DNA of 63,577 nucleotides, the filler included, from Licmophora abbreviata (lineage: Eukaryota), in the NCBI GenBank assembly GCA_900291995.1. It is 8 parts of 8 records of this genome, joined end to end, with 100 filler letters (N's around TTAATTAATTAA, not from the genome) between each part and the next. Parts side by side here need not be neighbours in the genome. Positions count along the whole stretch, not along the records: positions 1 to 20,500 come from OLMU01003711.1; 7 more parts are not named here. One strand, 5' to 3'. This document shows positions 1-63,577 of this stretch, in pieces. The first letter of the stretch is position 1; each line of letters begins with the position of its first letter. A program made the position numbers and the translations under genes. Below the pieces are notes generated by a model that saw only the letters and a list, made by a program, of their open reading frames with translations, was not told where the DNA came from and searched no databases.

Positions 1-40
<40 letters not shown>
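1..40. repeat. (AAC)n microsatellite, truncated by the window edge
   Basis: About 13 perfect AAC units at 1-40. Confidence 0.97.
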
Positions 41-515
41 GTAGGTCTCGACCTGCTCAAGGGGGGTCACTAGTCAAAACTAGAGATGACTCCCCCCTTG
101 AACATTTCCGTAACGTCACCGTAAAGGCTATTGGGGAGATTGACGCAGTCGCGCTCCCTTGTAGGTCCATGTCCCACAGCCCGCATACCTGAGTCCCGGC
201 TTAGTAGCTAGTAACATTCAGATATGGCTGGTCAGCAGCGAGCTTGTCGTGTACTGAACATACTCGTAAACTTGAACGCATCTTTCCTACATGTACAGGA
301 AAGTAAGATCCTCTGTTTGTACCGGTACCAACTACCGAAACAAAGCACAGCGCTTTATGTTATCGGGAATGTTGCTGCAGGCAGTCAGTTACAGTGTCGC
401 TCTATCATAGCTTTATAAGCTCACAACGAACACAAGGGCAAGGATTACAGATTTTGTTGAACGAAGTAATTCAATACTGTTTTAAAAGGTAGGCCAGATG
501 TAATATTGTACCCTC

Positions 516-3500
516 TTACTTCTTCTTTTCGATATAGCATTCAATCACATCATCAGGTTGGAAATCCTCAAAGTCAGCTAGGCCAATTCCACATTCATTT
601 CCTTCCTCGATCGCATCGACTTCAGCCTGTACGCGAGAAAGAAGAGATGATGTAAGTAAGAAACGGCATTTTTGCAAGTCGATCGGCTTCTGCGAAAACA
701 TCAAAAGACTTTCTCACCTTGAAATTTCGAAGTGTCCTGATTTTCGATTCTATCAAGATCTTGTCGCCTCTCATGACTCGCACATTGCCTCCTTTACGCA
801 ACGATCCATCGGAGCACCGACTTCCTGCAATGTTACCGGTACCACCAATACTGAAGACTTCCTGAACGACTGCTTTGCCGATATAGTCCCCGTCGGGTGT
901 CGGAGACAAGACTTCCTGCATGCGAGACTCCACCGACTCGATGGCATCGTACCTATGGCACATGCACGGAAAGAGCAAGAGGAAATCAGAGATTTACACA
1001 ACAAATGCTGCGCAACCTTTTGGGAAACTTACACAATATTGTAGTATTCGATTGGGATACGGTTGGCACGTGCGTCCTCCATTGCGTCGTAGCTCGCCGC
1101 GACATTGAAGGCAAGAATAGTGGTTTCTGGTGTAACACCGGCAATCGCAACATCACTCTTGGTCACTTCCCCGGCCTCACTGACAAGCACTTTCACAGTA
1201 ACAGTCGCTTCGTCGTCCTCGAGTTTGAGGTCAGAGAGCGCCCGGGTGAGAGCTTCGGCGGAACCTTGGACATCAGCCTTGACCACCACGCACATTTCAC
1301 GGCGTTCTCTATTCATCCCTCCGCTGAATGCTGCGCTAACTGAGCTCATCAGACCAGACTGGTAAGATTGAGATTCTCTCTCACGCGTGATCCTGTGAAA
1401 CAAGCGAAAGGACAAAAGTCAGAGCACGGCACAAGCGGGCGATGTCTTCCCTGCACGAGTTGCACTCACCGCCGTCGACTCTCTGCCAAGTCTCGTGCAT
1501 CTTGCTCGCTGTCGGCTACGACAAGAAGGTCTCCCGCACTCGGAATGCCTTCGAAGCCAACCACACTAATGGGCATGCTCGGACCAGCTTCATCATGACG
1601 AGTTTTGCCGTCTGGACCAATCAGAGCCCGTACTCTGCCATAGGTCTCGCCCGCCACAAAGATGTCCCCGACTCGCAGCGTGCCTTTCTGAGTCAACGTC
1701 GTTGCCACAGTTCCGAGTCCTTTCTCTACACGAGCTTCAATGATTGCCCCATGAGACTCGCGGTCCGGATTGGCGCGCAAGTTAAGTAGATCCGCTTGCA
1801 ACATCACTTTGTCGAGCAAATCGTCGAGATTTGTTCCTTCCTTTGCGCTAATTTCCGAGCACAGCACATCTCCACCTAGATCTTCCGTGAGAACATCGTA
1901 GGACGTCAGATCAGACTTGACCCTCTCTGGGTTAGCAGTCTCCAAGTCCATCTTATTGATCGCAACAACCATTGGGACTCCGGCCTGCCGAGCGCAGATA
2001 ATCGAATCAGCAGTTTGCTCCTTGACCCCATCGTCCGCCGCAACCACAAGAATAACAATATCAGTGATATTGGCCCCACGCTGCCTCATATCTGTGAATG
2101 CAGCGTGTCCGGGGGTATCAATGAACGTGATCTTGTTCCCCTTGTGATCCACCTGGTACGCTGCAATGTGCTGAGTGATTCCTCCTGCTTCTCCTGCAGT
2201 AACTCTCGTGTTCCGTAGATAGTCGAGAAGCGAGGTTTTTCCGTGGTCTACGTGACCCATGATCGTAACAGCGGGCGGCCGAGGAAGGAGATCCTCTTCC
2301 TCGTCATCGTCCATGGCGTAACCAACTTCTAGAGCGCTCTCTTCGGCATCATAGTCCTCATAGTCCTCATCATCCCTGAAAGCATAAATAGGAAAAAGAA
2401 CGAGTCAGCAGAAGGTCAAAAGACGAGCACAATAACAATACCCTCCTTGTTCAGCGTTGACGACTTACTCATCCTCTTCAAAAGCACCCACAACCTTTCC
2501 AAAGCCTTCTGCCACTGCAATGCACGTATTTGGATCCAAGCTCTGCGTCATGGATGCCATGACACCCAAGTCTGTCATCAAAAACTTGATGACAGCTACC
2601 GGTTTCTCGTCAATGATTTCCGCCAATTGCGCAACCGAGAGCGGTCCACTGTGGTGACATGGAAAGACGAATAGACGCTATGTGAGTCAGTCTCGTGGTC
2701 GACACATACATAAAATCACTGATAGTAGTACGACACGCATAGACACATAAACACGTACTCTGGAAGCTCAATCGTCCTGCGCTCCAGTGCAATTTCCGCT
2801 CTCCTCTCCTTGTCTGCCGATCTATCTCTCTTCTTCAAAGAACCTCGACGCATATTGCCCTGAGCAGCTCGACCCTTTCTACCCGTCCCAAGTCGGAGCG
2901 ATGGCCTACGAGCTCTGTTGTCGCTGTCGCCGGGACGTCGATTCTTGTCCTTTACACCCGGCTGTCGCTTGGTGCGTCGGTCCGTGCGTGCTCCAGCTGC
3001 TTCTATAAATTCGAAACGAGTTTGCCACAAAGAGTAAGCGCAAGCGTTTCGTACGTCACACATCAATATCTCGCAAGAGTTCACTACTCACGAGTCGTTT
3101 CTCCACCCCCGCCTGCCGAAGCCACTGGTCCTGTCCGAGGTCTGTTGCTAGCGGCTCCCGCAGGACTCGGACGACGTCCGTTGTTGTTGCTGTTGTTGTT
3201 ATTCCTGTTGTTGTTATCTCGCGGAGGTCGGGGAGGTGGCTGGTATACGACTCTCCTTAACTTCATAGGATTGACCAGTTTCATGGCGGCACCGGGGGGT
3301 CCACCTCCTCGATTGGGTCGACCACCACGCGGCGGTCCATTGGTCCGGTTGCCGTTGAAGTTTCGATTGTTGTTGTGTCGATTGTTGTTGTTGTTGTTGT
3401 TGCGGGGAGGGCGCCTCGAATCCGGTGCCTCGTTCGTTGATATTACAGAACTGCTGTCGTTCTCCACCGCCCAAAGTGAGGTGGAGAATGTACTATGAAA

Positions 3501-3737
3501 GGACAAGAGCAGTGTAAGAAGGCAAGTGATTACAAAATCGACTCACTACGCATCCTGATAAGAAAGAAGTACATACCTCGATCCAGATGGGCTGGAGGAT
3601 GCAATCACAGCCGCACGACGACGAGCCCAACCGACCGCAGTCTGTGGGTGTTGGTGTTTTGGGAGTAGAGACCGAAAAGCACCAGCGACACTGCTGCTGG
3701 TCAGAAGCAGCAACACTACCTGCCGTAGAGATTTCAT
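516..3737 (-). CDS. infB: Plastid translation initiation factor IF-2 (about 8 exons)
   Basis: GTPase motifs IMGHVDHGKTSLLD, EAGGITQH, FIDTPGH and AINKMD; KADVQGS domain; C-terminal ECGIGL...GDVIEC-like end. Exon 1 is a bipartite presequence (MKSLRQVVLLLLTSSSVAGA-F) from ATG 3737, followed by an Asn/Pro/Arg-rich region. GT donors near 3575, 3089, 2757, 2441, 1468, 1032 and 717. Confidence 0.95.
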
Positions 3738-4302
3738 TCCTTTGGGTTTTCTTTTTCTCGCAGCAGAGAAAACACACAAGAGGAACGGCCTTTTTCTTTC
3801 GTCTTGGCCAAACGCTGTGTGAGTGATGATGGCGTGTGTTTGTGTATCATACGAGCATCAGCACAGCCAGTGTGTTCGGTGCGTTTGTTGGTGTCGACTG
3901 ACAACGCGAGGCCGCGCGACGTACGCATCCACGCGGAGTGCGCGACGAAAGGAATGAATGGTTCTCTGTGATCTACCGTTGTTTTCAATTTGCTCGCCTA
4001 ACGCGAGTGCCACGTACGCACGACGGACATTGACCCGAGCCCTATTGATTGGAAAGAATGCAACTCTCCGCACGGACATCGAAAGCCATTTCACAGTCAC
4101 ATCAGCACATCAGGCCATGTTCCTCCTTTTAGACTATTGTATCTCGTACACAGATGGATGAACACTACTACGGTACCCCATGATACTTATAGACTACCAC
4201 CAACATGCAATAGTAGTTGCCTGCCTGCCCCCGTGCAAAGACATTTTTTCCCCGGATTCATTTCCGTCGAGCAGCTACTTTCAAATTCCCAAACACTTCT
4301 CT

Positions 4303-7300
4303 TCAGTCTTGGCCTCTCAAAAAGGCGGCAATCGTGTCGCAGGTGCGTGACAAGTACCCAAAGCCCGGTTTGGTATTCCGAATCAACTGGCGTTGAAGGC
4401 CCTGGGCATCCACGCTACTGAGACTATCTTCCGAACCACCATCGAGGCTCACATTCAACGGTACAAACGGATACGACCTGTTAAACTCAAAGGTGGCCAG
4501 CACCTCTTCGCTGGAAGATTGCCGCTGGGAGAAGCCAACCGAAAGTAAAAAGTCCGTGCCAGTTCCCTCCGGATCTGCCTGAAGAGCTGCACGGTACCTC
4601 TTTTGAAGCATGGACAGCTCGATGGCGGCTGTCTCGATGCGGCCCATGGCCCACTCGGTTTGACGGACCAATTCTCGGACCTCCACGATCGAGTCGAAAG
4701 TGGCTCGATTGGCCGCCTTGACAATGGGGGCCACATGGGCTTGGAGAAAACTGGACATTGACGGAGTCACCTTGAGACTCCTTCCTGTAAGCTGGCGGAA
4801 ATGCGATGCGTTCACTCGGGCTGAACACGTAATTGACCCGGACTTGGAAATGTCAAACATCAAGTCCACGCACGTTCTAGGGCTCGCTCCAATCACGGCA
4901 ACAGAAAGCTTGGAATCGTCGATCTCGCTCGGTACCCAGCTGTGCAGAGCAGCAAGAGTCATGAACTGACTCTGGAAAGACTCAGCTTTCGAACGAGCGA
5001 CGTCAAGTTCAGCTTTGGAAGCGGACATGTCTTTGAGATATTCGAGGCGTCCTTCTTCTTCCTTTACGGCTTCTAGCTCCTTCTTCGCGTCGGCGATCTG
5101 ATCTTCCATGTCCTTTAGGCGATGTTCGAGGGTAGAAACAGCATCCTTGTGGAAAGATGATGATGACGACAAAATTCTGAGCATGTAGTGACATATGGGA
5201 ATGTCGAGTCGACCGATTTTCGATGTGCTTACCTTCCTACGATTCACGCTTCGTCGCCGTGCTTTTCTTGCCGCTCGGCCTTCCAGGAGAGAGAGGGCGC
5301 CCTGGGCTTCATCAGCGAGGCTGATGCATCTGTCGACTCTATCTTTGTCTTCCAAAGTTTCTTCAGAGATAGCATCGAGAGCTCCAAAAAGCGACTTGGC
5401 GACTTCGACCTCCCACCTCATCCATTCAAACTCGACGCATTCCGATGCCGCCTTTGCAAGCTCTTCGAGATCCCCCGTCACCTTGGACACGTCTTCGCCT
5501 CGAAGCGCCTTCTGAAGGGCCGAAAGCGTTGTTGATTTGCTCTCGACAAGAGCACTGAAACATGTATCAGCGTCAGGACCAGCCTGAGCTTTCCCATCCA
5601 CTTCGTTGCAAACGGCATCAATGAAGCGTCCGACGGTCTCACTAATCAGCGGGTGGCTAATGACGTCCGTAAGTCGACCAACGTCGAGGACAGCATCATT
5701 CCTCGTATCGTTCATAGCCGTGTGATTGTAGAGGGACAATTTTGCCCTTTCGATCAAACCTGCGCTTGACAAATCAATGGACTCTGGCGAGTCGTTGTCC
5801 AGGCTAAAATGCAGTGGTGCAATTCCTTCACCTTGCGTCATCAGAGCGGATGAGTCAGCGGCGGACAGAATTGATGTGCGACCACTCGGAGTCAAGCTGA
5901 AGCGGTGATGAGATCGTCTTCGACTTTCTGAGGGAGTAAGAGGAAGAACCGAACTCTCTTCTTCCCACGGTCCAACATCTTCACTGGTGCTCACTGCTTC
6001 ACTGCCTTCCAGAACTGCCCCCATGTCAGTTTCCAGTTCCGTCGTGGGGTTCTCGTCGCTGTCATGAAGACCGAAGCGTCCAGGATTTTCACCAAAGGAC
6101 ATTCGGTTCGTAGATGGTGCAAGATTGCTCTGCACTTTGGGGAACTTGTCTGATAGCCGCGAAGGAGCTGGGGCTTCGCGAAACGATGATGTGTCTTCGA
6201 CTCCTGAAGTGGCGAGCAAAGTAGTCAGGCTCGCTTCGAGCTCCACCGTGTCATCCTCGCCATCTTTTTGCGCTTGATTCATGGCGTCAGTCTCCGCACT
6301 GGTCGCGTCGACGTTCTTGAAGCTGAATGTAGATTCGTTGTCACTGTCGATTCCCAAAGTCTCCATGGCTTTTACTGATGGGGGGGCATGCGACTCCTGC
6401 ATCTCTTCATCGGAAGAATCGTCAATTCCGGTGCCACTCATCGAGAGACCCGGTTCGCTGTCGACTGTCGTGTCAAGCAGTCCCTGAATACTAGGCTCGA
6501 GCTCGACAGTGATGTCTTCCTTGCTGAACGAGTGGGCGGACTTCGGCACTACGTCCGCCAGAAGGTCAGCCACAGCCACCTGGACTTCAGACGTGTCATC
6601 TCGCTCGGTCTCTTTCAACGGATTTCCGCTTTCTTCCTCGTTCGTTGTGCCGGACTCGGGAGCACTACCGCTCTCGTTGGTCTGATCGACATTCTGGATC
6701 AGTGCATTGAGATTCGCCTCGATTTCGGCGGTTGTATCCTCCATGTCCATGGAGATATCTGCACCGGAAGAGTCCATGGAATCGCCATTCTCTGACGAAG
6801 AAGAGTTGGTGTTTGGAATGGAATACATGGCTTTGACGTCACCTTTCGGCATAGGGGTTAGATTGACTGACGGGCTGCCAATGCGGTACTCCGCCGCTTC
6901 TGGAGATCCGAAGACAACTGCTTTCCGTGTTACCGATCTGTCAGTCCTAGAAGAGTTCAAGATACTCTTTGGTGCTGTGCTAGCCCAAATCGAGGGCGAC
7001 GGAGATTTGAGCGAAGATCCGGACTCTCTCGCTTGCACTGTTTCCGATATACCCAGTAGAAGGTTCAAATCTTCTGTGTTGGCGGTGCTAGTGCTGCCAA
7101 CCGAGCTTCTGCGTCGCTTGTCTACAGGCCCCATGGTAATATCAGACACCCGCCCGCCCATATCGCGAGCAGAGAATGCCAATGTTCCTGCAATCTCTTC
7201 CATAGGTCCGTCGATACGCTGTCTCTTCCCATCGACCTGATGCAGATGGGGCGTAAGTTCAACAGGACTGCTGCTGACCCCCCTCTTTGCCGAGGCACTA

Positions 7301-8580
7301 CGAGTGTTGCGCGCAGGAGAATCGATTGACTCTGGGTTCAACACGCGCTGCGGTTTGGGAGATAGCTTCGTTGGCGTCAGCTTCTTCTCATGCGAGCTGG
7401 GACTGGGCCGGATGTTGGTGGTGGCGGGAGAAGTCGGCGGTGAAAAAGAAGGCTGCGAGACTTCCTCAGTTGGGTTCTGCTCCTCGGCAGAGACGGAGGC
7501 AGCTGCTCCGCTTCGAGAAGTCTTGGTGGAGTGCGGCGTCCCAGGTCGATCGGCGATGCTTGCAATTGTCGAATAAGGAGATTCAGTCTGAGCTTCGTTT
7601 GACGAGCCAGATAATCCAGCAGGCGAAGGTGTGGCAGAGTCGCCACCTTCCAAACTATCCAGCAGCTCTCGCAGGGACATATTCGTAGTATCCACGAGAC
7701 CGTCTCCATCCTCCCCAGCTTTTCCCGGGGACTTGGAGCTAGCCGGTGGTGGCGTCAGAGGTGGCACAGCGAGCAGACTGCCACCGATCGAGTTTCGACG
7801 AGCCTGTCCAACTGGCGTCGAGGGGGTAGAGAGCAGGACGCCAACCGGCAGCGACTTTCTCCTACTTGCCGCTCCGCCTTCTCTGGTCTTCCGCAGACTC
7901 GAAGTCATCGCCTCGATCGCAGATAGAGACGTTCGTGGATTGGTCTGCCGCACTGAGCCCACAACACGCTCTTGCTGGACAATAGACACAGGATTGCTGT
8001 TGTTTGCTGGTTTCAGAGGCTCGCGCTTTTCGACAGCGACATTGACAAGTCCCTTTGACGGGCTGGAACTGCCCATTTTCCTGTTTTCTGCATTCGATGT
8101 CGAAACTTGTCCTCCCTCATTGCCCGTCCTTGCAAGCTCAAACATTCTCTGCCTCGAACTAGCTGCCAAGATAAAGTTCGAGGCCGTCAGCTCCGTCGTG
8201 TCGCTCAAGACGCTCTTGTTCAGCAAGTCGCTACCGTCGCTAGAGCTGGAGCCCATGCTGAGCATGCTCGTTTCTGCCAGATTGGTCGTCTCGTCATCCA
8301 GCTTGCTTCTGTCCATCTGTGAACTCTTTGCGATAGAATGAGGAGTATTCGGAACGTCGGAGAAGTAGTACGCCGAAGCCGCGGCACTGCCAAGACGCAA
8401 ACGATGCTTGGATGGCGTTGTCGTCATTGGCGTCGCAGTCGCTTTGTTCGTCATTGGAGCTCCTCCAATAGTTCTTCTACGCTGCTGTTCCTTCGAGGCA
8501 CCCCTTCGTTCGATACCCTGGTCGCTCACGCGCCGTTCATCCCGCTGTCGGGGAGCCGACAACGCAGAGGGGGTCGTCAT
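4303..8580 (-). CDS. KNL1/Spc105 (Spc7)-like outer kinetochore scaffold
   Basis: Long disordered Ser/Thr-rich region. SILK/RVxF-like pair (PKSILNS...RKAVVFG) followed by acidic T-x-E-L/I-E repeats, then a coiled coil and a C-terminal globular region compatible with tandem RWD (FEFNRSYPF). Probable stopless 87-nt intron at 5146-5232. Confidence 0.6.
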   Translation of the reverse strand: MTTPSALSAPRQRDERRVSDQGIERRGASKEQQRRRTIGGAPMTNKATATPMTTTPSKHRLRLGSAAASAYYFSDVPNTPHSIAKSSQMDRSKLDDETTNLAETSMLSMGSSSSDGSDLLNKSVLSDTTELTASNFILAASSRQRMFELARTGNEGGQVSTSNAENRKMGSSSPSKGLVNVAVEKREPLKPANNSNPVSIVQQERVVGSVRQTNPRTSLSAIEAMTSSLRKTREGGAASRRKSLPVGVLLSTPSTPVGQARRNSIGGSLLAVPPLTPPPASSKSPGKAGEDGDGLVDTTNMSLRELLDSLEGGDSATPSPAGLSGSSNEAQTESPYSTIASIADRPGTPHSTKTSRSGAAASVSAEEQNPTEEVSQPSFSPPTSPATTNIRPSPSSHEKKLTPTKLSPKPQRVLNPESIDSPARNTRSASAKRGVSSSPVELTPHLHQVDGKRQRIDGPMEEIAGTLAFSARDMGGRVSDITMGPVDKRRRSSVGSTSTANTEDLNLLLGISETVQARESGSSLKSPSPSIWASTAPKSILNSSRTDRSVTRKAVVFGSPEAAEYRIGSPSVNLTPMPKGDVKAMYSIPNTNSSSSENGDSMDSSGADISMDMEDTTAEIEANLNALIQNVDQTNESGSAPESGTTNEEESGNPLKETERDDTSEVQVAVADLLADVVPKSAHSFSKEDITVELEPSIQGLLDTTVDSEPGLSMSGTGIDDSSDEEMQESHAPPSVKAMETLGIDSDNESTFSFKNVDATSAETDAMNQAQKDGEDDTVELEASLTTLLATSGVEDTSSFREAPAPSRLSDKFPKVQSNLAPSTNRMSFGENPGRFGLHDSDENPTTELETDMGAVLEGSEAVSTSEDVGPWEEESSVLPLTPSESRRRSHHRFSLTPSGRTSILSAADSSALMTQGEGIAPLHFSLDNDSPESIDLSSAGLIERAKLSLYNHTAMNDTRNDAVLDVGRLTDVISHPLISETVGRFIDAVCNEVDGKAQAGPDADTCFSALVESKSTTLSALQKALRGEDVSKVTGDLEELAKAASECVEFEWMRWEVEVAKSLFGALDAISEETLEDKDRVDRCISLADEAQGALSLLEGRAARKARRRSVNRRKVSTSKIGRLDIPICHYMLRILSSSSSFHKDAVSTLEHRLKDMEDQIADAKKELEAVKEEEGRLEYLKDMSASKAELDVARSKAESFQSQFMTLAALHSWVPSEIDDSKLSVAVIGASPRTCVDLMFDISKSGSITCSARVNASHFRQLTGRSLKVTPSMSSFLQAHVAPIVKAANRATFDSIVEVRELVRQTEWAMGRIETAAIELSMLQKRYRAALQADPEGTGTDFLLSVGFSQRQSSSEEVLATFEFNRSYPFVPLNVSLDGGSEDSLSSVDAQGLQRQLIRNTKPGFGYLSRTCDTIAAFLRGQD

Positions 8581-8850
8581 GCTCAGAAGCGCTGTGATGA
8601 TATGTTCAATGTGATTCTTCTCGTGGTTTCTCGGCTTGAGAGCTTTGAAGGAGTCGAAGGATTCAACGGAAAAAACGGCTATTTCGCAATAGAGTATACA
8701 ACTATCATCAATGTTGGATGTTAATTTATTTCCTTTCTCGAGCTCCAGGCGAAGGAAGCTCGAGGCGCTGTTGTCGTACGACGTACAGGCCGTATGGAGT
8801 CCGGCCGTAATCCTTCCAATGATGGACCCAGCTAGACGAACCAGAAGATT

Positions 8851-10680
8851 CTAGACAAATATGATAGTTTCATATCCCCCGGGTTGTCTTTGAGACAGCT
8901 GCTGTGCCTTATCCGCCCGCACAAAGTAGTGTTCAAAGAACTCCACCATCAGAATCGAGCATAGCACTACCAGCAACGCCACCGCCGACCAGCCGAAAAA
9001 CCACCCCGCCCCCTGCGGATTGCCTTCCTGAACCGCGTCGCCGACGACTTTCCATACCATTGATCCAAGTCCATTTGCAACGCCGTCAGTATACGCAGCG
9101 TAGAGGCCCTTGCTGTGACCAAAGGTGGCTCCCACAAGACCAGGAATCTGAAAGCTCTGAACTGCAATCCCAAATCCCATTGCCACAGACGTAACTACTT
9201 GAAAGACAAGAATCAGTTCCGGTATTGCGAGAAGCTGTCGAACTTTGGGAATTGCCAAAACCGCCAGCATGTAGCATCCACCAATGGTGCACATGTACAG
9301 TCGTACTATCATTTGCTTGCGCGCATGCGCATCTCGTCTCGTAAACATCCTTCCCGCAATCGCAATTCCAAGCAAGCTTCCAAACGAAAGAGACACGGCC
9401 AGTCCACTTGCGCGACTCTCCGTGAGCGAGTGAAGCGATGTGTCACGAAAATAGGTCCCGAGGAGACGTTCGGAGGACCGTACCATACAGGCGGCTGTGT
9501 GTGCGATTGCCACGACCCAGAATCGTCCGCTGCGGAACAGTGTCCGTATCGATGGGATCAAATTCGTCTTGATGACAGAGGTAACAAGGCCACAGATTGC
9601 CATGACCGTTCGTAGAAGCGACGTGGATGCTCTCATTCGAACTCCAAACTCCTTGAGAGTACTATGACTGACTGGGTTCTGCGGATCGTGTATGTTGAGA
9701 GGTGAGTCGTAGACAAGAAGATAAATCACGGCAGCTCCTATAGTGGACAGCATGGCTGCCATGTGCGCTACTGCTCTCCAGTGCAGCCGCGTCAAGAGCA
9801 TGGAGGCGATTGGAATCGCTACAAGCGACCCAAATCGTGATGACAGCGACGTTGTAAACAAGCCTTGCTCGTAGGTGCCCTTGGCCTGCGATCGCGAGTG
9901 CGCCGAGAGAAAGACAACAATCGACGGCCATTGTCCCGATTGAAAGAATTCTGTCAAGAAGCATGCCCAGAGTGCCGTCCTGTCTCCTTGGCAAAGTGAC
10001 AAGAGCAGCAAGGATGCTGACAGCAGTAAACTGAGGGTTGTCGATACGCGCCGCGCTCCTAGGACATCGCAGGCAAAGCCAGTCAATAACTTCCCCAGGG
10101 CACCCCCCGTGAGAGACACGGCAGTTGCGTGGGCGGCAAACGAAGCGTCACTCATCTCCAAAGCAACCGAGGGAATCAGTGCAATCGGTGTCGCTGCTGC
10201 TGCAGTGGTGAGTGCGTACGCGACCGACAAGACGAAATTCAATCGATTCCAGGTGGGCAGGTTCTCCTCATTGGACGCGATCATCCAGTCATCTGGATGA
10301 GGCTCTTCGAACATGAAGCCAAGAAAGTAGCCCGTGAAACCGTCTGGTTTCTCGCTTTCGTTACTTCCTTTCCAGCTCAGATTGGTCTGTCCAAAGAGTA
10401 GAGAAGTCTTGACTTCGTGGTCGTCCTTCTCGGACGCGACAGATGCCGTTTCAAAGAGAGGCGTCCGATCTGATACAGAGTGTATCTGATGTAATGAGGG
10501 GCGTCGACGATTCTGACTATTTGCCGTCTGGGTTGCCGGTGGAAGAAGCAAAGCGTCGTCCAAATTTTCATCTTCTTCTTCTTCATACTTGTCGGTGGTA
10601 CTCAAGGAAAAGAACGAGCGCTGCGACGAAAGCCACGCCGCTTCATCGTCGGATGCATGCATCGAACTCGTCGTCATCAT
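8851..10680 (-). CDS. Major facilitator superfamily transporter (OPA/SLC37/GlpT-like)
   Basis: About 12 hydrophobic helices. MFS motif-A-like GKLLTGFACDVLGARR, plus QWP and SSRFG motifs. Acidic N-terminal extension. First ATG at 10680 (the ORF track starts at 10833). Confidence 0.8.
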   Translation of the reverse strand: MMTTSSMHASDDEAAWLSSQRSFFSLSTTDKYEEEEDENLDDALLLPPATQTANSQNRRRPSLHQIHSVSDRTPLFETASVASEKDDHEVKTSLLFGQTNLSWKGSNESEKPDGFTGYFLGFMFEEPHPDDWMIASNEENLPTWNRLNFVLSVAYALTTAAAATPIALIPSVALEMSDASFAAHATAVSLTGGALGKLLTGFACDVLGARRVSTTLSLLLSASLLLLSLCQGDRTALWACFLTEFFQSGQWPSIVVFLSAHSRSQAKGTYEQGLFTTSLSSRFGSLVAIPIASMLLTRLHWRAVAHMAAMLSTIGAAVIYLLVYDSPLNIHDPQNPVSHSTLKEFGVRMRASTSLLRTVMAICGLVTSVIKTNLIPSIRTLFRSGRFWVVAIAHTAACMVRSSERLLGTYFRDTSLHSLTESRASGLAVSLSFGSLLGIAIAGRMFTRRDAHARKQMIVRLYMCTIGGCYMLAVLAIPKVRQLLAIPELILVFQVVTSVAMGFGIAVQSFQIPGLVGATFGHSKGLYAAYTDGVANGLGSMVWKVVGDAVQEGNPQGAGWFFGWSAVALLVVLCSILMVEFFEHYFVRADKAQQLSQRQPGGYETIIFV

Positions 10681-11180
10681 CGTGGATGCTGCTGTGGATG
10701 ATTCGAGATGAACAGACTGGTCTTTTAGATTCCTGTTGCATATTGCTTCTTCTCTCTCTCTCTCTAGTTCGTTTCTCGTCGTGTCCAAGGATGTTGAAGG
10801 TTCCCTCTGCGATCCGGATGTGTGATGGAACACAACTTTAGACTAGGAACTGCAATGGATTTAGTTTGAAACTTTGATCCAAACAAGATGACGTCGAAAA
10901 CACTTAGTTGTCCTGGTTTGCTACGTATTTTATACACAAGATACAACCTGGATCAAAATTGACATTGGGCAAACTTTGAAAACATCGGAGTTTCGAGGGA
11001 ACACCCACACATTCAACACGGAAGCAAGAGGATAAAACGTTCACACGGCGTGCATTGCTTGGCCTTGTCTACCCGGTACGATAATATCCTTGCCTTTCCC
11101 ATAGAATCCACCGCCTTATTCAGCCCAAGCGAACCTTGGTGCTTCGTCTTACTGACACCGCAAAAGAAGAAAGAAAGTGC

Positions 11181-11717
11181 ATGTGCCCCAGGACGAAGGC
11201 TGGTTTCCTCAAACAAGTAATGACGAATGTCTTGAGCATCGACCACCACCCCAATGGCTACACAGCCGACGACGACGAGGATACCCTGCGGTTGCTTCGG
11301 AGGGAAGAGGAGCAGCAGCAGCAAGCGGGGGTCAGCGAAATTCACGTGTCCTTTCGAGATACACAAATGCTCATTACGCAAGGGACGAAACGACGCGTTC
11401 GAAGTCTGGCCAAGTGCTGTGGCCTCTTCATTGTTGGGTCCGTCGCACTTCCCTGGCTGGTCCTGGGCGCGTGTCCTCTTTTCTATGACGAGTGCGGTCT
11501 TGATCTTATCCGCTTCAATTACATGTCCTTTCTTTCCATGGCGATCCCGGCACTTGTTCTTAGCATATTTACCTTGGCAGTCACGGTCCGAGGATGGAGA
11601 CGATTGTCGAAAGCGGAACGGACTTTGGGCGCATTGCCGCTTGCATGCCTCCTGTGTCTTGTCTACGTCCTCTTGCATCATCCCGAGAAGTGCTTCGTTC
11701 CCCTATTTCCATGCTAA
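11181..11717 (+). CDS. Small hypothetical membrane protein (about 3 TM helices)
   Basis: Open frame with an acidic/Gln N-terminus and three hydrophobic segments; likely start ATG 11181. Confidence 0.55.
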   Translation: MCPRTKAGFLKQVMTNVLSIDHHPNGYTADDDEDTLRLLRREEEQQQQAGVSEIHVSFRDTQMLITQGTKRRVRSLAKCCGLFIVGSVALPWLVLGACPLFYDECGLDLIRFNYMSFLSMAIPALVLSIFTLAVTVRGWRRLSKAERTLGALPLACLLCLVYVLLHHPEKCFVPLFPC

Positions 11718-12114
11718 GATGGTTTCTTCGGAAGACGTGTGCTACTTAGACTGTATCAAATTAGTCTCTTGCCACTACAAAAGTAGAAAAGGGAGTTTGT
11801 TTCACTCTAGAGATAGTTGTGGCATGTGCAACTCCTCGCGTTCCATAAACTTGATCGTTATGATTATTATTACGCAGATATCGAGCAGCAGCTCCAACAA
11901 CTGTCACGATGCATACAACAATAATGATATCTCTCTTCCAAAAATTCTTATCAAAAATCAACAACGCGTTGAATAGAAGCAAAACACCCGCATCAAAAGC
12001 AAAAATGAAATGCAGTGCTGGGGGCCCACCGGACTTTCTCACCCGCGGCCATCACCAAGACACCAACATATTCCTAAAAACAAAGAGTCCCATCCCAGCC
12101 TCCCCAGGATGGTC

Positions 12115-15100
12115 CTAAAACGTTCCGTACCCACCACCAGAGGACGGAATCATAACACTTGCGGCAGGAGATCCCTGCCAAACACTGTCCGCTTCGATGA
12201 CTTCCCCAGTCATGGCGAGACTCTTCTCCAACAGCATCGAGCCACGCTCCATGTAGACGCCTTGCTGGATGCGAGCTCGCGTACGAAGGGTCGTCTGGTC
12301 CTCCATGACAATCTTCTTCAACTCAAAGTTGCCGCGCGTATTCAAGTGACACACAATCGAAGAGCAGTCCACGACGCATCGATTGCCAATCTTGACGAGA
12401 TCGGGTTCCGGCATGTACGGGTCGCCTCCGGAAGGGTATAAGCAACAGTCTTCACCGATATCGCCACCCAAAAGCCGAAAGAATGCCGTCATGTATGGCG
12501 TGCCCGAGATGAAGTCCATCAAATTGAGTCGACCGACCTTGCGGATCTTGCCCATGATCTGGTACAGCTCCCATCGCTGGGCATAGTCTGACGTGTCGTA
12601 GTTGTAACGGCCCTCCTTGCGTCGCCCGATGAATGCCCACTTGCCGAAATACTCGTACGCCAGCCAAATGGCGACGCGCATCGCATGCGCAAAGAAGAAC
12701 ACAAACAGAAGCGTCCAGTACACCACTCCTGGAGAGTAGAAGAACCTGTGGTAGTTCCTCTGCTGGATCGGTAGCCCGTATAGGATACAAGCAGCCCCTT
12801 GAAGCGAAGCCAACAGAGGGAACGACTGCACAATCGCAATGAGCACCTTCGTCATGAATGTATAGAAAACAATGAAACCCAGAGAGTAGACTCGATAGGT
12901 TGCCTGTCCGAGATAAAAGGCTTTGCCGAATGGACTGATAGTCGTGTTGTCTCCTTCCATGACCAACCGGTCCATCTTCACTTCCGAGGCGAGCATGTGA
13001 CCTCCCAATTCTGCTTCTGGTCCCTGCTCAAGCATCATTGGTTCTCCGCGTTGGCAGCCCAACCAGACACTCCCTTCAGGGAGGTACCATCCTTCCGGGC
13101 ACAAGGAATTGGAGCCCAGCACAGCGTTCTTCCCAAGAATACCTCCAGGGAGAACAACGGAGTTGTCCGAGACATTCGACCCGGCACACAGAGTGATTCG
13201 CTCGCACGAGTCAACTGTCGTGAAAAACAAGGCCGACCGTGACCCAAAGACAACATCGTCACCAATCTCCAACAAGTCAAACTCGCCCGTCATAATCGGC
13301 TGATGTCCAGGCCAGAACACTCGCTTTCCGACCTTCGCGCCAAGCATACGGTACAAGATGCTCACAAGCTCGTAGTGTCGACCGAGGAGTTCCGTCACAT
13401 TCTGAATATTTTCACGAGAGAAAAGCTTCATGGCCAACCAATGACGAAGTAGCTCCCACTGGGAACTCGTGTCGCGAGGACCAGCTTCGAACCTGCCAAT
13501 CACAGTCCACTTGATAAAGATTGCGGTTGCCATGTAAACAAACGGGGAAACGGTCGAGCGAACAATTCGAATTGAGATGTAGAACGGAATACGGCGAACG
13601 TCACAGAGCCAACGCATCAGTCCGCTCATCGAATGAAACGTATTGCCCCTGTCCCATGCGAAGGACACCATCCAGAGAACAATTAGCAAAGCTGGAACGT
13701 GGGACAAAGCGTCCACGAAAAATGTGATGGGTCGTCCGATGAATGTCTCTACCGCCAGGCTCGGCTCCGGCAGCGTACGGCGATTGTAGCGAGCGTGTTG
13801 AGGGTCGGAGTTGCTCTCAACTTCGTAGCTCGACGTCACAGGAGCGAGATGCGTATCAGCCGGTATCGACGTGAACGGCGCGACAACCGATCGAGCACCC
13901 ACGCTGGAACGATCACCGACACTCACGGGTCCAAGAATCATGCAACCTTTGTCAACGCCGAATGGACGCACATTGGCGAATTCAATCGCGACGTCCTTTC
14001 CGATGTTTACCAGGTCATACTCGGCAACCTCTGCCTCGATACTGATACGTGCGCCGCTGCCGATCTTGGCCCCCAGGAGCCGGTAGAAGATATTCAGGGC
14101 GACTTCGCTCGACCCCCAGATGCCGCGTCCCATGATCTTGCGACACATGTCGACGAACCACCAACGCAAGTAGTAACTGCTCCAGATAGCGTATCGGCCT
14201 TCCTTGTACTTGCCAATAACAATCCACTTGATTGCCACGAACAAAAGTGGTGTCACTGAAACCCACAGCACATGAAAACTCAACACCGTAAACACGAAGG
14301 TTCCAATGTTGTTCGTGCCGGGGACATGGTCCAGCATCCTCAACAAAAATGAGAAGAAGAGGAAGAAGCGCGAAAGCTGCCAGACTGGAAAGACCACGAG
14401 AAGAGGAATCAGCTGGAACAGACGCTTCAACAGACTATCCTGCGGGACAAGCTTGCGAGAGTCCAACAACGGCTCGCCCTGGCTGTCCATGTCAATGCTG
14501 TGAAACGCGGCTGCAGCGTCGTACCCGGATCCTTTCGCGCCACTTGAAGACTTAGAGCCGGCGGCTCCAGCTCTCTCCCGAATCAACGACGCAATAGCAT
14601 CACAGGTCATGTGATGAAAAACTTCCGCTCCACTGAACGGAACTCCATGACCCTTGCGAACTTTACTGGCCAGCTGCGAAGCCAGCATCGAGCTGCCTCC
14701 CAAGTTGAAGAAACTCGCAGACGGAGAAGGAGCATAGTCAAGATCCAACAAGAGCCCAAAGATGTCCTGGACGTCCTTCACTAGTGGGTCAACGGGACCA
14801 GACGACTCGTCGGCTCCGTTTAGGATTGCCATTACCGAGTCCGACGCCTTTGGTGCGGGAAGAGTCGTATCTCCATCGGGCGGCCCAGAGAGAACGCAGA
14901 CATGACTCGGAACTGAATAGCGGTCGAGCTTTTCCATAGCAGCATCGACGACTTCGTTACGACCGATGTTATACACGTAGGCAACCACAACTCCGGAGCG
15001 CCTCGGGTGAGCCTTCACGGTAAGATACTGTCCTGCCTTCTTGACAATCGCCTCACGAAGTTGTTCTTCAACAAGAGACGGGTCAACCAAAACACGATGA

Positions 15101-16983
15101 CAGGTAATTGCGACGCCAATAGGTGTCCCCTGGGGAGGACAGTGGGCTTCGAATGTTCTCTCAATCGATGGAAGGCTGTCGCTGAGCTCCGGAAGTCCCA
15201 GACGCTGCCCGAGCTTAACGCGCAACAGCTTGTTCGTGTGCGACTTGGGTAGAGCGTCAATAAACACCAATGCCTGCGGCCACTTGGGCGCTGCCAAACG
15301 GTCATCACCCAGGTACTCATGAAGCTCCTGCAAGTCCACCCTCGGTACGCCAGGGACAGGAACAATTACGATACCCACAACCTCCTGCAGAACGTCGTGC
15401 AGTGCCGAGAAGGCAGCACACGCCTTGACATGCGGATGGCTCAGAACGGCTTCCTCCACTTCCATGGGACTGATAATTTCTCCACCGCGATTAATCACCT
15501 CCTTCGACCGGCCTGTAATGTACAAGTATCCGTCTTCGTCTAGATGGCCCAAGTCGCCCGTATTGAACCAGCCGCCTTCCAACAAAGTTGCCGGAGGACC
15601 CGCCTTGGGATCGGTGTAATTCACACCGTAACCACCAAAGCATGGTTCTCCACGGACACAGATCGGTCCTTCCGCGCCAGCGGGAAGCGACTTGAGGGTG
15701 GACAAGTTCAGAATGGCCACCTCGGGTCCGACTGGCACTCCACTGGTACCTGGCTTCTCCAACTGATACGTGGCTGGCGGAGAACTAATCGGCATGCACT
15801 CCGTCATACCATACGAAGGGAGGACGTTCGCCTTGAATACCTCGCGAAGCTCGAACGCCAGACTGGGAAGCAAGCCCCCGGCGGCGTTTGCAATCATGCG
15901 CAACCTGGGGTCGACAACATCACTGTCGCTGCGGCTCTGAAGGAGCACCTGGTGCATGCTGGGTGAAGCATAGTACCAACTGAAGCACTTCTTCTCGAGC
16001 AACGCCCAAAAGATAGACGGGTCGAACGAAGGACAGCAAATTACGCAGCCTCCCGACACCATGGGAGAGAAAACTTGACGGACGATCCCACCAACGTGAA
16101 ACAGCGGCATCAAGTTGCAATTCACGTCCGAAGGACTCAAATTCCAGCTCAGAGCAATGGTCGCGGCAGCAATCAGCATGGATCCTAGACGATGTGGGAC
16201 GACCTTCTTGTTGCCGGTGGTCCCAGACGTGAAGAGGACAAGCACTTCGTCGTCGTGGGTGTTCGGGTGAAACTTGGCGACGTCTTCTGTCGACGAATCC
16301 TTCTTTTCTTCCTGAAGAGCCGAAAACTTGGAGGTAGAAGGCATCAAACGGAAGATTCCAGCTTCGACCTTGCTCGGGACGAGACCCATGAAAGGAATGT
16401 CAAGACGGTTAGCGCACTCTTCAATGTGAGCAAAGGCGGCAAAGTCCGTAGAGCCAGACGACCCAGGGGGAAGAACGTTGAACTTGTCGCGATCGCCGCC
16501 ACGCATCTCGAGCGGAGTCGTCTCCTCTTGCATGTCACCGGAAACGAGACCGACAACAACGTCGGCGCCGCATGCTCTGAGATCTTTTTCGAGCTCGCTC
16601 CTGGCGCCGTTGGCGTTCATAGGAACGCAAGTTGCCCAGTTTGCGATTCCCAGGATGGCGAGCGCAAGCTCGGGGCCGTTGGGAAGCACGAGCGCAACTC
16701 GATCGCCACGCCCCACGCCAGAGCGATACAAGGTCGGTCCAAGCTCATGAGTGATGAAGTCTCGAATCCGCTTGTGAGAGATGGGCGCGCGTCCGTCAAT
16801 ACTAGCAAGTGCGTTTGCATTCGTCTTGGTGTTTTCTTCTGTTGGGATGGCAGAACAGAAACTTGAAAAGTGAGGTAGAACAGCTTCCCCAACTTGACTG
16901 CCGACGATCTTGCCGCTCGGCTGGAGCAAGTGCTCGCAGAGGCGGAGCAAAGGGGCGACCTCCGAGGCCTCTTTGTCTGTCAT
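12115..16983 (-). CDS. Membrane-bound NRPS-like enzyme: adenylation + phosphopantetheine carrier + Pls-type C-terminal region (3 TM/left-handed beta-helix repeats)
   Basis: A-domain motifs FTSGTTGNKK, YGMTE, FNTGDLG, GRSKEVINRGGE and LPKSHTNK. Carrier motif FFNLGGSSMLA (Ser codon 14689-14691). Three repeats of KW..IG....G.......RW...LGAK/GD-I/VG with hexapeptide beta-helix segments, separated by TM pairs. Intronless, about 1622 aa from ATG 16983. Confidence 0.9.
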   Translation of the reverse strand: MTDKEASEVAPLLRLCEHLLQPSGKIVGSQVGEAVLPHFSSFCSAIPTEENTKTNANALASIDGRAPISHKRIRDFITHELGPTLYRSGVGRGDRVALVLPNGPELALAILGIANWATCVPMNANGARSELEKDLRACGADVVVGLVSGDMQEETTPLEMRGGDRDKFNVLPPGSSGSTDFAAFAHIEECANRLDIPFMGLVPSKVEAGIFRLMPSTSKFSALQEEKKDSSTEDVAKFHPNTHDDEVLVLFTSGTTGNKKVVPHRLGSMLIAAATIALSWNLSPSDVNCNLMPLFHVGGIVRQVFSPMVSGGCVICCPSFDPSIFWALLEKKCFSWYYASPSMHQVLLQSRSDSDVVDPRLRMIANAAGGLLPSLAFELREVFKANVLPSYGMTECMPISSPPATYQLEKPGTSGVPVGPEVAILNLSTLKSLPAGAEGPICVRGEPCFGGYGVNYTDPKAGPPATLLEGGWFNTGDLGHLDEDGYLYITGRSKEVINRGGEIISPMEVEEAVLSHPHVKACAAFSALHDVLQEVVGIVIVPVPGVPRVDLQELHEYLGDDRLAAPKWPQALVFIDALPKSHTNKLLRVKLGQRLGLPELSDSLPSIERTFEAHCPPQGTPIGVAITCHRVLVDPSLVEEQLREAIVKKAGQYLTVKAHPRRSGVVVAYVYNIGRNEVVDAAMEKLDRYSVPSHVCVLSGPPDGDTTLPAPKASDSVMAILNGADESSGPVDPLVKDVQDIFGLLLDLDYAPSPSASFFNLGGSSMLASQLASKVRKGHGVPFSGAEVFHHMTCDAIASLIRERAGAAGSKSSSGAKGSGYDAAAAFHSIDMDSQGEPLLDSRKLVPQDSLLKRLFQLIPLLVVFPVWQLSRFFLFFSFLLRMLDHVPGTNNIGTFVFTVLSFHVLWVSVTPLLFVAIKWIVIGKYKEGRYAIWSSYYLRWWFVDMCRKIMGRGIWGSSEVALNIFYRLLGAKIGSGARISIEAEVAEYDLVNIGKDVAIEFANVRPFGVDKGCMILGPVSVGDRSSVGARSVVAPFTSIPADTHLAPVTSSYEVESNSDPQHARYNRRTLPEPSLAVETFIGRPITFFVDALSHVPALLIVLWMVSFAWDRGNTFHSMSGLMRWLCDVRRIPFYISIRIVRSTVSPFVYMATAIFIKWTVIGRFEAGPRDTSSQWELLRHWLAMKLFSRENIQNVTELLGRHYELVSILYRMLGAKVGKRVFWPGHQPIMTGEFDLLEIGDDVVFGSRSALFFTTVDSCERITLCAGSNVSDNSVVLPGGILGKNAVLGSNSLCPEGWYLPEGSVWLGCQRGEPMMLEQGPEAELGGHMLASEVKMDRLVMEGDNTTISPFGKAFYLGQATYRVYSLGFIVFYTFMTKVLIAIVQSFPLLASLQGAACILYGLPIQQRNYHRFFYSPGVVYWTLLFVFFFAHAMRVAIWLAYEYFGKWAFIGRRKEGRYNYDTSDYAQRWELYQIMGKIRKVGRLNLMDFISGTPYMTAFFRLLGGDIGEDCCLYPSGGDPYMPEPDLVKIGNRCVVDCSSIVCHLNTRGNFELKKIVMEDQTTLRTRARIQQGVYMERGSMLLEKSLAMTGEVIEADSVWQGSPAASVMIPSSGGGYGTF

Positions 16984-17778
16984 CTTGGTGCACCTGTTTC
17001 GAAAAGTGTGACGATCCCAAGAAAATTGAGAAACAACGAACGTGTTCCCGTTTCGCAGGTGCAAAAGCGAACATCGGAGCGAAAAAAGTCAAAGTCCCAA
17101 AACGATGCGGCACTTGGCGACGAAATAGATGCCCACGTAGGCCTGTACCAAAGACACGTGGCGAATCTCCGTCGAATCTTCCGTGCAGGCGTGAGAATCA
17201 TTGAACTCGAAAGTGCGGCCTTCCATGCATCCGATCGATAAATCCTCGTGCGTCACCATGAAGATTTGTGTTCAACTTCTAATCGTCACTACGAAATATT
17301 TGTGCATAAATATTGCATGAAAAAACTATTGGACGATGGGGATTTGAAGTTCAGACCCACTTCCGGGTCTTGTTGAAAATGCAACATGCATCGTCGTCTG
17401 TCCCTCATCCGCGTCGACGCTCATTTGCGCACTTTCCTCCAACGGACTGTCACATCTGACATTTTGACATTTTGAGCATGTCGCACATCTTGCAGACTTT
17501 TTGCGCACCTGGCGAAGCACAGACGGATCGTGGTACGTCCCTCTGTCACCATCCATCCCGTTGACGCCGGTCGATTGACCGACGACATTCAACATGATGG
17601 TGGGACGATGGACTGGATGGATGGCACGAACAGCAAGTTCTGAAAGTAGAAGAGTCTAGTCTAGGATCCTGATATTCTCTCTGTTCCGGCCTTTGAACTT
17701 TTAAGTTTCTTGTGCAATTTATCTCCTCGCTCACGCTCAGGAGCGATTCTCTTGCGAAAACGAAGTAAAGACGGAGAC

Positions 17779-20098
17779 ATGACCATGTTACAGTCGACGG
17801 CCCTCCTCCTCGGCGCTCTCCTTTGTTCTGTAGCAGCCTTTTCAGGGCATTCCCTAAGGTTGACAACGCAAACGTCAAGACATGATGTTCAAAGGACTCT
17901 CAACATGGTATCAGTAAGCTCGTCACCGGGGGAAGCTGTGTCGTCGATTTCTACGCCCAGCAAGTATCCGACCGCTCGAGGCTCCGAGGTCGACAGTCGA
18001 AAGATTGTTGCCAATCACAAGGAGCGCTTGACAGCGATTCGACTGTCGCACATTCTATTTGCATCGGAAGAAATGGCCTCCAATAGTCTTGCAGAGCTGC
18101 GTTCTGCACATGTTCCGTTTGAAGACCTAGCACGTCAATTGAGCAACTGTGAGGAGACACGCTCACACGGTGGGTCTGTCGGGTGGGTCAGTCTGGGGAA
18201 CGACGATGTCACAGACGCGAATGAACACTTGGATGGAATTTTGCCTCATGAGGCGCGTCTGGCGGTTACGGATATGACGACCAAGCCTGGGGATGTCGTC
18301 ATGGTCTCGTCGACGCGTGGGTTCCATCTGATTCAGATTGTTGATGTCATGGTGGATGTCCGGAAAATGTCAAATCGCAAGGTTCGACCGGCAGCCAAGA
18401 TTGAAGGTTCGGGTGAACCGGTTCAGCTCCAGGGTATTTTGGGAGGAGCATTACTAAGCGACGAATCAAAGGACCTGACTTACAAGATGGAGACGATGGG
18501 CTGTCAAATGAATCTGGCGGACAGTGAACGAATGGAAGGTCAGCTTCAGGCACTGGGAATTCGACCACTTTTACCGGAGGACGAGAAGCCGGCAGATCTT
18601 GTGGTACTCAACACGTGTTCTATTCGTGATCATGCTGAACAAAAAGTCTATTCGTGAGTACCCTTGAAATAGGATCGTCGCTGCGATTGACGTATGCTAC
18701 TGTAAGCTGCTGACCACCATCTATCTTCCTGTCTGTCTTGTTCAGTTACATTGGACCCTATGCGAAGCGAAAGCGCGAGGGCGAGGACGTGGCGATCGTT
18801 GTGGCGGGATGCGTCGCACAGCAAGAGGGAGAGGCGTTGCTTCGTCGGGCGCCTGAGGTTGATTTGGTCATGGGGCCGCAATATGCGAATCGGCTATCTG
18901 ATCTACTCGAGGATGTCTCGAACGGCAATCAGGTCGTCGCTACTGAGGCAAGCCACATTATGGAGGATTCGACGAAACCTCGACGGGCGTCTACTGTTGC
19001 TGCGTGGGTGAATGTCATTTATGGATGCAACGAGCGCTGCACATATTGTATCGTGCCAACGACTCGAGGAGTGGAGCAGAGTCGCCCGCCGGAAAGTGTT
19101 GTGCAAGAAGTCGAGGAACTGGTGAGCAAAGGGTACAAGGAAGTTACATTGCTTGGTCAGAATATTGAGTAAGTGAACGCAAACAGGCCTTGAGTGTCAT
19201 TTTGCTGTTGTACGGTTGACATGTTCTCACTATTGCGTGATTTATCATTGTTGTTATATTTATTGTTATTCTGCGAGCACAGTGCATACGGGCGAGACAT
19301 GATTCCAAAGCGAAAGTTCAGCGATCTGCTCCGCACGGTAGGCGCGGTAGAAGGATTGCAACGACTTCGGTTTGTCACGTCCCACCCTCGGTACATGAGC
19401 CTCGGTGTCATTGATGCCGTCGCCGAAACTCCGGCCGCCTGCGAGAATTTTCACGTGCCGTTTCAGAGTGGATCCAATGATATCCTCGCCGCCATGGGTC
19501 GTGGGCATACGCGAGAGAAATATCTCACCATTATCGACCGCATTCGAAGCGTAAGTTCATTCTATGCAACGTCTCCTCGTTACGAATCTCCTTATCGCAC
19601 AGCCTAGACACTCATTATCGCTTTGAACGCGCCCACACGTTCCAGCGCCTACCGGACGCCTCCATTACAGCAGATGTGATTGTCGGGTTTCCGGGCGAAA
19701 CCGAAGCCCAATTTCAAGATACCTTGAGCTTGATGGAAGAAGTCATCTTTGATTCCGTCAATACGGCAGCGTACTCTCCGCGTCCCAACACACCCGCCGC
19801 CGTGTGGGAGAATCAACTGTCCGAGCAAGTCAAACAGGATCGTTTGCAACGGATCAACGCGCTGAACTTGCAGCATGCCGCCATGCGACGGGCACGAATG
19901 CTCGGTCGGACGGTGGAGATCCTTGTGGAGGAGCGCAACGTCAAGGTGCCGACGCAAGTGATGGGGCGAACCACTCAGGGATTTATTGTGTACTGCGACG
20001 GAGACATTGATGAGCTGCGAGGAAAGTTGGTGTATGTGGAAATTGACAACTGCCAAACGTACTATTTATCGGGAACAAGAAGAAGTATTTCAAATTGA
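17779..20098 (+). CDS. miaB: Plastid-targeted parvulin (PpiC) domain fused to tRNA-i6A37 methylthiotransferase MiaB
   Basis: Exons 17779-18653, 18746-19168, 19283-19550 and 19646-20098 splice in frame at GT-AG. UPF0004 domain (TMGCQMN...NTCSIRD.AEQK), radical [19 protein letters not shown] and C-terminal TRAM. Upstream rotamase motifs [23 protein letters not shown] and GFHLIQ. Presequence ...CSVAA-F. Confidence 0.92.
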
Positions 20099-20246
20099 TG
20101 ATCCACAACAGCGTACCACTCTTCAAAACTATAAACAATTATTGAGTTGTTCCTTTTGTACAAGAGGTGCTGCCGCCTTTCGAAATTCTCCCCTAGTAAC
20201 AAGTATTTTTGCTGTATGTACAATACTTGGTCGATGCATGCATCAA

Positions 20247-21371
20247 TCATGGCGACACAAGCTTCCTGTCATTATCGTCATGACCTCTTGACGAAGCCTC
20301 GCTCTCAGTACTCGTGTTGTCGTCGTTGCCGGCAGATGAGGAGAGTTGACACAGAGCAGCAGCCGCAAGTACGGCTACTCCGGACGATCCACCACCATGC
20401 TTAATATTAGTGTGATTGTTCGCCCTGTCATTCTTTGTACGGTCCAAGGAAGTTGCAGTATTATTCTTTGTAGGACAATAATAATAATAATAGCAGTCTT
20501 NNNNNNNNNNNNNNNNNNNNNNNNNNNNNNNNNNNNNNNNNNNNTTAATTAATTAANNNNNNNNNNNNNNNNNNNNNNNNNNNNNNNNNNNNNNNNNNNN
20601 GACAATAATAATAATGATAGCAGTCTTCCATGCTCCCATGCTGACCAAGAGCATCTTTGGGGTGGACCAAAAAGGCATCGGGTTTGCGAGCCGTCTCTGG
20701 AGTATCCTCCTCCTGGTCACTAATGACCGAAAAGCCATGATTCTGTTCTCGCGTCCTTTGTCTCGCAGCCTTCTGTGCGCTGTTCTTGGTGTTGGTACGG
20801 GTTTCATTCCGTGGCTTAGAGTAGGCAATAGTAGTAGTAGCAGTAGTATCCAAGGAGGAGGAGGAAGAGAGAGCTTTGGTGACGAGTTCGGTCAAGAGTG
20901 TCTTTTTGTCTTGCAAAATCTTGAAAATGTCCTTGCCTTCTTCGTCTTGCCTGTGGAGGACCTAAAAATGAAAAAGAAGGGAAGCAGTGAGCATCACGCT
21001 CTAGCTACTTCTACTAGTAGTAGTAGCAGTAGCAGTAGTAGACTCCTTCTTCTGCATACCTTTTGAGCATGACTCTTAATCTGAACCAGCGACCTCATGG
21101 GAAGAAAGCACCGAATCTTTTTCCAGCGCCCCTTTCCGTAGAGTCGGAGTCCGTGAAGAAAGAGTAGCTTTTCTTCTGGAGACCAGCGTCCCTTGCGAAT
21201 CGGTGTATCCATCCTGGAGTCCAAGGGCGGCGATGCAAGAAGAAACATTGGTGATGCTGTAAGGACTGCGGAGGAATCTTCCGTCGCAGCCGTGGTGGTG
21301 GACAATGACGATTCGCTGCTTTCTTTCTCTCCAGCAGGAGTCTCGTTGTCTTTCAAGACGAGACTTTCCAT
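20247..21371 (-). CDS. Myb-like (SHAQKYF-class) transcription factor spanning a spurious gap
   Basis: GRWSPEEKLLFLHGLRLYGKGRWKKI...RSLVQIKSHAQK. Intron 20962-21059. The frame continues to the stop at 20247 if the overlapping contig ends around the 20501-20600 linker are merged. Confidence 0.85.
20501..20600. other. Artificial contig linker N44-TTAATTAATTAA-N44
   Basis: Exactly 100 nt with a six-frame-stop 12-mer; the same linker occurs seven times. Confidence 0.98.
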
Positions 21372-22007
21372 GAGAGCAAGATGCGTACTACTGTATGATA
21401 TTGATCGTAGTATGGTGATGAGCACAGAGAGAGAGAGAGGAGATGGAATGTGATGTGTCAAAAGTTCGCGTTGGCGTCGGCAGTGCGAAAAAAGATACCG
21501 TGCTGCCGTAGGTCTGTACCAGGTTTCTACGCAGGGGTATCTTCTTTGGAACGTGTGAGTGAGTGAGTCAAGTCACTCGAGTCACACGGGCCATTCATTC
21601 TGGTTCGTCGCTCGCCGAGGGTGTCACGGTCCTAAGGACTTCTTCGACTCAATGTGAGCGCGCGCGTGCAATCGGACAATGCCCAAAGGTATCATATGAT
21701 ACGACACAACTGTACACTCTCTGTCGTTTCCAAGCAACACAGTCTTTGTGTTAGATACACGCAGCGGGTGTGTCCATCCAGTACGATATCATACCTCAAC
21801 ACCACAAGGTAAGAGAGCGTGGAGCAGTGATTTGGGAGTCTCATTCGAGCGGAGCTTTCACAAGGAGGAAACGAGGCGCGAGTGATTTTTCGTGTAGAAC
21901 TTGTACTCACGTCTACGTATGCATGCATACACAGTGCCACTCACTCGCCACGACACTACGCTCCTCGTGTGCTATTCTTAGTCTCTCTTTGCAGTGTGCA
22001 ACGAACC

Positions 22008-25000
22008 ATGTCAAGAGTCGAACAAGTAGAAGAACCTCTCAATAATTACCACGACGACGTCATGGATCCTACTACGTCTGCTGGTGCTGGACAGGAAGAT
22101 CCTGATGCAGAACCAATGGCAGCAGCAGCAGAGGAGCAAGACCAAAACTACCTTCAAGATGAAGTGGCCGTCGGGGAGGAGGACGAGACGGCAGTGGATC
22201 CACCGGACGTGGACATGGAAGAACAACATCGTCAGTCAACAGAGGACGAAACAAACGCTCCAGCGCCCACTACTACTGCTCATGATACAGAACCACCTCT
22301 GGAAGAAACTGCAACGTCCACCCACAAGGAACCAGCTGCAGCAGTACCGTACAGTACAAGACGAAGTGCACAACAAAAGGAAGAAGCCGAACAACAACAA
22401 CGACGAGGCACGCGTGGGACTGCAGATCCCATGTCCGACGACGAAGTGGGCGTGCGATCCTCGCACGAACATATCACTCACACATCGGTGGCTTCCACGT
22501 CCTTTTTGGACTCTCTTGGGGAAGAAGAGAGAAGGACTCGTACCAGGTACCTTCCGGACGTGGATGGCTTTCACATGCTCTTCAAATCAGAAGTCAAGCG
22601 TGATATGGCTTTGGCGCGGTCTGTCATGTCGACGGCCGGAGTCACGTCCAAGATTTCGTCCACGGTGCTTCGTCCGGTCAGCAACAACAGGACTGCAATG
22701 ACCTCCAAGCGCTCCAACTCCTTGCCGCGAAGTAGCAACCATCATCATACAGACGAAATGGATGTGGACGAGGAGGATGGCATTGCTCAGTCGGAAGACG
22801 AACGAGCGTCTGAAATCATCCGTGTCGGTGGTGGAGCTGTCGTGGACGAAGACAACACTGATTTTCAGGTGCCTTCCAATGTCTTTGTGGCTCCTGACGC
22901 TGTTGGAGCAAATGATGGAGCTGTTTCTGCGAGCAATAAACACAAGCCAACGGCGGAAGTCACGGCGACGGTGGAAGCCATTACAGCCTTCAATCCTCCG
23001 AGACCTCCTGAATCGGTCGGGCCCAAGAAGAAGCATCGCATGTTGCGATGGGAACGTCGTCCGCAGGATGTCGATGTGAACCTGACCAACTATCGCAAGA
23101 CTGTTCAGCAAACGCGCAGGGAACTTCACAGCGCGGAGAAGGAGCGTGACCGAATCGGGGTCGTCGGCTCGATCCTCCGAAATGACTATCTGAAGCAGCT
23201 CGCTCTCATGACGGAGGAAGGCAATCAACTCAACGAAGAGCTCGCATCCATCCAGATGGGATGTGTCTCGGGAGCAGAGCTGTTGACGTCTCGGACGCGC
23301 AGTCGAGGTGCTGGGAAGGGGACTCATGTGATGCGCGACGTCCTGTCGATTGTCAAGGCCCGTGGCGTGGAGCTCGTCAACAATGGTCCAACGGCACTTG
23401 CTTCCTCCTCCGATCCTCCTGCGGTACCGGGTGTTGGTGGACTCACACCGGCCGCGTTTTTGGACTGGGATCGTGACACGGTCATGCCGGATCAAAAAAT
23501 TGCGTCGGGGTGGACGCTTCCTGGTGACACGGTGAACACTCCGTACGGTGAAGGCACTGCGTTGCATGTTTCGGGACCAGAGCTGCTCGATGTGACGCGG
23601 GCTGCGCCTTGCAATGTCGTGAACTTGGCTCCTCCTTTGGTCAAGCCGCCGACAGTGGAAGTGCCAATGGAGTCTACTACTACCACCAGTACTGACGAGT
23701 CCATGCCGGAAGCCTTGCAGAGTTCTGCCGGTGAAGGTGCAAATGAAGGTGAGGGTGCTCCCATTGACGAGTCCAAGCCCAGTGATGCTCCAAAGCCAAA
23801 CGAGAAGGTGGAAGAGAAGCAAACAGGGGAAGAGGCGAGTGAGAGTGTGCCGAGTGAAACGAAAACTGAAAAGTCCATGAATCAGATCCTCGGGCCTCGA
23901 GTGTGTGTGCGTCTGCCCTTTGGAATCGGTTACTTTCCTCTTGAGACCGTTTCCTCGAAAGAAGATCCGTCCAGCTACTCGGACTCTATGCTTTCTGCCC
24001 GCTGGAAGAAAATGGTGGAAACTGCGTTATCTGTGTCTGCCAGTATTGATGCTGGAGGGATGGCGGATGCGCTGAAATCAGTGCGCGGTATCGAAAATGG
24101 GTTTGCCACTGATGATGAGGTAGGAAGCCAGGAAGACGGTGCAGAAGCCATGGACATTGACAATACACCAAAATCTGGTGGTGAGAAGAATGTCGCGAAT
24201 GAAACTTTGTCCAGCGGTGTGGAGCGGAGTCTACCTTTTGGTGCTGGCCTGCTCCCCACAGGTTGTGGTCGTGGAACTCTTGTTGCCGACACTTCCGTTT
24301 CAGAGCTAGAGAAAGATATCAATCGAGGTCTATACGACGGAGGTGGCGTTTTTGGCAAGGTTGGTCCAACCATTTGTCGACTTGCTTATCGCGGCCGGCA
24401 GATTGCTCACATTTCTTTCGTTGTATCCCTTGTTTTGGCGACAGCCTGACAATGAAGGCGTCCTTTATTCCATGAAACGTTGGGAGGGCATTCGTCAAAA
24501 CTACTATACTCTTCAGGCTAGTGTTCTTCACCTGAGAAATCAGCTGTACAGGCAGCGTCGTATTCGGGGATTCAACGAGATGACATTTGCCGCCTGCCGG
24601 AATCGTTCTTTCCGAGCCGAAGGCCTAGTGAAAGAGATGCGTGCAGACTTGAAGAGCTTAAAGAACAGGTTGGAGGCCGAAATCTTGGACATGGGTAAGA
24701 ATCGCATCGTCGACGGATATGATGAGTCTGCTTGCCGGTCGCGTCAATTCTGATGTAAACAACTTTGTGCTCTGACACAGGAATCGATGGGGACAAAGCC
24801 GAAGACCTTCTCACTTCCTACTACACTCAGAAAGAGAATGAGGATTTCAGTGGCGTGGAAGCCACGCCTCCTCCGAAGGTATGATGATGGATAGATTGAC
24901 TTTGAGTCACTTCTTGCTGTCTCCTCTTGTGATCGCTCACCGCCATCGGTTGTTCGTTCGTGTTCTGAAGCGCGCCCGGAAGATCGTGCGCGAAGTACCG

Positions 25001-25207
25001 AAATTCTCCCCTAAGCAGACACGCCGCCGTGGGCTTGACAATCCCGAAGTTGCAGGCCAGGAAGGATCCGAAGATGCTGCCAATGAAATGGCTGATGAAA
25101 TGGATCCTCTCGATGAGGAATCTGGCACGAACGACGGCATTGAGAACTCTTCCGACGACGATGTAGACTCTCAACGAGGCGCGAAGCGTGCTCGGTATGC
25201 TCAGTAG
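22008..25207 (+). CDS. Hypothetical nuclear-type protein, 4 exons
   Basis: Long ORF from ATG 22008; introns at about 24360-24444, 24695-24780 and 24879-24970. Acidic N-terminus, coiled coil, TPYGEG and LPFGIGY beta-motifs, basic NLS-like C-terminus (AKRARY). Confidence 0.75.
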
Positions 25208-25632
25208 ATAGTAGTTCGTACCTGGTACATTCGAGCTACAGCAGTATTTGAGCCCAATAGCCATCACCGGTCGGAATTTCGTCTCATAACTATGTTAGCT
25301 CGGCTGTTTCATGACGTTCACGAAAGTGAAGATGATTTGATTGATTTAATTATCATCGTTCTGTTTGGGTGCAAATTGGGCCTTTTCCCGAACACCAAAG
25401 TAATAAATCTGTAAAATAATAATATACAATCACGATTACGCATAATTGATTCAGTTTTATGTGCCATCCGAAATATTGGTCCCTACGCTTTTTCGCTAAT
25501 TTGGTCTCTCAAAGACAACAATAAAAGCAAATCAGTTTTACCCACCTACATCAGATTACTTTCTCTTCGCGTCTCTCATCACTAACTTGTAGTAAGATAC
25601 GATAGAGAGAGAGAGAGAGAGAGAGCTGAACT

Positions 25633-27056
25633 ATGACTAGTAGATCTTCCGCTAAGAGAAGTGAGCGGCAGGAAAACCTCGACGGCCCTCACCGAAATAC
25701 CAGTCCTTCCTTCCTGTATGTGCGTGGATCTCGTGCTGTGACCGGCGTGAGCATGCCGCACACAGGGTCGACCCAAGGCGACACGATACAGACTGGCTCA
25801 TTGGATGACACTTGTTCCACCTTCCGCTCTATTGCAGAGGTTGTGGAAAGGAGCGACAACTCGGGCAGTAGTAGCACATCCTTCTTGGATTCAAGCAAAT
25901 ACCTTGTTTTAGCCCGCTCTCGCACACAGGACACAAAGTCGACACAGGGCGAAACGACATCGAATGCTTCGTGGAGTGACGATTTTCCTATCCCCTGGAC
26001 CTCGTCAACTTTCCAGAAACCAATTCCAGACGATGACTGGGTGGGCTTTCCATCAGTGTCGGAGAACCTGGAAGAATTTGGTGAAGAAGTCATGGTCATA
26101 CCAAGCCCGATTCTCGGGAGGCACCACGATCACAATAAACGGATGGACGAGACGCAAAATGTGGCCTCTTTCAACTTTATGAGCCCAAGAGAAGCAATAA
26201 AGGAGGTTGCACGGAACCATGTGGAGTACCAAGGGAATATGAACAACGATATCCCTGGAAGTAGCGGTCTCCGTGTTAGATATGATCCAGGGGTGCACCT
26301 CAGTCATAACAAACGAACACAGAAGCAGCAGCATCATGAGCTCGTAATCTCTCCCCGTCACGATATTGACTTACGAATGCCGCTACCAATGTGGGAAACA
26401 AGTCGACAAAGTCGTCAAAGAAACTCAAACCTTCAGAGAGAAAGGAGCCAGAAACGAATCGATCTATTGTTGGACATGTTGGAGAAAGAGAGACAACTGC
26501 AAAGACGATTAGACGACGACGAAGATGATGAACACCTTGCCTTATCAGTCTTACTCCGGAAAAGCCGAATACATGATGCCAAGGAAACGGTGATGGTGGC
26601 ATCACCCTTGAACGCTCGGACAGGTGTGACTGGCAAGAAAGGGAGCGTACAGAGAAGCAAAAAACCAAATACTTCACAAACAACGTTTCTCTCACCACCG
26701 TGCAAGAGATGAGAAGCTCACTGCATGGTCGTCAGCAGGAGTGGTGTAACCCCTTGACCTTCCTTGACTCTGGTCCGCGTTGTCCGATCATCTCCTTGGT
26801 GGATGGACATGATCGCGTACGAGTTCCAGTGTCACCCGCTGACTCTTCCGATTTTTCGTTGCCGCCGCCATCCCTTGCGTCAAACTACCTCTCGCCTCTG
26901 TCACAGACTCGATCAATGAATGTCTTTTATGATTCCTCTTCGCCAACTTCCTGGGAGGAAGAAAGCAAAGGCATCTCGAGCTGTCAAAGCGAGCAGTATG
27001 TGAACAATGAAATTGACCTCGTCAACGAAGGCTTCGAATGGCTCGGTCGTAGCTAG
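25633..27056 (+). CDS. Hypothetical low-complexity protein with an apparent frameshift near 26580-26700
   Basis: The 359-aa ORF overlaps a second frame that is open from 26577 to 27056. A (GA)n tract lies just upstream of the ATG. Confidence 0.5.
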
Positions 27057-27121
27057 CTACTGATTCAGCTGAAAAGCCAGAGACTCTTAAGTTAGAAAGG
27101 TTCATCCAGTTTCTCTTATTT

Positions 27122-27221
27122 NNNNNNNNNNNNNNNNNNNNNNNNNNNNNNNNNNNNNNNNNNNNTTAATTAATTAANNNNNNNNNNNNNNNNNNNNNNN
27201 NNNNNNNNNNNNNNNNNNNNN
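27122..27221. other. Artificial contig linker
   Basis: N44-TTAATTAATTAA-N44. Confidence 0.98.
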
Positions 27222-27225
27222 AAAG

Positions 27226-30200
27226 TCAGTTTTGCCTAGCAGGTCGGTCGATCACCAGAGTGTGGTCGAAATCACTCTCGTTTTCGTGTAAAAGACTCTT
27301 GCGGGCTTCCACTGACTTTGAACGCTGCCTGAACTTGCCACGATGTCGACCTGACACTGTATTTCTTATGCCTTTCAGTCCACTCCGGACGTACCCTCCT
27401 AGAGAGCGTCGCTTTCCAGTGTCTGTCCACCGCGCATTCATCGCTGGAGCGATTTTTGCACCACCATCAAACGCACGTTCATCAGTCTTGAGGTCGGGGT
27501 CAATAGACAGTGCAGACGACTGGGATGCGCGCGAGCGATCTTCCAGGTACCGAATGGTGAGTCCGACATGACGGTGCACGTCTCCTGCGCTGCCTACAGA
27601 TATTACATCAGTCTGACTCAACAGAGGACGCTCGTCGCTTCGATCCCTCTTCTCCCTCGCTGTACGAACCCCAAAGAACACAGTTGACTTCAGCTTCTCG
27701 GGCTCTGTAGAAGTGTCGTCGTCTGGAATACTTGACGAATGGATTGACACAAGATCCGGTATCGCATCCGACGGGTGCGCGTGGAGGGCCTCCAGCCTTC
27801 GGTGGTTTTCGAATAGCGGCAAAGAGGCTTCGAAGGTACCTTCGCTGGCGTCACTGTCGAAGGCAATGTCGTCGTCTTCGTGGAATGACGACGGGAGTAG
27901 GATCGACTCTGGACTGTCTCTTTCAGCGACCTGCGAGCTCTCAGAGGTGCTCATGATAATCGGTCTCCCTCCAAACGCTGCCCACGATGGAAAACTACTT
28001 CCTGTTGTTTGCGTGATACTGCTTGTAGGAGTCTCTGTCATGCTGGGGGAGGACCCCGATGGCGGCCTAGACGACGTCAACTGCTCCCTGTTCAGTAGCA
28101 GCGCCGACGCGGCCGAGGTAGCGGTAGCCATGATAGCGGAAGTCTCGGACTGGTCTTTGCTACTTCCAGATGGCCGCTGAGCCTTACGCCAGGAAGGGTT
28201 CGTAGAGACCTGTGAATATGACGAGGACGAAAGAGATGGGGGGCGTCGTGGGCGGTCGTCCAACGGCGCTTCATCGAGCAGGTGAGAACTGAGCTCTGAT
28301 GGGTTTCGACGACTTTGCACCCCCAATGGCCGCCCAGCTTCTTTGTCAATGGTATCTCTCGTTACAGGTCCATCCATCCATACGACTGGTCGCCCTCCCA
28401 TGGATATCCATGCAGGCGGCTGACCGGTTGGGGCTTGGTTATGTCGATGCGACAGGGAATTCAGATCGATTAGATGCTCGTCCCTACTCACCACGGGTCT
28501 GCCTCCGAACACCGCCCATGCGGGAGCTCCTTCATTCATACTACCCGTTCCCTTCTGTGGTTGCTCAGTCAAACCAATATTCTCGATTGACTGATCTGTT
28601 TCGTCAAGAAAGAGCTCCGCCGATTCTCCCGTCGGTGACAACATAGCAAGCTGTTGCATTCTATACTCGGCAGCTTTTCTCTGATGTTCCTGACCGTCCT
28701 CCCCGGCAGGCCGGAGGAAGCTACAATTCTCGTCAGGGAGAAGACAAAAGTCCTCTTCAATCTCGTGTATTCGATGGCGTTGATTTTCTGCTTCACGGCT
28801 CTGTTGAAGTCTCTGTCTCTTCATAGCCTCGTCAGTCTTGATCAGCTCGCGTAGCTCGTCTTGGTTTTCGATAGACATTCTTTGTCGCTCGTTCTCTAGA
28901 TAGTGAAGCTTTTCTTCTGCATCAACATTCCTGCTTAAGGACCAACGGAATAGATCGAAAAGGTGTATCTTCGCTTTAACCGGCGGATCATCTTCGTTAT
29001 GGTACGCGTCCCGACATTCTTCATTAGACTCGTTTTCTACAGGCCTTTCCAGATCCTGCAAGACATCCATGAAGTTTTGCAACGCCGCCTCTGCCAGTGC
29101 GATCCGATCCTGAGTTAGTTGACTGCTGGAACTCGATCCGCTCCTCATATCGTCCGTGTCCACGTTTGTGGTGGCTACCGACGGCATACTGAATGCATCG
29201 TTCGTAGATGGCGAGCTGGGAAGCAGCATATCCATGACAGAATTCAGAGCCGCTTGTGCGATTTGAATCTCTCCCATGTTCTTATCAAGATTGGTTTCAT
29301 TGCCTGTATTCATATTGAGCCGTCTGCTACTTGGATCGTTCTTTTCCTCCACGGTAGGGTTGGTACGCATGACATCTCGTTCTGGCTCGTTTTCAGGGTC
29401 TCTGTCCTCAGTCAGTGACTGCTGCGTGAGTGTCGCTTGCATGGTGTCGGGCAGAGGTGAGTCCTTCGATGGATGAGTGGAATTCCCCGACAATGAAATA
29501 TCGACTCCTTTCTGCTCGTTCACCTGCGCTTTCTCTTCATCGCTCTCGCTTTCATGTTGGTTCAAATCTAAGTCTGCTCTAGGCTCGTCAATGCTGTACC
29601 GCGGGTTCCTGGCTCGGATGGTAGCTTTCCGTTGAGCGAGCTCCAGTCTGCGCGGGCGCTCGTCTGACGGTTGCTCTGGGGATGATGTCCTTACGGAATC
29701 CGTACTTCCTCTGCAAGCCAGTTTTCGGACGGATCGTCTTGTCTGAGCGCGACGATGACAAGGGATCAGATATGGGTATGGCGTTTCCCTCCTTCGTTCG
29801 AGCTTCTGACATGCCGCGACCGTCTGGTCTGTCGAAGTGCTGTTGAGCTGTTGAGGCCTTCCGCTCCGGTTCCAATTTTCGCGCGGACTTTGTCTTCGAA
29901 AAGTCAGACGCAGCATGAAGTTTGGATCCAGTCGCTCGTCTCACACTTTTTCCTAGGGAAGCCCGTGGGACCTTCTTTGGTTCTGGGCTCGCTGGGTTGG
30001 GCTGTTGGTGGTCGTAGGCCTCCAGTAGCTCTGCTCTTGGTTCGTCAAAGAGTGCGTCTATTCTCGATATTCTCGTCGAGGCAGGACGAATTATGCGTTT
30101 CGAACCCTCATGCGACGCTGCGTAATCCTCCAGCATGGTTTCCTTCTCAGTCGTTCGCGACGTGGAGAAACCAGCAGCAGAGCGCGGGGCTGCTTGAGCA

Positions 30201-30313
30201 GAGGAAGAGTGCTGAGGTCCCGCTTCCGTGTAACGGTACGACGAGTCGCCAATCTGCGATGCGTTGCGTTCTGCTTCTCGAGTTTCCATTTGCAGTGGCA
30301 CAATTCGTCCCAT
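27226..30313 (-). CDS. Hypothetical disordered protein of about 1000 aa with three W-x-x-[FM]-GGRP repeats; apparent frameshift near 29700-29730
   Basis: Overlapping ORFs 29588-30334 and 27226-29916 share a DEPRA[ED]L motif. Likely start ATG 30313 (MGRIVPLQ). Confidence 0.6.
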
Positions 30314-30672
30314 TCTTATCCCTACAAACTCCACCGTGCTGCGAGGCTGGAGAAGCTATTCGTTCTGTCTATGGCAACAACGCAGGATACAACCGCGGTT
30401 GGCAGTACATTCGAGCGGACGAGTTCGCTGTGATCGCGGTCTTGCGCGTGATCCTGTTTGCTCCCGAGCGAGTTGCTCATGCGAGTGTCATGGGCCGGAT
30501 GTGTTTAGACAGCACCCATTTGATGGCGCACCTATCATAAGTGAAATGGTACTGGAGACCCATACATTTATGAGAGTATGTAATATACATTATTCGCAAC
30601 CGTATGCTATTAGGTTTTTTATTTCATTTTTTTAATTGTACCAAGTACCAGTTATGGCATAAGACGAACTGA

Positions 30673-32757
30673 TTAAGTGGAATGACCTGAGATCAAACTC
30701 ATGTTGTCAAGGATGTCGCTGTAATTGACGACCGAGTTATCACTGCTTTTGGCAGGAGCCATGTTCGCCTCTCTGTCAAACAGTGTCGAGAGTTCTCGTT
30801 TCGAGACTGGTTCCATGATTTGCAGCATGGTTGCCGCACTGACTGACTTGATGCCTTTCTCCTCTGTCTTCTTCAGGTCCCGAGAGCTCACGCGCATCGA
30901 CTTGTCGTAGAATTGACTATGCAGCTTCCGGTTGGGCTGGTTCAGTGGCCATGCGCGGTTGACATGGTATTGTTGAACTGATGTTGTGCTTCGAGACCTC
31001 TGAAGCAGCTTGCGACGGTCAATTTTGGTATGGGAGCTCATGTTCATGGAAAGATCCTGCACCGGTGGCTGATCTGCAGCGTCCACATCGAGATTGCGTT
31101 GAGAGGAGCTCCATTCAAAAACATTGTGCAACGAAGGACGACGGTCCGGCCTCGATCGCGTTGGCGTCCGCTTGGAAGCTAGCAAATCAGTCGAGCGGAT
31201 GTTGAGACATGGAGTAGACATCTGTTTCTTCATGGCATCCCGGCGGCTCTTGGTTGACTTCTTAGGTGATCGGATAGGGGTTCGAGGTGCAGACCTAGTC
31301 GAATGAAGGGACTTGTCAGGCACGGAATAGTTGGCTGGTAAATCAGTCGAGTGGATGTTCAGACATGGAGTAGACATTTGTTTCTTCATGGCGTCCCGGC
31401 GGCTCTTGTTTGACTTCTTAGGTGATCCGATAGGGGCTCGAGGTGCAGACCTAGTTGAATTGAGGGACTTGTCAGGCACGGGAGATGTAGCTGGCTCTGC
31501 AGATTTGAGATTGCGCTTGCTGTCTTCACGCAAGAACTGCAAAAACTCGTCATGAGCTGCCGAAGGAGGAGCCACTCTGCTAGTGTTGTCATGTAGAATG
31601 CTGCGTTCTGACTCAGCACGCAGGAGACCTCTACGAGAAGATGTGGGGGTTCTTGTTTTTGGCCTTGACACTGACCTAGGAGAAGGTCGAGGAGTGGAAT
31701 TTTTGCTGGCAGTCAAAGAGGGTTGCCGAAGACTTGGAGTCTTGATAACCCTTTGTTCTGACTCGACACGCTTTAGCTCTCTGCGGGGGGTAGACTTGGG
31801 CTTCGTTGGAGTTGAGGGAACATGCTCACCTGTTATCCCCAGCTCTTCTCTCACTTGGCTGCTGCTCGCTTTCTCCATGTCCCTGTTCGCCTTCTTGGCA
31901 TGGAACGAAATATCAAAGGAATCGTTAGTCGAATGCGACCCCGCTGACATGGATACAGGCAGCGACATCCGCCGACGAGAGCTGTGATGAGAACTGCCAC
32001 CCGCCTGGCTGCCCCTCCATGGCTTGTTCTCGTCTCGTGGCGTCATCTCGAATTCTTCCTCAGGAGAGGGCTCTGTTGGCTCTTGCAGAAGAATCATAGT
32101 GCGGCGATCAGTCTTCATACGGGCCGAAGCAGTCGTTTCAATGGTCAGGTCGTCGGCAGTCTTGGGTGCCTTGACTTTTGGAGCAGAGTTAAGCACCGCC
32201 CCCAGCGTCCCGCTATTGTCATCGCTGTCTTCTCCATCTTCCGAATGTTCTTCGTTTATCTTTTTAGCCCAATTGAAAGATGTTTTCCAGTCTGAAAAGT
32301 CGTCCCTCCCCCATGAACGGCTGCTGTCCTCTGCGACAATGTGTCTGTTGCTGGAGGCGAACGCGTTCGTGTCATCAGCGCTGAGGGTCTGGATTTCGGG
32401 TTTAACATAGCTGGTGACCCCAGTTTTGAAAGAGTCGTTCATAGAGAGACGACTCAGTGAGTTGCTCGTCGATGTGATACCAGTGCGGGCGGATTCGTTT
32501 GTAAAGGTCGTTTCTGCAACGGTCGTGGCCGTTCCCATACTACGAATACTTGACCTCGCGGACTCCCGGCTTGTTGCATCGAGCTTACTGCTAAGATTCG
32601 ATGAGCAAACAGACTTTCCTTTCTGTCGAACAGCATTGAGAGTTGAAGTTACGCCGCTCCATCGACCATGCTTACTAAGAGAGGTGGAAGAACTACCAGT
32701 GATCCGGCCGTTCGGGTTTGCGCCACCAGGCCGCTCGACGCTGCATTGAGCATGCAT
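30673..32757 (-). CDS. Hypothetical Ser/Arg-rich disordered protein with a 52-aa internal duplication
   Basis: 694-aa ATG-initiated ORF with repeated RRxLxRxxS motifs. Confidence 0.7.
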   Translation of the reverse strand: MHAQCSVERPGGANPNGRITGSSSTSLSKHGRWSGVTSTLNAVRQKGKSVCSSNLSSKLDATSRESARSSIRSMGTATTVAETTFTNESARTGITSTSNSLSRLSMNDSFKTGVTSYVKPEIQTLSADDTNAFASSNRHIVAEDSSRSWGRDDFSDWKTSFNWAKKINEEHSEDGEDSDDNSGTLGAVLNSAPKVKAPKTADDLTIETTASARMKTDRRTMILLQEPTEPSPEEEFEMTPRDENKPWRGSQAGGSSHHSSRRRMSLPVSMSAGSHSTNDSFDISFHAKKANRDMEKASSSQVREELGITGEHVPSTPTKPKSTPRRELKRVESEQRVIKTPSLRQPSLTASKNSTPRPSPRSVSRPKTRTPTSSRRGLLRAESERSILHDNTSRVAPPSAAHDEFLQFLREDSKRNLKSAEPATSPVPDKSLNSTRSAPRAPIGSPKKSNKSRRDAMKKQMSTPCLNIHSTDLPANYSVPDKSLHSTRSAPRTPIRSPKKSTKSRRDAMKKQMSTPCLNIRSTDLLASKRTPTRSRPDRRPSLHNVFEWSSSQRNLDVDAADQPPVQDLSMNMSSHTKIDRRKLLQRSRSTTSVQQYHVNRAWPLNQPNRKLHSQFYDKSMRVSSRDLKKTEEKGIKSVSAATMLQIMEPVSKRELSTLFDREANMAPAKSSDNSVVNYSDILDNMSLISGHST
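31184..31481. repeat. 156-bp-period tandem duplication within the CDS
   Basis: VPDKSL..STRSAPR.PI.SPKKS.KSRRDAMKKQMSTPCLNI.STDL occurs twice; AAATCAGTCGAG at 31184 and 31340. Confidence 0.95.
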
Positions 32758-33083
32758 GGTCTTGAACTACTGCAGTTCTTTTCTCTGTATGAAACTCCCA
32801 ATCCTTGACCTTTTCAAATGTATCTAGAAAGTACTTGTGGGTTGTACCCTTTCGCGGGCTGATGAAGTTGTTCCTTACAGAGACGATGAGGGTCGAGACG
32901 AACATAAATGATGAAAAAGGTTGAAACTCATAACGTCGTAGCTCTTGGGAGTAATTATAGAATGCACTATACGAGGTTGAATACACAATAATCGTGTTTC
33001 TTTATGTCTCGAAATGACCAGAATGACCTCCACATGAACCAACTTTCATAGATTGATTCATTCGACTCATTCTCCATCCATCT

Positions 33084-33183
33084 NNNNNNNNNNNNNNNNN
33101 NNNNNNNNNNNNNNNNNNNNNNNNNNNTTAATTAATTAANNNNNNNNNNNNNNNNNNNNNNNNNNNNNNNNNNNNNNNNNNNN
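33084..33183. other. Artificial contig linker
   Basis: N44-TTAATTAATTAA-N44. Confidence 0.98.
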
Positions 33184-33379
33184 CATTCATTTTCTGTCTT
33201 CGAATATATTTCAGAGGTACACCATCGAGCTATCGAGCTCCTCCTTGTCTGGTATCGGGCACATGAGTGCTTGTTTGACATTGTTGTTGACTAAGCATGT
33301 ACTACGACGTGGAGTTGACTCGAAAGTTATGAATTGGTGGGATTCCTACTTGTCATGGTACTTCCATGTCATAGAATAA

Positions 33380-34319
33380 TCATGGCAGGGCTAGACGCCG
33401 CCTGGATTGAGTCGGCTTCCCGTGAGGGCGATCATTCAGTTTGGGGGCGGTAGAGCCCGTGGACCTCCGACGCTCCGCTCTGTGTGCACTTCTCCGCTGG
33501 ATGCCGCTGTACTGGGGCTCCTCCTTACTCACGACAGAGCAATCGTCGGCCATTGCTGAAAAGTTCTGGTCGTTGACGTTGTGTACTTGACATTTTTTGG
33601 AAAACACTTCTTCTGCTAGGAGCCTTCGAAACCTTGTTGACCCTGAAGCTTGCGAGTTTGTACTTTTCCATGTCCTTCTTAGTCAGTACGTCGCTGCGCG
33701 ATCGCTGTCTTGAACACATGGGTACTTTCTCCTCAGATAGAAACGCTCGCCTTCTGTTTACCGATGGCTTGTGTTCTCCATCGAGTGACAAAACGGGCAA
33801 CTGCGCGAAGCTCTTGGAATGGAAAGCTTTCCCGCGGGAAATCTGTACACTCGTGCCAGCCGCAGGCTGTGGCGCAAGGCGTGAGCGAACCGACTTATGG
33901 GTTTTAATCAACCGTTGTCTACCTTTTGGCTCAGGATCTTGTTCTGGATCTCGATTGGTTGATAGAATGTTGATGCTGCTGACCACGGCAATGTCCGATT
34001 GGGAGTCAGAGGATCTATCCATCACAAATCCCAGGGATGACATGACTACTTGACTGGAAGGCCCTTTCATGTCGGAAAGTATGGCCGGGGTAAATTGAAC
34101 AAAGGGACTACTCCTTTTCCCTATCTCTGGTCCATCTACAGAGCGACATGTATATCCATCATCTTCATCTCCGGACGGTGGGTCGAGCAAAGCTGCCTCG
34201 TTGGACGACTCTGATGCTGTTGTCGATGCCGTTCCATTACTCTCAAGACTTCGGGTCGACCCTAAAGTCTTTTTAGTGGAACGGTATCCACTGATCGCTG
34301 TGGCGCTCAAGCGAACCAT
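33380..34319 (-). CDS. Hypothetical Ser/Arg-rich protein, possible frameshift near 33560
   Basis: The 264-aa ORF overlaps a second frame (SAMADDCSVVSKEE...). Removing one T from CTTTTC joins them as PELSAMADD. Confidence 0.5.
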
Positions 34320-34998
34320 TGCTAATCCGTCTGGGCACGGAAGAGTTGTTTGGTGTCGAAAGATGAGAAAGGCGCAAGGTCAAAAAGTGAGAGGCGAAAG
34401 CTCTTTTCGTGCTCGAGTCATTGGGGCTTAGTTGATGAAAATTATTTAAGCCCATTTACTTATGGATTGCGAAATGTCTTCATTTGCATCCGTATTCGGT
34501 CGTAGTCATGGGTCATGGACGATGACCTTCGGTACATTTGAAGACGTTCAAACAACACATTCCGGTTTTGAGGAACACGCACACTTGAAACGCCATCACG
34601 CGCTAGGCTATGTGACTGGCTTCATGACTAAGACCCATGCCACTAGCCCCAGCAGAATTGAAAGAATAAGCTTGTTGCTACTGCGCGATTGCCTAGAGAC
34701 TCTATTTTGGAGATGGAGTGTTTGTTTGGCTCCTTGGGAAGTAGCTACGTTCGTGATTGGTCTTGATTCTGGACACATCCCGGTGATTTTAAGCAAACAA
34801 AAAAAGTGGCCTCCTCTCGCATCGATCTGATCTCAAAACAACGATTGAAGCTACCAAACTTATAGCGTAAAACTGAAACTAATGCATGCCCGCGTTTCTC
34901 TGGCCTTGTCGTCGCCATGAACCATGAGATCCACACTTGCGCGTCCGATAGACATGTTATCATGTCCGTACTAAGCAATCCTCACACTGTTTCTACTA

Positions 34999-36283
34999 CT
35001 AAAACTCCACTTTTCCAAGTTGCGCGGCCATGACAGCCATGACGGTCCACATGCGATTCTCTGCTTCCGGGAAGATCAAACTTTTGTCCGAGTAAAAGAC
35101 TTCGTCGCTCACTTCTTCCTGATGACGCGGCAAGCAGTGCAAAAAGACGGCGTCCTTATTGGCGTGGCTCATCAATTCTGCATTGACTTGATAACCATCA
35201 AAATCGGCCACGCGTTTGGCATATTCATCTTCTTGTCCCATACTGACCCATGTGTCCGTGACAACGACATCAGATCCCGTGACTGCCTCTGCTGCATCCG
35301 TCGTATAGAACACACTACAATTGTTCTCCTCGGCCAGTTTTTGCGTCTTGTCCATGATCCCTTGATCTGCCTCGTAGCCTGCCGGTGTGGCAATCCGCAC
35401 ATGCATCCCCATCATGACACTTCCCAGCATTAAGTCATGCAAGACATTCGTCCCATCTCCGACCCACGTGATGGTCTTGCCCTCCAGCTTTCCAAAATAA
35501 TGCTCTTCGAGTGCCATAAGGTCGGCGAGGGTTTGGAGAGGATGGTGAAGGTCGGAGAGCGCATTGATCACTGGCACATCTGCATGTTCTGCAAGCTCCA
35601 AAATCTCATCGTGTCCGTACACACGTGCGAGAATGATACTATTGAAGCGCGACAGGACCTTGGCAGTATCCTTCATGCTTTCATTGACTCCGAGCTGGAC
35701 ATCCGAGGGACCGAGGAAGAGTGCGTGTCCTCCCAGTAGGGTAGTTCCCGTTTCAGTACTGACGCGGGTGCGAGTCGATCGTTTTTGGAAGATCATGCTA
35801 ACACTCTTGCCTGTGAGTGGCTTGGGGGCTGCGAGGGGATCAATCTTGCTATTCTTGCCGTAGGTTTCCTTGAGGTTCTTGCTGAGAACGAGCAGGCCGC
35901 GGAGTTCGTCGTTGCTGTGTTTTGGGGTACGGTCGTCAGGAGCAAGTAAGCGACAACAAAAGACTTTAAGCGTTAGAAATACGACAAGAGTCAACGTTCG
36001 AAGCAGACTACTCCACTGATACTTTTGTATTTTGCTACTGCAGTACCGGTAGAGCTAGTAGTCGACACGACGAGCTGGGTTCGCAAGTACAAAACTGACA
36101 TCAGGCATCAAAACTAGCACACTGACTTTACCTGAGTTCATCGATGGAGATGAAATGACGTCCTTGGAGTCCACTCAGAGAATTCGCCAAAGACGCATGA
36201 GCAAATCGCTTTGCAGTGGTCACACTGCTGCTGATCAGAGAAGATGAAGCGAGACGACGAGACGCAATGGCAGAAAACATCAT
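34999..36283 (-). CDS. OTC: Ornithine transcarbamylase, mitochondrial
   Basis: STRTR, HPLQ, DTWVSMG and HCLP motifs. Exon 1 36132-36283 is an Arg/Ser-rich presequence; intron 35915-36131. Confidence 0.96.
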
Positions 36284-36942
36284 GGTGTGTGTGCACTTGC
36301 AACAACGAAAAATGAGCTTCGTTGGCGCCAAAGATTTTTCGCGTGGGAGCTGTGCGCGAAAGTCGAGCGCATGGAGTTACAGGACTCAATCAGGAAAAGA
36401 GACTTGCAGATTCCTGATTCCTATATTGTCCTGAAGCTTCAACTCGCTCTCTTGTGATCAATGTCTTCCTCTTTCTGGTGGGACTACGTTCAAACGCATC
36501 ATACTAAGGCACCACCACTGTAAGTGTGCACTGCACTCATCTAATCCAGCAGCACTCCCACACCGTAGACTGGAAATGCATGTCGACACAAGTCTTTGAA
36601 AAACAACACGTGTATGGGTTTTTATCTTTGTATAAAAGTGTGCACGTATAGTAGTACAATGGGGCACACTAGCAGTAGACATGTTGTTTCAAAGCAGAGA
36701 CTCGCGGTCACTTTATCGTGTTCGTAGAGCCGGCAAGCAAAGAAGTGTGCTGATGTTTGTCTTCGGCTGCTGCATTGTCATTGTCGTCTCGTCAGTGTCC
36801 TAGCAATCATCATGCTCCCCTTCCAGCTCCACGTACACGAAACTCTCAGTGGTAACTCTACTCGCAGTCATCCAGCATGATACTGAGAACTTTGACGGTA
36901 GTCTCCGCTTCCGTCTCCAGTCCGCCCTTGATCTCCCACATG

Positions 36943-37265
36943 TTACCGGCCTTGACGCCTGTTAGCTGTGACGCATTCGTTGTTGTCGCATTCGAGAAGA
37001 GTCACGTGGACTACATCGGTATAACCAGTCACAAGGTGGTGGACGTCGGCTGGATCTGTGGAAGGACGTAGTAGCATGGAGGAGATAGAGTCGTGAGGGT
37101 TGCATTCATGACTATAGAGAGACACACTTTTTCTTCTTCCTTCGTTTTCGTACCAATCATGAAGGCTTTCGTGGCCAGTCGAGGCGCAGTCTTCAAGGGA
37201 GCTGGCGAGAAAGCGTTGCCGGTGGAGGCGGCCAAGGCGAGGATGCAGAGTGAGAGCTTCATCAT
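36943..37265 (-). CDS. Small (74 aa) putative plastid-targeted protein, 2 exons
   Basis: Exons 37154-37265 and 36943-37055 with a 98-nt GTACGA...CACAG intron give MMKLSLCILALAASTGNA-FSPAPLKTAPRLATKAFMIDPADVHHLVTGYTDVVHVTLLECDNNECVTANRRQGR. Confidence 0.65.
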
Positions 37266-37555
37266 TGTCGTCGTGGAACAGAGTGGGCAGCTGAGCAGAA
37301 TATACTTGAGAATTCGTAGTATGGAGTGTTGTGAGAACAAAAAATGTAGGCAGATTAGTATTCAGAGCTTCAACCAGAACAGATGGATCGAACACACAAC
37401 GTCATCGCCCGGTGGTGAAACTTCAAACTCAAGTTTCAAGTTGTTTCGCGCAAAATTGGAAGAAAATATGTAACACCCAAAGATTCCCGATTCCTATTGG
37501 TTTCGAATGGAAGATGGCAACGGCACCCGTCGTCGTCATTCATTTTCATGACACG

Positions 37556-38844
37556 ATGACCATGATGATGTTGCTTCGCCGTTCTGGCGCATCCGGTCGG
37601 TCCCTTGTGGCCTCCTCGTCGCCATTTTCCTCTAAATTATGCTCAGTAGCTATTCGAAGCTTTGCGTCTCTCCCAGACGACGATCATCACGAGGAAACGA
37701 ATACGAATTCCAATCGTACTCTTACTTCTGAGAGAACGAAAGTTAGAAGTAGTAGAACTTCATCGTTGTCAAAAGGATCCCGCAAGAACAAGCAGCAAGC
37801 CCAAGCGCAGCGTGTCTGGAAGGCCATTGCGCCTCGCGTTGATCATAAAACAGACGCAACAGCGCACCCCCAAGACCTTTGGGACTACTGGGAGGATCCC
37901 GTACGGACTACCAAAACACAAATAACTCCGAACAGACAGCATCGTCCTCGCAACAGCTCGATGAACTCCTCGATAAGATTGGCTCCCAAGAAGAGACCGG
38001 TGGTCGTATGCGTCAGTCTCAGTTGGGCGTGATGCGAGAAGACCCCAGCGAAGACATGCGGCTGCTCATGGAAAACTATACCGTCCCAGCTCTGGCCGCT
38101 GCACTCCGCGACCGCGAAGACGTCCTGCAGCAGTGTGCCGAACTCTGGAACAACCAGCAGGATGAAGAACTTTCGAGAATGTTGCAACCGTATCAGAGAG
38201 AGTTTGTTCTCAAACGACGACGAACGGAGGAGACGTTGGATCTGCAGGAGGGACTGAATGAAGTGTCTTTGGAACAGCTTCGAAAGTCGCTCATGCGCAT
38301 GCCCCGGCGGGTCACTCAGGCGCATCAAAAGAGGGCTGGAGTCGTTGTCGCTCTGTGTAATGTTCATAATGTACCATCAGTGTTGCTGGAGAAACGAGCA
38401 CCACACTTGCGAGCGCATCCGGATGAAGTGTGCTTGCCGGGTGGGATGGTGTGTAGTGTTAGTGACCCGACGATTGTGGCGACGTGTTTGAGAGAAATGA
38501 AAGAAGAAATTGAAGGTCTTCCAGGCGATACCAATGTGTTGGGAGTCTTACGATGTAACTGGGGGGAAGTGCACCATTTGGTGGGAGTGGCCGTGACGCC
38601 GCTCGTGTGCTTTGTAGGAGAACTTGGTGAAGTGCTTTTGCAGCCGAATCCGTCCGAAGTGAGCGAAGTCTTTACGATTCCACTCTCGGACTTTATGGAT
38701 CGATCGCTGTGGATTCACAGAGAGGGGCTGGCACCCATCTTTACAGGAGGGCCGCATCCGATCTGGGGACTGACTGGTTACATTATGGAGCGCTTTGTCA
38801 AGGATCTCTTGGCTCGGTATGATGTCATTTGGCCGAAGCAATGA
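37556..38844 (+). CDS. Nudix hydrolase, CoA-diphosphatase (NUDT7/NUDT8-like), mitochondrial presequence; 1-nt frameshift at about 37900
   Basis: LLEKRAPHLRAHPDEVCLPGG...CLREMKEEI, NPSEVSEVFTIPL and IWGLT motifs. The N-terminal frame (MLLRRSGASGRSL...) joins if CCC at 37898-37900 is CCCC. Confidence 0.8.
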
Positions 38845-39097
38845 GGATTTAAGTCACGTCGCTGCGATGATATAAGGATGAACTCTGCTCTATGAAATTC
38901 CGCACTGCCACTCCATGGTTTATCCTGGGCAAGCAAGCAAACAAACAAACTGTACGAACGTCATACTCGTACTTTGTAGTGCAAGCTATAGTTAGCGAAT
39001 GAAACATAAAAAGACAATTCCAACTACCTGTACAGTACTTCGATCACGAAGATTGTTCCGCTGTGAATACTTCAAAACTGACGACCTGATCCGTGAT

Positions 39098-42000
39098 CTA
39101 GCTCTCGTCAATGTCGACGAGAAGGTCTCCAGCTTCGATTTGATCCCCTGCCGTAACAACCACACGCGTCACTTCACCGTCGACGGGTGCAGCCACCATG
39201 GTCTCCATCTTCATCGCCGACAAGCTGACCAACGGAGCTCCCATCTTGACCTTGTCACCCTTGGAAACCTTTGTCTCAAGGACGACTCCGGGCATTGGAG
39301 CACCGACAGAGCCGCTTACCGAGTTGAGAGCCTTCGGACGCTCCACCGTCTCGGTACCGCTGCTCTTGTCCTTGATTTGCACCTGGCGCGGAGTTCCGTT
39401 CAACTCGAACTGTAGGTTGACGACACCGTCCTTGTTGGGTTCGCCGACGGAGATGAGCTTGACCACGAGCTGCTTCCCCGGCTCCAGGGTGACAGTCAGT
39501 TCCTGACCGATCTTCATTCCAGTCAAGAATGTGCGAGTGTCAACGTACGACAACTTTCCGTGTTCCATCTGGTGCGTCATGAACTCATCAAAGACCGCCG
39601 GATACATGGCATGCGACATGACGTCGACATCGCGGATGGTAGCATTGTGCGGAGGCTCTCCCCATTTCTCCTTGAGCTTGGTGCGAGCGGCATCAAGGTC
39701 CATTGGAGGCAGATCTGCGCCTGGGCGGCCTTCGAAGCAAGTCAAACCATTCGTGCCTTCGATCGTCTGTCCCTTGATTACGCGAGAACGGAGGGGTTCT
39801 GGGAATCCAAAGGGTGGAATTCCCAGGTAGCCTTGAAAGTACTGTCGATATATGAGAGACAATATAGTGCGTGAGAACGAGGATTCTTCCGTTGGATTGG
39901 CGGCGCCCGTGAGCTCTTGCGTACCTCAATGACGCTCTTCGGGAAGCTGAGACTCTCCGCCTTTTCAATTACTTCTTGTTCCGTCAAGTTGTTGGCAACA
40001 AGGAACTGCGCAAGATCGCCAGCGACCTTGCTGGATGGAGTCACCTTGATTATGTCGCCCAGCAAACGGTTGGCAGCGGCGTAGGCCTTCTTCACGCTAC
40101 TCCACTGTCCAGTCAAGCCGAGCTGCTGACTCTGAAACAGTAGATTGGTATACTGTCCACCGGGCATCTCATGGATGTATACGTCAGCGGACCCAGACTT
40201 CTGACCTGACTCAAACGGAGCATAGAGACCACGGCATTCTTCCCAGTATTCATTCAGAGCACTGACCTCGGCAAGATCCATGCCCGTTTCCAACTCAGTA
40301 CCCGCCGTACTGGCCACAAGCGCACCCAATGATGGCTGGGCTGTCGTTCCAGACAGAGCATCCGAGGCGGCATCGACTGCATCGGCGCCAGCCTTAGCAC
40401 AGGCCAGCATAGAGGCGACTCCTGTTCCAGCAGTGTCGTGTGTGTGGACATGAATAGGCAAGTTGGGATGCTGTTCTCGAATCGCGTTGACAAGCAAGCT
40501 GGCGCCCTCAGGTTTCAAAAGACCGGCCATATCCTTGATTGCCAACACGTGAATACCCAACTGGTTCAGCTCCTCCACGAACTTGAGGTAGTACTCGAGG
40601 TTGTACATTCCGTGCCTGGGGTGCGCCACGTCTCCAGTGTAGCAAACCGCAGCTTCGACGATACCTCCGGCGGTTCCGACGGCATCACATCCAAGCTTCA
40701 TGTTCTCGATATAGTTGACAGAGTCAAAAATACGAAAGACATCCATTCCGGCATCCTTGGCCAGCTTGCAGAATTCGTACACTGAAATTAGAAAACAAAG
40801 GATTCGAGTGAGACGAGAAACATTCAAAGGGGACGACGGGCCCATTCATCATTCACGACTCACCGACGTTATCAGGGTACGACGTATAGCCAACGGCGTT
40901 GGCGCCACGGAGAAGCATCTGGAAAGGAATGTCGGGGACGGCTTCTCGAAGATTCGCCAATCGATCCCAAGGACACTCATGGAGGAAGCGCATGGCGACA
41001 TCAAAGGTCGCGCCACCCCAACACTCGAGCGAGTATGCATTCCGTAGAGCCGACGTGGTGGCGGGAGCGATGTTGAGCATGTCAATCGTTCTCATACGAG
41101 TCGCAAGAAGGGATTGGTGAGCATCACGCCATGTTGTATCGGTGACGAGTAGGCCATCATTTTCACGGACGGCCTGAGCAAAGGCCGCGGCACCGTCCTG
41201 GTCGAAGATCTCTTTGAGCGAGCGCTTCTCCTTGGGGTGAGGCTCGATTGTCGGAATATACGGGTCAGTAGCAATCGGCGGTGGTCCCACTGCGCCTAAA
41301 GACTTGGGAAGGCCGTTGACAATGACATCACTGATGTAGTATAACAGCTTCTGTGCACGGTCACGCTCTTTGAGAGGAGCCATGAGATAGGGATTGGCAG
41401 CGATGAAGCCAGTGTCAACAACTCCCTCCAAGAACTGCTTGTTCTGCAGCACGTTCAGAAGGAACGACTTATTCGTCGTCACACCACGGACTCGGAACTC
41501 TTTCAGGGCACGCACCAGCTTGGCGGCAGCTTCCTTACGAGTACGAGCCTTGCTGGTCACCTTAACTAGGAGAGAATCGTAGTGAGGTGTGATGTGAGCT
41601 CCTGGAAAGCCTGGGCCGTCGTCCAAACGGATACCGAATCCAGCCGGCATNNNNNNNNNNNNNNNNNNNNNNNNNNNNNNNNNNNNNNNNNNNNTTAATT
41701 AATTAANNNNNNNNNNNNNNNNNNNNNNNNNNNNNNNNNNNNNNNNNNNNTGATGATATCAAATCTCTCTTCTGCGATTCCCTTTCTTGAACCGGATGTC
41801 CGCCATCACGGCCCGTCACGATCGAAGATCGGCCGCTTGTTCTCTGTTCATGTCCACGTACCTTCATGAGAATAGATACCAGCACTTGCACATCCTAATT
41901 CAGCAGTTGCTCGATTGATCCGGGTGGCTATCTCTCCTCGATTGGCCGATAGAATCTTCTTGAAAGGTGGATCTCCCATGATAATCGGAGCCGACGCATC

Positions 42001-42186
42001 CATGGAGGGATCATGAGCTGCGGTGCTCTTGAGCGCTCTTCCATAGCCCTCATGAATGATGCCACTGGGGGCACGTGTGGCAAGGGCAGCCCGAGAGGCC
42101 GGAATGACAAACCTACGTGACGAAATGGCGGTCACGCGGCTACCGGCATGGCGCGAAACCTGTCGAGCCAGGACTTGGCGGATCAT
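39098..42186 (-). CDS. PYC: Pyruvate carboxylase, mitochondrial (most of the biotin carboxylase domain missing in the gap)
   Basis: [58 protein letters not shown] and biotin site AMKM. Introns near 40782-40863 and 39844-39924. Confidence 0.96.
41651..41750. other. Artificial contig linker inside pyruvate carboxylase
   Basis: N44-TTAATTAATTAA-N44 with colinear PYC parts on both sides. Confidence 0.98.
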
Positions 42187-42535
42187 AATGAGCGTCGAAC
42201 ACACTTGTCTACACTGCTTTTTCGTTCTTTTTGTTGACTAGAGTACGATGGATTGGATGTCGTTTCCTGCTCTTGTTGTCTTGGAGAACAGGTTGTTGAT
42301 GTCTTGGATGACGCCTCTCGTTTTTTTCGAAAGATCGCGGTTCGCATCAAAGTTTGATGCGTCACGACACGTCACACCCCGCTCGTTTTGTTCGGATTGA
42401 GCTCACGTACAAGTCTCGTAAAAGTCTACTGTTCAGTACAGTTCTACACGAAAAATCAGTAGCCGTCGACCAGCAGCAAGCCACAGCACGGAGCTTTCTG
42501 CTTTTGTTGTGACTTGTTCTCTTTCATTTTCAACC

Positions 42536-43007
42536 ATGATGGCGTCCCGAATGGCGGCCACTCGTGCCGCAATGACTGCACAGCGAATGCAGAATACACA
42601 GCGTCGAGGATTCGTAGATTATCTGGTCAAATATCCCGACAAGGTGAGAACGACGCGCGTCATCGATGGAGCAGCAGATATGGAATCAGGAATCTTCATC
42701 ATGGGATAGAGAGATGGCAGGATGCGTAGTTGTTGTTGTCTAGCCCACTGTGTCATAACATCGCTCTTGCGCTTCTGTAACTTACAAAGACGTCTATTCT
42801 GTCTCTGCTTATCCCCATTAGATTGCCGAGAAGAAGAAGATCCAATGTGCAGGCGGAACGTGCCAGGGAGATATGAATCCGACGTGGCTCAAGCAACCTG
42901 GTGACTCTACCGTGGCACTAGCCGGGTTCGCGTTGGTGGGCATAGGCATGGCCCAGTGGGTTGTTGGAATTTACCACTTGGCGAGTGGAAAGGGAAAGTT
43001 GGATTGA
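42536..43007 (+). CDS. Cytochrome c oxidase subunit VIIa-like small mitochondrial membrane protein (97 aa, 2 exons)
   Basis: Exons 42536-42643 and 42822-43007 give MMASRMAATRAAMTAQRMQNTQRRGFVDYLVKYPDKIAEKKKIQ...NPTWLKQPGDSTVALAGFALVGIGMAQWVVGIYHLASGKGKLD: presequence, PTxLK..GD motif and one TM helix. Confidence 0.7.
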
Positions 43008-43411
43008 AGTGAATGGACCAAAAGGAGAAACTGTAGAAACAAGTAGTAAAAGAGATCAGGCTTGATGACTCGATTCTGGTGATCGATATCATTCATCGAC
43101 ACGATATCAACTTTCTTCTACCCCTTGAAGGAACCTTGTTATCTTCAACTTTTGTAGCTCACAGATGCTTTTGTGAATGTTACAAAGCGCCGCTACATTG
43201 CCTCGTTCACCCGGCTCCCCCGCCGCAATCGATGTCGCCAGGATGATGCGCCGTCAAACTACCGGTAGGTTCCGTACGTCTGCCGGCAGTGCCTGCCGAC
43301 CCTTCCGATCTTCCTCAACGTATCTCTCAGTACCGATTCTACGCAAAGGAAAGCGAAGCAAGGACCAGCCACCCACAAGATACATCGCATATCTTTCCTC
43401 GCTGATCGACC

Positions 43412-44817
43412 ATGATGGCAGCAAGAGTCGTAGCGCTCTCCGCGAGGCGTACGGTGGGCACATTTGGTCGGCTGGCTGGGCCACAAACCGTTGCGGCAGC
43501 GTCTACTCGATCGTTGGGACGCGGCAGCTGCCATGTGCGAAGTTATTTGACACGCACTCTTCCTGCATGGGAGTCCGTGAAAACCATTGATGTGAGTGCC
43601 ATACCGTGTCGTGAGTCACTGGGGAAACATTCAGAAAACACTTTGCTGTTTGCACTGTCGCTACGTGTCATAATCAATCTCACATGGAATACTGGTAATT
43701 TTCGCTTCTGAACATGAAGGTCCCGACAATGGGCGATAGCATCACTGAGGGCACAGTCGTGGATCTTCCCATTGCTCCTGGTGAATACGTCGAAGCCGAA
43801 GACGTTGTTGTGGTGCTGGAAACGGATAAGGTCACTGTCGATGTCCGTGCTCCCGAATCAGGTGCTTTAGTGGAACTCTTGGCTGAAGTCGACGACGTCG
43901 TCGAAGTCGGAAGTCACCTCTTTCGCCTCGACACGGCTGCTACCGGAACCAAGGAGCCAGTCAAGAAGGAAGAAGCACCGCCACCGCCACCTCCTCCGAA
44001 AGAAGAGCCCAAGAGTGAACCCATGGCGGCCGTCCAGCCTCCTCCTCCCAAGTCCACTCCTGCGCCACCTCAACCACCTCCGGAAGCGTCGACGGCCGTT
44101 CTTGGTCAACGCGCGGAACGTCGTACCAAAATGTCTCGGATGCGCCAGCGCGTCGCAGCGCGCTTGAAGGACGCCCAAAACACGGCAGCCATGCTTACGA
44201 CCTTCCAGGAATGCGACATGGGCAACCTGATGGAAGTGAGGGCGCGTCATAAAGATGAGTTTCAAGACAAGCATGGAGTCAAGTTGGGATTCATGTCGGC
44301 ATTTGTCAAGGCTGCTACTGCGGCATTGCACGAGATTCCTGCCGTCAACGCATACATTGATGATGAGACGAAGGAGATTGTCTACCGTGAGTATTCGGAT
44401 ATCAGTGTAGCTGTCGCCAGTCCGACGGGATTGGTGGTCCCAGTGCTTCGCAATACGGAAGCCATGACGTTTGCCGACGTGGAACGCAATATCGCCATGT
44501 TTGGACAGAAGGCCAAGGATGGAACATTGTCGTTGGATGACATGGCCGGTGGTACCTTTACGATCAGTAATGGCGGTGTGTTTGGATCCTTGATGGGAAC
44601 GCCGATCATCAATCCTCCGCAGAGTGCAATTCTTGGAATGCATGCGACCAAGATGCGTCCTGTTGTGAACGACAAAGGCGAAGTGGTGGCAAGACCTATG
44701 ATGTATTTGGCACTGACGTATGATCATCGATTGATCGACGGGAGAGAGGGAGTAACATTCCTCAAGAGTATTGCTGAAAAAATTGCGGATCCCTCTCGAC
44801 TCTTGTTTGATATCTAA
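43412..44817 (+). CDS. DLST: Dihydrolipoamide succinyltransferase (2-oxoglutarate dehydrogenase E2)
   Basis: Lipoyl domain [11 protein letters not shown]...[26 protein letters not shown]. Intron 43592-43719. Confidence 0.97.
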
Positions 44818-44935
44818 ATGCTGGAGTTTGAGTGTCTGTGGCGGACGGTCACGATGGATCGGGGACTCGCGGCGCTATCAGTCGACAGCGAAACAGGAAA
44901 AAATTTAACTGCGATTCCTTTAGAAGGGTGAGATA

Positions 44936-46582
44936 TCAGCTCAGCATCTTACTCATGAAGGGCCCATCTAGCTCGTACCCAAGCTTTCGATAGTAGTGTC
45001 GTGTTCCGACTCCCGAGATAATGGCCAGTTTCTCAGAGCCATGTTCATCTCGAGCAATTCGTTCCGCTTCTTCCAACAACAATGTTCCAAAGCCCTGGTG
45101 TTGGAATCGTGTTGGGTCTCGTGCTGACACGGCCACCGCTGTGCCGTACACGTGCAATTCGCGGATAATGGACGTCGGTACAGTGGCGATTTCGGGTTGA
45201 AAAGCTGCAGAGCTCGCCTTGCGCAAGCGCAGTAGCCCAATCAGAATATCTTGCAGAGGATCTTCGTAGGCCAAGAATGTTTCCCATCCACCATTGGCAA
45301 CATAATCGCGTCTGACAAGTTCTACCTGGTCTGGGGTCAATTGCGAGGATATCTGTTTCATTCCAACTTCACGAGATCGAATATCTAGACAAGGCACATT
45401 CCAGTCTCGCAATTTTGCCAGTGCCAACTCTCGCAAGTTCCCATGCTCCACGCCTGATGAGACAAGAGGCATGGGTATATCGCGTTGAATTCGGTACAGG
45501 CGCGTCCATGGAGGCACCATGCTCAGAATCCGTGCCGTCAATTCCACCAACTGATCAGGGGTGTAGTTCTGGTACCTCCCAGTCTTCCACAGCTCGTACA
45601 GTCCAGTCCCACGAATCACCAGCGTAGGATACACCTTCATACCATCGCTTCGAAAGAGGGGATTCTCAAAGTACTCTTGGAAGCCTTCCAGGTCACGTTC
45701 CCATCCCATGTTGGGCAGATCGGGCATCATGTGAGTCACCACCTTGAAACCACAGTCTTTGGCGAGCTGAAAGGAGTGACAGACTGCTGAAACGGTATGC
45801 CCTCGATTAGTTTCACGTGCCACACTTTCGTAGATGCTCTGTACACCGATTTCAATGCGCGTACAACCAAATCCGAGCATCTCTTCGAGATGAGGCTTCA
45901 GACAATAGTCTGGACGTGTCTCAATGGTGATGCCGATACATTTTGTGGTGGACTGTTCCGAGTACTGTATTGCCTCTTCCACGGAGTTCGAACGGTGTCC
46001 CGACAACGCGTCATGCAGGTTCCGTATGAAGTAGTCCTTGTACTCGCGATCAAGACTGAGAAATGTTCCACCCATGACGATGAACTCCACCTTGTCCACC
46101 GTATGTCCAATGGCTCGCAACTGGGCCACGCGACCCTTTGTTTGCATATATGGATCATACCGAGCTCGAATGGCGCGCATAGATGTAGGTTCATAGCCAG
46201 TGTAGGCTTGTGTTGAATACTCAAAGTCAGAATCAGGGCCTCCGGGACAGTACACACAAACAGAACCAGTCATGGCAATATGTGGACATCTGTGCGGTTT
46301 CGACATGACGGCCACCACTGCCACACCCGAGGCAGTTCTCACAGGCTTGGTTCTCAAAAAGGGATGAAGCTTCGACTTGTACTGAATAGGGATAGCCTGT
46401 GATATATCCGACATGCGTGGAATCCCCTGCAGTTTGTATTTCTTACTAACATCGCTCTTGAGTCGAGTCAAATTCAGCTCGCTGCCTTGTTCGTAGGCGG
46501 TGATCAGTTCTGACACGATGAAAGACAACGCCAATGCATAGCTCGACCTTGAGGAATGAGTAGCTGATATAGAGGTAGACAT
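44936..46582 (-). CDS. ELP3: Elongator complex protein 3 (radical SAM + acetyltransferase)
   Basis: [22 protein letters not shown]...[15 protein letters not shown] and QHQGFG motifs. Intronless; likely start ATG 46582. Confidence 0.97.
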
Positions 46583-47015
46583 GGTGGATAGGGAGAATCC
46601 GTGGTGAAGTAGAGCAGACAAAAGATGATTGCCATGAGAATCAACCGCCCGGGCATACATACCTCGATTGATTGTGCAGGTAAGTGGCCCAAGAGCTCGA
46701 CGTCCGGCCTTCGGTCGTCAATTCTGCAGATTTTTAGTCGAACGATTCGATCCTTGTCGGTCGGAGGGACGCCAAGTCTTCCCGTGTGGTAGACAAGGCA
46801 GACAGAGTGGTCGTCTGAAGAGGATATCGGTTACCGGTAGCAATGTGAGATAACGGGACGTCAAACAGATGGAAGCATGGTCTAGCTGCGAGACTTTAGG
46901 TTCCCAAAAGACCAGTAGACTACGATGAAAGATGGCATATGTCTGCATCAGTTGTGATCATACCATCCACTTTTTTGTCACTGTAGCTATACATTTACCA
47001 CTACCAGATGGTGTG

Positions 47016-48705
47016 TTACAGGGACTCCACTGGAACACATGCACTGTAAGATTGGCTGCAGCAGCCAGTGCAACATGAACACTCCACTTCGGCAGGAGAA
47101 GCTGGGAGGCCTGGGGTATCTATTGCGAGACAATCAGCCACGAAGTTGTCAATATCCAAGGAGCCAACGCAAATCGGGTCCATGCTCCCTGTAAAATCGT
47201 TCAACTCGAGCTCAATGTTTTCTTTCATAGCCAAGACGCAACAGAACATAATGTGAGTGCCATAAGATTTGAGCAAGACAAGCACGAAATGGAGCACCTC
47301 ACAGCTAACTCACTTAAAGACACCATTCCACTGAGTTCTGTCGGAATAGTCGCATTGAGAAAGTTTTCACTCAGCGTCAGGGTAGAAACGGTCGCAAGCT
47401 TTCCCATGGAGGATGGCAAGGGCCCGGTGAGTTCATTCCTCGACGCTGAGAAGAAACTCAATTGGGAGAGCCCACCAATGGACGATGGAATGCTTGAGCC
47501 CATGCGATTATCTTGCAACGCAAGCCACGTCAAACTGGTAAGCAGGCCAATTTCGGATGGAATTGCACCAGAAAGTTGATTTTGAAACAAAATCAAAACT
47601 GTCAGATCCAGCTGAGCAAGAGAGGACGGAAATGTGCCCGTAATATCGTTCTGTGCCATCGATAGCATGACGAGGCGGGGCAGACCAGCTAGTTCGTCAG
47701 GAAGTTGACCTTCGAGCTGATTTATTGCTGGGGAGTTATCAAACAGTGTAGACGTCAATAGGTGGGCGCAAGTATGAACCGGGGCTGCCGTACAATCGGT
47801 ACTACTGTACTTACAAAGTTGCAACGTAGTCGCCTGTCCCATGTCGTCACAAAGGATGCCAAACGTTTCGCCAAGACTTGTGTCGATCTCGTTCCACGTG
47901 CACTCATCTGTATCACTTAAAAACTGGAACGGGCGGTTCCAGTTTGTTCCATTCATGGCAAAGTAGACCGTCGCAGCAGCATATCGCTGCAACAGCTTGA
48001 CCGAATCGCCAAAGTCCAGGCTGAAGCCATCGTCGTTCAAGAGCCAGCTCACAGCGGCACTCTGCGGTGTCGATGGGTCTGTTAAGACCGAGATGGGTGT
48101 GAGTTCAGTGAGCGTCTCTGCAACGAGACCAAAATCGTTAATGGTCGGCACTGCACTGGGTGCTAGCGAAGGAGCTGCCGACGGCGCCTCTGGTGTTTCG
48201 GAGGATCCACCCGCAACGATGCCCCCTACGACGCCACCTACAATGCATGCAATCACCAATACGACAGCAATCGCCGTCCAAGCTCTATGGCGCTTGATCC
48301 AACCAACAACTCCCTTCTGCAAGGGTTCAGCGCGTCCAAACTGCTTGGGGGAGGCTCCGTAGCTTTCGAGTTCTTCTTCCGTCACTGCATGAGCCTCGGG
48401 GAGGTCGCTGACCGCGCGCCGCGGTGCCGGCGCCGGAGAGGTGTCGTACTCTTCGGGCAAGTCAAGTTCTGCGGAGCTGCTGTTGATGCCGGGTATCGGT
48501 ATGGCTCCAGGCCTGATCAACTGGGTGTTTGGTGGAATAGCGGAAGCGTCATCCGGCTCAAGTGATGAAGGGTTTCTGGGCTGGGGTGATACGGGAGGAG
48601 CCAGCTCAACGGATTCCTTTGTTAGGACAGTCGTCCCTACTTCCTCCGTAGCAGATCGTGAAGTGGGCGGCCTACCCGAAGCGAGCGAGAGCTTCTCGGT
48701 TTGGG
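47016..48705 (-). CDS. Diatom-type single-TM leucine-rich repeat protein (5' partial)
   Basis: PGA motif, TM, PQ.A..WL..D / QRYA cap, 24-aa LRRs, C-terminal ADC...C.CC..C. Introns 47728-47814 and 47222-47313. Confidence 0.88.
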
Positions 48706-48805
48706 NNNNNNNNNNNNNNNNNNNNNNNNNNNNNNNNNNNNNNNNNNNNTTAATTAATTAANNNNNNNNNNNNNNNNNNNNNNNNNNNNNNNNNNNNNNN
48801 NNNNN
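48706..48805. other. Artificial contig linker
   Basis: N44-TTAATTAATTAA-N44. Confidence 0.98.
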
Positions 48806-49183
48806 TATCCATAATCTACTGTAGAAGGAATCGAAAGAGGCTCATGGCTGTCTGGGTGCACTGCGTGTGCTTCGTCGGGATCCGGTAAGGAAGATGATCT
48901 CATTCCGGGGCTAACTCAGACGACGAGTCCCTCGAATCGCAAGCTGAGCAAACACAAAACTCACTACAACGACCGGTAGATTCTTACTTGAGGTACCTAG
49001 TACCCGAGAGCCACTGCTAAATCATCCTATCGTTATACTTCGTTTCTTTTTTGAGTTATTAATCACTGCTTCTCTAGCTCTTACTACGACGACTACGAAC
49101 AAACTATCCGAACTCGTTTATGCGTACACATCATGAACCTGCGGGTACGTTCAGAAACCCTGTCAACCAAGCGTTCCATCTCG

Positions 49184-50413
49184 CTACAGTCGTCTCAAGC
49201 TCTTCTTCTTGCTTTTCTTTTCGCCTTTCGAGCCAAGTGACTTGGTACTGGTGTTACTGATCACACTGTTACTGCGGTTCATTGTTCGCAGTGAGTTGTT
49301 TCGGTCGTGGGGGACCGAGGACGGAACCTCTCCATCAACTGACTTGCCACCGTCGGACTCTTCCCGATTCTCTTCGACTTGCAACACCTGGCTCTGTTTT
49401 CCATTTTCCGAGTCATCTCCTGCCGACGAAGGACGAGGTCGACCATGCACATTCGCCATCAATCTCGCGCGCTTAGCATACTCGTCGTAGCTCTCCATGA
49501 ACAGCTTGCCTGCTTCATCGTTCAAGCTACTCTCTGGGAAGGGAACAATCATCAGGCAGCGGATGATACTCAAGACGTGTGAAAAAGTGGTTTCGGCTGT
49601 CCAGTCCTTCTTGAGAGTATTGACACAAATTGCACCCGTCGAAGTGTCAACGTTTGGGTGATAGATCTTGGTAAGAAAGTGTCCACGAGGTGGTGATGCT
49701 GGGAAATCAGCAGACAGCACGAGTTTCAATTGAAAGTACTTCGACTCGTAAGGAGTGTCAGTCGGGCCTTCGATCTCAGCCTGGTGATCGAAAGAGTTGT
49801 GGAACAAGACAAAAAGCGTTGGATGAGAAATGAACCACGAGTGGTCGATCGAACGAGCAGAAATTGGCTCTCCACTGACGATACTCAAGCACAATCGAAT
49901 CTCTTCCCGGGCAGTAGGGAAAGGCTCATCATCAACAACGGCACGAACAAGTCACGCCTCGACTGGCAAACCGGGAAGAAGATTTTTCGGTGATTTGGGG
50001 TTCGGTCTATCAGAAAAGTGTCCGGATTTACTTAATGAAACTATCGCCGATCCATAAGCACATGTAACCGTAACAGTTGAAAATGGTCGATTGACGTTTT
50101 GCAAATGTCGTTGCTCAACTGACTGCTCAACCGGCCCCCGCCTTTGTTGCACCATGAGCGGACTCGACTCGACTTGGACGAAAGTCATCTCTCTTAATCT
50201 CGCACTCACCACAACTTCTCCAAGACTCGCAGGAACCCCCGTCTCGGAATCAACGACGAGTCGAACACCTTCTGGAGGGTTCTTGTGCAAATCGCGGATC
50301 TCACGACCTACTCTCGCTAGAGTGCGCGGCGGCAAATTCTCGCTGCTGCTAGCGCCGCGTTGTGAGTAGGAACGATACATGGAACCTCTACCAGGACGTG
50401 CAGAAGAGGACAT
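49184..50413 (-). CDS. UBE2S: Ubiquitin-conjugating enzyme E2 S
   Basis: ENLPP...PPEGV, TKIYHPNV...GAICVNTLKKDW, PESSLN.EAG and basic tail KKKSLRRL. Exons 50210-50413 and 49184-49780. Confidence 0.92.
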
Positions 50414-50855
50414 GGGAGGAAGGAAGTGTCAATGGAAACAAACGACTGCAACAACGGCAACAAGCAAGATTGGACACGTCGATGTGTGTGACTCTCGCTG
50501 ATGAGAGAATGTCGACTTGCGAGAGCGACCAAAACTGACCACATTTCAACGGAAATTCAACCGTTCTCTCCAAAGCGGAGAGACCACCATGAAAGATTCC
50601 TGATTCCAGATTCGTGTCGGAAGGAGCAATGGGCCTTTCCAATGATAGAGGTTGCACGCGCGCTTGCGTAGAGGCCGGCGCGATGATGAATCTCCAAAAT
50701 CTATCGAAAACTGTAAGTCTTTTTCTCATCGCCGGTCATCTCGCGCGCGGGAAACCGGCGTCATCAGTCACGTCGTTTCACGGATCACACGACGCTTGGC
50801 ACTCCTCTTGCTGCTGTTCATCTTGGGGTTGATCGCACGCTGATATATATGAACC

Positions 50856-52334
50856 ATGGGGGCCAAAGATAGTGCTTTGTAAGTAGAATAGCAGATCCTA
50901 TGCTTCGGTGGCTATGCAAAGAGTCGCAACAAGACGAATCTCGAGCAATGCGGTCAGAACATGGCCTGCTCGTATGATAACGTCGTCGATGCCGACTTGC
51001 GGGGCACTCCGTCTACTCCGCTTTTCTGATTCATCTTTGTTTTCCTCTCGTCTCCCCCCGCTCACCTCATTACGTCCTTTCTTGTTATAATTCCTGTATT
51101 TCGATTCGACCTGTTGCCTTTTTCCGACCACGTACAACAACGATATCACACACTGACGGCTACTCCACTCGGTGACCATTGCGATGCCTCGTCTCTGCTT
51201 CTCTCACCCCCTTCTTTGTACAGCCTTTGGCTTATTGTATGGACAATCAACAATGTCGGTATAACGCTGCTAAACAAGGCTGCCTTCTCCAAGGTCGACT
51301 TCAAATACCCCTTCTTTCTGAGTTTTCTTCACATGGCCTGTAATTCTCTTGGTTCTCAACTTGTATTTAGTAGTATTGCTCGCGATAACAAGAGACTGAA
51401 GGAAAACGTGAATGCATCACCTGGGCTGCTACAGCAGTGGCTTGGAAAGATTGCTCGCAAGGAACTCGATGGACGAGGGCGAAGACTCATTCTCAGCTTT
51501 AGTGTCATTTTCTCGCTCAATATTGCCATTGGCAATGTCTCCTTGCGGCATGTATCTGTCAATTTCAACCAAGTTATGCGGAGCCTTGTTCCTGCTATTA
51601 CCATTGTTATGGGACTCATGCTGGGAAAGAAGATTAGCGCGAAAAGACAACTTGCGGTGTTGCCAGTTGTGATTGGTGTGGCCATGGCTTGCTTTGGGGA
51701 TATGAGCTACTCTTGGCTAGGGTTTGTCTATACGAATCTGTGTATCTTGTTGGCGGCACTGAAAGTCGTTGCTTCTGGAGAGATGCTAACGGGAACATTG
51801 AAGCTTCACCCGGTCGACCTTCTGGGGCACATGGCGCCGCTGGCGCTTGTGCAGTGTCTCGGATTGGCGTTCCTGACTGGAGAGGTGACCAGCATTGCGT
51901 CCCGATGGGACACGGAACTCAGTCCCGCGATCGACCCGTATCCCATGACGGTGGTACTATTGAGTGGTATTTTCAGCTTCTCTCTCAATATTTGCAGTCT
52001 CATGGCCAATAAGCTTACATCGCCCCTCACACTGTGTATTGCGGCCAATGTCAAGCAAGTTTTGATGATTGCGATTGGAACCATTCTGTTCGAAACAGAA
52101 GTGACGCCTCTGAACGGCATGGGGATCGTGGTCGTACTGCTTGGATCCGCCCGATACTCGTACGTATCGGTAACTGAAAAGACCAAGTCCTTGAAACACG
52201 AACCAGCGGCTGACCCCGTGGATGAAGAAGAGGGTGTCGTGAAGAAAGCAGAGGAAGCGGTCGAGCTTCTGAGTACCAACAGAAACGCGAACAACAGCTC
52301 CAAGGACATGTTGCATCTTACAAACACACGATAG
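50856..52334 (+). CDS. Triose-phosphate/nucleotide-sugar transporter family (DMT) protein
   Basis: LLNK...FKYP.FL...[14 protein letters not shown] and TSPLT...ANVK motifs. Micro-exon 50856-50878 spliced to 51224 gives MGAKDSAFLWLIVW. Confidence 0.88.
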
Positions 52335-52513
52335 AGTGTAGGTAAGAGAGTAATAGCGGTAAAAAGCGAAGCTTTTGTTTACCAGTTGGGTCCTAGGTCT
52401 CGTCCTGGCACCCTACTGCCTGCTAGCTACGCTACGTTGGAACGGTAAACTAGTGGGCACGATGATCTACGTGCTACTCCAAGCTGTGTCATATCTACCG
52501 TCTCCCAGGTACA

Positions 52514-53328
52514 CTATCCAGCAAAGGTTCGACGGCTCCATCCCACATTGGCCCTTGGTACGTCAAAAAAGTTGATGTAAATGCGACTTTCCGCAACGCC
52601 TGATGGGAGGGGGGGGGGGGAGTTCATGAGAGACAGCTTGCTTGGCAATAAGAAATGCCTTCCGGTGTACAAGCTGCAGCAGCCCAAACATACCAAAGGG
52701 CTCCAAGAGATCCGTAACATCAGCTGTGATGGCTCCGTTACTCTCTTGACCAATAGCACCGATACTGTAGAGGCATCCCAAAGCGGTCGGGTCGTCAGAT
52801 CCTCCGAAAATCACGCTTGCATTGTCGGTAATGGAGACGGCTGTCGAGTTCAGGGCGAGGCGACATGAGACGACGGTTGTACAGTCAGTACCAACCACCC
52901 TAATAAATAAATCCTTTTCATTGCTTCATACGCACCGACATAGCTCTCAGGCTTGCCCGTATGCTTGCTTACGGCCTTGGAACAAGCTGTGACAAGTATG
53001 GTTCAAAACAATGTGGTGAGGGTCAGTCAGGCCTGTAGAAAGCGAGAATCAATCCCTCTAAACTTTTCTTTGTCCACCCTTTTATACCTTTCATAATGTC
53101 CATTTTCTTGTCTCCTAAATCCACGTTTGTAGTAAGCAAGAGACTTGGATCGCCGGGGAGAGAGCAGTACGGATGCGGCGTCGCATCTGTGACGGGAGCG
53201 TTCGGTCCACCCATCATTTGGCGCATCGATCGAGTCGTAAAAGTACTAGGCGGCGATAGAAAGGATTCTATCAACGTCGCAAAGAACAGCGAGGAGAGCA
53301 ATAGCAGCGGCGTCGAGGAGACCTTCAT
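52514..53328 (-). CDS. MIF/tautomerase family protein with an N-terminal targeting peptide (4 exons)
   Basis: Exons 53088-53328, 52936-52986, 52694-52840 and 52514-52599 give PSLLLTTNV...GKPESYV...FGGSDDPTA...SIG...RIYINFFD...NVGW...TF, the MIF signatures. Confidence 0.88.
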
Positions 53329-53571
53329 GTCGATCGTGATGTGCGTCACAATCACCTTTCGGTTTGTGTTTGAAAAAGAAGATCCAACTTTCAACTCTTT
53401 GGTGTCATCATCGTCTGTTATTAGTTATTAGCACTGTGTCTTGTGCAGCTACAAAATTCGTAGAACTGACCAAAATGACACTCAAAACTCCTAAGTTTCC
53501 AAAAGTCAACAATTTCGGGCGTTTCGGAAGGCGCGCCAAAAAATCGTGTCCAAACTCGAACGGCATTGCAG

Positions 53572-54048
53572 ATGACACTTACTCCTCTCTCGACTGCGGC
53601 CCTCATCACCATGCCGTCTTCTTTTCCTCCTTCGTCGTCAGCCTGCCATTGGCTTCCATGCCGCATTCACTTCGATGGAATGGCTCCCGTGCACATGTAC
53701 TTTCAGCCCGCCACGGTAGAAAGAGCAGATGCAGCCAGCACTGCTACTACTAATACTACGGACGTACAAGCCGCCCAGTTTCGAGGACGCGGTCTAGTCT
53801 GTGCCGGACCTACCGACCTTTCCCCTCACAACCTGCAAGGCGTTGTCTTGCATGCTTCGAGTAGCAATAAGCTGCAAGTCCAAGAATCTTTTACGAGTGT
53901 CCACGAGTGGAAGCACGAGCATGATCCGAAACGAGCCGTGAGGGAACACCACGCGGCGCGCGACGGCGCATCGTTGGTACAGCACGCCGCACAGTGGTGC
54001 CCCGTGGCTCATGCTGTGCATGACGCAATTCCGGCGCCAACAGAATAG
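53572..54048 (+). CDS. RNASEH2C: Ribonuclease H2 subunit C
   Basis: HWLPCRI.FDG.APV..YF, A.FRGR.L and W..VA.AVH motifs. Confidence 0.8.
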   Translation: MTLTPLSTAALITMPSSFPPSSSACHWLPCRIHFDGMAPVHMYFQPATVERADAASTATTNTTDVQAAQFRGRGLVCAGPTDLSPHNLQGVVLHASSSNKLQVQESFTSVHEWKHEHDPKRAVREHHAARDGASLVQHAAQWCPVAHAVHDAIPAPTE

Positions 54049-54245
54049 TTCACAAATTGGCGAGTCTACGTGGAGTGGTACGGCTGCTGCGTGCCAATTT
54101 GATGCAAGGAAAGCTGTCTAGAGAGTAGCACACTAACATCGTCGTAATACACGAGGTAGTAGACACTGAAGATACTTACTACTCCGTAGCATGTAGCCAC
54201 ACTCTTACATATTAAATTGCCTTTCTTTTTGACCAGCTCTCCTTT

Positions 54246-56447
54246 TTATGATTCAAAGCACTGTGAACAGCAATCACATTCGATTTCGGGTGACGTCCCT
54301 CCACAATCAGCCCAGATACTAGTCCCCAGACTGCACACCTGTGCAGACACTGTCCCGGTCAAACTGTTGCCTTCGATACGCAACACTTCCAGGTTCGTCA
54401 ATCGGGCAAACGTTGCTGGAATCGTCGACGTCAGGATGTTGTTTTGCAGCAACAAAGTTTCCATGGCCAGCAAGTTTCCAAACAGAATCGGAATTTCACC
54501 AAAGATGAGATTGTCGTGCGCTTGGAAGGTGGTGCACTTGGAGAGCAGTCCGAGCTCACGCGGTAAAGTGCCGCTCAAGTTGTTGACCTCCAAGAATAGC
54601 AGCACCAGATCTGTCAACAAACCAAGCTCACTCGGAATCTGACCGTCTAGTTCGTTTGAGAAGAGGTCCAGAGTATTCAAACGAGTCAATCGTCCTAGTT
54701 CCGTGGGTATATCGTCCACAAACGAGTTCTTGTATAGTCCCAGAGTAGTCAAACGTCCCAGGTCGCCCAATTGTGACGGAATGGATCCTCTCAAAGAGTT
54801 TTCGGATAACTCCAGCAGCTCCATATTCGTGTTGCCCAGTTCGACTGGCAGTGTTCCAGTCAAACGATTGTCATTTCCCAAAAGCTCTTGAAGACTCCGC
54901 AATCTTCCCGTTCTGAAAAAAGACAGATCTCCGACAAAACTGTTGTTGTAGAAACTCAGTTCCGACAGCGACGCCACTTGGCCTAGTGTCCTGGGGAGCG
55001 ATCCCACGAGCTGATTTCGATGGACTCGGAGAGTTTCAAGATTCGGAAAATCAGCAAAGGCTTCCGGCAGAATGCCGGAAAGGCGGTTGTTAGATAGATC
55101 CAGCTGGACCGCTCCCGCGAGAACACTTATCTCGGGTGGTATGACGCCTGAAAGCTGGTTATTTGCAAGGTTCAGTCCCTGTATTCGTCGATAACCGGTT
55201 TCATCAGCAAAGGTCTGGCTGATACAGCTCACACCGACCCAGTCACACTCGGTTCCGTCGTGTTCGAGCCATCCTGCGTCGTCAAGCCACTGGCCGCCGA
55301 GAGTGCTGACATACAACGTTACTAGAGCGAACCGCTGCAAAAGCTGATCGTCATTCCCTGTCACAGACCAACTATTGGACTCCACGTCATCAGCCAACCA
55401 CAGCAGCGACTGGTGCTGCGGACTGTTGGTATTCTGAAGGGCTGCAGCTGTCGAAGAGCCAATCGCAGAAGTCAAAACTTCAAGATCGGCGACTAGATCA
55501 TCGACTGTCGGTGACGAGGCGGGAGGATTGGTGACTGCTGTTGGGGTTGTGGGTGACGGAGGAGGAGTGCCAACGCCACTGTCCGAAGGAGGTGGCGAAG
55601 CCGGTTCTTCGCTCCCGCCTCCGCCACCGCCTGAAAGGGCCACGACAACCCCCGCCACTACTCCCACAAGTACCAACACGCCCAGACCACCCAACACAAT
55701 GAGGCGTTTGCTTGCACTCCACTGCGGCCTAACCGGGCGAGATTTCTTTGCGCCTTCCATGATCGAGCCATTGCTAGACCTGGGAGGAGTGGGTGGTAGT
55801 GTTGGTGGAGTACGGGATGACGTAGATCTCGGTGGAGTTCCTCTCGACGAGCTCTTCTTCTTGTTGGATCTCGTCCTCCCCGATGAATCGAGCTGCTCCG
55901 ACCCTTCTCCTTCAAGAACGAGATTGATACTCGCAGGTGGTACAAAGCTCCGGCTTTGCTCTTCGATCGGGACTCTAGCATGAGCAGCGAGCCCATCTGC
56001 TCTATCTGAGTCTTCCTGAATGCTCATGAGTCTGGCGCCAAGTTTCGAAGAGTCCTTCTTTCTTCCTGCGGATTTTCCAATCTGTCTCTCTATGTCCCTT
56101 GCCAGCGGATCATCTGGTGCCAAGACTGGATCTCGCGATTTGATACTAACGTTGCTTACTCTTGACGTATAGGACTCATGCGTGGACTGACTTGAAGTCG
56201 TCTTGTGAGTCACTGTCGAGGAGCGACTTGCGGTCGATCGTGCCGAAATGACCGAATCGCCAGCTACACTGTCGGACGATGAAGGTGTCTTCTTCTTTTT
56301 CCTTTTCTTCTTCTTTGTCGAGTCTGATGGTGTGGGCGTCTTGTAGGCATTGGGTAAGACATAAGCTAGTCCGCCACTCGAAATGGAGTCGCTGTCCTCT
56401 AAGCGTCTATGCTTGCCATTGCTCTTTGAAGAGTGATGTTTGACCAT
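54246..56447 (-). CDS. Diatom-type single-TM LRR protein, intronless
   Basis: Basic/Ser-rich N-terminus, TM, Pro-rich linker, SPQ..SL.WL..D / QRFAL cap, about 11 LRRs, ADC....IECDCCSQCF end. Confidence 0.9.
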   Translation of the reverse strand: MVKHHSSKSNGKHRRLEDSDSISSGGLAYVLPNAYKTPTPSDSTKKKKRKKKKTPSSSDSVAGDSVISARSTASRSSTVTHKTTSSQSTHESYTSRVSNVSIKSRDPVLAPDDPLARDIERQIGKSAGRKKDSSKLGARLMSIQEDSDRADGLAAHARVPIEEQSRSFVPPASINLVLEGEGSEQLDSSGRTRSNKKKSSSRGTPPRSTSSRTPPTLPPTPPRSSNGSIMEGAKKSRPVRPQWSASKRLIVLGGLGVLVLVGVVAGVVVALSGGGGGGSEEPASPPPSDSGVGTPPPSPTTPTAVTNPPASSPTVDDLVADLEVLTSAIGSSTAAALQNTNSPQHQSLLWLADDVESNSWSVTGNDDQLLQRFALVTLYVSTLGGQWLDDAGWLEHDGTECDWVGVSCISQTFADETGYRRIQGLNLANNQLSGVIPPEISVLAGAVQLDLSNNRLSGILPEAFADFPNLETLRVHRNQLVGSLPRTLGQVASLSELSFYNNSFVGDLSFFRTGRLRSLQELLGNDNRLTGTLPVELGNTNMELLELSENSLRGSIPSQLGDLGRLTTLGLYKNSFVDDIPTELGRLTRLNTLDLFSNELDGQIPSELGLLTDLVLLFLEVNNLSGTLPRELGLLSKCTTFQAHDNLIFGEIPILFGNLLAMETLLLQNNILTSTIPATFARLTNLEVLRIEGNSLTGTVSAQVCSLGTSIWADCGGTSPEIECDCCSQCFES

Positions 56448-56852
56448 TTCAAACTCGAACGTCGAACCAGGAAATACTACGCGTCTTCAACTTTCTAACG
56501 ATGATGGTGTCACCTCCTTATCTCCTGGTTGGCCTGCACCTCCATTCAATGGTTGTGGTCTTTTCACAAAGAGATTTGGGGGCTCGACTCTTTCTACCGG
56601 TGTTTGTAGGCGCTCAAAGTGCTCTCTTGAGACTCCTCCCTGTATTTCGTTCACGAGTATCTGTGGCGCTTCGGATGATGACGGCAGTCGTGCGACGTGA
56701 AGCGCGACCCTTGAAAAATGTCAAGATCTCTAATGAAGCCCCCATAAATCTAAAATATCGGCGTGACTGGCTATAATTAGAAATATTTACATATTTAGTA
56801 AGTGTTCATTTTTGTATTTAATTAAATGTGCTGTACACATTCGAGCAGATTA

Positions 56853-56952
56853 NNNNNNNNNNNNNNNNNNNNNNNNNNNNNNNNNNNNNNNNNNNNTTAA
56901 TTAATTAANNNNNNNNNNNNNNNNNNNNNNNNNNNNNNNNNNNNNNNNNNNN
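56853..56952. other. Artificial contig linker
   Basis: N44-TTAATTAATTAA-N44. Confidence 0.98.
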
Positions 56953-57151
56953 GCGCGCGCGACATGGAGCTATAAATAAATTTTCTTTATCGATGAGTAT
57001 TGAATAGTTTCATTCGTTGGTCGTTCGTTTCACATCGACAAATTCAAAAACAGGTTCGTTCTCACATTGGACCAGATCACAGGCCAGCATTGCACATCAC
57101 GTCCACACTACTGCTCCCTGACCTGTTATTGCAACGGAGAAAACAGACATC

Positions 57152-59499
57152 ATGTCGTGCTTCGACGATCTATGTGGCGATCAGCCCTTATCCAAGACCG
57201 AGAAAGCAAGCGCGGATCACAATGAGGACGTTCTGGTCGAGCCAACACTCTCCGTTGGCGCCGTATCCGTGGGCGGGCACTCCTCGAATGTTGCAAGTCT
57301 AATCTCGCATACAAGCACACAATCTCATGCGAGTCCCAGATTGCATGCAAGCCCCAAATCGCTTGCAAGTTCACAATCGGTCGGGCTCAACTCCCCTGGA
57401 AAAAACTACGTCTACTCTCCGCAAGCATCAGAAGCTTACGACGGGTCAACGGAGTCGTTCACTAGCGACGGCAGTGTCCATCGTCGTCGCCGAAGGAATT
57501 TGGGATTGTGTGCAATCGTTATTGTGTTAGTGGCTGTCGCTGCCATTGTCCTCGGTACCACGCTCTCCAGGGACGACAATTCTGGCTCGGTGGACGGGGC
57601 AAGGGGGGGTCCTGGTCCCGACACGGAGCCAAAGTCGCCGAAGGAACCACCGGCTCTTGCGACGGAAGTGCCGTCCGTGGCTCCTTCCATGCTTGCGTCG
57701 TCCATGCCCTCCTCCGGTCCCTCACAGATTCCTATTGATCCCAATAGCGCATCGGCGCAGCTCGTCATTTCAACTTTTGGCTACGATGGTACAGAGTTTG
57801 ATAACTCGAAGAGCTACCAATCGGAAGCGCTACGTTGGCTCGAGGGCAATGCAGCTTTTTCCGCGTACACTAACGCTGTCAAGTTGCAGCGGTATGTACT
57901 GGCTTGCATTTTCTATAGCACGTTCAATGTCCCAACCGAAGCCATGGCCGATGTCGGACCGTGGGTTAACGCTGCGTGGTGGTTGTCGGATGCCAACGAG
58001 TGCTCTTGGACTGGCATTACCTGCTCCGAAGGAACCGCAGTTGCCTACATTCAATTGGTGAGTATTTTTTTTGCGTTGTTGGGTGTCAACTGAAGTGCCC
58101 CTACCGGTGTATCACTAATGCGTTTACGACTCGTGGTACGTTATCATCCCAGGCCGACAACGGTTTGTCTGGGTCGTTTCCGAGGGAAGTGACTTTCTTC
58201 AAAGACAGCCTCGAGGTTCTGGATATTGGGAAGAACAATGTTTGGAATTCTGGCTCGGAGGGGAATGGGTGGCTGGGCGAATTGACGTCGCTTCGTAAGT
58301 CATGTGACGAACCTGTTTGTAAACGTTGTTGAGCAATGTGGCCCACAGCTAACCAACCACTGCTGCGCCTTGTTCATTCCGTAGTACTTCTGAATATTCA
58401 CGAGACTCTCTTTGAGAACGACGGTATTCCTACAGAGCTGGGTCTGTTGACCAGCCTTCTTTTCCTGGATTGCCACAACACACTTTACGATGGATCTCTT
58501 GACGACGACATGTGGAAAGACATGGAACGACTCAGTAAGTGTGACTCATAGCGGGTTTCTCTGTAGGATGTGGTAGGCGTTCTCTCATTGACTTTCCCCT
58601 TTCCTCCTGAAAGTATATCTTGATATTGGCGGAAACTCGTACAACAGCGGCATTCCTACAACTATGACGGCGATGATGAACTTGGGTATGTGCGATATTA
58701 ACACCACAGGGAGCACACAATCTGACCTGCATCGCTCACATTCCTCCTTTATTGGTGTTTGTCAATTGCTCTCATTACACAGAGTTCCTGTTCCTCTACG
58801 AAGCTGACTTGAGCGGTAGCCTGGACTTTCTAGAGACTTTCGCCAAGCTAGAGACTGTGTCGCTCGATGGCAATCCCAATCTCGTCGGGACCATTCCCTC
58901 TGGTATCAAGGCCAGCACACTGAGTAAGTACGATTCTCAAATACGTAAAATACGACAGCATGATGCCCCTTGCTCACACGTTTTCGTTTCATCAGAGAGC
59001 ATGTCCTTCGCCAACTGTGGTTTAACGGGTGGTCTTCCCAGTGAGCTCGCCACGCTCGGAAAAATGGGTACGTTGAACGTAATGTCGAAATCTTTGCGTG
59101 TTGAGACTCGCATTCATTGATCAGTGTCTAACACTTTGCTGGCTATATTGTACCTGGTCCACAGAAACCTTTTTGGTTTCCAACAATCAACTGACGGGTC
59201 CTGTCCCTGTGGAGTACGGGACTGGTTGGCCCAATTTGAGTAAGTCCCCTTGGTCTACCTGGATAGCAATGATGGTTGAAGGTTCCTTTTCTCCTGGGTT
59301 CGAAACTACTCAGAACAGGTTTCTCACAATCCTGTATTTCCTTATCTACACTACAGGTTCGCTCGAACTCGACCAAAATGAGCTTACTGGCGCCATGCCG
59401 GCGTCAATTTGTGCCTCAGTCGCACCACAGGGACCCTTGGGGTCACTCACGGCAGACTGTGACGAAGTGGCCTGCCCCTGCTGCACGGAATGCTTTTGA
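57152..59499 (+). CDS. Diatom-type single-TM LRR protein, 8 exons
   Basis: Exons 57152-58057, 58153-58294, 58385-58534, 58614-58685, 58783-58923, 58996-59067, 59165-59239 and 59357-59499 splice in frame; ends ADCDEVACPCCTECF. Confidence 0.88.
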
Positions 59500-59731
59500 T
59501 TCAATGTCATCGCATTTATATATTCAATATCAAGAGAAACGAAAGCATAGCTTCCATTGTGGGAGAAGTTAGCTGCACTGCGGAAGCTAAAAGAAGATCA
59601 CAGTCGATCTGGTATAGTGAGGAACCTTAATTGTGAAATCTAGCCTATTACCAAGTAGTATCATGCCAGTATTTTAGTATCTCTCAAAAGAAGATATGTA
59701 TACCAGTAGGTAGGGCGTTGGAAGCTACCTG

Positions 59732-59794
59732 GTACCTTACTCTTGCTCTTTTGTACCTTACTCTTGCTCTTTTGTACCTTACTCTTGCTCTTTT
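59732..59794. repeat. 21-bp tandem repeat GTACCTTACTCTTGCTCTTTT x3, running into the gap
   Basis: Three perfect copies at 59732, 59753 and 59774. Confidence 0.95.
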
Positions 59795-59894
59795 NNNNNN
59801 NNNNNNNNNNNNNNNNNNNNNNNNNNNNNNNNNNNNNNTTAATTAATTAANNNNNNNNNNNNNNNNNNNNNNNNNNNNNNNNNNNNNNNNNNNN
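59795..59894. other. Artificial contig linker
   Basis: N44-TTAATTAATTAA-N44. Confidence 0.98.
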
Positions 59895-61146
59895 CCTTGT
59901 ACTCCCTGCTGGAAAGCGCTCTGCAGGACGAAGACATCAGCACGGAAGGCTTGGCAAACGATCGTACCAGCTACAAGTACAAGGCTTACCAGTGGCTTGC
60001 CAGGAATGAGGCGCGCAATACCTACGGAAGTGCGCAGCTCTTGCAGCGTTTCTCTCTGGCGTGTCTCTACTTTGCCACCAACCAGGTTGCTACAGTCTAT
60101 GCTACCGAACCGAGTCCATGGCTGTCCGAAACAGACTGGATGACGGATTTTCACGAGTGTCAATGGCAAGGCATTCAGTGTAGTACAAGCCTTCGCGTCT
60201 CTGCAATTGAATTAGAACAGAACAGTCTCTCTGGATCACTGCCCGAAGAGCTAGTCTTGCTCCGCGAGACGCTCACGACCATTGACTTGACCACCAACAC
60301 GATCTACATGGAATCCACCGATATGGACTTCTTTGGCAAGCTCACCATGCTGGAAACTATGCTCCTGGACGACAACTATATGAGCACTACGGACGGTCTT
60401 CCCAGCTCTCTAGCATCGTTGACGGCCCTGGAGAAACTCCGCTTGAGCTACAATCTCCTAGGAGGGAGCTTGGATGGAAGCATATTTGCCAACCTACAGG
60501 CATTGAGTAAGTAGTCTTTACTTCCTTCACGGATCCTATGTCAGCGACTCTTTCTTATTTACAGACCTGCAACCGAATCTCACAATAAATTCCTTCGTCT
60601 CATTCTCTACTCGCAGCTCACTTGGAGGTCGAGTCAAATTTTCTCTCTGGTGCGCTTCCCACGGAACTTGGAAGCTTGCCAAACCTCGTCTACATGTACA
60701 TGCGGCGCAATTCCTTCACCGGGAACCTCGACTTTCTCATGCAGGGCGGGCTGCCAGAGCTCTTTGCTCTTTGGTTGGACGCCAACGAAAACTTGTCTGG
60801 TAATATTCCTACTGAAATCGGGTTGGCGCAGGAACTCGCTTCCCTCAGTCTCACCAACAACACATTGAGTGGTCCGATTCCCAGTGAAATCGGCAGTATT
60901 GCCGGACTACGTAGACTCTGGCTCTATGGCAATGCACTCACGGGCAACGTCCCGACAGAGCTGGCCAAACTGGCATCTTTGGAAATCTTTGAGATACAAG
61001 AAAATGACATGATTGGTGAGATGCCGCAGGGTGTGTGTACCAACGTATTGGGGGCTGCGTACGAGCGCAAGTCCTTGTCGGCCGATTGCAACGAAGTTCT
61101 GTGCGACTGCTGCACGGAATGTCCCGATCAAAATGAAGAAGAGTAA
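59895..61146 (+). CDS. Diatom-type LRR protein (5' partial)
   Basis: KAYQWL / QRFSLAC.YFAT cap, LRRs and ADCNEVLCDCCTEC end. Intron 60507-60616. Confidence 0.88.
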
Positions 61147-61324
61147 TTAGAGCATTCTGAATTGATTGATTCGTGCCCGGGGAGTGGACGAGAGCGAAAC
61201 AGAGAGAAACTACATATAATATGAATGAAATGTTCGCACTTCATGTTTGGTACGAGCGCCCTGGGAGTATAGTGATCTACGTCTGGTAGCTTGGTAACTA
61301 ATTGCACCAAAACAGTCGTTACGT

Positions 61325-63097
61325 TCAAGGCGCCGCCTTGGATGAATCTAGTAGAACACGTTGCAAGTGGGGATGTCGTATCAGTCGCCCTGTCATGATG
61401 ACATTGAGGCCCGTTAGTGCAAACAAGAATCCATGAAACATGAGTGTCATGACTCGAGCACTGCCCGGAACCATTGTCCGTTCCATTTGCTGTAGCCAGT
61501 CGTGGGACTCGTACACGGCAGAATACCATACGACGAAGGAAAACACAAAGAATCGCGTGTATCTAGCGGAGATAGAGATGAAACGAGTCCATGTGAGCCA
61601 TTCTTCCATGATCTGACGTATGTATCTGGGACACTGCATTTTCACTTACATGAAGACAGGGACAACGATCCCACGATGAATCCAGGCAATCAGCTGCGGC
61701 TGTCGCAGAACGCTATCGTTGGGAGCATTCATGCAGACTTGTAGGAAGTGAACAAACAAGGAAGATGTGTCAAGAGCGAAAATACCAATGGCTCCCAGTC
61801 TCCTCAAACTGGAGAACAGGTAGCAGCCACCGATCAATCCCAGTGCGAGTAAATGTTGCAAGAGCGCACGCCAGTAGGACAACATACTTTTGCGCATCGA
61901 CACGAGCGTCGACCCTTCTCCCTTATAAACCCAAAGCACACCCATGGATAGCATATGGGTTGCCCAGCTATGGAGGTGGTAGGACGCTTGGACCAAAAAG
62001 TAAAGGCGCAGGACAGCATTGCGATGGTCAAAGTCTGTGTCATCCAAATCTTCAAAAGCCACGCCTCCTTTTAGATCCCAACAGTTCTGTGTATGCCCGT
62101 GTCCTCCCACTGCAGGAGGCCAAAAGTTGGCCTTTCTGAACCACACAATGGCACATGCACAACTGCCAAGGCAATACAGGAGCCGAAAGACGGCTGTTGC
62201 ATAGCGTGGCGCAGCAAACAAGCGATCCGTGTCTTGCAGCTCTTCCCCATCGTACGGTGCTCTGGCCTCGAGCCCTAATACACGACGTGATGCTCTCCTG
62301 CAGGTTGACCAGATGGCAAGAAGTCTACTCCACATCCTTGCAAGATGGATTTGCCACCACGCTGCCTGTGGTTCTGCGGACGATTCTGAATGTTGATGCG
62401 ATTGGTCGAGCTCTGGCATCAACAAATCTTCGTCCAACAAGAGGGGAGAAGGTGGCACTTTGGAGGTATCCAATGCCTCTCCACTGAAGTTTCCAGACGA
62501 TCGCGGGGTCATAGTTTTGGGATAAGCGGAGCTGAGCAGATGGACAGACTTGCACCGTACCAGGGCCTGGAACCGCTGAGGACTGGCGAGATAGCGGGGA
62601 ACCAGCAAGTGTACACAGAGTAGTCTCAGGAGCGCCAAGGAAAGGCTCAGGAGCGCCACGGCACCGACGTCTGTCCACTCGGCGTCAGGGGCTAGAGCCG
62701 ACACGTCAGTGGTAGGTCGAGGACACCACCAGTCCCATCCTTGCTTGCAGAGGGCGATGCGAGTGGAATGATAGGATTGTTGACACCACCATTTCAAGGA
62801 AGTCCAGAGACTCTGCGTGTCGTTGAACTGTAAGATGACGCCAATTAGAGTCGGAACTCCTATGCAAAGGCCATAGAGCACAATTCCATCTCGTAGTGCT
62901 ATCAAGGAGGAATTCTTCTCGGGGTAACGACCGCCAGCACTGGCAGTCGGCGAAGCACTGCTTGTTGTCTTCGAAACAAGTTGCTCTTTTTTCTTTTTTG
63001 AGTTTTTCTTTTCTTTTTCGTCCCGCTGCTTTTTCATGGCAATCGCCACTGCAACATCGTTGAACGAATGATTTCGAGGAAGATGTGAAGCCGGCAT
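61325..63097 (-). CDS. TLC-domain (TRAM/LAG1/CLN8) ceramide-synthase-like membrane protein
   Basis: YFLVQASYH, ALLQHLL...YLFS..RRLG.IG.FALDTS, F.YTR and multiple TMs. Intron 61563-61649. Confidence 0.78.
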
Positions 63098-63577
63098 GAT
63101 GTACGCAAGAACAGCAGCAACATGGGAAGTTCACTGTACATAACATCAACAGCACCCGTCACCCGTCCGTCTCGTTGTGAGTTCGACTTCTGTTCGAAAT
63201 CTGGGGTCACGGGTCTGTACTGGTACGGTTGGTGGATTCCGGGTTCTGTGATCTAGAGTTCGTGACATGATTATTAATGACTCGACTCTCACTCATCCAC
63301 GACTCACTCATCATGGGGCGTACCTTGCCGATCTGTGCCCCGACGGCCCGATCCATACAAGCCTCCACAACAAGCCTCCACAGCGTGGCTAAGGCCGAGT
63401 CCATGACTAATTTGGTAGAACCTTGTACCTAGAGCATTCTTGCTATCAGTACCGAGCATCCAGACAAGAGACGAAGCACACAGGGTTGCGTTTTAAACGT
63501 CTAGATCTGTCTACGTAGGTTAGAGTGCCTAGGTCATTGCTGGCTAACCGCCGGAAGTCTCTTGTTGTGCTTCTTTT

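Follow-up and report, generated by a model that had tools for sequence, protein, structure and literature searches.

A predicted polymalate-synthetase-type polymerase with a triplicated membrane domain in the diatom Licmophora abbreviata

In a 63,577-nucleotide stretch of DNA from Licmophora abbreviata (assembly GCA_900291995.1; the whole stretch is called the window, and its positions 1 to 20,500 are OLMU01003711.1) we found a gene in which an adenylation (A) domain, a carrier (T) domain and a triplicated membrane domain are fused. The encoded protein belongs to a family spanning diatoms, fungi, other protists and a few bacteria, and the residues specific to oxalate in its closest solved relatives are replaced. 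We favour, at about even confidence, the reading that it is a polymalate-synthetase-type, NRPS-like single-module polymerase related to epsilon-poly-lysine synthetase, and give the same weight to the derivation of its A domain from small-dicarboxylic-acid CoA ligases.

Gene and domain layout

A listing of open reading frames with ATG starts gave a single minus-strand frame of 1622 amino acids, open from a TTG at 17064 and with its first ATG at 16983. BLASTP matches between this protein and eight diatom relatives begin at query residue 2-11 in seven of the eight and end at residues 1608-1622, and therefore neither an intron nor a missing exon is required, as the original prediction of an intronless frame had held. 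Its assignment to a diatom is also supported, because the named top matches are diatoms throughout (among the matches listed) and the protein is nested in a diatom clade with 100% SH-aLRT support. The features of the gene are as follows.

12115..16983, minus strand: whole coding sequence, 1622 codons plus stop; intron not required
15628..16749, minus strand: A domain, N-terminal part, acyl-CoA-synthetase type (Pfam AMP-binding, E 1.4e-51)
16087..16107, minus strand: PLFHVGG motif; His at the Asp position of amino-acid A domains, Gly in place of pocket His216 of AtAAE3 (excerpted text of PMC8905533)
15874..15888, minus strand: NAAGG motif; Ala-Ala in place of AtAAE3 Cys288-Ser289, the oxalate-binding Ser gone
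15787..15816, minus strand: SYGMTECMPI motif, a family signature; Gly in place of Ala313 and Pro in place of oxalate-binding His319 of AtAAE3
15229..15462, minus strand: A domain, C-terminal subdomain (Pfam AMP-binding_C, E 8e-10)
15220-15249, minus strand: PKSHTNKLLR, containing the predicted catalytic Lys, conserved across the family
14773..15219, minus strand: conserved stretch of about 150 residues (FEAxCPP...) from A domain to carrier, without known family; consensus in alignments A1 and A2
14584..14772, minus strand: carrier (thiolation) domain (Pfam PP-binding, E 1.2e-06)
14689-14691, minus strand: predicted phosphopantetheine-attachment Ser, the second Ser of LGGSS, aligned with the family GGxS serine
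13759..14433, minus strand: module 1; paired helices (14326-14409, 14218-14307), followed by KWIVIGKYKEGRY and a left-handed beta-helix
12883..13758, minus strand: module 2; paired helices (13654-13758, 13498-13599), followed by KWTVIGRFEAG and a beta-helix
12118..12882, minus strand: module 3; paired helices (12778-12882, 12628-12732), followed by KWAFIGRRKEGRY and a beta-helix
12346..12348, minus strand: His of CHLNTRG, candidate catalytic base; invariant column H714 of alignment A2

The sequence strings on which the original prediction was built (PLFHVGG, YYASPSMHQ, SYGMTE, KEVINRGGEIISP and LGGSS, and the three repeats KWIVIGKYKEGRY/YLRWW/GAKIG, KWTVIGRFEAG/LLRHW/GAKVG and KWAFIGRRKEGRY/GGDIG) were all found where it had placed them. 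Its carrier assignment is borne out by the PP-binding match and by the alignment of the serine, and the layout that it had compared with poly-lysine synthetase (Pls) is real by Pfam, NCBIfam, an AlphaFold2 model and hhalign. In the excerpted text of PMC10522769, Pls and PosA combine an A domain and a carrier with a terminal domain about 730 residues long, lack condensation, thioesterase and reductase domains, and have six helices in three pairs, three soluble segments and predicted beta-helices with three-fold pseudo-symmetry. Pfam and NCBIfam recover the same A, carrier and terminal domains in the window protein, in which the Pfam search, as had been claimed, detected no condensation, thioesterase or reductase domain; the Hexapep match was sub-threshold, and the stretch at 14773..15219 drew zero Pfam matches. 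The NCBIfam model TIGR02353, 'Pls/PosA family', matches in three stretches with an E-value of 2.1e-60, but its score of 204.9 bits does not reach the curated cut-off of 423.1 bits.

The last 790 residues were modelled by AlphaFold2 with a mean pLDDT of 90.0 and a pTM of 0.89, as three units of two long helices and a beta-helix each, and profile-profile comparison with hhalign found the three modules to be mutually homologous at 99.3-99.7% probability (E 2.5e-20 to 3.3e-27). In model numbering the helices span residues 27-54 and 61-90 in module 1, where hydropathy, TIGR02353 and hhalign agree, 244-278 and 297-330 in module 2, and 536-570 and 586-620 in module 3. Mean Kyte-Doolittle hydropathy exceeds 1.5 in five of the six; the fourth, the second of module 2, falls below the hydropathy call and is seen in the AlphaFold2 model alone. 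The proposed three membrane-flanked left-handed beta-helix modules, and the six helices and three homologous segments of Pls and PosA, are thus recovered by model and hhalign, with hydropathy backing five of the six helices. A helix pair precedes every soluble part, so all soluble parts would lie on the same side of the membrane as the A and carrier domains.

Structural comparison placed the beta-helices with the serine, chloramphenicol and streptogramin O-acetyltransferases and the sugar N-acetyltransferases (Z about 13-14.4, rmsd 1.8-3.4 A over about 100-120 residues), and Foldseek matched them to hexapeptide acyltransferases with E-values down to 1.3e-4. VatD aligned to model residues 369-528 in the region of module 2 (Z 13.4), while the serine, chloramphenicol and streptogramin acetyltransferases aligned mostly at residues 655-780 (Z about 14); module 3 is the closest in fold to CoA-dependent O- and N-acetyltransferases. 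As modelled, then, the fold matches that of enzymes in which a pantetheine thioester gives up its acyl group to a hydroxyl or amino group. The hexapeptide-repeat acyltransferases (serine O-acetyltransferase, type B chloramphenicol acetyltransferases, VatA/VatD) share the module fold and a pantetheine-thioester donor; they are homotrimers, whereas the window protein carries its three beta-helices in one chain anchored by six membrane helices, and its acyl donor would be a covalently linked carrier domain. A search for a solved Pls-type structure returned none by sequence, where the best match (E 2.5e-4) was to gamma-carbonic anhydrases, and none by Foldseek, where the query-normalised TM was <=0.15.

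The candidate catalytic His of module 3 is invariant in 42 of 42 sequences of alignment A2, including three relatives with other A-domain types, and the motif H.N.RG is present in 95/120 and 198/217 of the matches listed. This pattern suggests that the His probably acts as a base.

The substrate pocket of the adenylation domain

The A domain scores 245 bits against the NF004511 FadD7 family of NCBIfam, where malonyl-CoA synthetase models also score. Its closest solved relatives are the oxalyl-CoA synthetases 6qjz, 5ie0 and 8aff (220, 219 and 185 bits, against 134 for the next family), which agrees with its earlier description as a carboxylic-acid-type domain resembling AAE3/Pcs60. Equally in keeping with that description, the A4 region PLFHVGG lacks the amino-binding Asp of NRPS A domains: that column holds His in the window protein and Asp in two of three outgroups (P0215 and P0244).

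The oxalate-type specificity implied by the AAE3/Pcs60 likeness did not survive inspection of the pocket. According to the excerpted text of PMC8905533, Ser289 and His319 of AtAAE3 bind oxalate and are conserved only in oxalyl-CoA synthetases; in a phmmer alignment to 5ie0 they are Ala and Pro in the window protein, as they are family-wide, and therefore oxalate is an unlikely substrate. In AtAAE3 numbering the pocket changes are H216G, C288A, S289A, A313G and H319P, all toward smaller residues, and this would fit an acid bigger than oxalate. The three pocket motifs occur jointly in 114/120 diatom-like matches and in 206/217 fungal, protist and unnamed matches (among the matches listed), including the Aureobasidium protein described below.

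Like AtAAE3 (5ie0), LsOCS and yeast Pcs60, the window protein keeps the ANL core motifs and the catalytic Lys. Those oxalyl-CoA synthetases are stand-alone, soluble proteins of about 55-60 kDa, whereas the window protein, besides its loss of Ser289/His319 and its smaller pocket residues, is 1622 residues long with carrier and membrane domains fused to the A domain; this fusion suggests that the thiol acceptor would be its own pantetheine arm rather than CoA.

Relatives, gene neighbours and the Aureobasidium enzyme

Full-length relatives occur across diatoms, both raphid pennate and centric and often in two copies, at 47-78% identity among the matches listed; outside the diatoms, much of the fungal kingdom, other protists and a few bacteria have them too. 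The best 120 matches each cover 75-100% of the query, and diatom, fungal and bacterial members alike keep the carrier Ser (within GGxS in 116/120 of the diatom-like matches listed), the triplicated domain and the invariant His. Complete transcripts of homologues are listed by diatom transcriptome projects (mmetsp entries), which shows that diatoms transcribe the family. A separate atlas search returned diatom, ascomycete and proteobacterial look-alikes only.

At an E-value cut-off of 1e-45 for both models, 13 of 16 distant full-length relatives tested have the A-domain type of the window protein (NF004511), and 13 of the 16 match TIGR02353, with 167-214 bits; 11 of the 13 with the NF004511-type domain pass both. 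On the tree, the relatives P0208, P0215 and P0244, whose A domains are of other types, are placed outside the family, and the diatoms form a long-branched clade apart from the fungi.

Eight full-length bacterial relatives were retrieved with the pattern YGMTECM, and no neighbour was shared across phyla among their loci. Besides unknowns, their flanking genes encode an ECF sigma factor with a kinase-WD40 protein, a secretin and a phosphopantetheinyl transferase; the transferase gene follows the Novosphingobium homologue, which fits a working carrier domain. Directly downstream of the window gene lies an MFS transporter gene. As a clue to substrate or export this pairing is unsupported, since in one other diatom-like organism with the same layout (loci L001 and L002, 59% identity) the downstream gene encodes a glutathione S-transferase. 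Across the diatom and bacterial loci examined we found no conserved neighbour gene for an acceptor pathway.

One enzyme of this architecture, from a fungus, has been the subject of genetic work. The excerpted texts of the reviews PMC11286673, PMC9210645 and PMC11905612 describe the polymalate (PMA) synthetase PMAs of Aureobasidium melanogenum ATCC 62921 as the product of a 5049 bp gene, in which A-like, T and C-like domains are combined with six membrane helices and a thioesterase is absent; its deletion is reported to abolish polymalate production, and its route, malate activation included, is proposed to run through malyl-AMP and a malyl-S-enzyme to ester bonds. That layout of about 1680 residues is also the layout of the window protein, which at 1622 residues is slightly shorter than the fungal enzyme (about 1680-1700). 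Aureobasidium family members found here have 1687-1700 aa. One of them, A. pullulans P0296, aligns collinearly with the window protein across 1640 columns; identity is 34% overall, 41% within the A domain and 32% within the C-terminal domain. The two proteins agree fully in HVGG, NAAGG, YGMTECMP and the Lys; P0296 is linked to the published QHD40385.1 by size, architecture and genus only, and no cluster carried the PMA synthetase name. The diatom protein differs from the Aureobasidium member in its host, in its separate clade and in its carrier motif, GGSS instead of GGDS.

The original prediction had stated that similar but uncharacterised proteins occur in fungi: the fungal relatives are there, but 'uncharacterised' does not hold for the A. 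melanogenum PMA synthetase of the same layout, on the excerpts of PMC11286673, PMC9210645 and PMC11905612. Because that enzyme is already described, the claimed novelty is reduced, and the likely acceptor becomes the polymer itself, through ester bonds. The prediction had also named an already characterised orthologue with a routine function as a finding that would count against it, and here the answer is mixed: the PMA synthetase has been studied genetically, but, if P0296 stands for it, it is a 34%-identical homologue rather than a diatom orthologue, and its function is not routine.

Proposed reaction and competing readings

The earlier idea that a small acid is activated and passed to a growing polymer at the membrane remains the best reading, and for a polymalate-synthetase-type enzyme we infer the substrate, ester chemistry, polymer length and export of the proposed polyester as follows. 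The cytosolic A domain would use ATP to activate L-malate or a small hydroxy-dicarboxylic acid very like it, and the acyl group would pass to the phosphopantetheine arm of the carrier Ser. The carrier would then bring the thioester to the three left-handed beta-helices, bundled as a pseudo-trimer atop six membrane helices, where the hydroxyl of another monomer or of the growing chain would attack it, the invariant His of module 3 being the probable base. Repeated ester formation would yield an acidic polyester leaving through or along the helix bundle. The diatom substrate could differ from that of Aureobasidium, given the 34% identity and the distance between the two on the tree.

A possible though somewhat improbable alternative, essentially that of the original prediction, is that the same machine handles a different small acid (oxalate, malonate, glycolate, tartrate or some further hydroxy- or dicarboxylic acid), which it either polymerises or hands on in a single transfer to a foreign acceptor, for instance a polysaccharide, polyamine or lipid. 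The proximity of the oxalyl-CoA synthetases and the scores of the malonyl-CoA synthetase models speak for it, as does the long branch that sets diatoms apart from fungi; beta-helix acyltransferases usually acylate foreign acceptors, and the excerpted reviews of PMA synthetase give no substrate measurement for any family member. Oxalate itself is disfavoured by the Ala and Pro at Ser289 and His319, while the pocket signature shared by diatoms and the Aureobasidium protein argues for one substrate class family-wide. The sole genetic evidence on this architecture, in the excerpts of PMC11286673 and PMC9210645, points to polymalate, and the diatom and bacterial loci did not yield the neighbour gene that a foreign acceptor pathway might bring. 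Polymalate is named in the excerpted text of PMC11905612 for three producers only, Penicillium cyclopium, Physarum polycephalum and Aureobasidium; the family, however, occupies much of the fungal kingdom, and therefore its general product may be another.

We consider it very improbable that the gene encodes a true Pls/PosA-type synthetase of a cationic poly-amino-acid such as poly-lysine or poly-ornithine. The likeness lies in the TIGR02353 match and in the A-T-membrane layout, whose three helix pairs and three beta-helix segments with three-fold pseudo-symmetry correspond to the six helices and three soluble segments of Pls and PosA in the excerpted PMC10522769. However, Pls and PosA have amino-acid-type A domains, and the A domain here is of the acyl-CoA-synthetase, carboxylic-acid type, with His at the amino-binding Asp position and acyl-CoA ligases as its best models, which largely refutes this reading; the TIGR02353 score is less than half of the curated cut-off, the relatives with other A-domain types lie outside the family, and the expected bond is an ester rather than an isopeptide. 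Weakest of all, and scarcely credible, is a free acyl-CoA ligase with vestigial carrier and membrane parts, or a decaying gene, for which nothing speaks beyond the resemblance between the A domain and CoA ligases; against it stand an intact 1622-codon frame, widespread full-length homologues and the conservation of carrier Ser, triplicated domain and invariant His across diatoms, fungi and bacteria.

Within the open-access literature searched, we found no link between polymalate and diatoms, the sole co-mention citing diatoms for their urea cycle, and nothing on poly-L-lysine synthetase in diatoms, on TIGR02353 or on poly-L-lysine synthetase cryo-EM; PMC10751350, PMC9647333 and PMC10864419 added nothing about the enzyme.

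Diatoms are major primary producers, and the way they aggregate, bind metals and form silica is shaped by the polymers on their surface. The gene described here appears to have all the parts for building a polymer from a small acid of central metabolism, and its probable kinship with the fungal enzyme reported to make polymalate suggests that diatoms may build an unnoticed acidic polyester. More tentatively, an acidic polyester extruded at the membrane, either polymalate or something closely analogous, might be a so far overlooked product of diatoms and of the many fungi and protists that share the gene. We speculate that in diatoms this polyanion could serve at the cell surface or in secreted mucilage, in binding calcium or metals, or as the anionic partner of long-chain polyamines in silica formation. 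Should polymalate or a polyester like it prove to be the product, a new biopolymer class would be added to diatom biology, the known polymalate producers would reach far beyond Aureobasidium, Penicillium and Physarum, and the very widespread protein family of fungi and protists would gain a working hypothesis.

Gene model and membrane domain

The synthetase frame is open on the minus strand from a TTG at 17064 to the stop at 12115-12117, and its first ATG, at 16983, gives 1622 codons; BLASTP alignments to eight diatom relatives span the query, starting at residue 2-11 in seven of the eight and ending at 1608-1622, so we consider the gene model complete and intron-free. A Pfam scan found AMP-binding (E 1.4e-51), AMP-binding_C (E 8e-10), PP-binding (E 1.2e-06) and a weak hexapeptide match, and no condensation, thioesterase or reductase families. 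NCBIfam models matched below their cut-offs: NF004511, a FadD7-family fatty-acid CoA ligase, at 245 bits (cut-off 650), and TIGR02353, 'Pls/PosA family', at 204.9 bits in three stretches (E 2.1e-60; cut-off 423.1). The motifs quoted in the original prediction are all present where it placed them, including the carrier serine.

Features of the synthetase
12115-16983, minus strand: synthetase, first ATG to stop
14773-15219, minus strand: about 150 residues between the adenylation (A) and carrier (T) domains (FEAxCPP...), conserved from diatoms to fungi, without a Pfam match
14689-14691, minus strand: codon of the carrier serine
12346-12348, minus strand: codon of the CHLNTRG histidine, module 3

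A hydropathy scan of the last 790 residues detected five strongly hydrophobic segments. An AlphaFold2 model of this region, built on a 42-sequence alignment (mean pLDDT 90.0, pTM 0.89), has three units, each combining a pair of long helices and a few short ones with a beta-helix. Long helix four is visible in the model only, not by hydropathy. The three modules are mutually homologous (hhalign probability 99.3-99.7%, E 2.5e-20 to 3.3e-27). This layout matches that described for Pls and PosA in PMC10522769: three helix pairs, six helices in all, and three soluble segments, each about 180 residues long, predicted to be beta-helices with three-fold pseudo-symmetry.

No solved Pls-type structure was found in the structure database, searched by sequence and Foldseek, and by sequence the C-terminal domain gave only weak gamma-carbonic-anhydrase and hexapeptide matches. 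Single modules match CoA-dependent beta-helix acyltransferases (Foldseek, VIA-align; Z 13-14.4), among them serine O-acetyltransferases, type B chloramphenicol acetyltransferases, VatA/VatD and sugar N-acetyltransferases, placed mostly at model residues 655-780 and once at 369-528. All 42 aligned sequences, three relatives with a different A-domain type among them, share the CHLNTRG histidine, a candidate catalytic base.

Distribution, phylogeny and gene neighbourhoods

A word-indexed search with the window protein gave 2431 matches, the best 120 of which have 75-100% query cover and 47-78% identity. The named proteins among these 120 are without exception from diatoms: Seminavis, Mayamaea (two genes), Nitzschia inconspicua (two genes), Pseudo-nitzschia, Stephanodiscus, Cylindrotheca, Epithemia and a Bacillariaceae MAG; transcriptome projects supplied several of the 120 as complete transcripts. 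The C-terminal 790 residues, used as query in an exhaustive search, returned 2356 proteins at E <=0.001, 333 of them at E <=1e-30. We scanned 16 distant full-length relatives for A-domain type and TIGR02353 (E-value cut-off 1e-45): 13 share the FadD7-like A type, 11 of which also pass TIGR02353, and the other three combine TIGR02353 with another adenylation type. A profile of 14 distant relatives yielded 1223 matches, and the named proteins among the best 120 come from all major groups of fungi, with annotations that include 'acetyl-CoA synthetase-like', 'putative peroxisomal-coenzyme A synthetase' and 'NRPS-like protein biosynthetic cluster'.

Fungi named among the best 120 of 1223 profile matches
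Chytrids: Polychytrium, Nowakowskiella, Spizellomyces
Mucoromycota: Umbelopsis, Absidia, Bifiguratus
Basidiomycota: Trametes, Schizophyllum, Malassezia, Tilletia
Ascomycota: Fusarium, Aureobasidium, Zopfia, Uncinocarpus

Five basidiomycete relatives (P0298, P0345, P0354, P0357, P0362) carry precomputed RING/zinc-finger Pfam matches beside A, T and hexapeptide, which may be genuine domains or may only reflect Cys-rich stretches. A 59%-identical relative lies on two metagenome contigs that share one layout (L002 7228-12448; L001 1647-6867); its gene spans two reading frames that overlap (373 aa and 1405 aa), which suggests an intron or frameshift within the adenylation domain.

Full-length prokaryote relatives of 36-38% identity occur in eight genomes (three Novosphingobium, one Kitasatospora, two Planctomycetota, two Myxococcota). 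Quick maximum-likelihood trees of 43 rows, then 50 with bacteria, carry SH-aLRT support only, are restricted to listed representatives, and were rooted provisionally by two outgroup rows. In them the diatom sequences form a single clade (SH-aLRT 100), with at least two paralogous lines since Mayamaea and Nitzschia each occur twice; it adjoins other protist sequences, well apart from the Aureobasidium branch. Bacterial homologues are scattered over phyla. The seven placed, out of eight, form one clade nested among the protists, which hints that genes may have passed between eukaryotes and bacteria.

The window is eukaryotic, and the neighbours of the synthetase give no clue to function.

Neighbouring reading frames
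8851-10680, minus strand: 609-aa ORF on the same strand as the synthetase and immediately downstream of it; MFS transporter (MFS_1, E 3e-17)
17779-18657, plus strand: parvulin-type peptidyl-prolyl isomerase domain together with the beginning of a UPF0004 domain (N-terminal in MiaB/CDKAL1-like methylthiotransferases); more exons probably follow
4303-8580, minus strand: 1425-aa ORF whose sole, weak match is the Knl1 RWD C-terminal domain (E 8e-4, 20 bits, cut-off 27.8); may be a divergent kinetochore protein

A functional link to the MFS transporter is unsupported, the pairing being absent from the one other diatom-like locus recovered, where a glutathione S-transferase gene lies downstream. Bacterial neighbourhoods have no neighbour common across phyla; in Novosphingobium the synthetase is followed by a 4'-phosphopantetheinyl transferase gene (L005 12454-13386, plus strand; also L006 and L010) and preceded by an ORF of some 880-920 aa that is conserved but has no Pfam match.

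Substrate pocket and proposed polyester synthesis

The likeness of the A domain to AAE3/Pcs60 enzymes, proposed from sequence, holds, because its closest solved structures are oxalyl-CoA synthetases (6qjz, 220 bits; 5ie0, AtAAE3, 219; 8aff, 185), ahead of the next family, FadD13 (134 bits). Both oxalate-specific residues, Ser289 and His319, are absent, and four of eight pocket positions are smaller than in AtAAE3.

Oxalate-pocket residues of AtAAE3 (as reported in PMC8905533) and their counterparts in the window protein, from the alignment to 5ie0
Val215-His216: Val-Gly
Cys288-Ser289: Ala-Ala
Ala313-Met314: Gly-Met
His319: Pro
Lys500: Lys

Of 120 diatom-like matches, 114 carry the full family signature (P-x-x-H-V/I-G-G, N-A-A/G-G/A-G/A and Y-G-M-T/S-E-C-M-P), as do 206 of 217 matches that are fungal, protist or unnamed; some of the misses are incomplete sequences.

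According to reviews citing Wang et al. 2020, Aureobasidium melanogenum ATCC 62921 has an NRPS-like polymalate synthetase with A-like, T and C-like domains, six membrane helices, no thioesterase and a 5049-bp gene. Strains without it reportedly make no polymalate but grow as before; the route proposed runs from malate through malyl-AMP and malyl-S-enzyme to the ester bond (PMC11286673, PMC9210645, PMC11905612). Aureobasidium members of our family have 1687-1700 residues, and the window protein is 34% identical to one of them, the A. pullulans protein P0296, over 1640 columns from the A-domain start to the end of module 3. The comparison with the published enzyme runs through P0296, whose identity with that enzyme (QHD40385.1; PMC11905612) is putative; no protein cluster named polymalate synthetase occurs among the Aureobasidium clusters searched. 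The same genome paper places the polymalate synthetase in an 'NRPS-like' cluster (PMC11905612), which would fit a terminal domain that scores below Pls-family thresholds, as in the window protein. It also lists a separate 'NAPAA' cluster, and therefore a second Pls-like gene in Aureobasidium. True epsilon-poly-lysine synthetase homologues are, according to PMC7179176, confined to a few Ascomycota, unlike the broadly distributed family described here.

A-domain core motifs, catalytic lysine and carrier serine are intact. In the best-supported mechanism, to which we give a roughly even chance, the A domain would adenylate malate or a close analogue, the acyl group would be loaded on the pantetheine arm, and the substrate hydroxyl would attack repeatedly in the beta-helix bundle, yielding an acidic polyester. 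Because the soluble part of every module comes after a pair of helices, all soluble modules would lie on the A-T side of the membrane, and the product would then have to traverse the six-helix bundle or pass along it. The main rival, the same machine using another acid or another acceptor, is possible, though we think it distinctly less probable. Cationic poly-amino-acid synthesis is poorly supported and very improbable; the amino-binding Asp column of two amino-acid-type relatives is His in the window protein. A vestigial ligase, also poorly supported, is less probable still.

The kind of enzyme is known, since the fungal polymalate synthetase and polymerases of the Pls type are already described; we found no description of diatom members in the open-access papers searched. 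On our reading, their putative product would be a polymalate-like polyester in diatoms.
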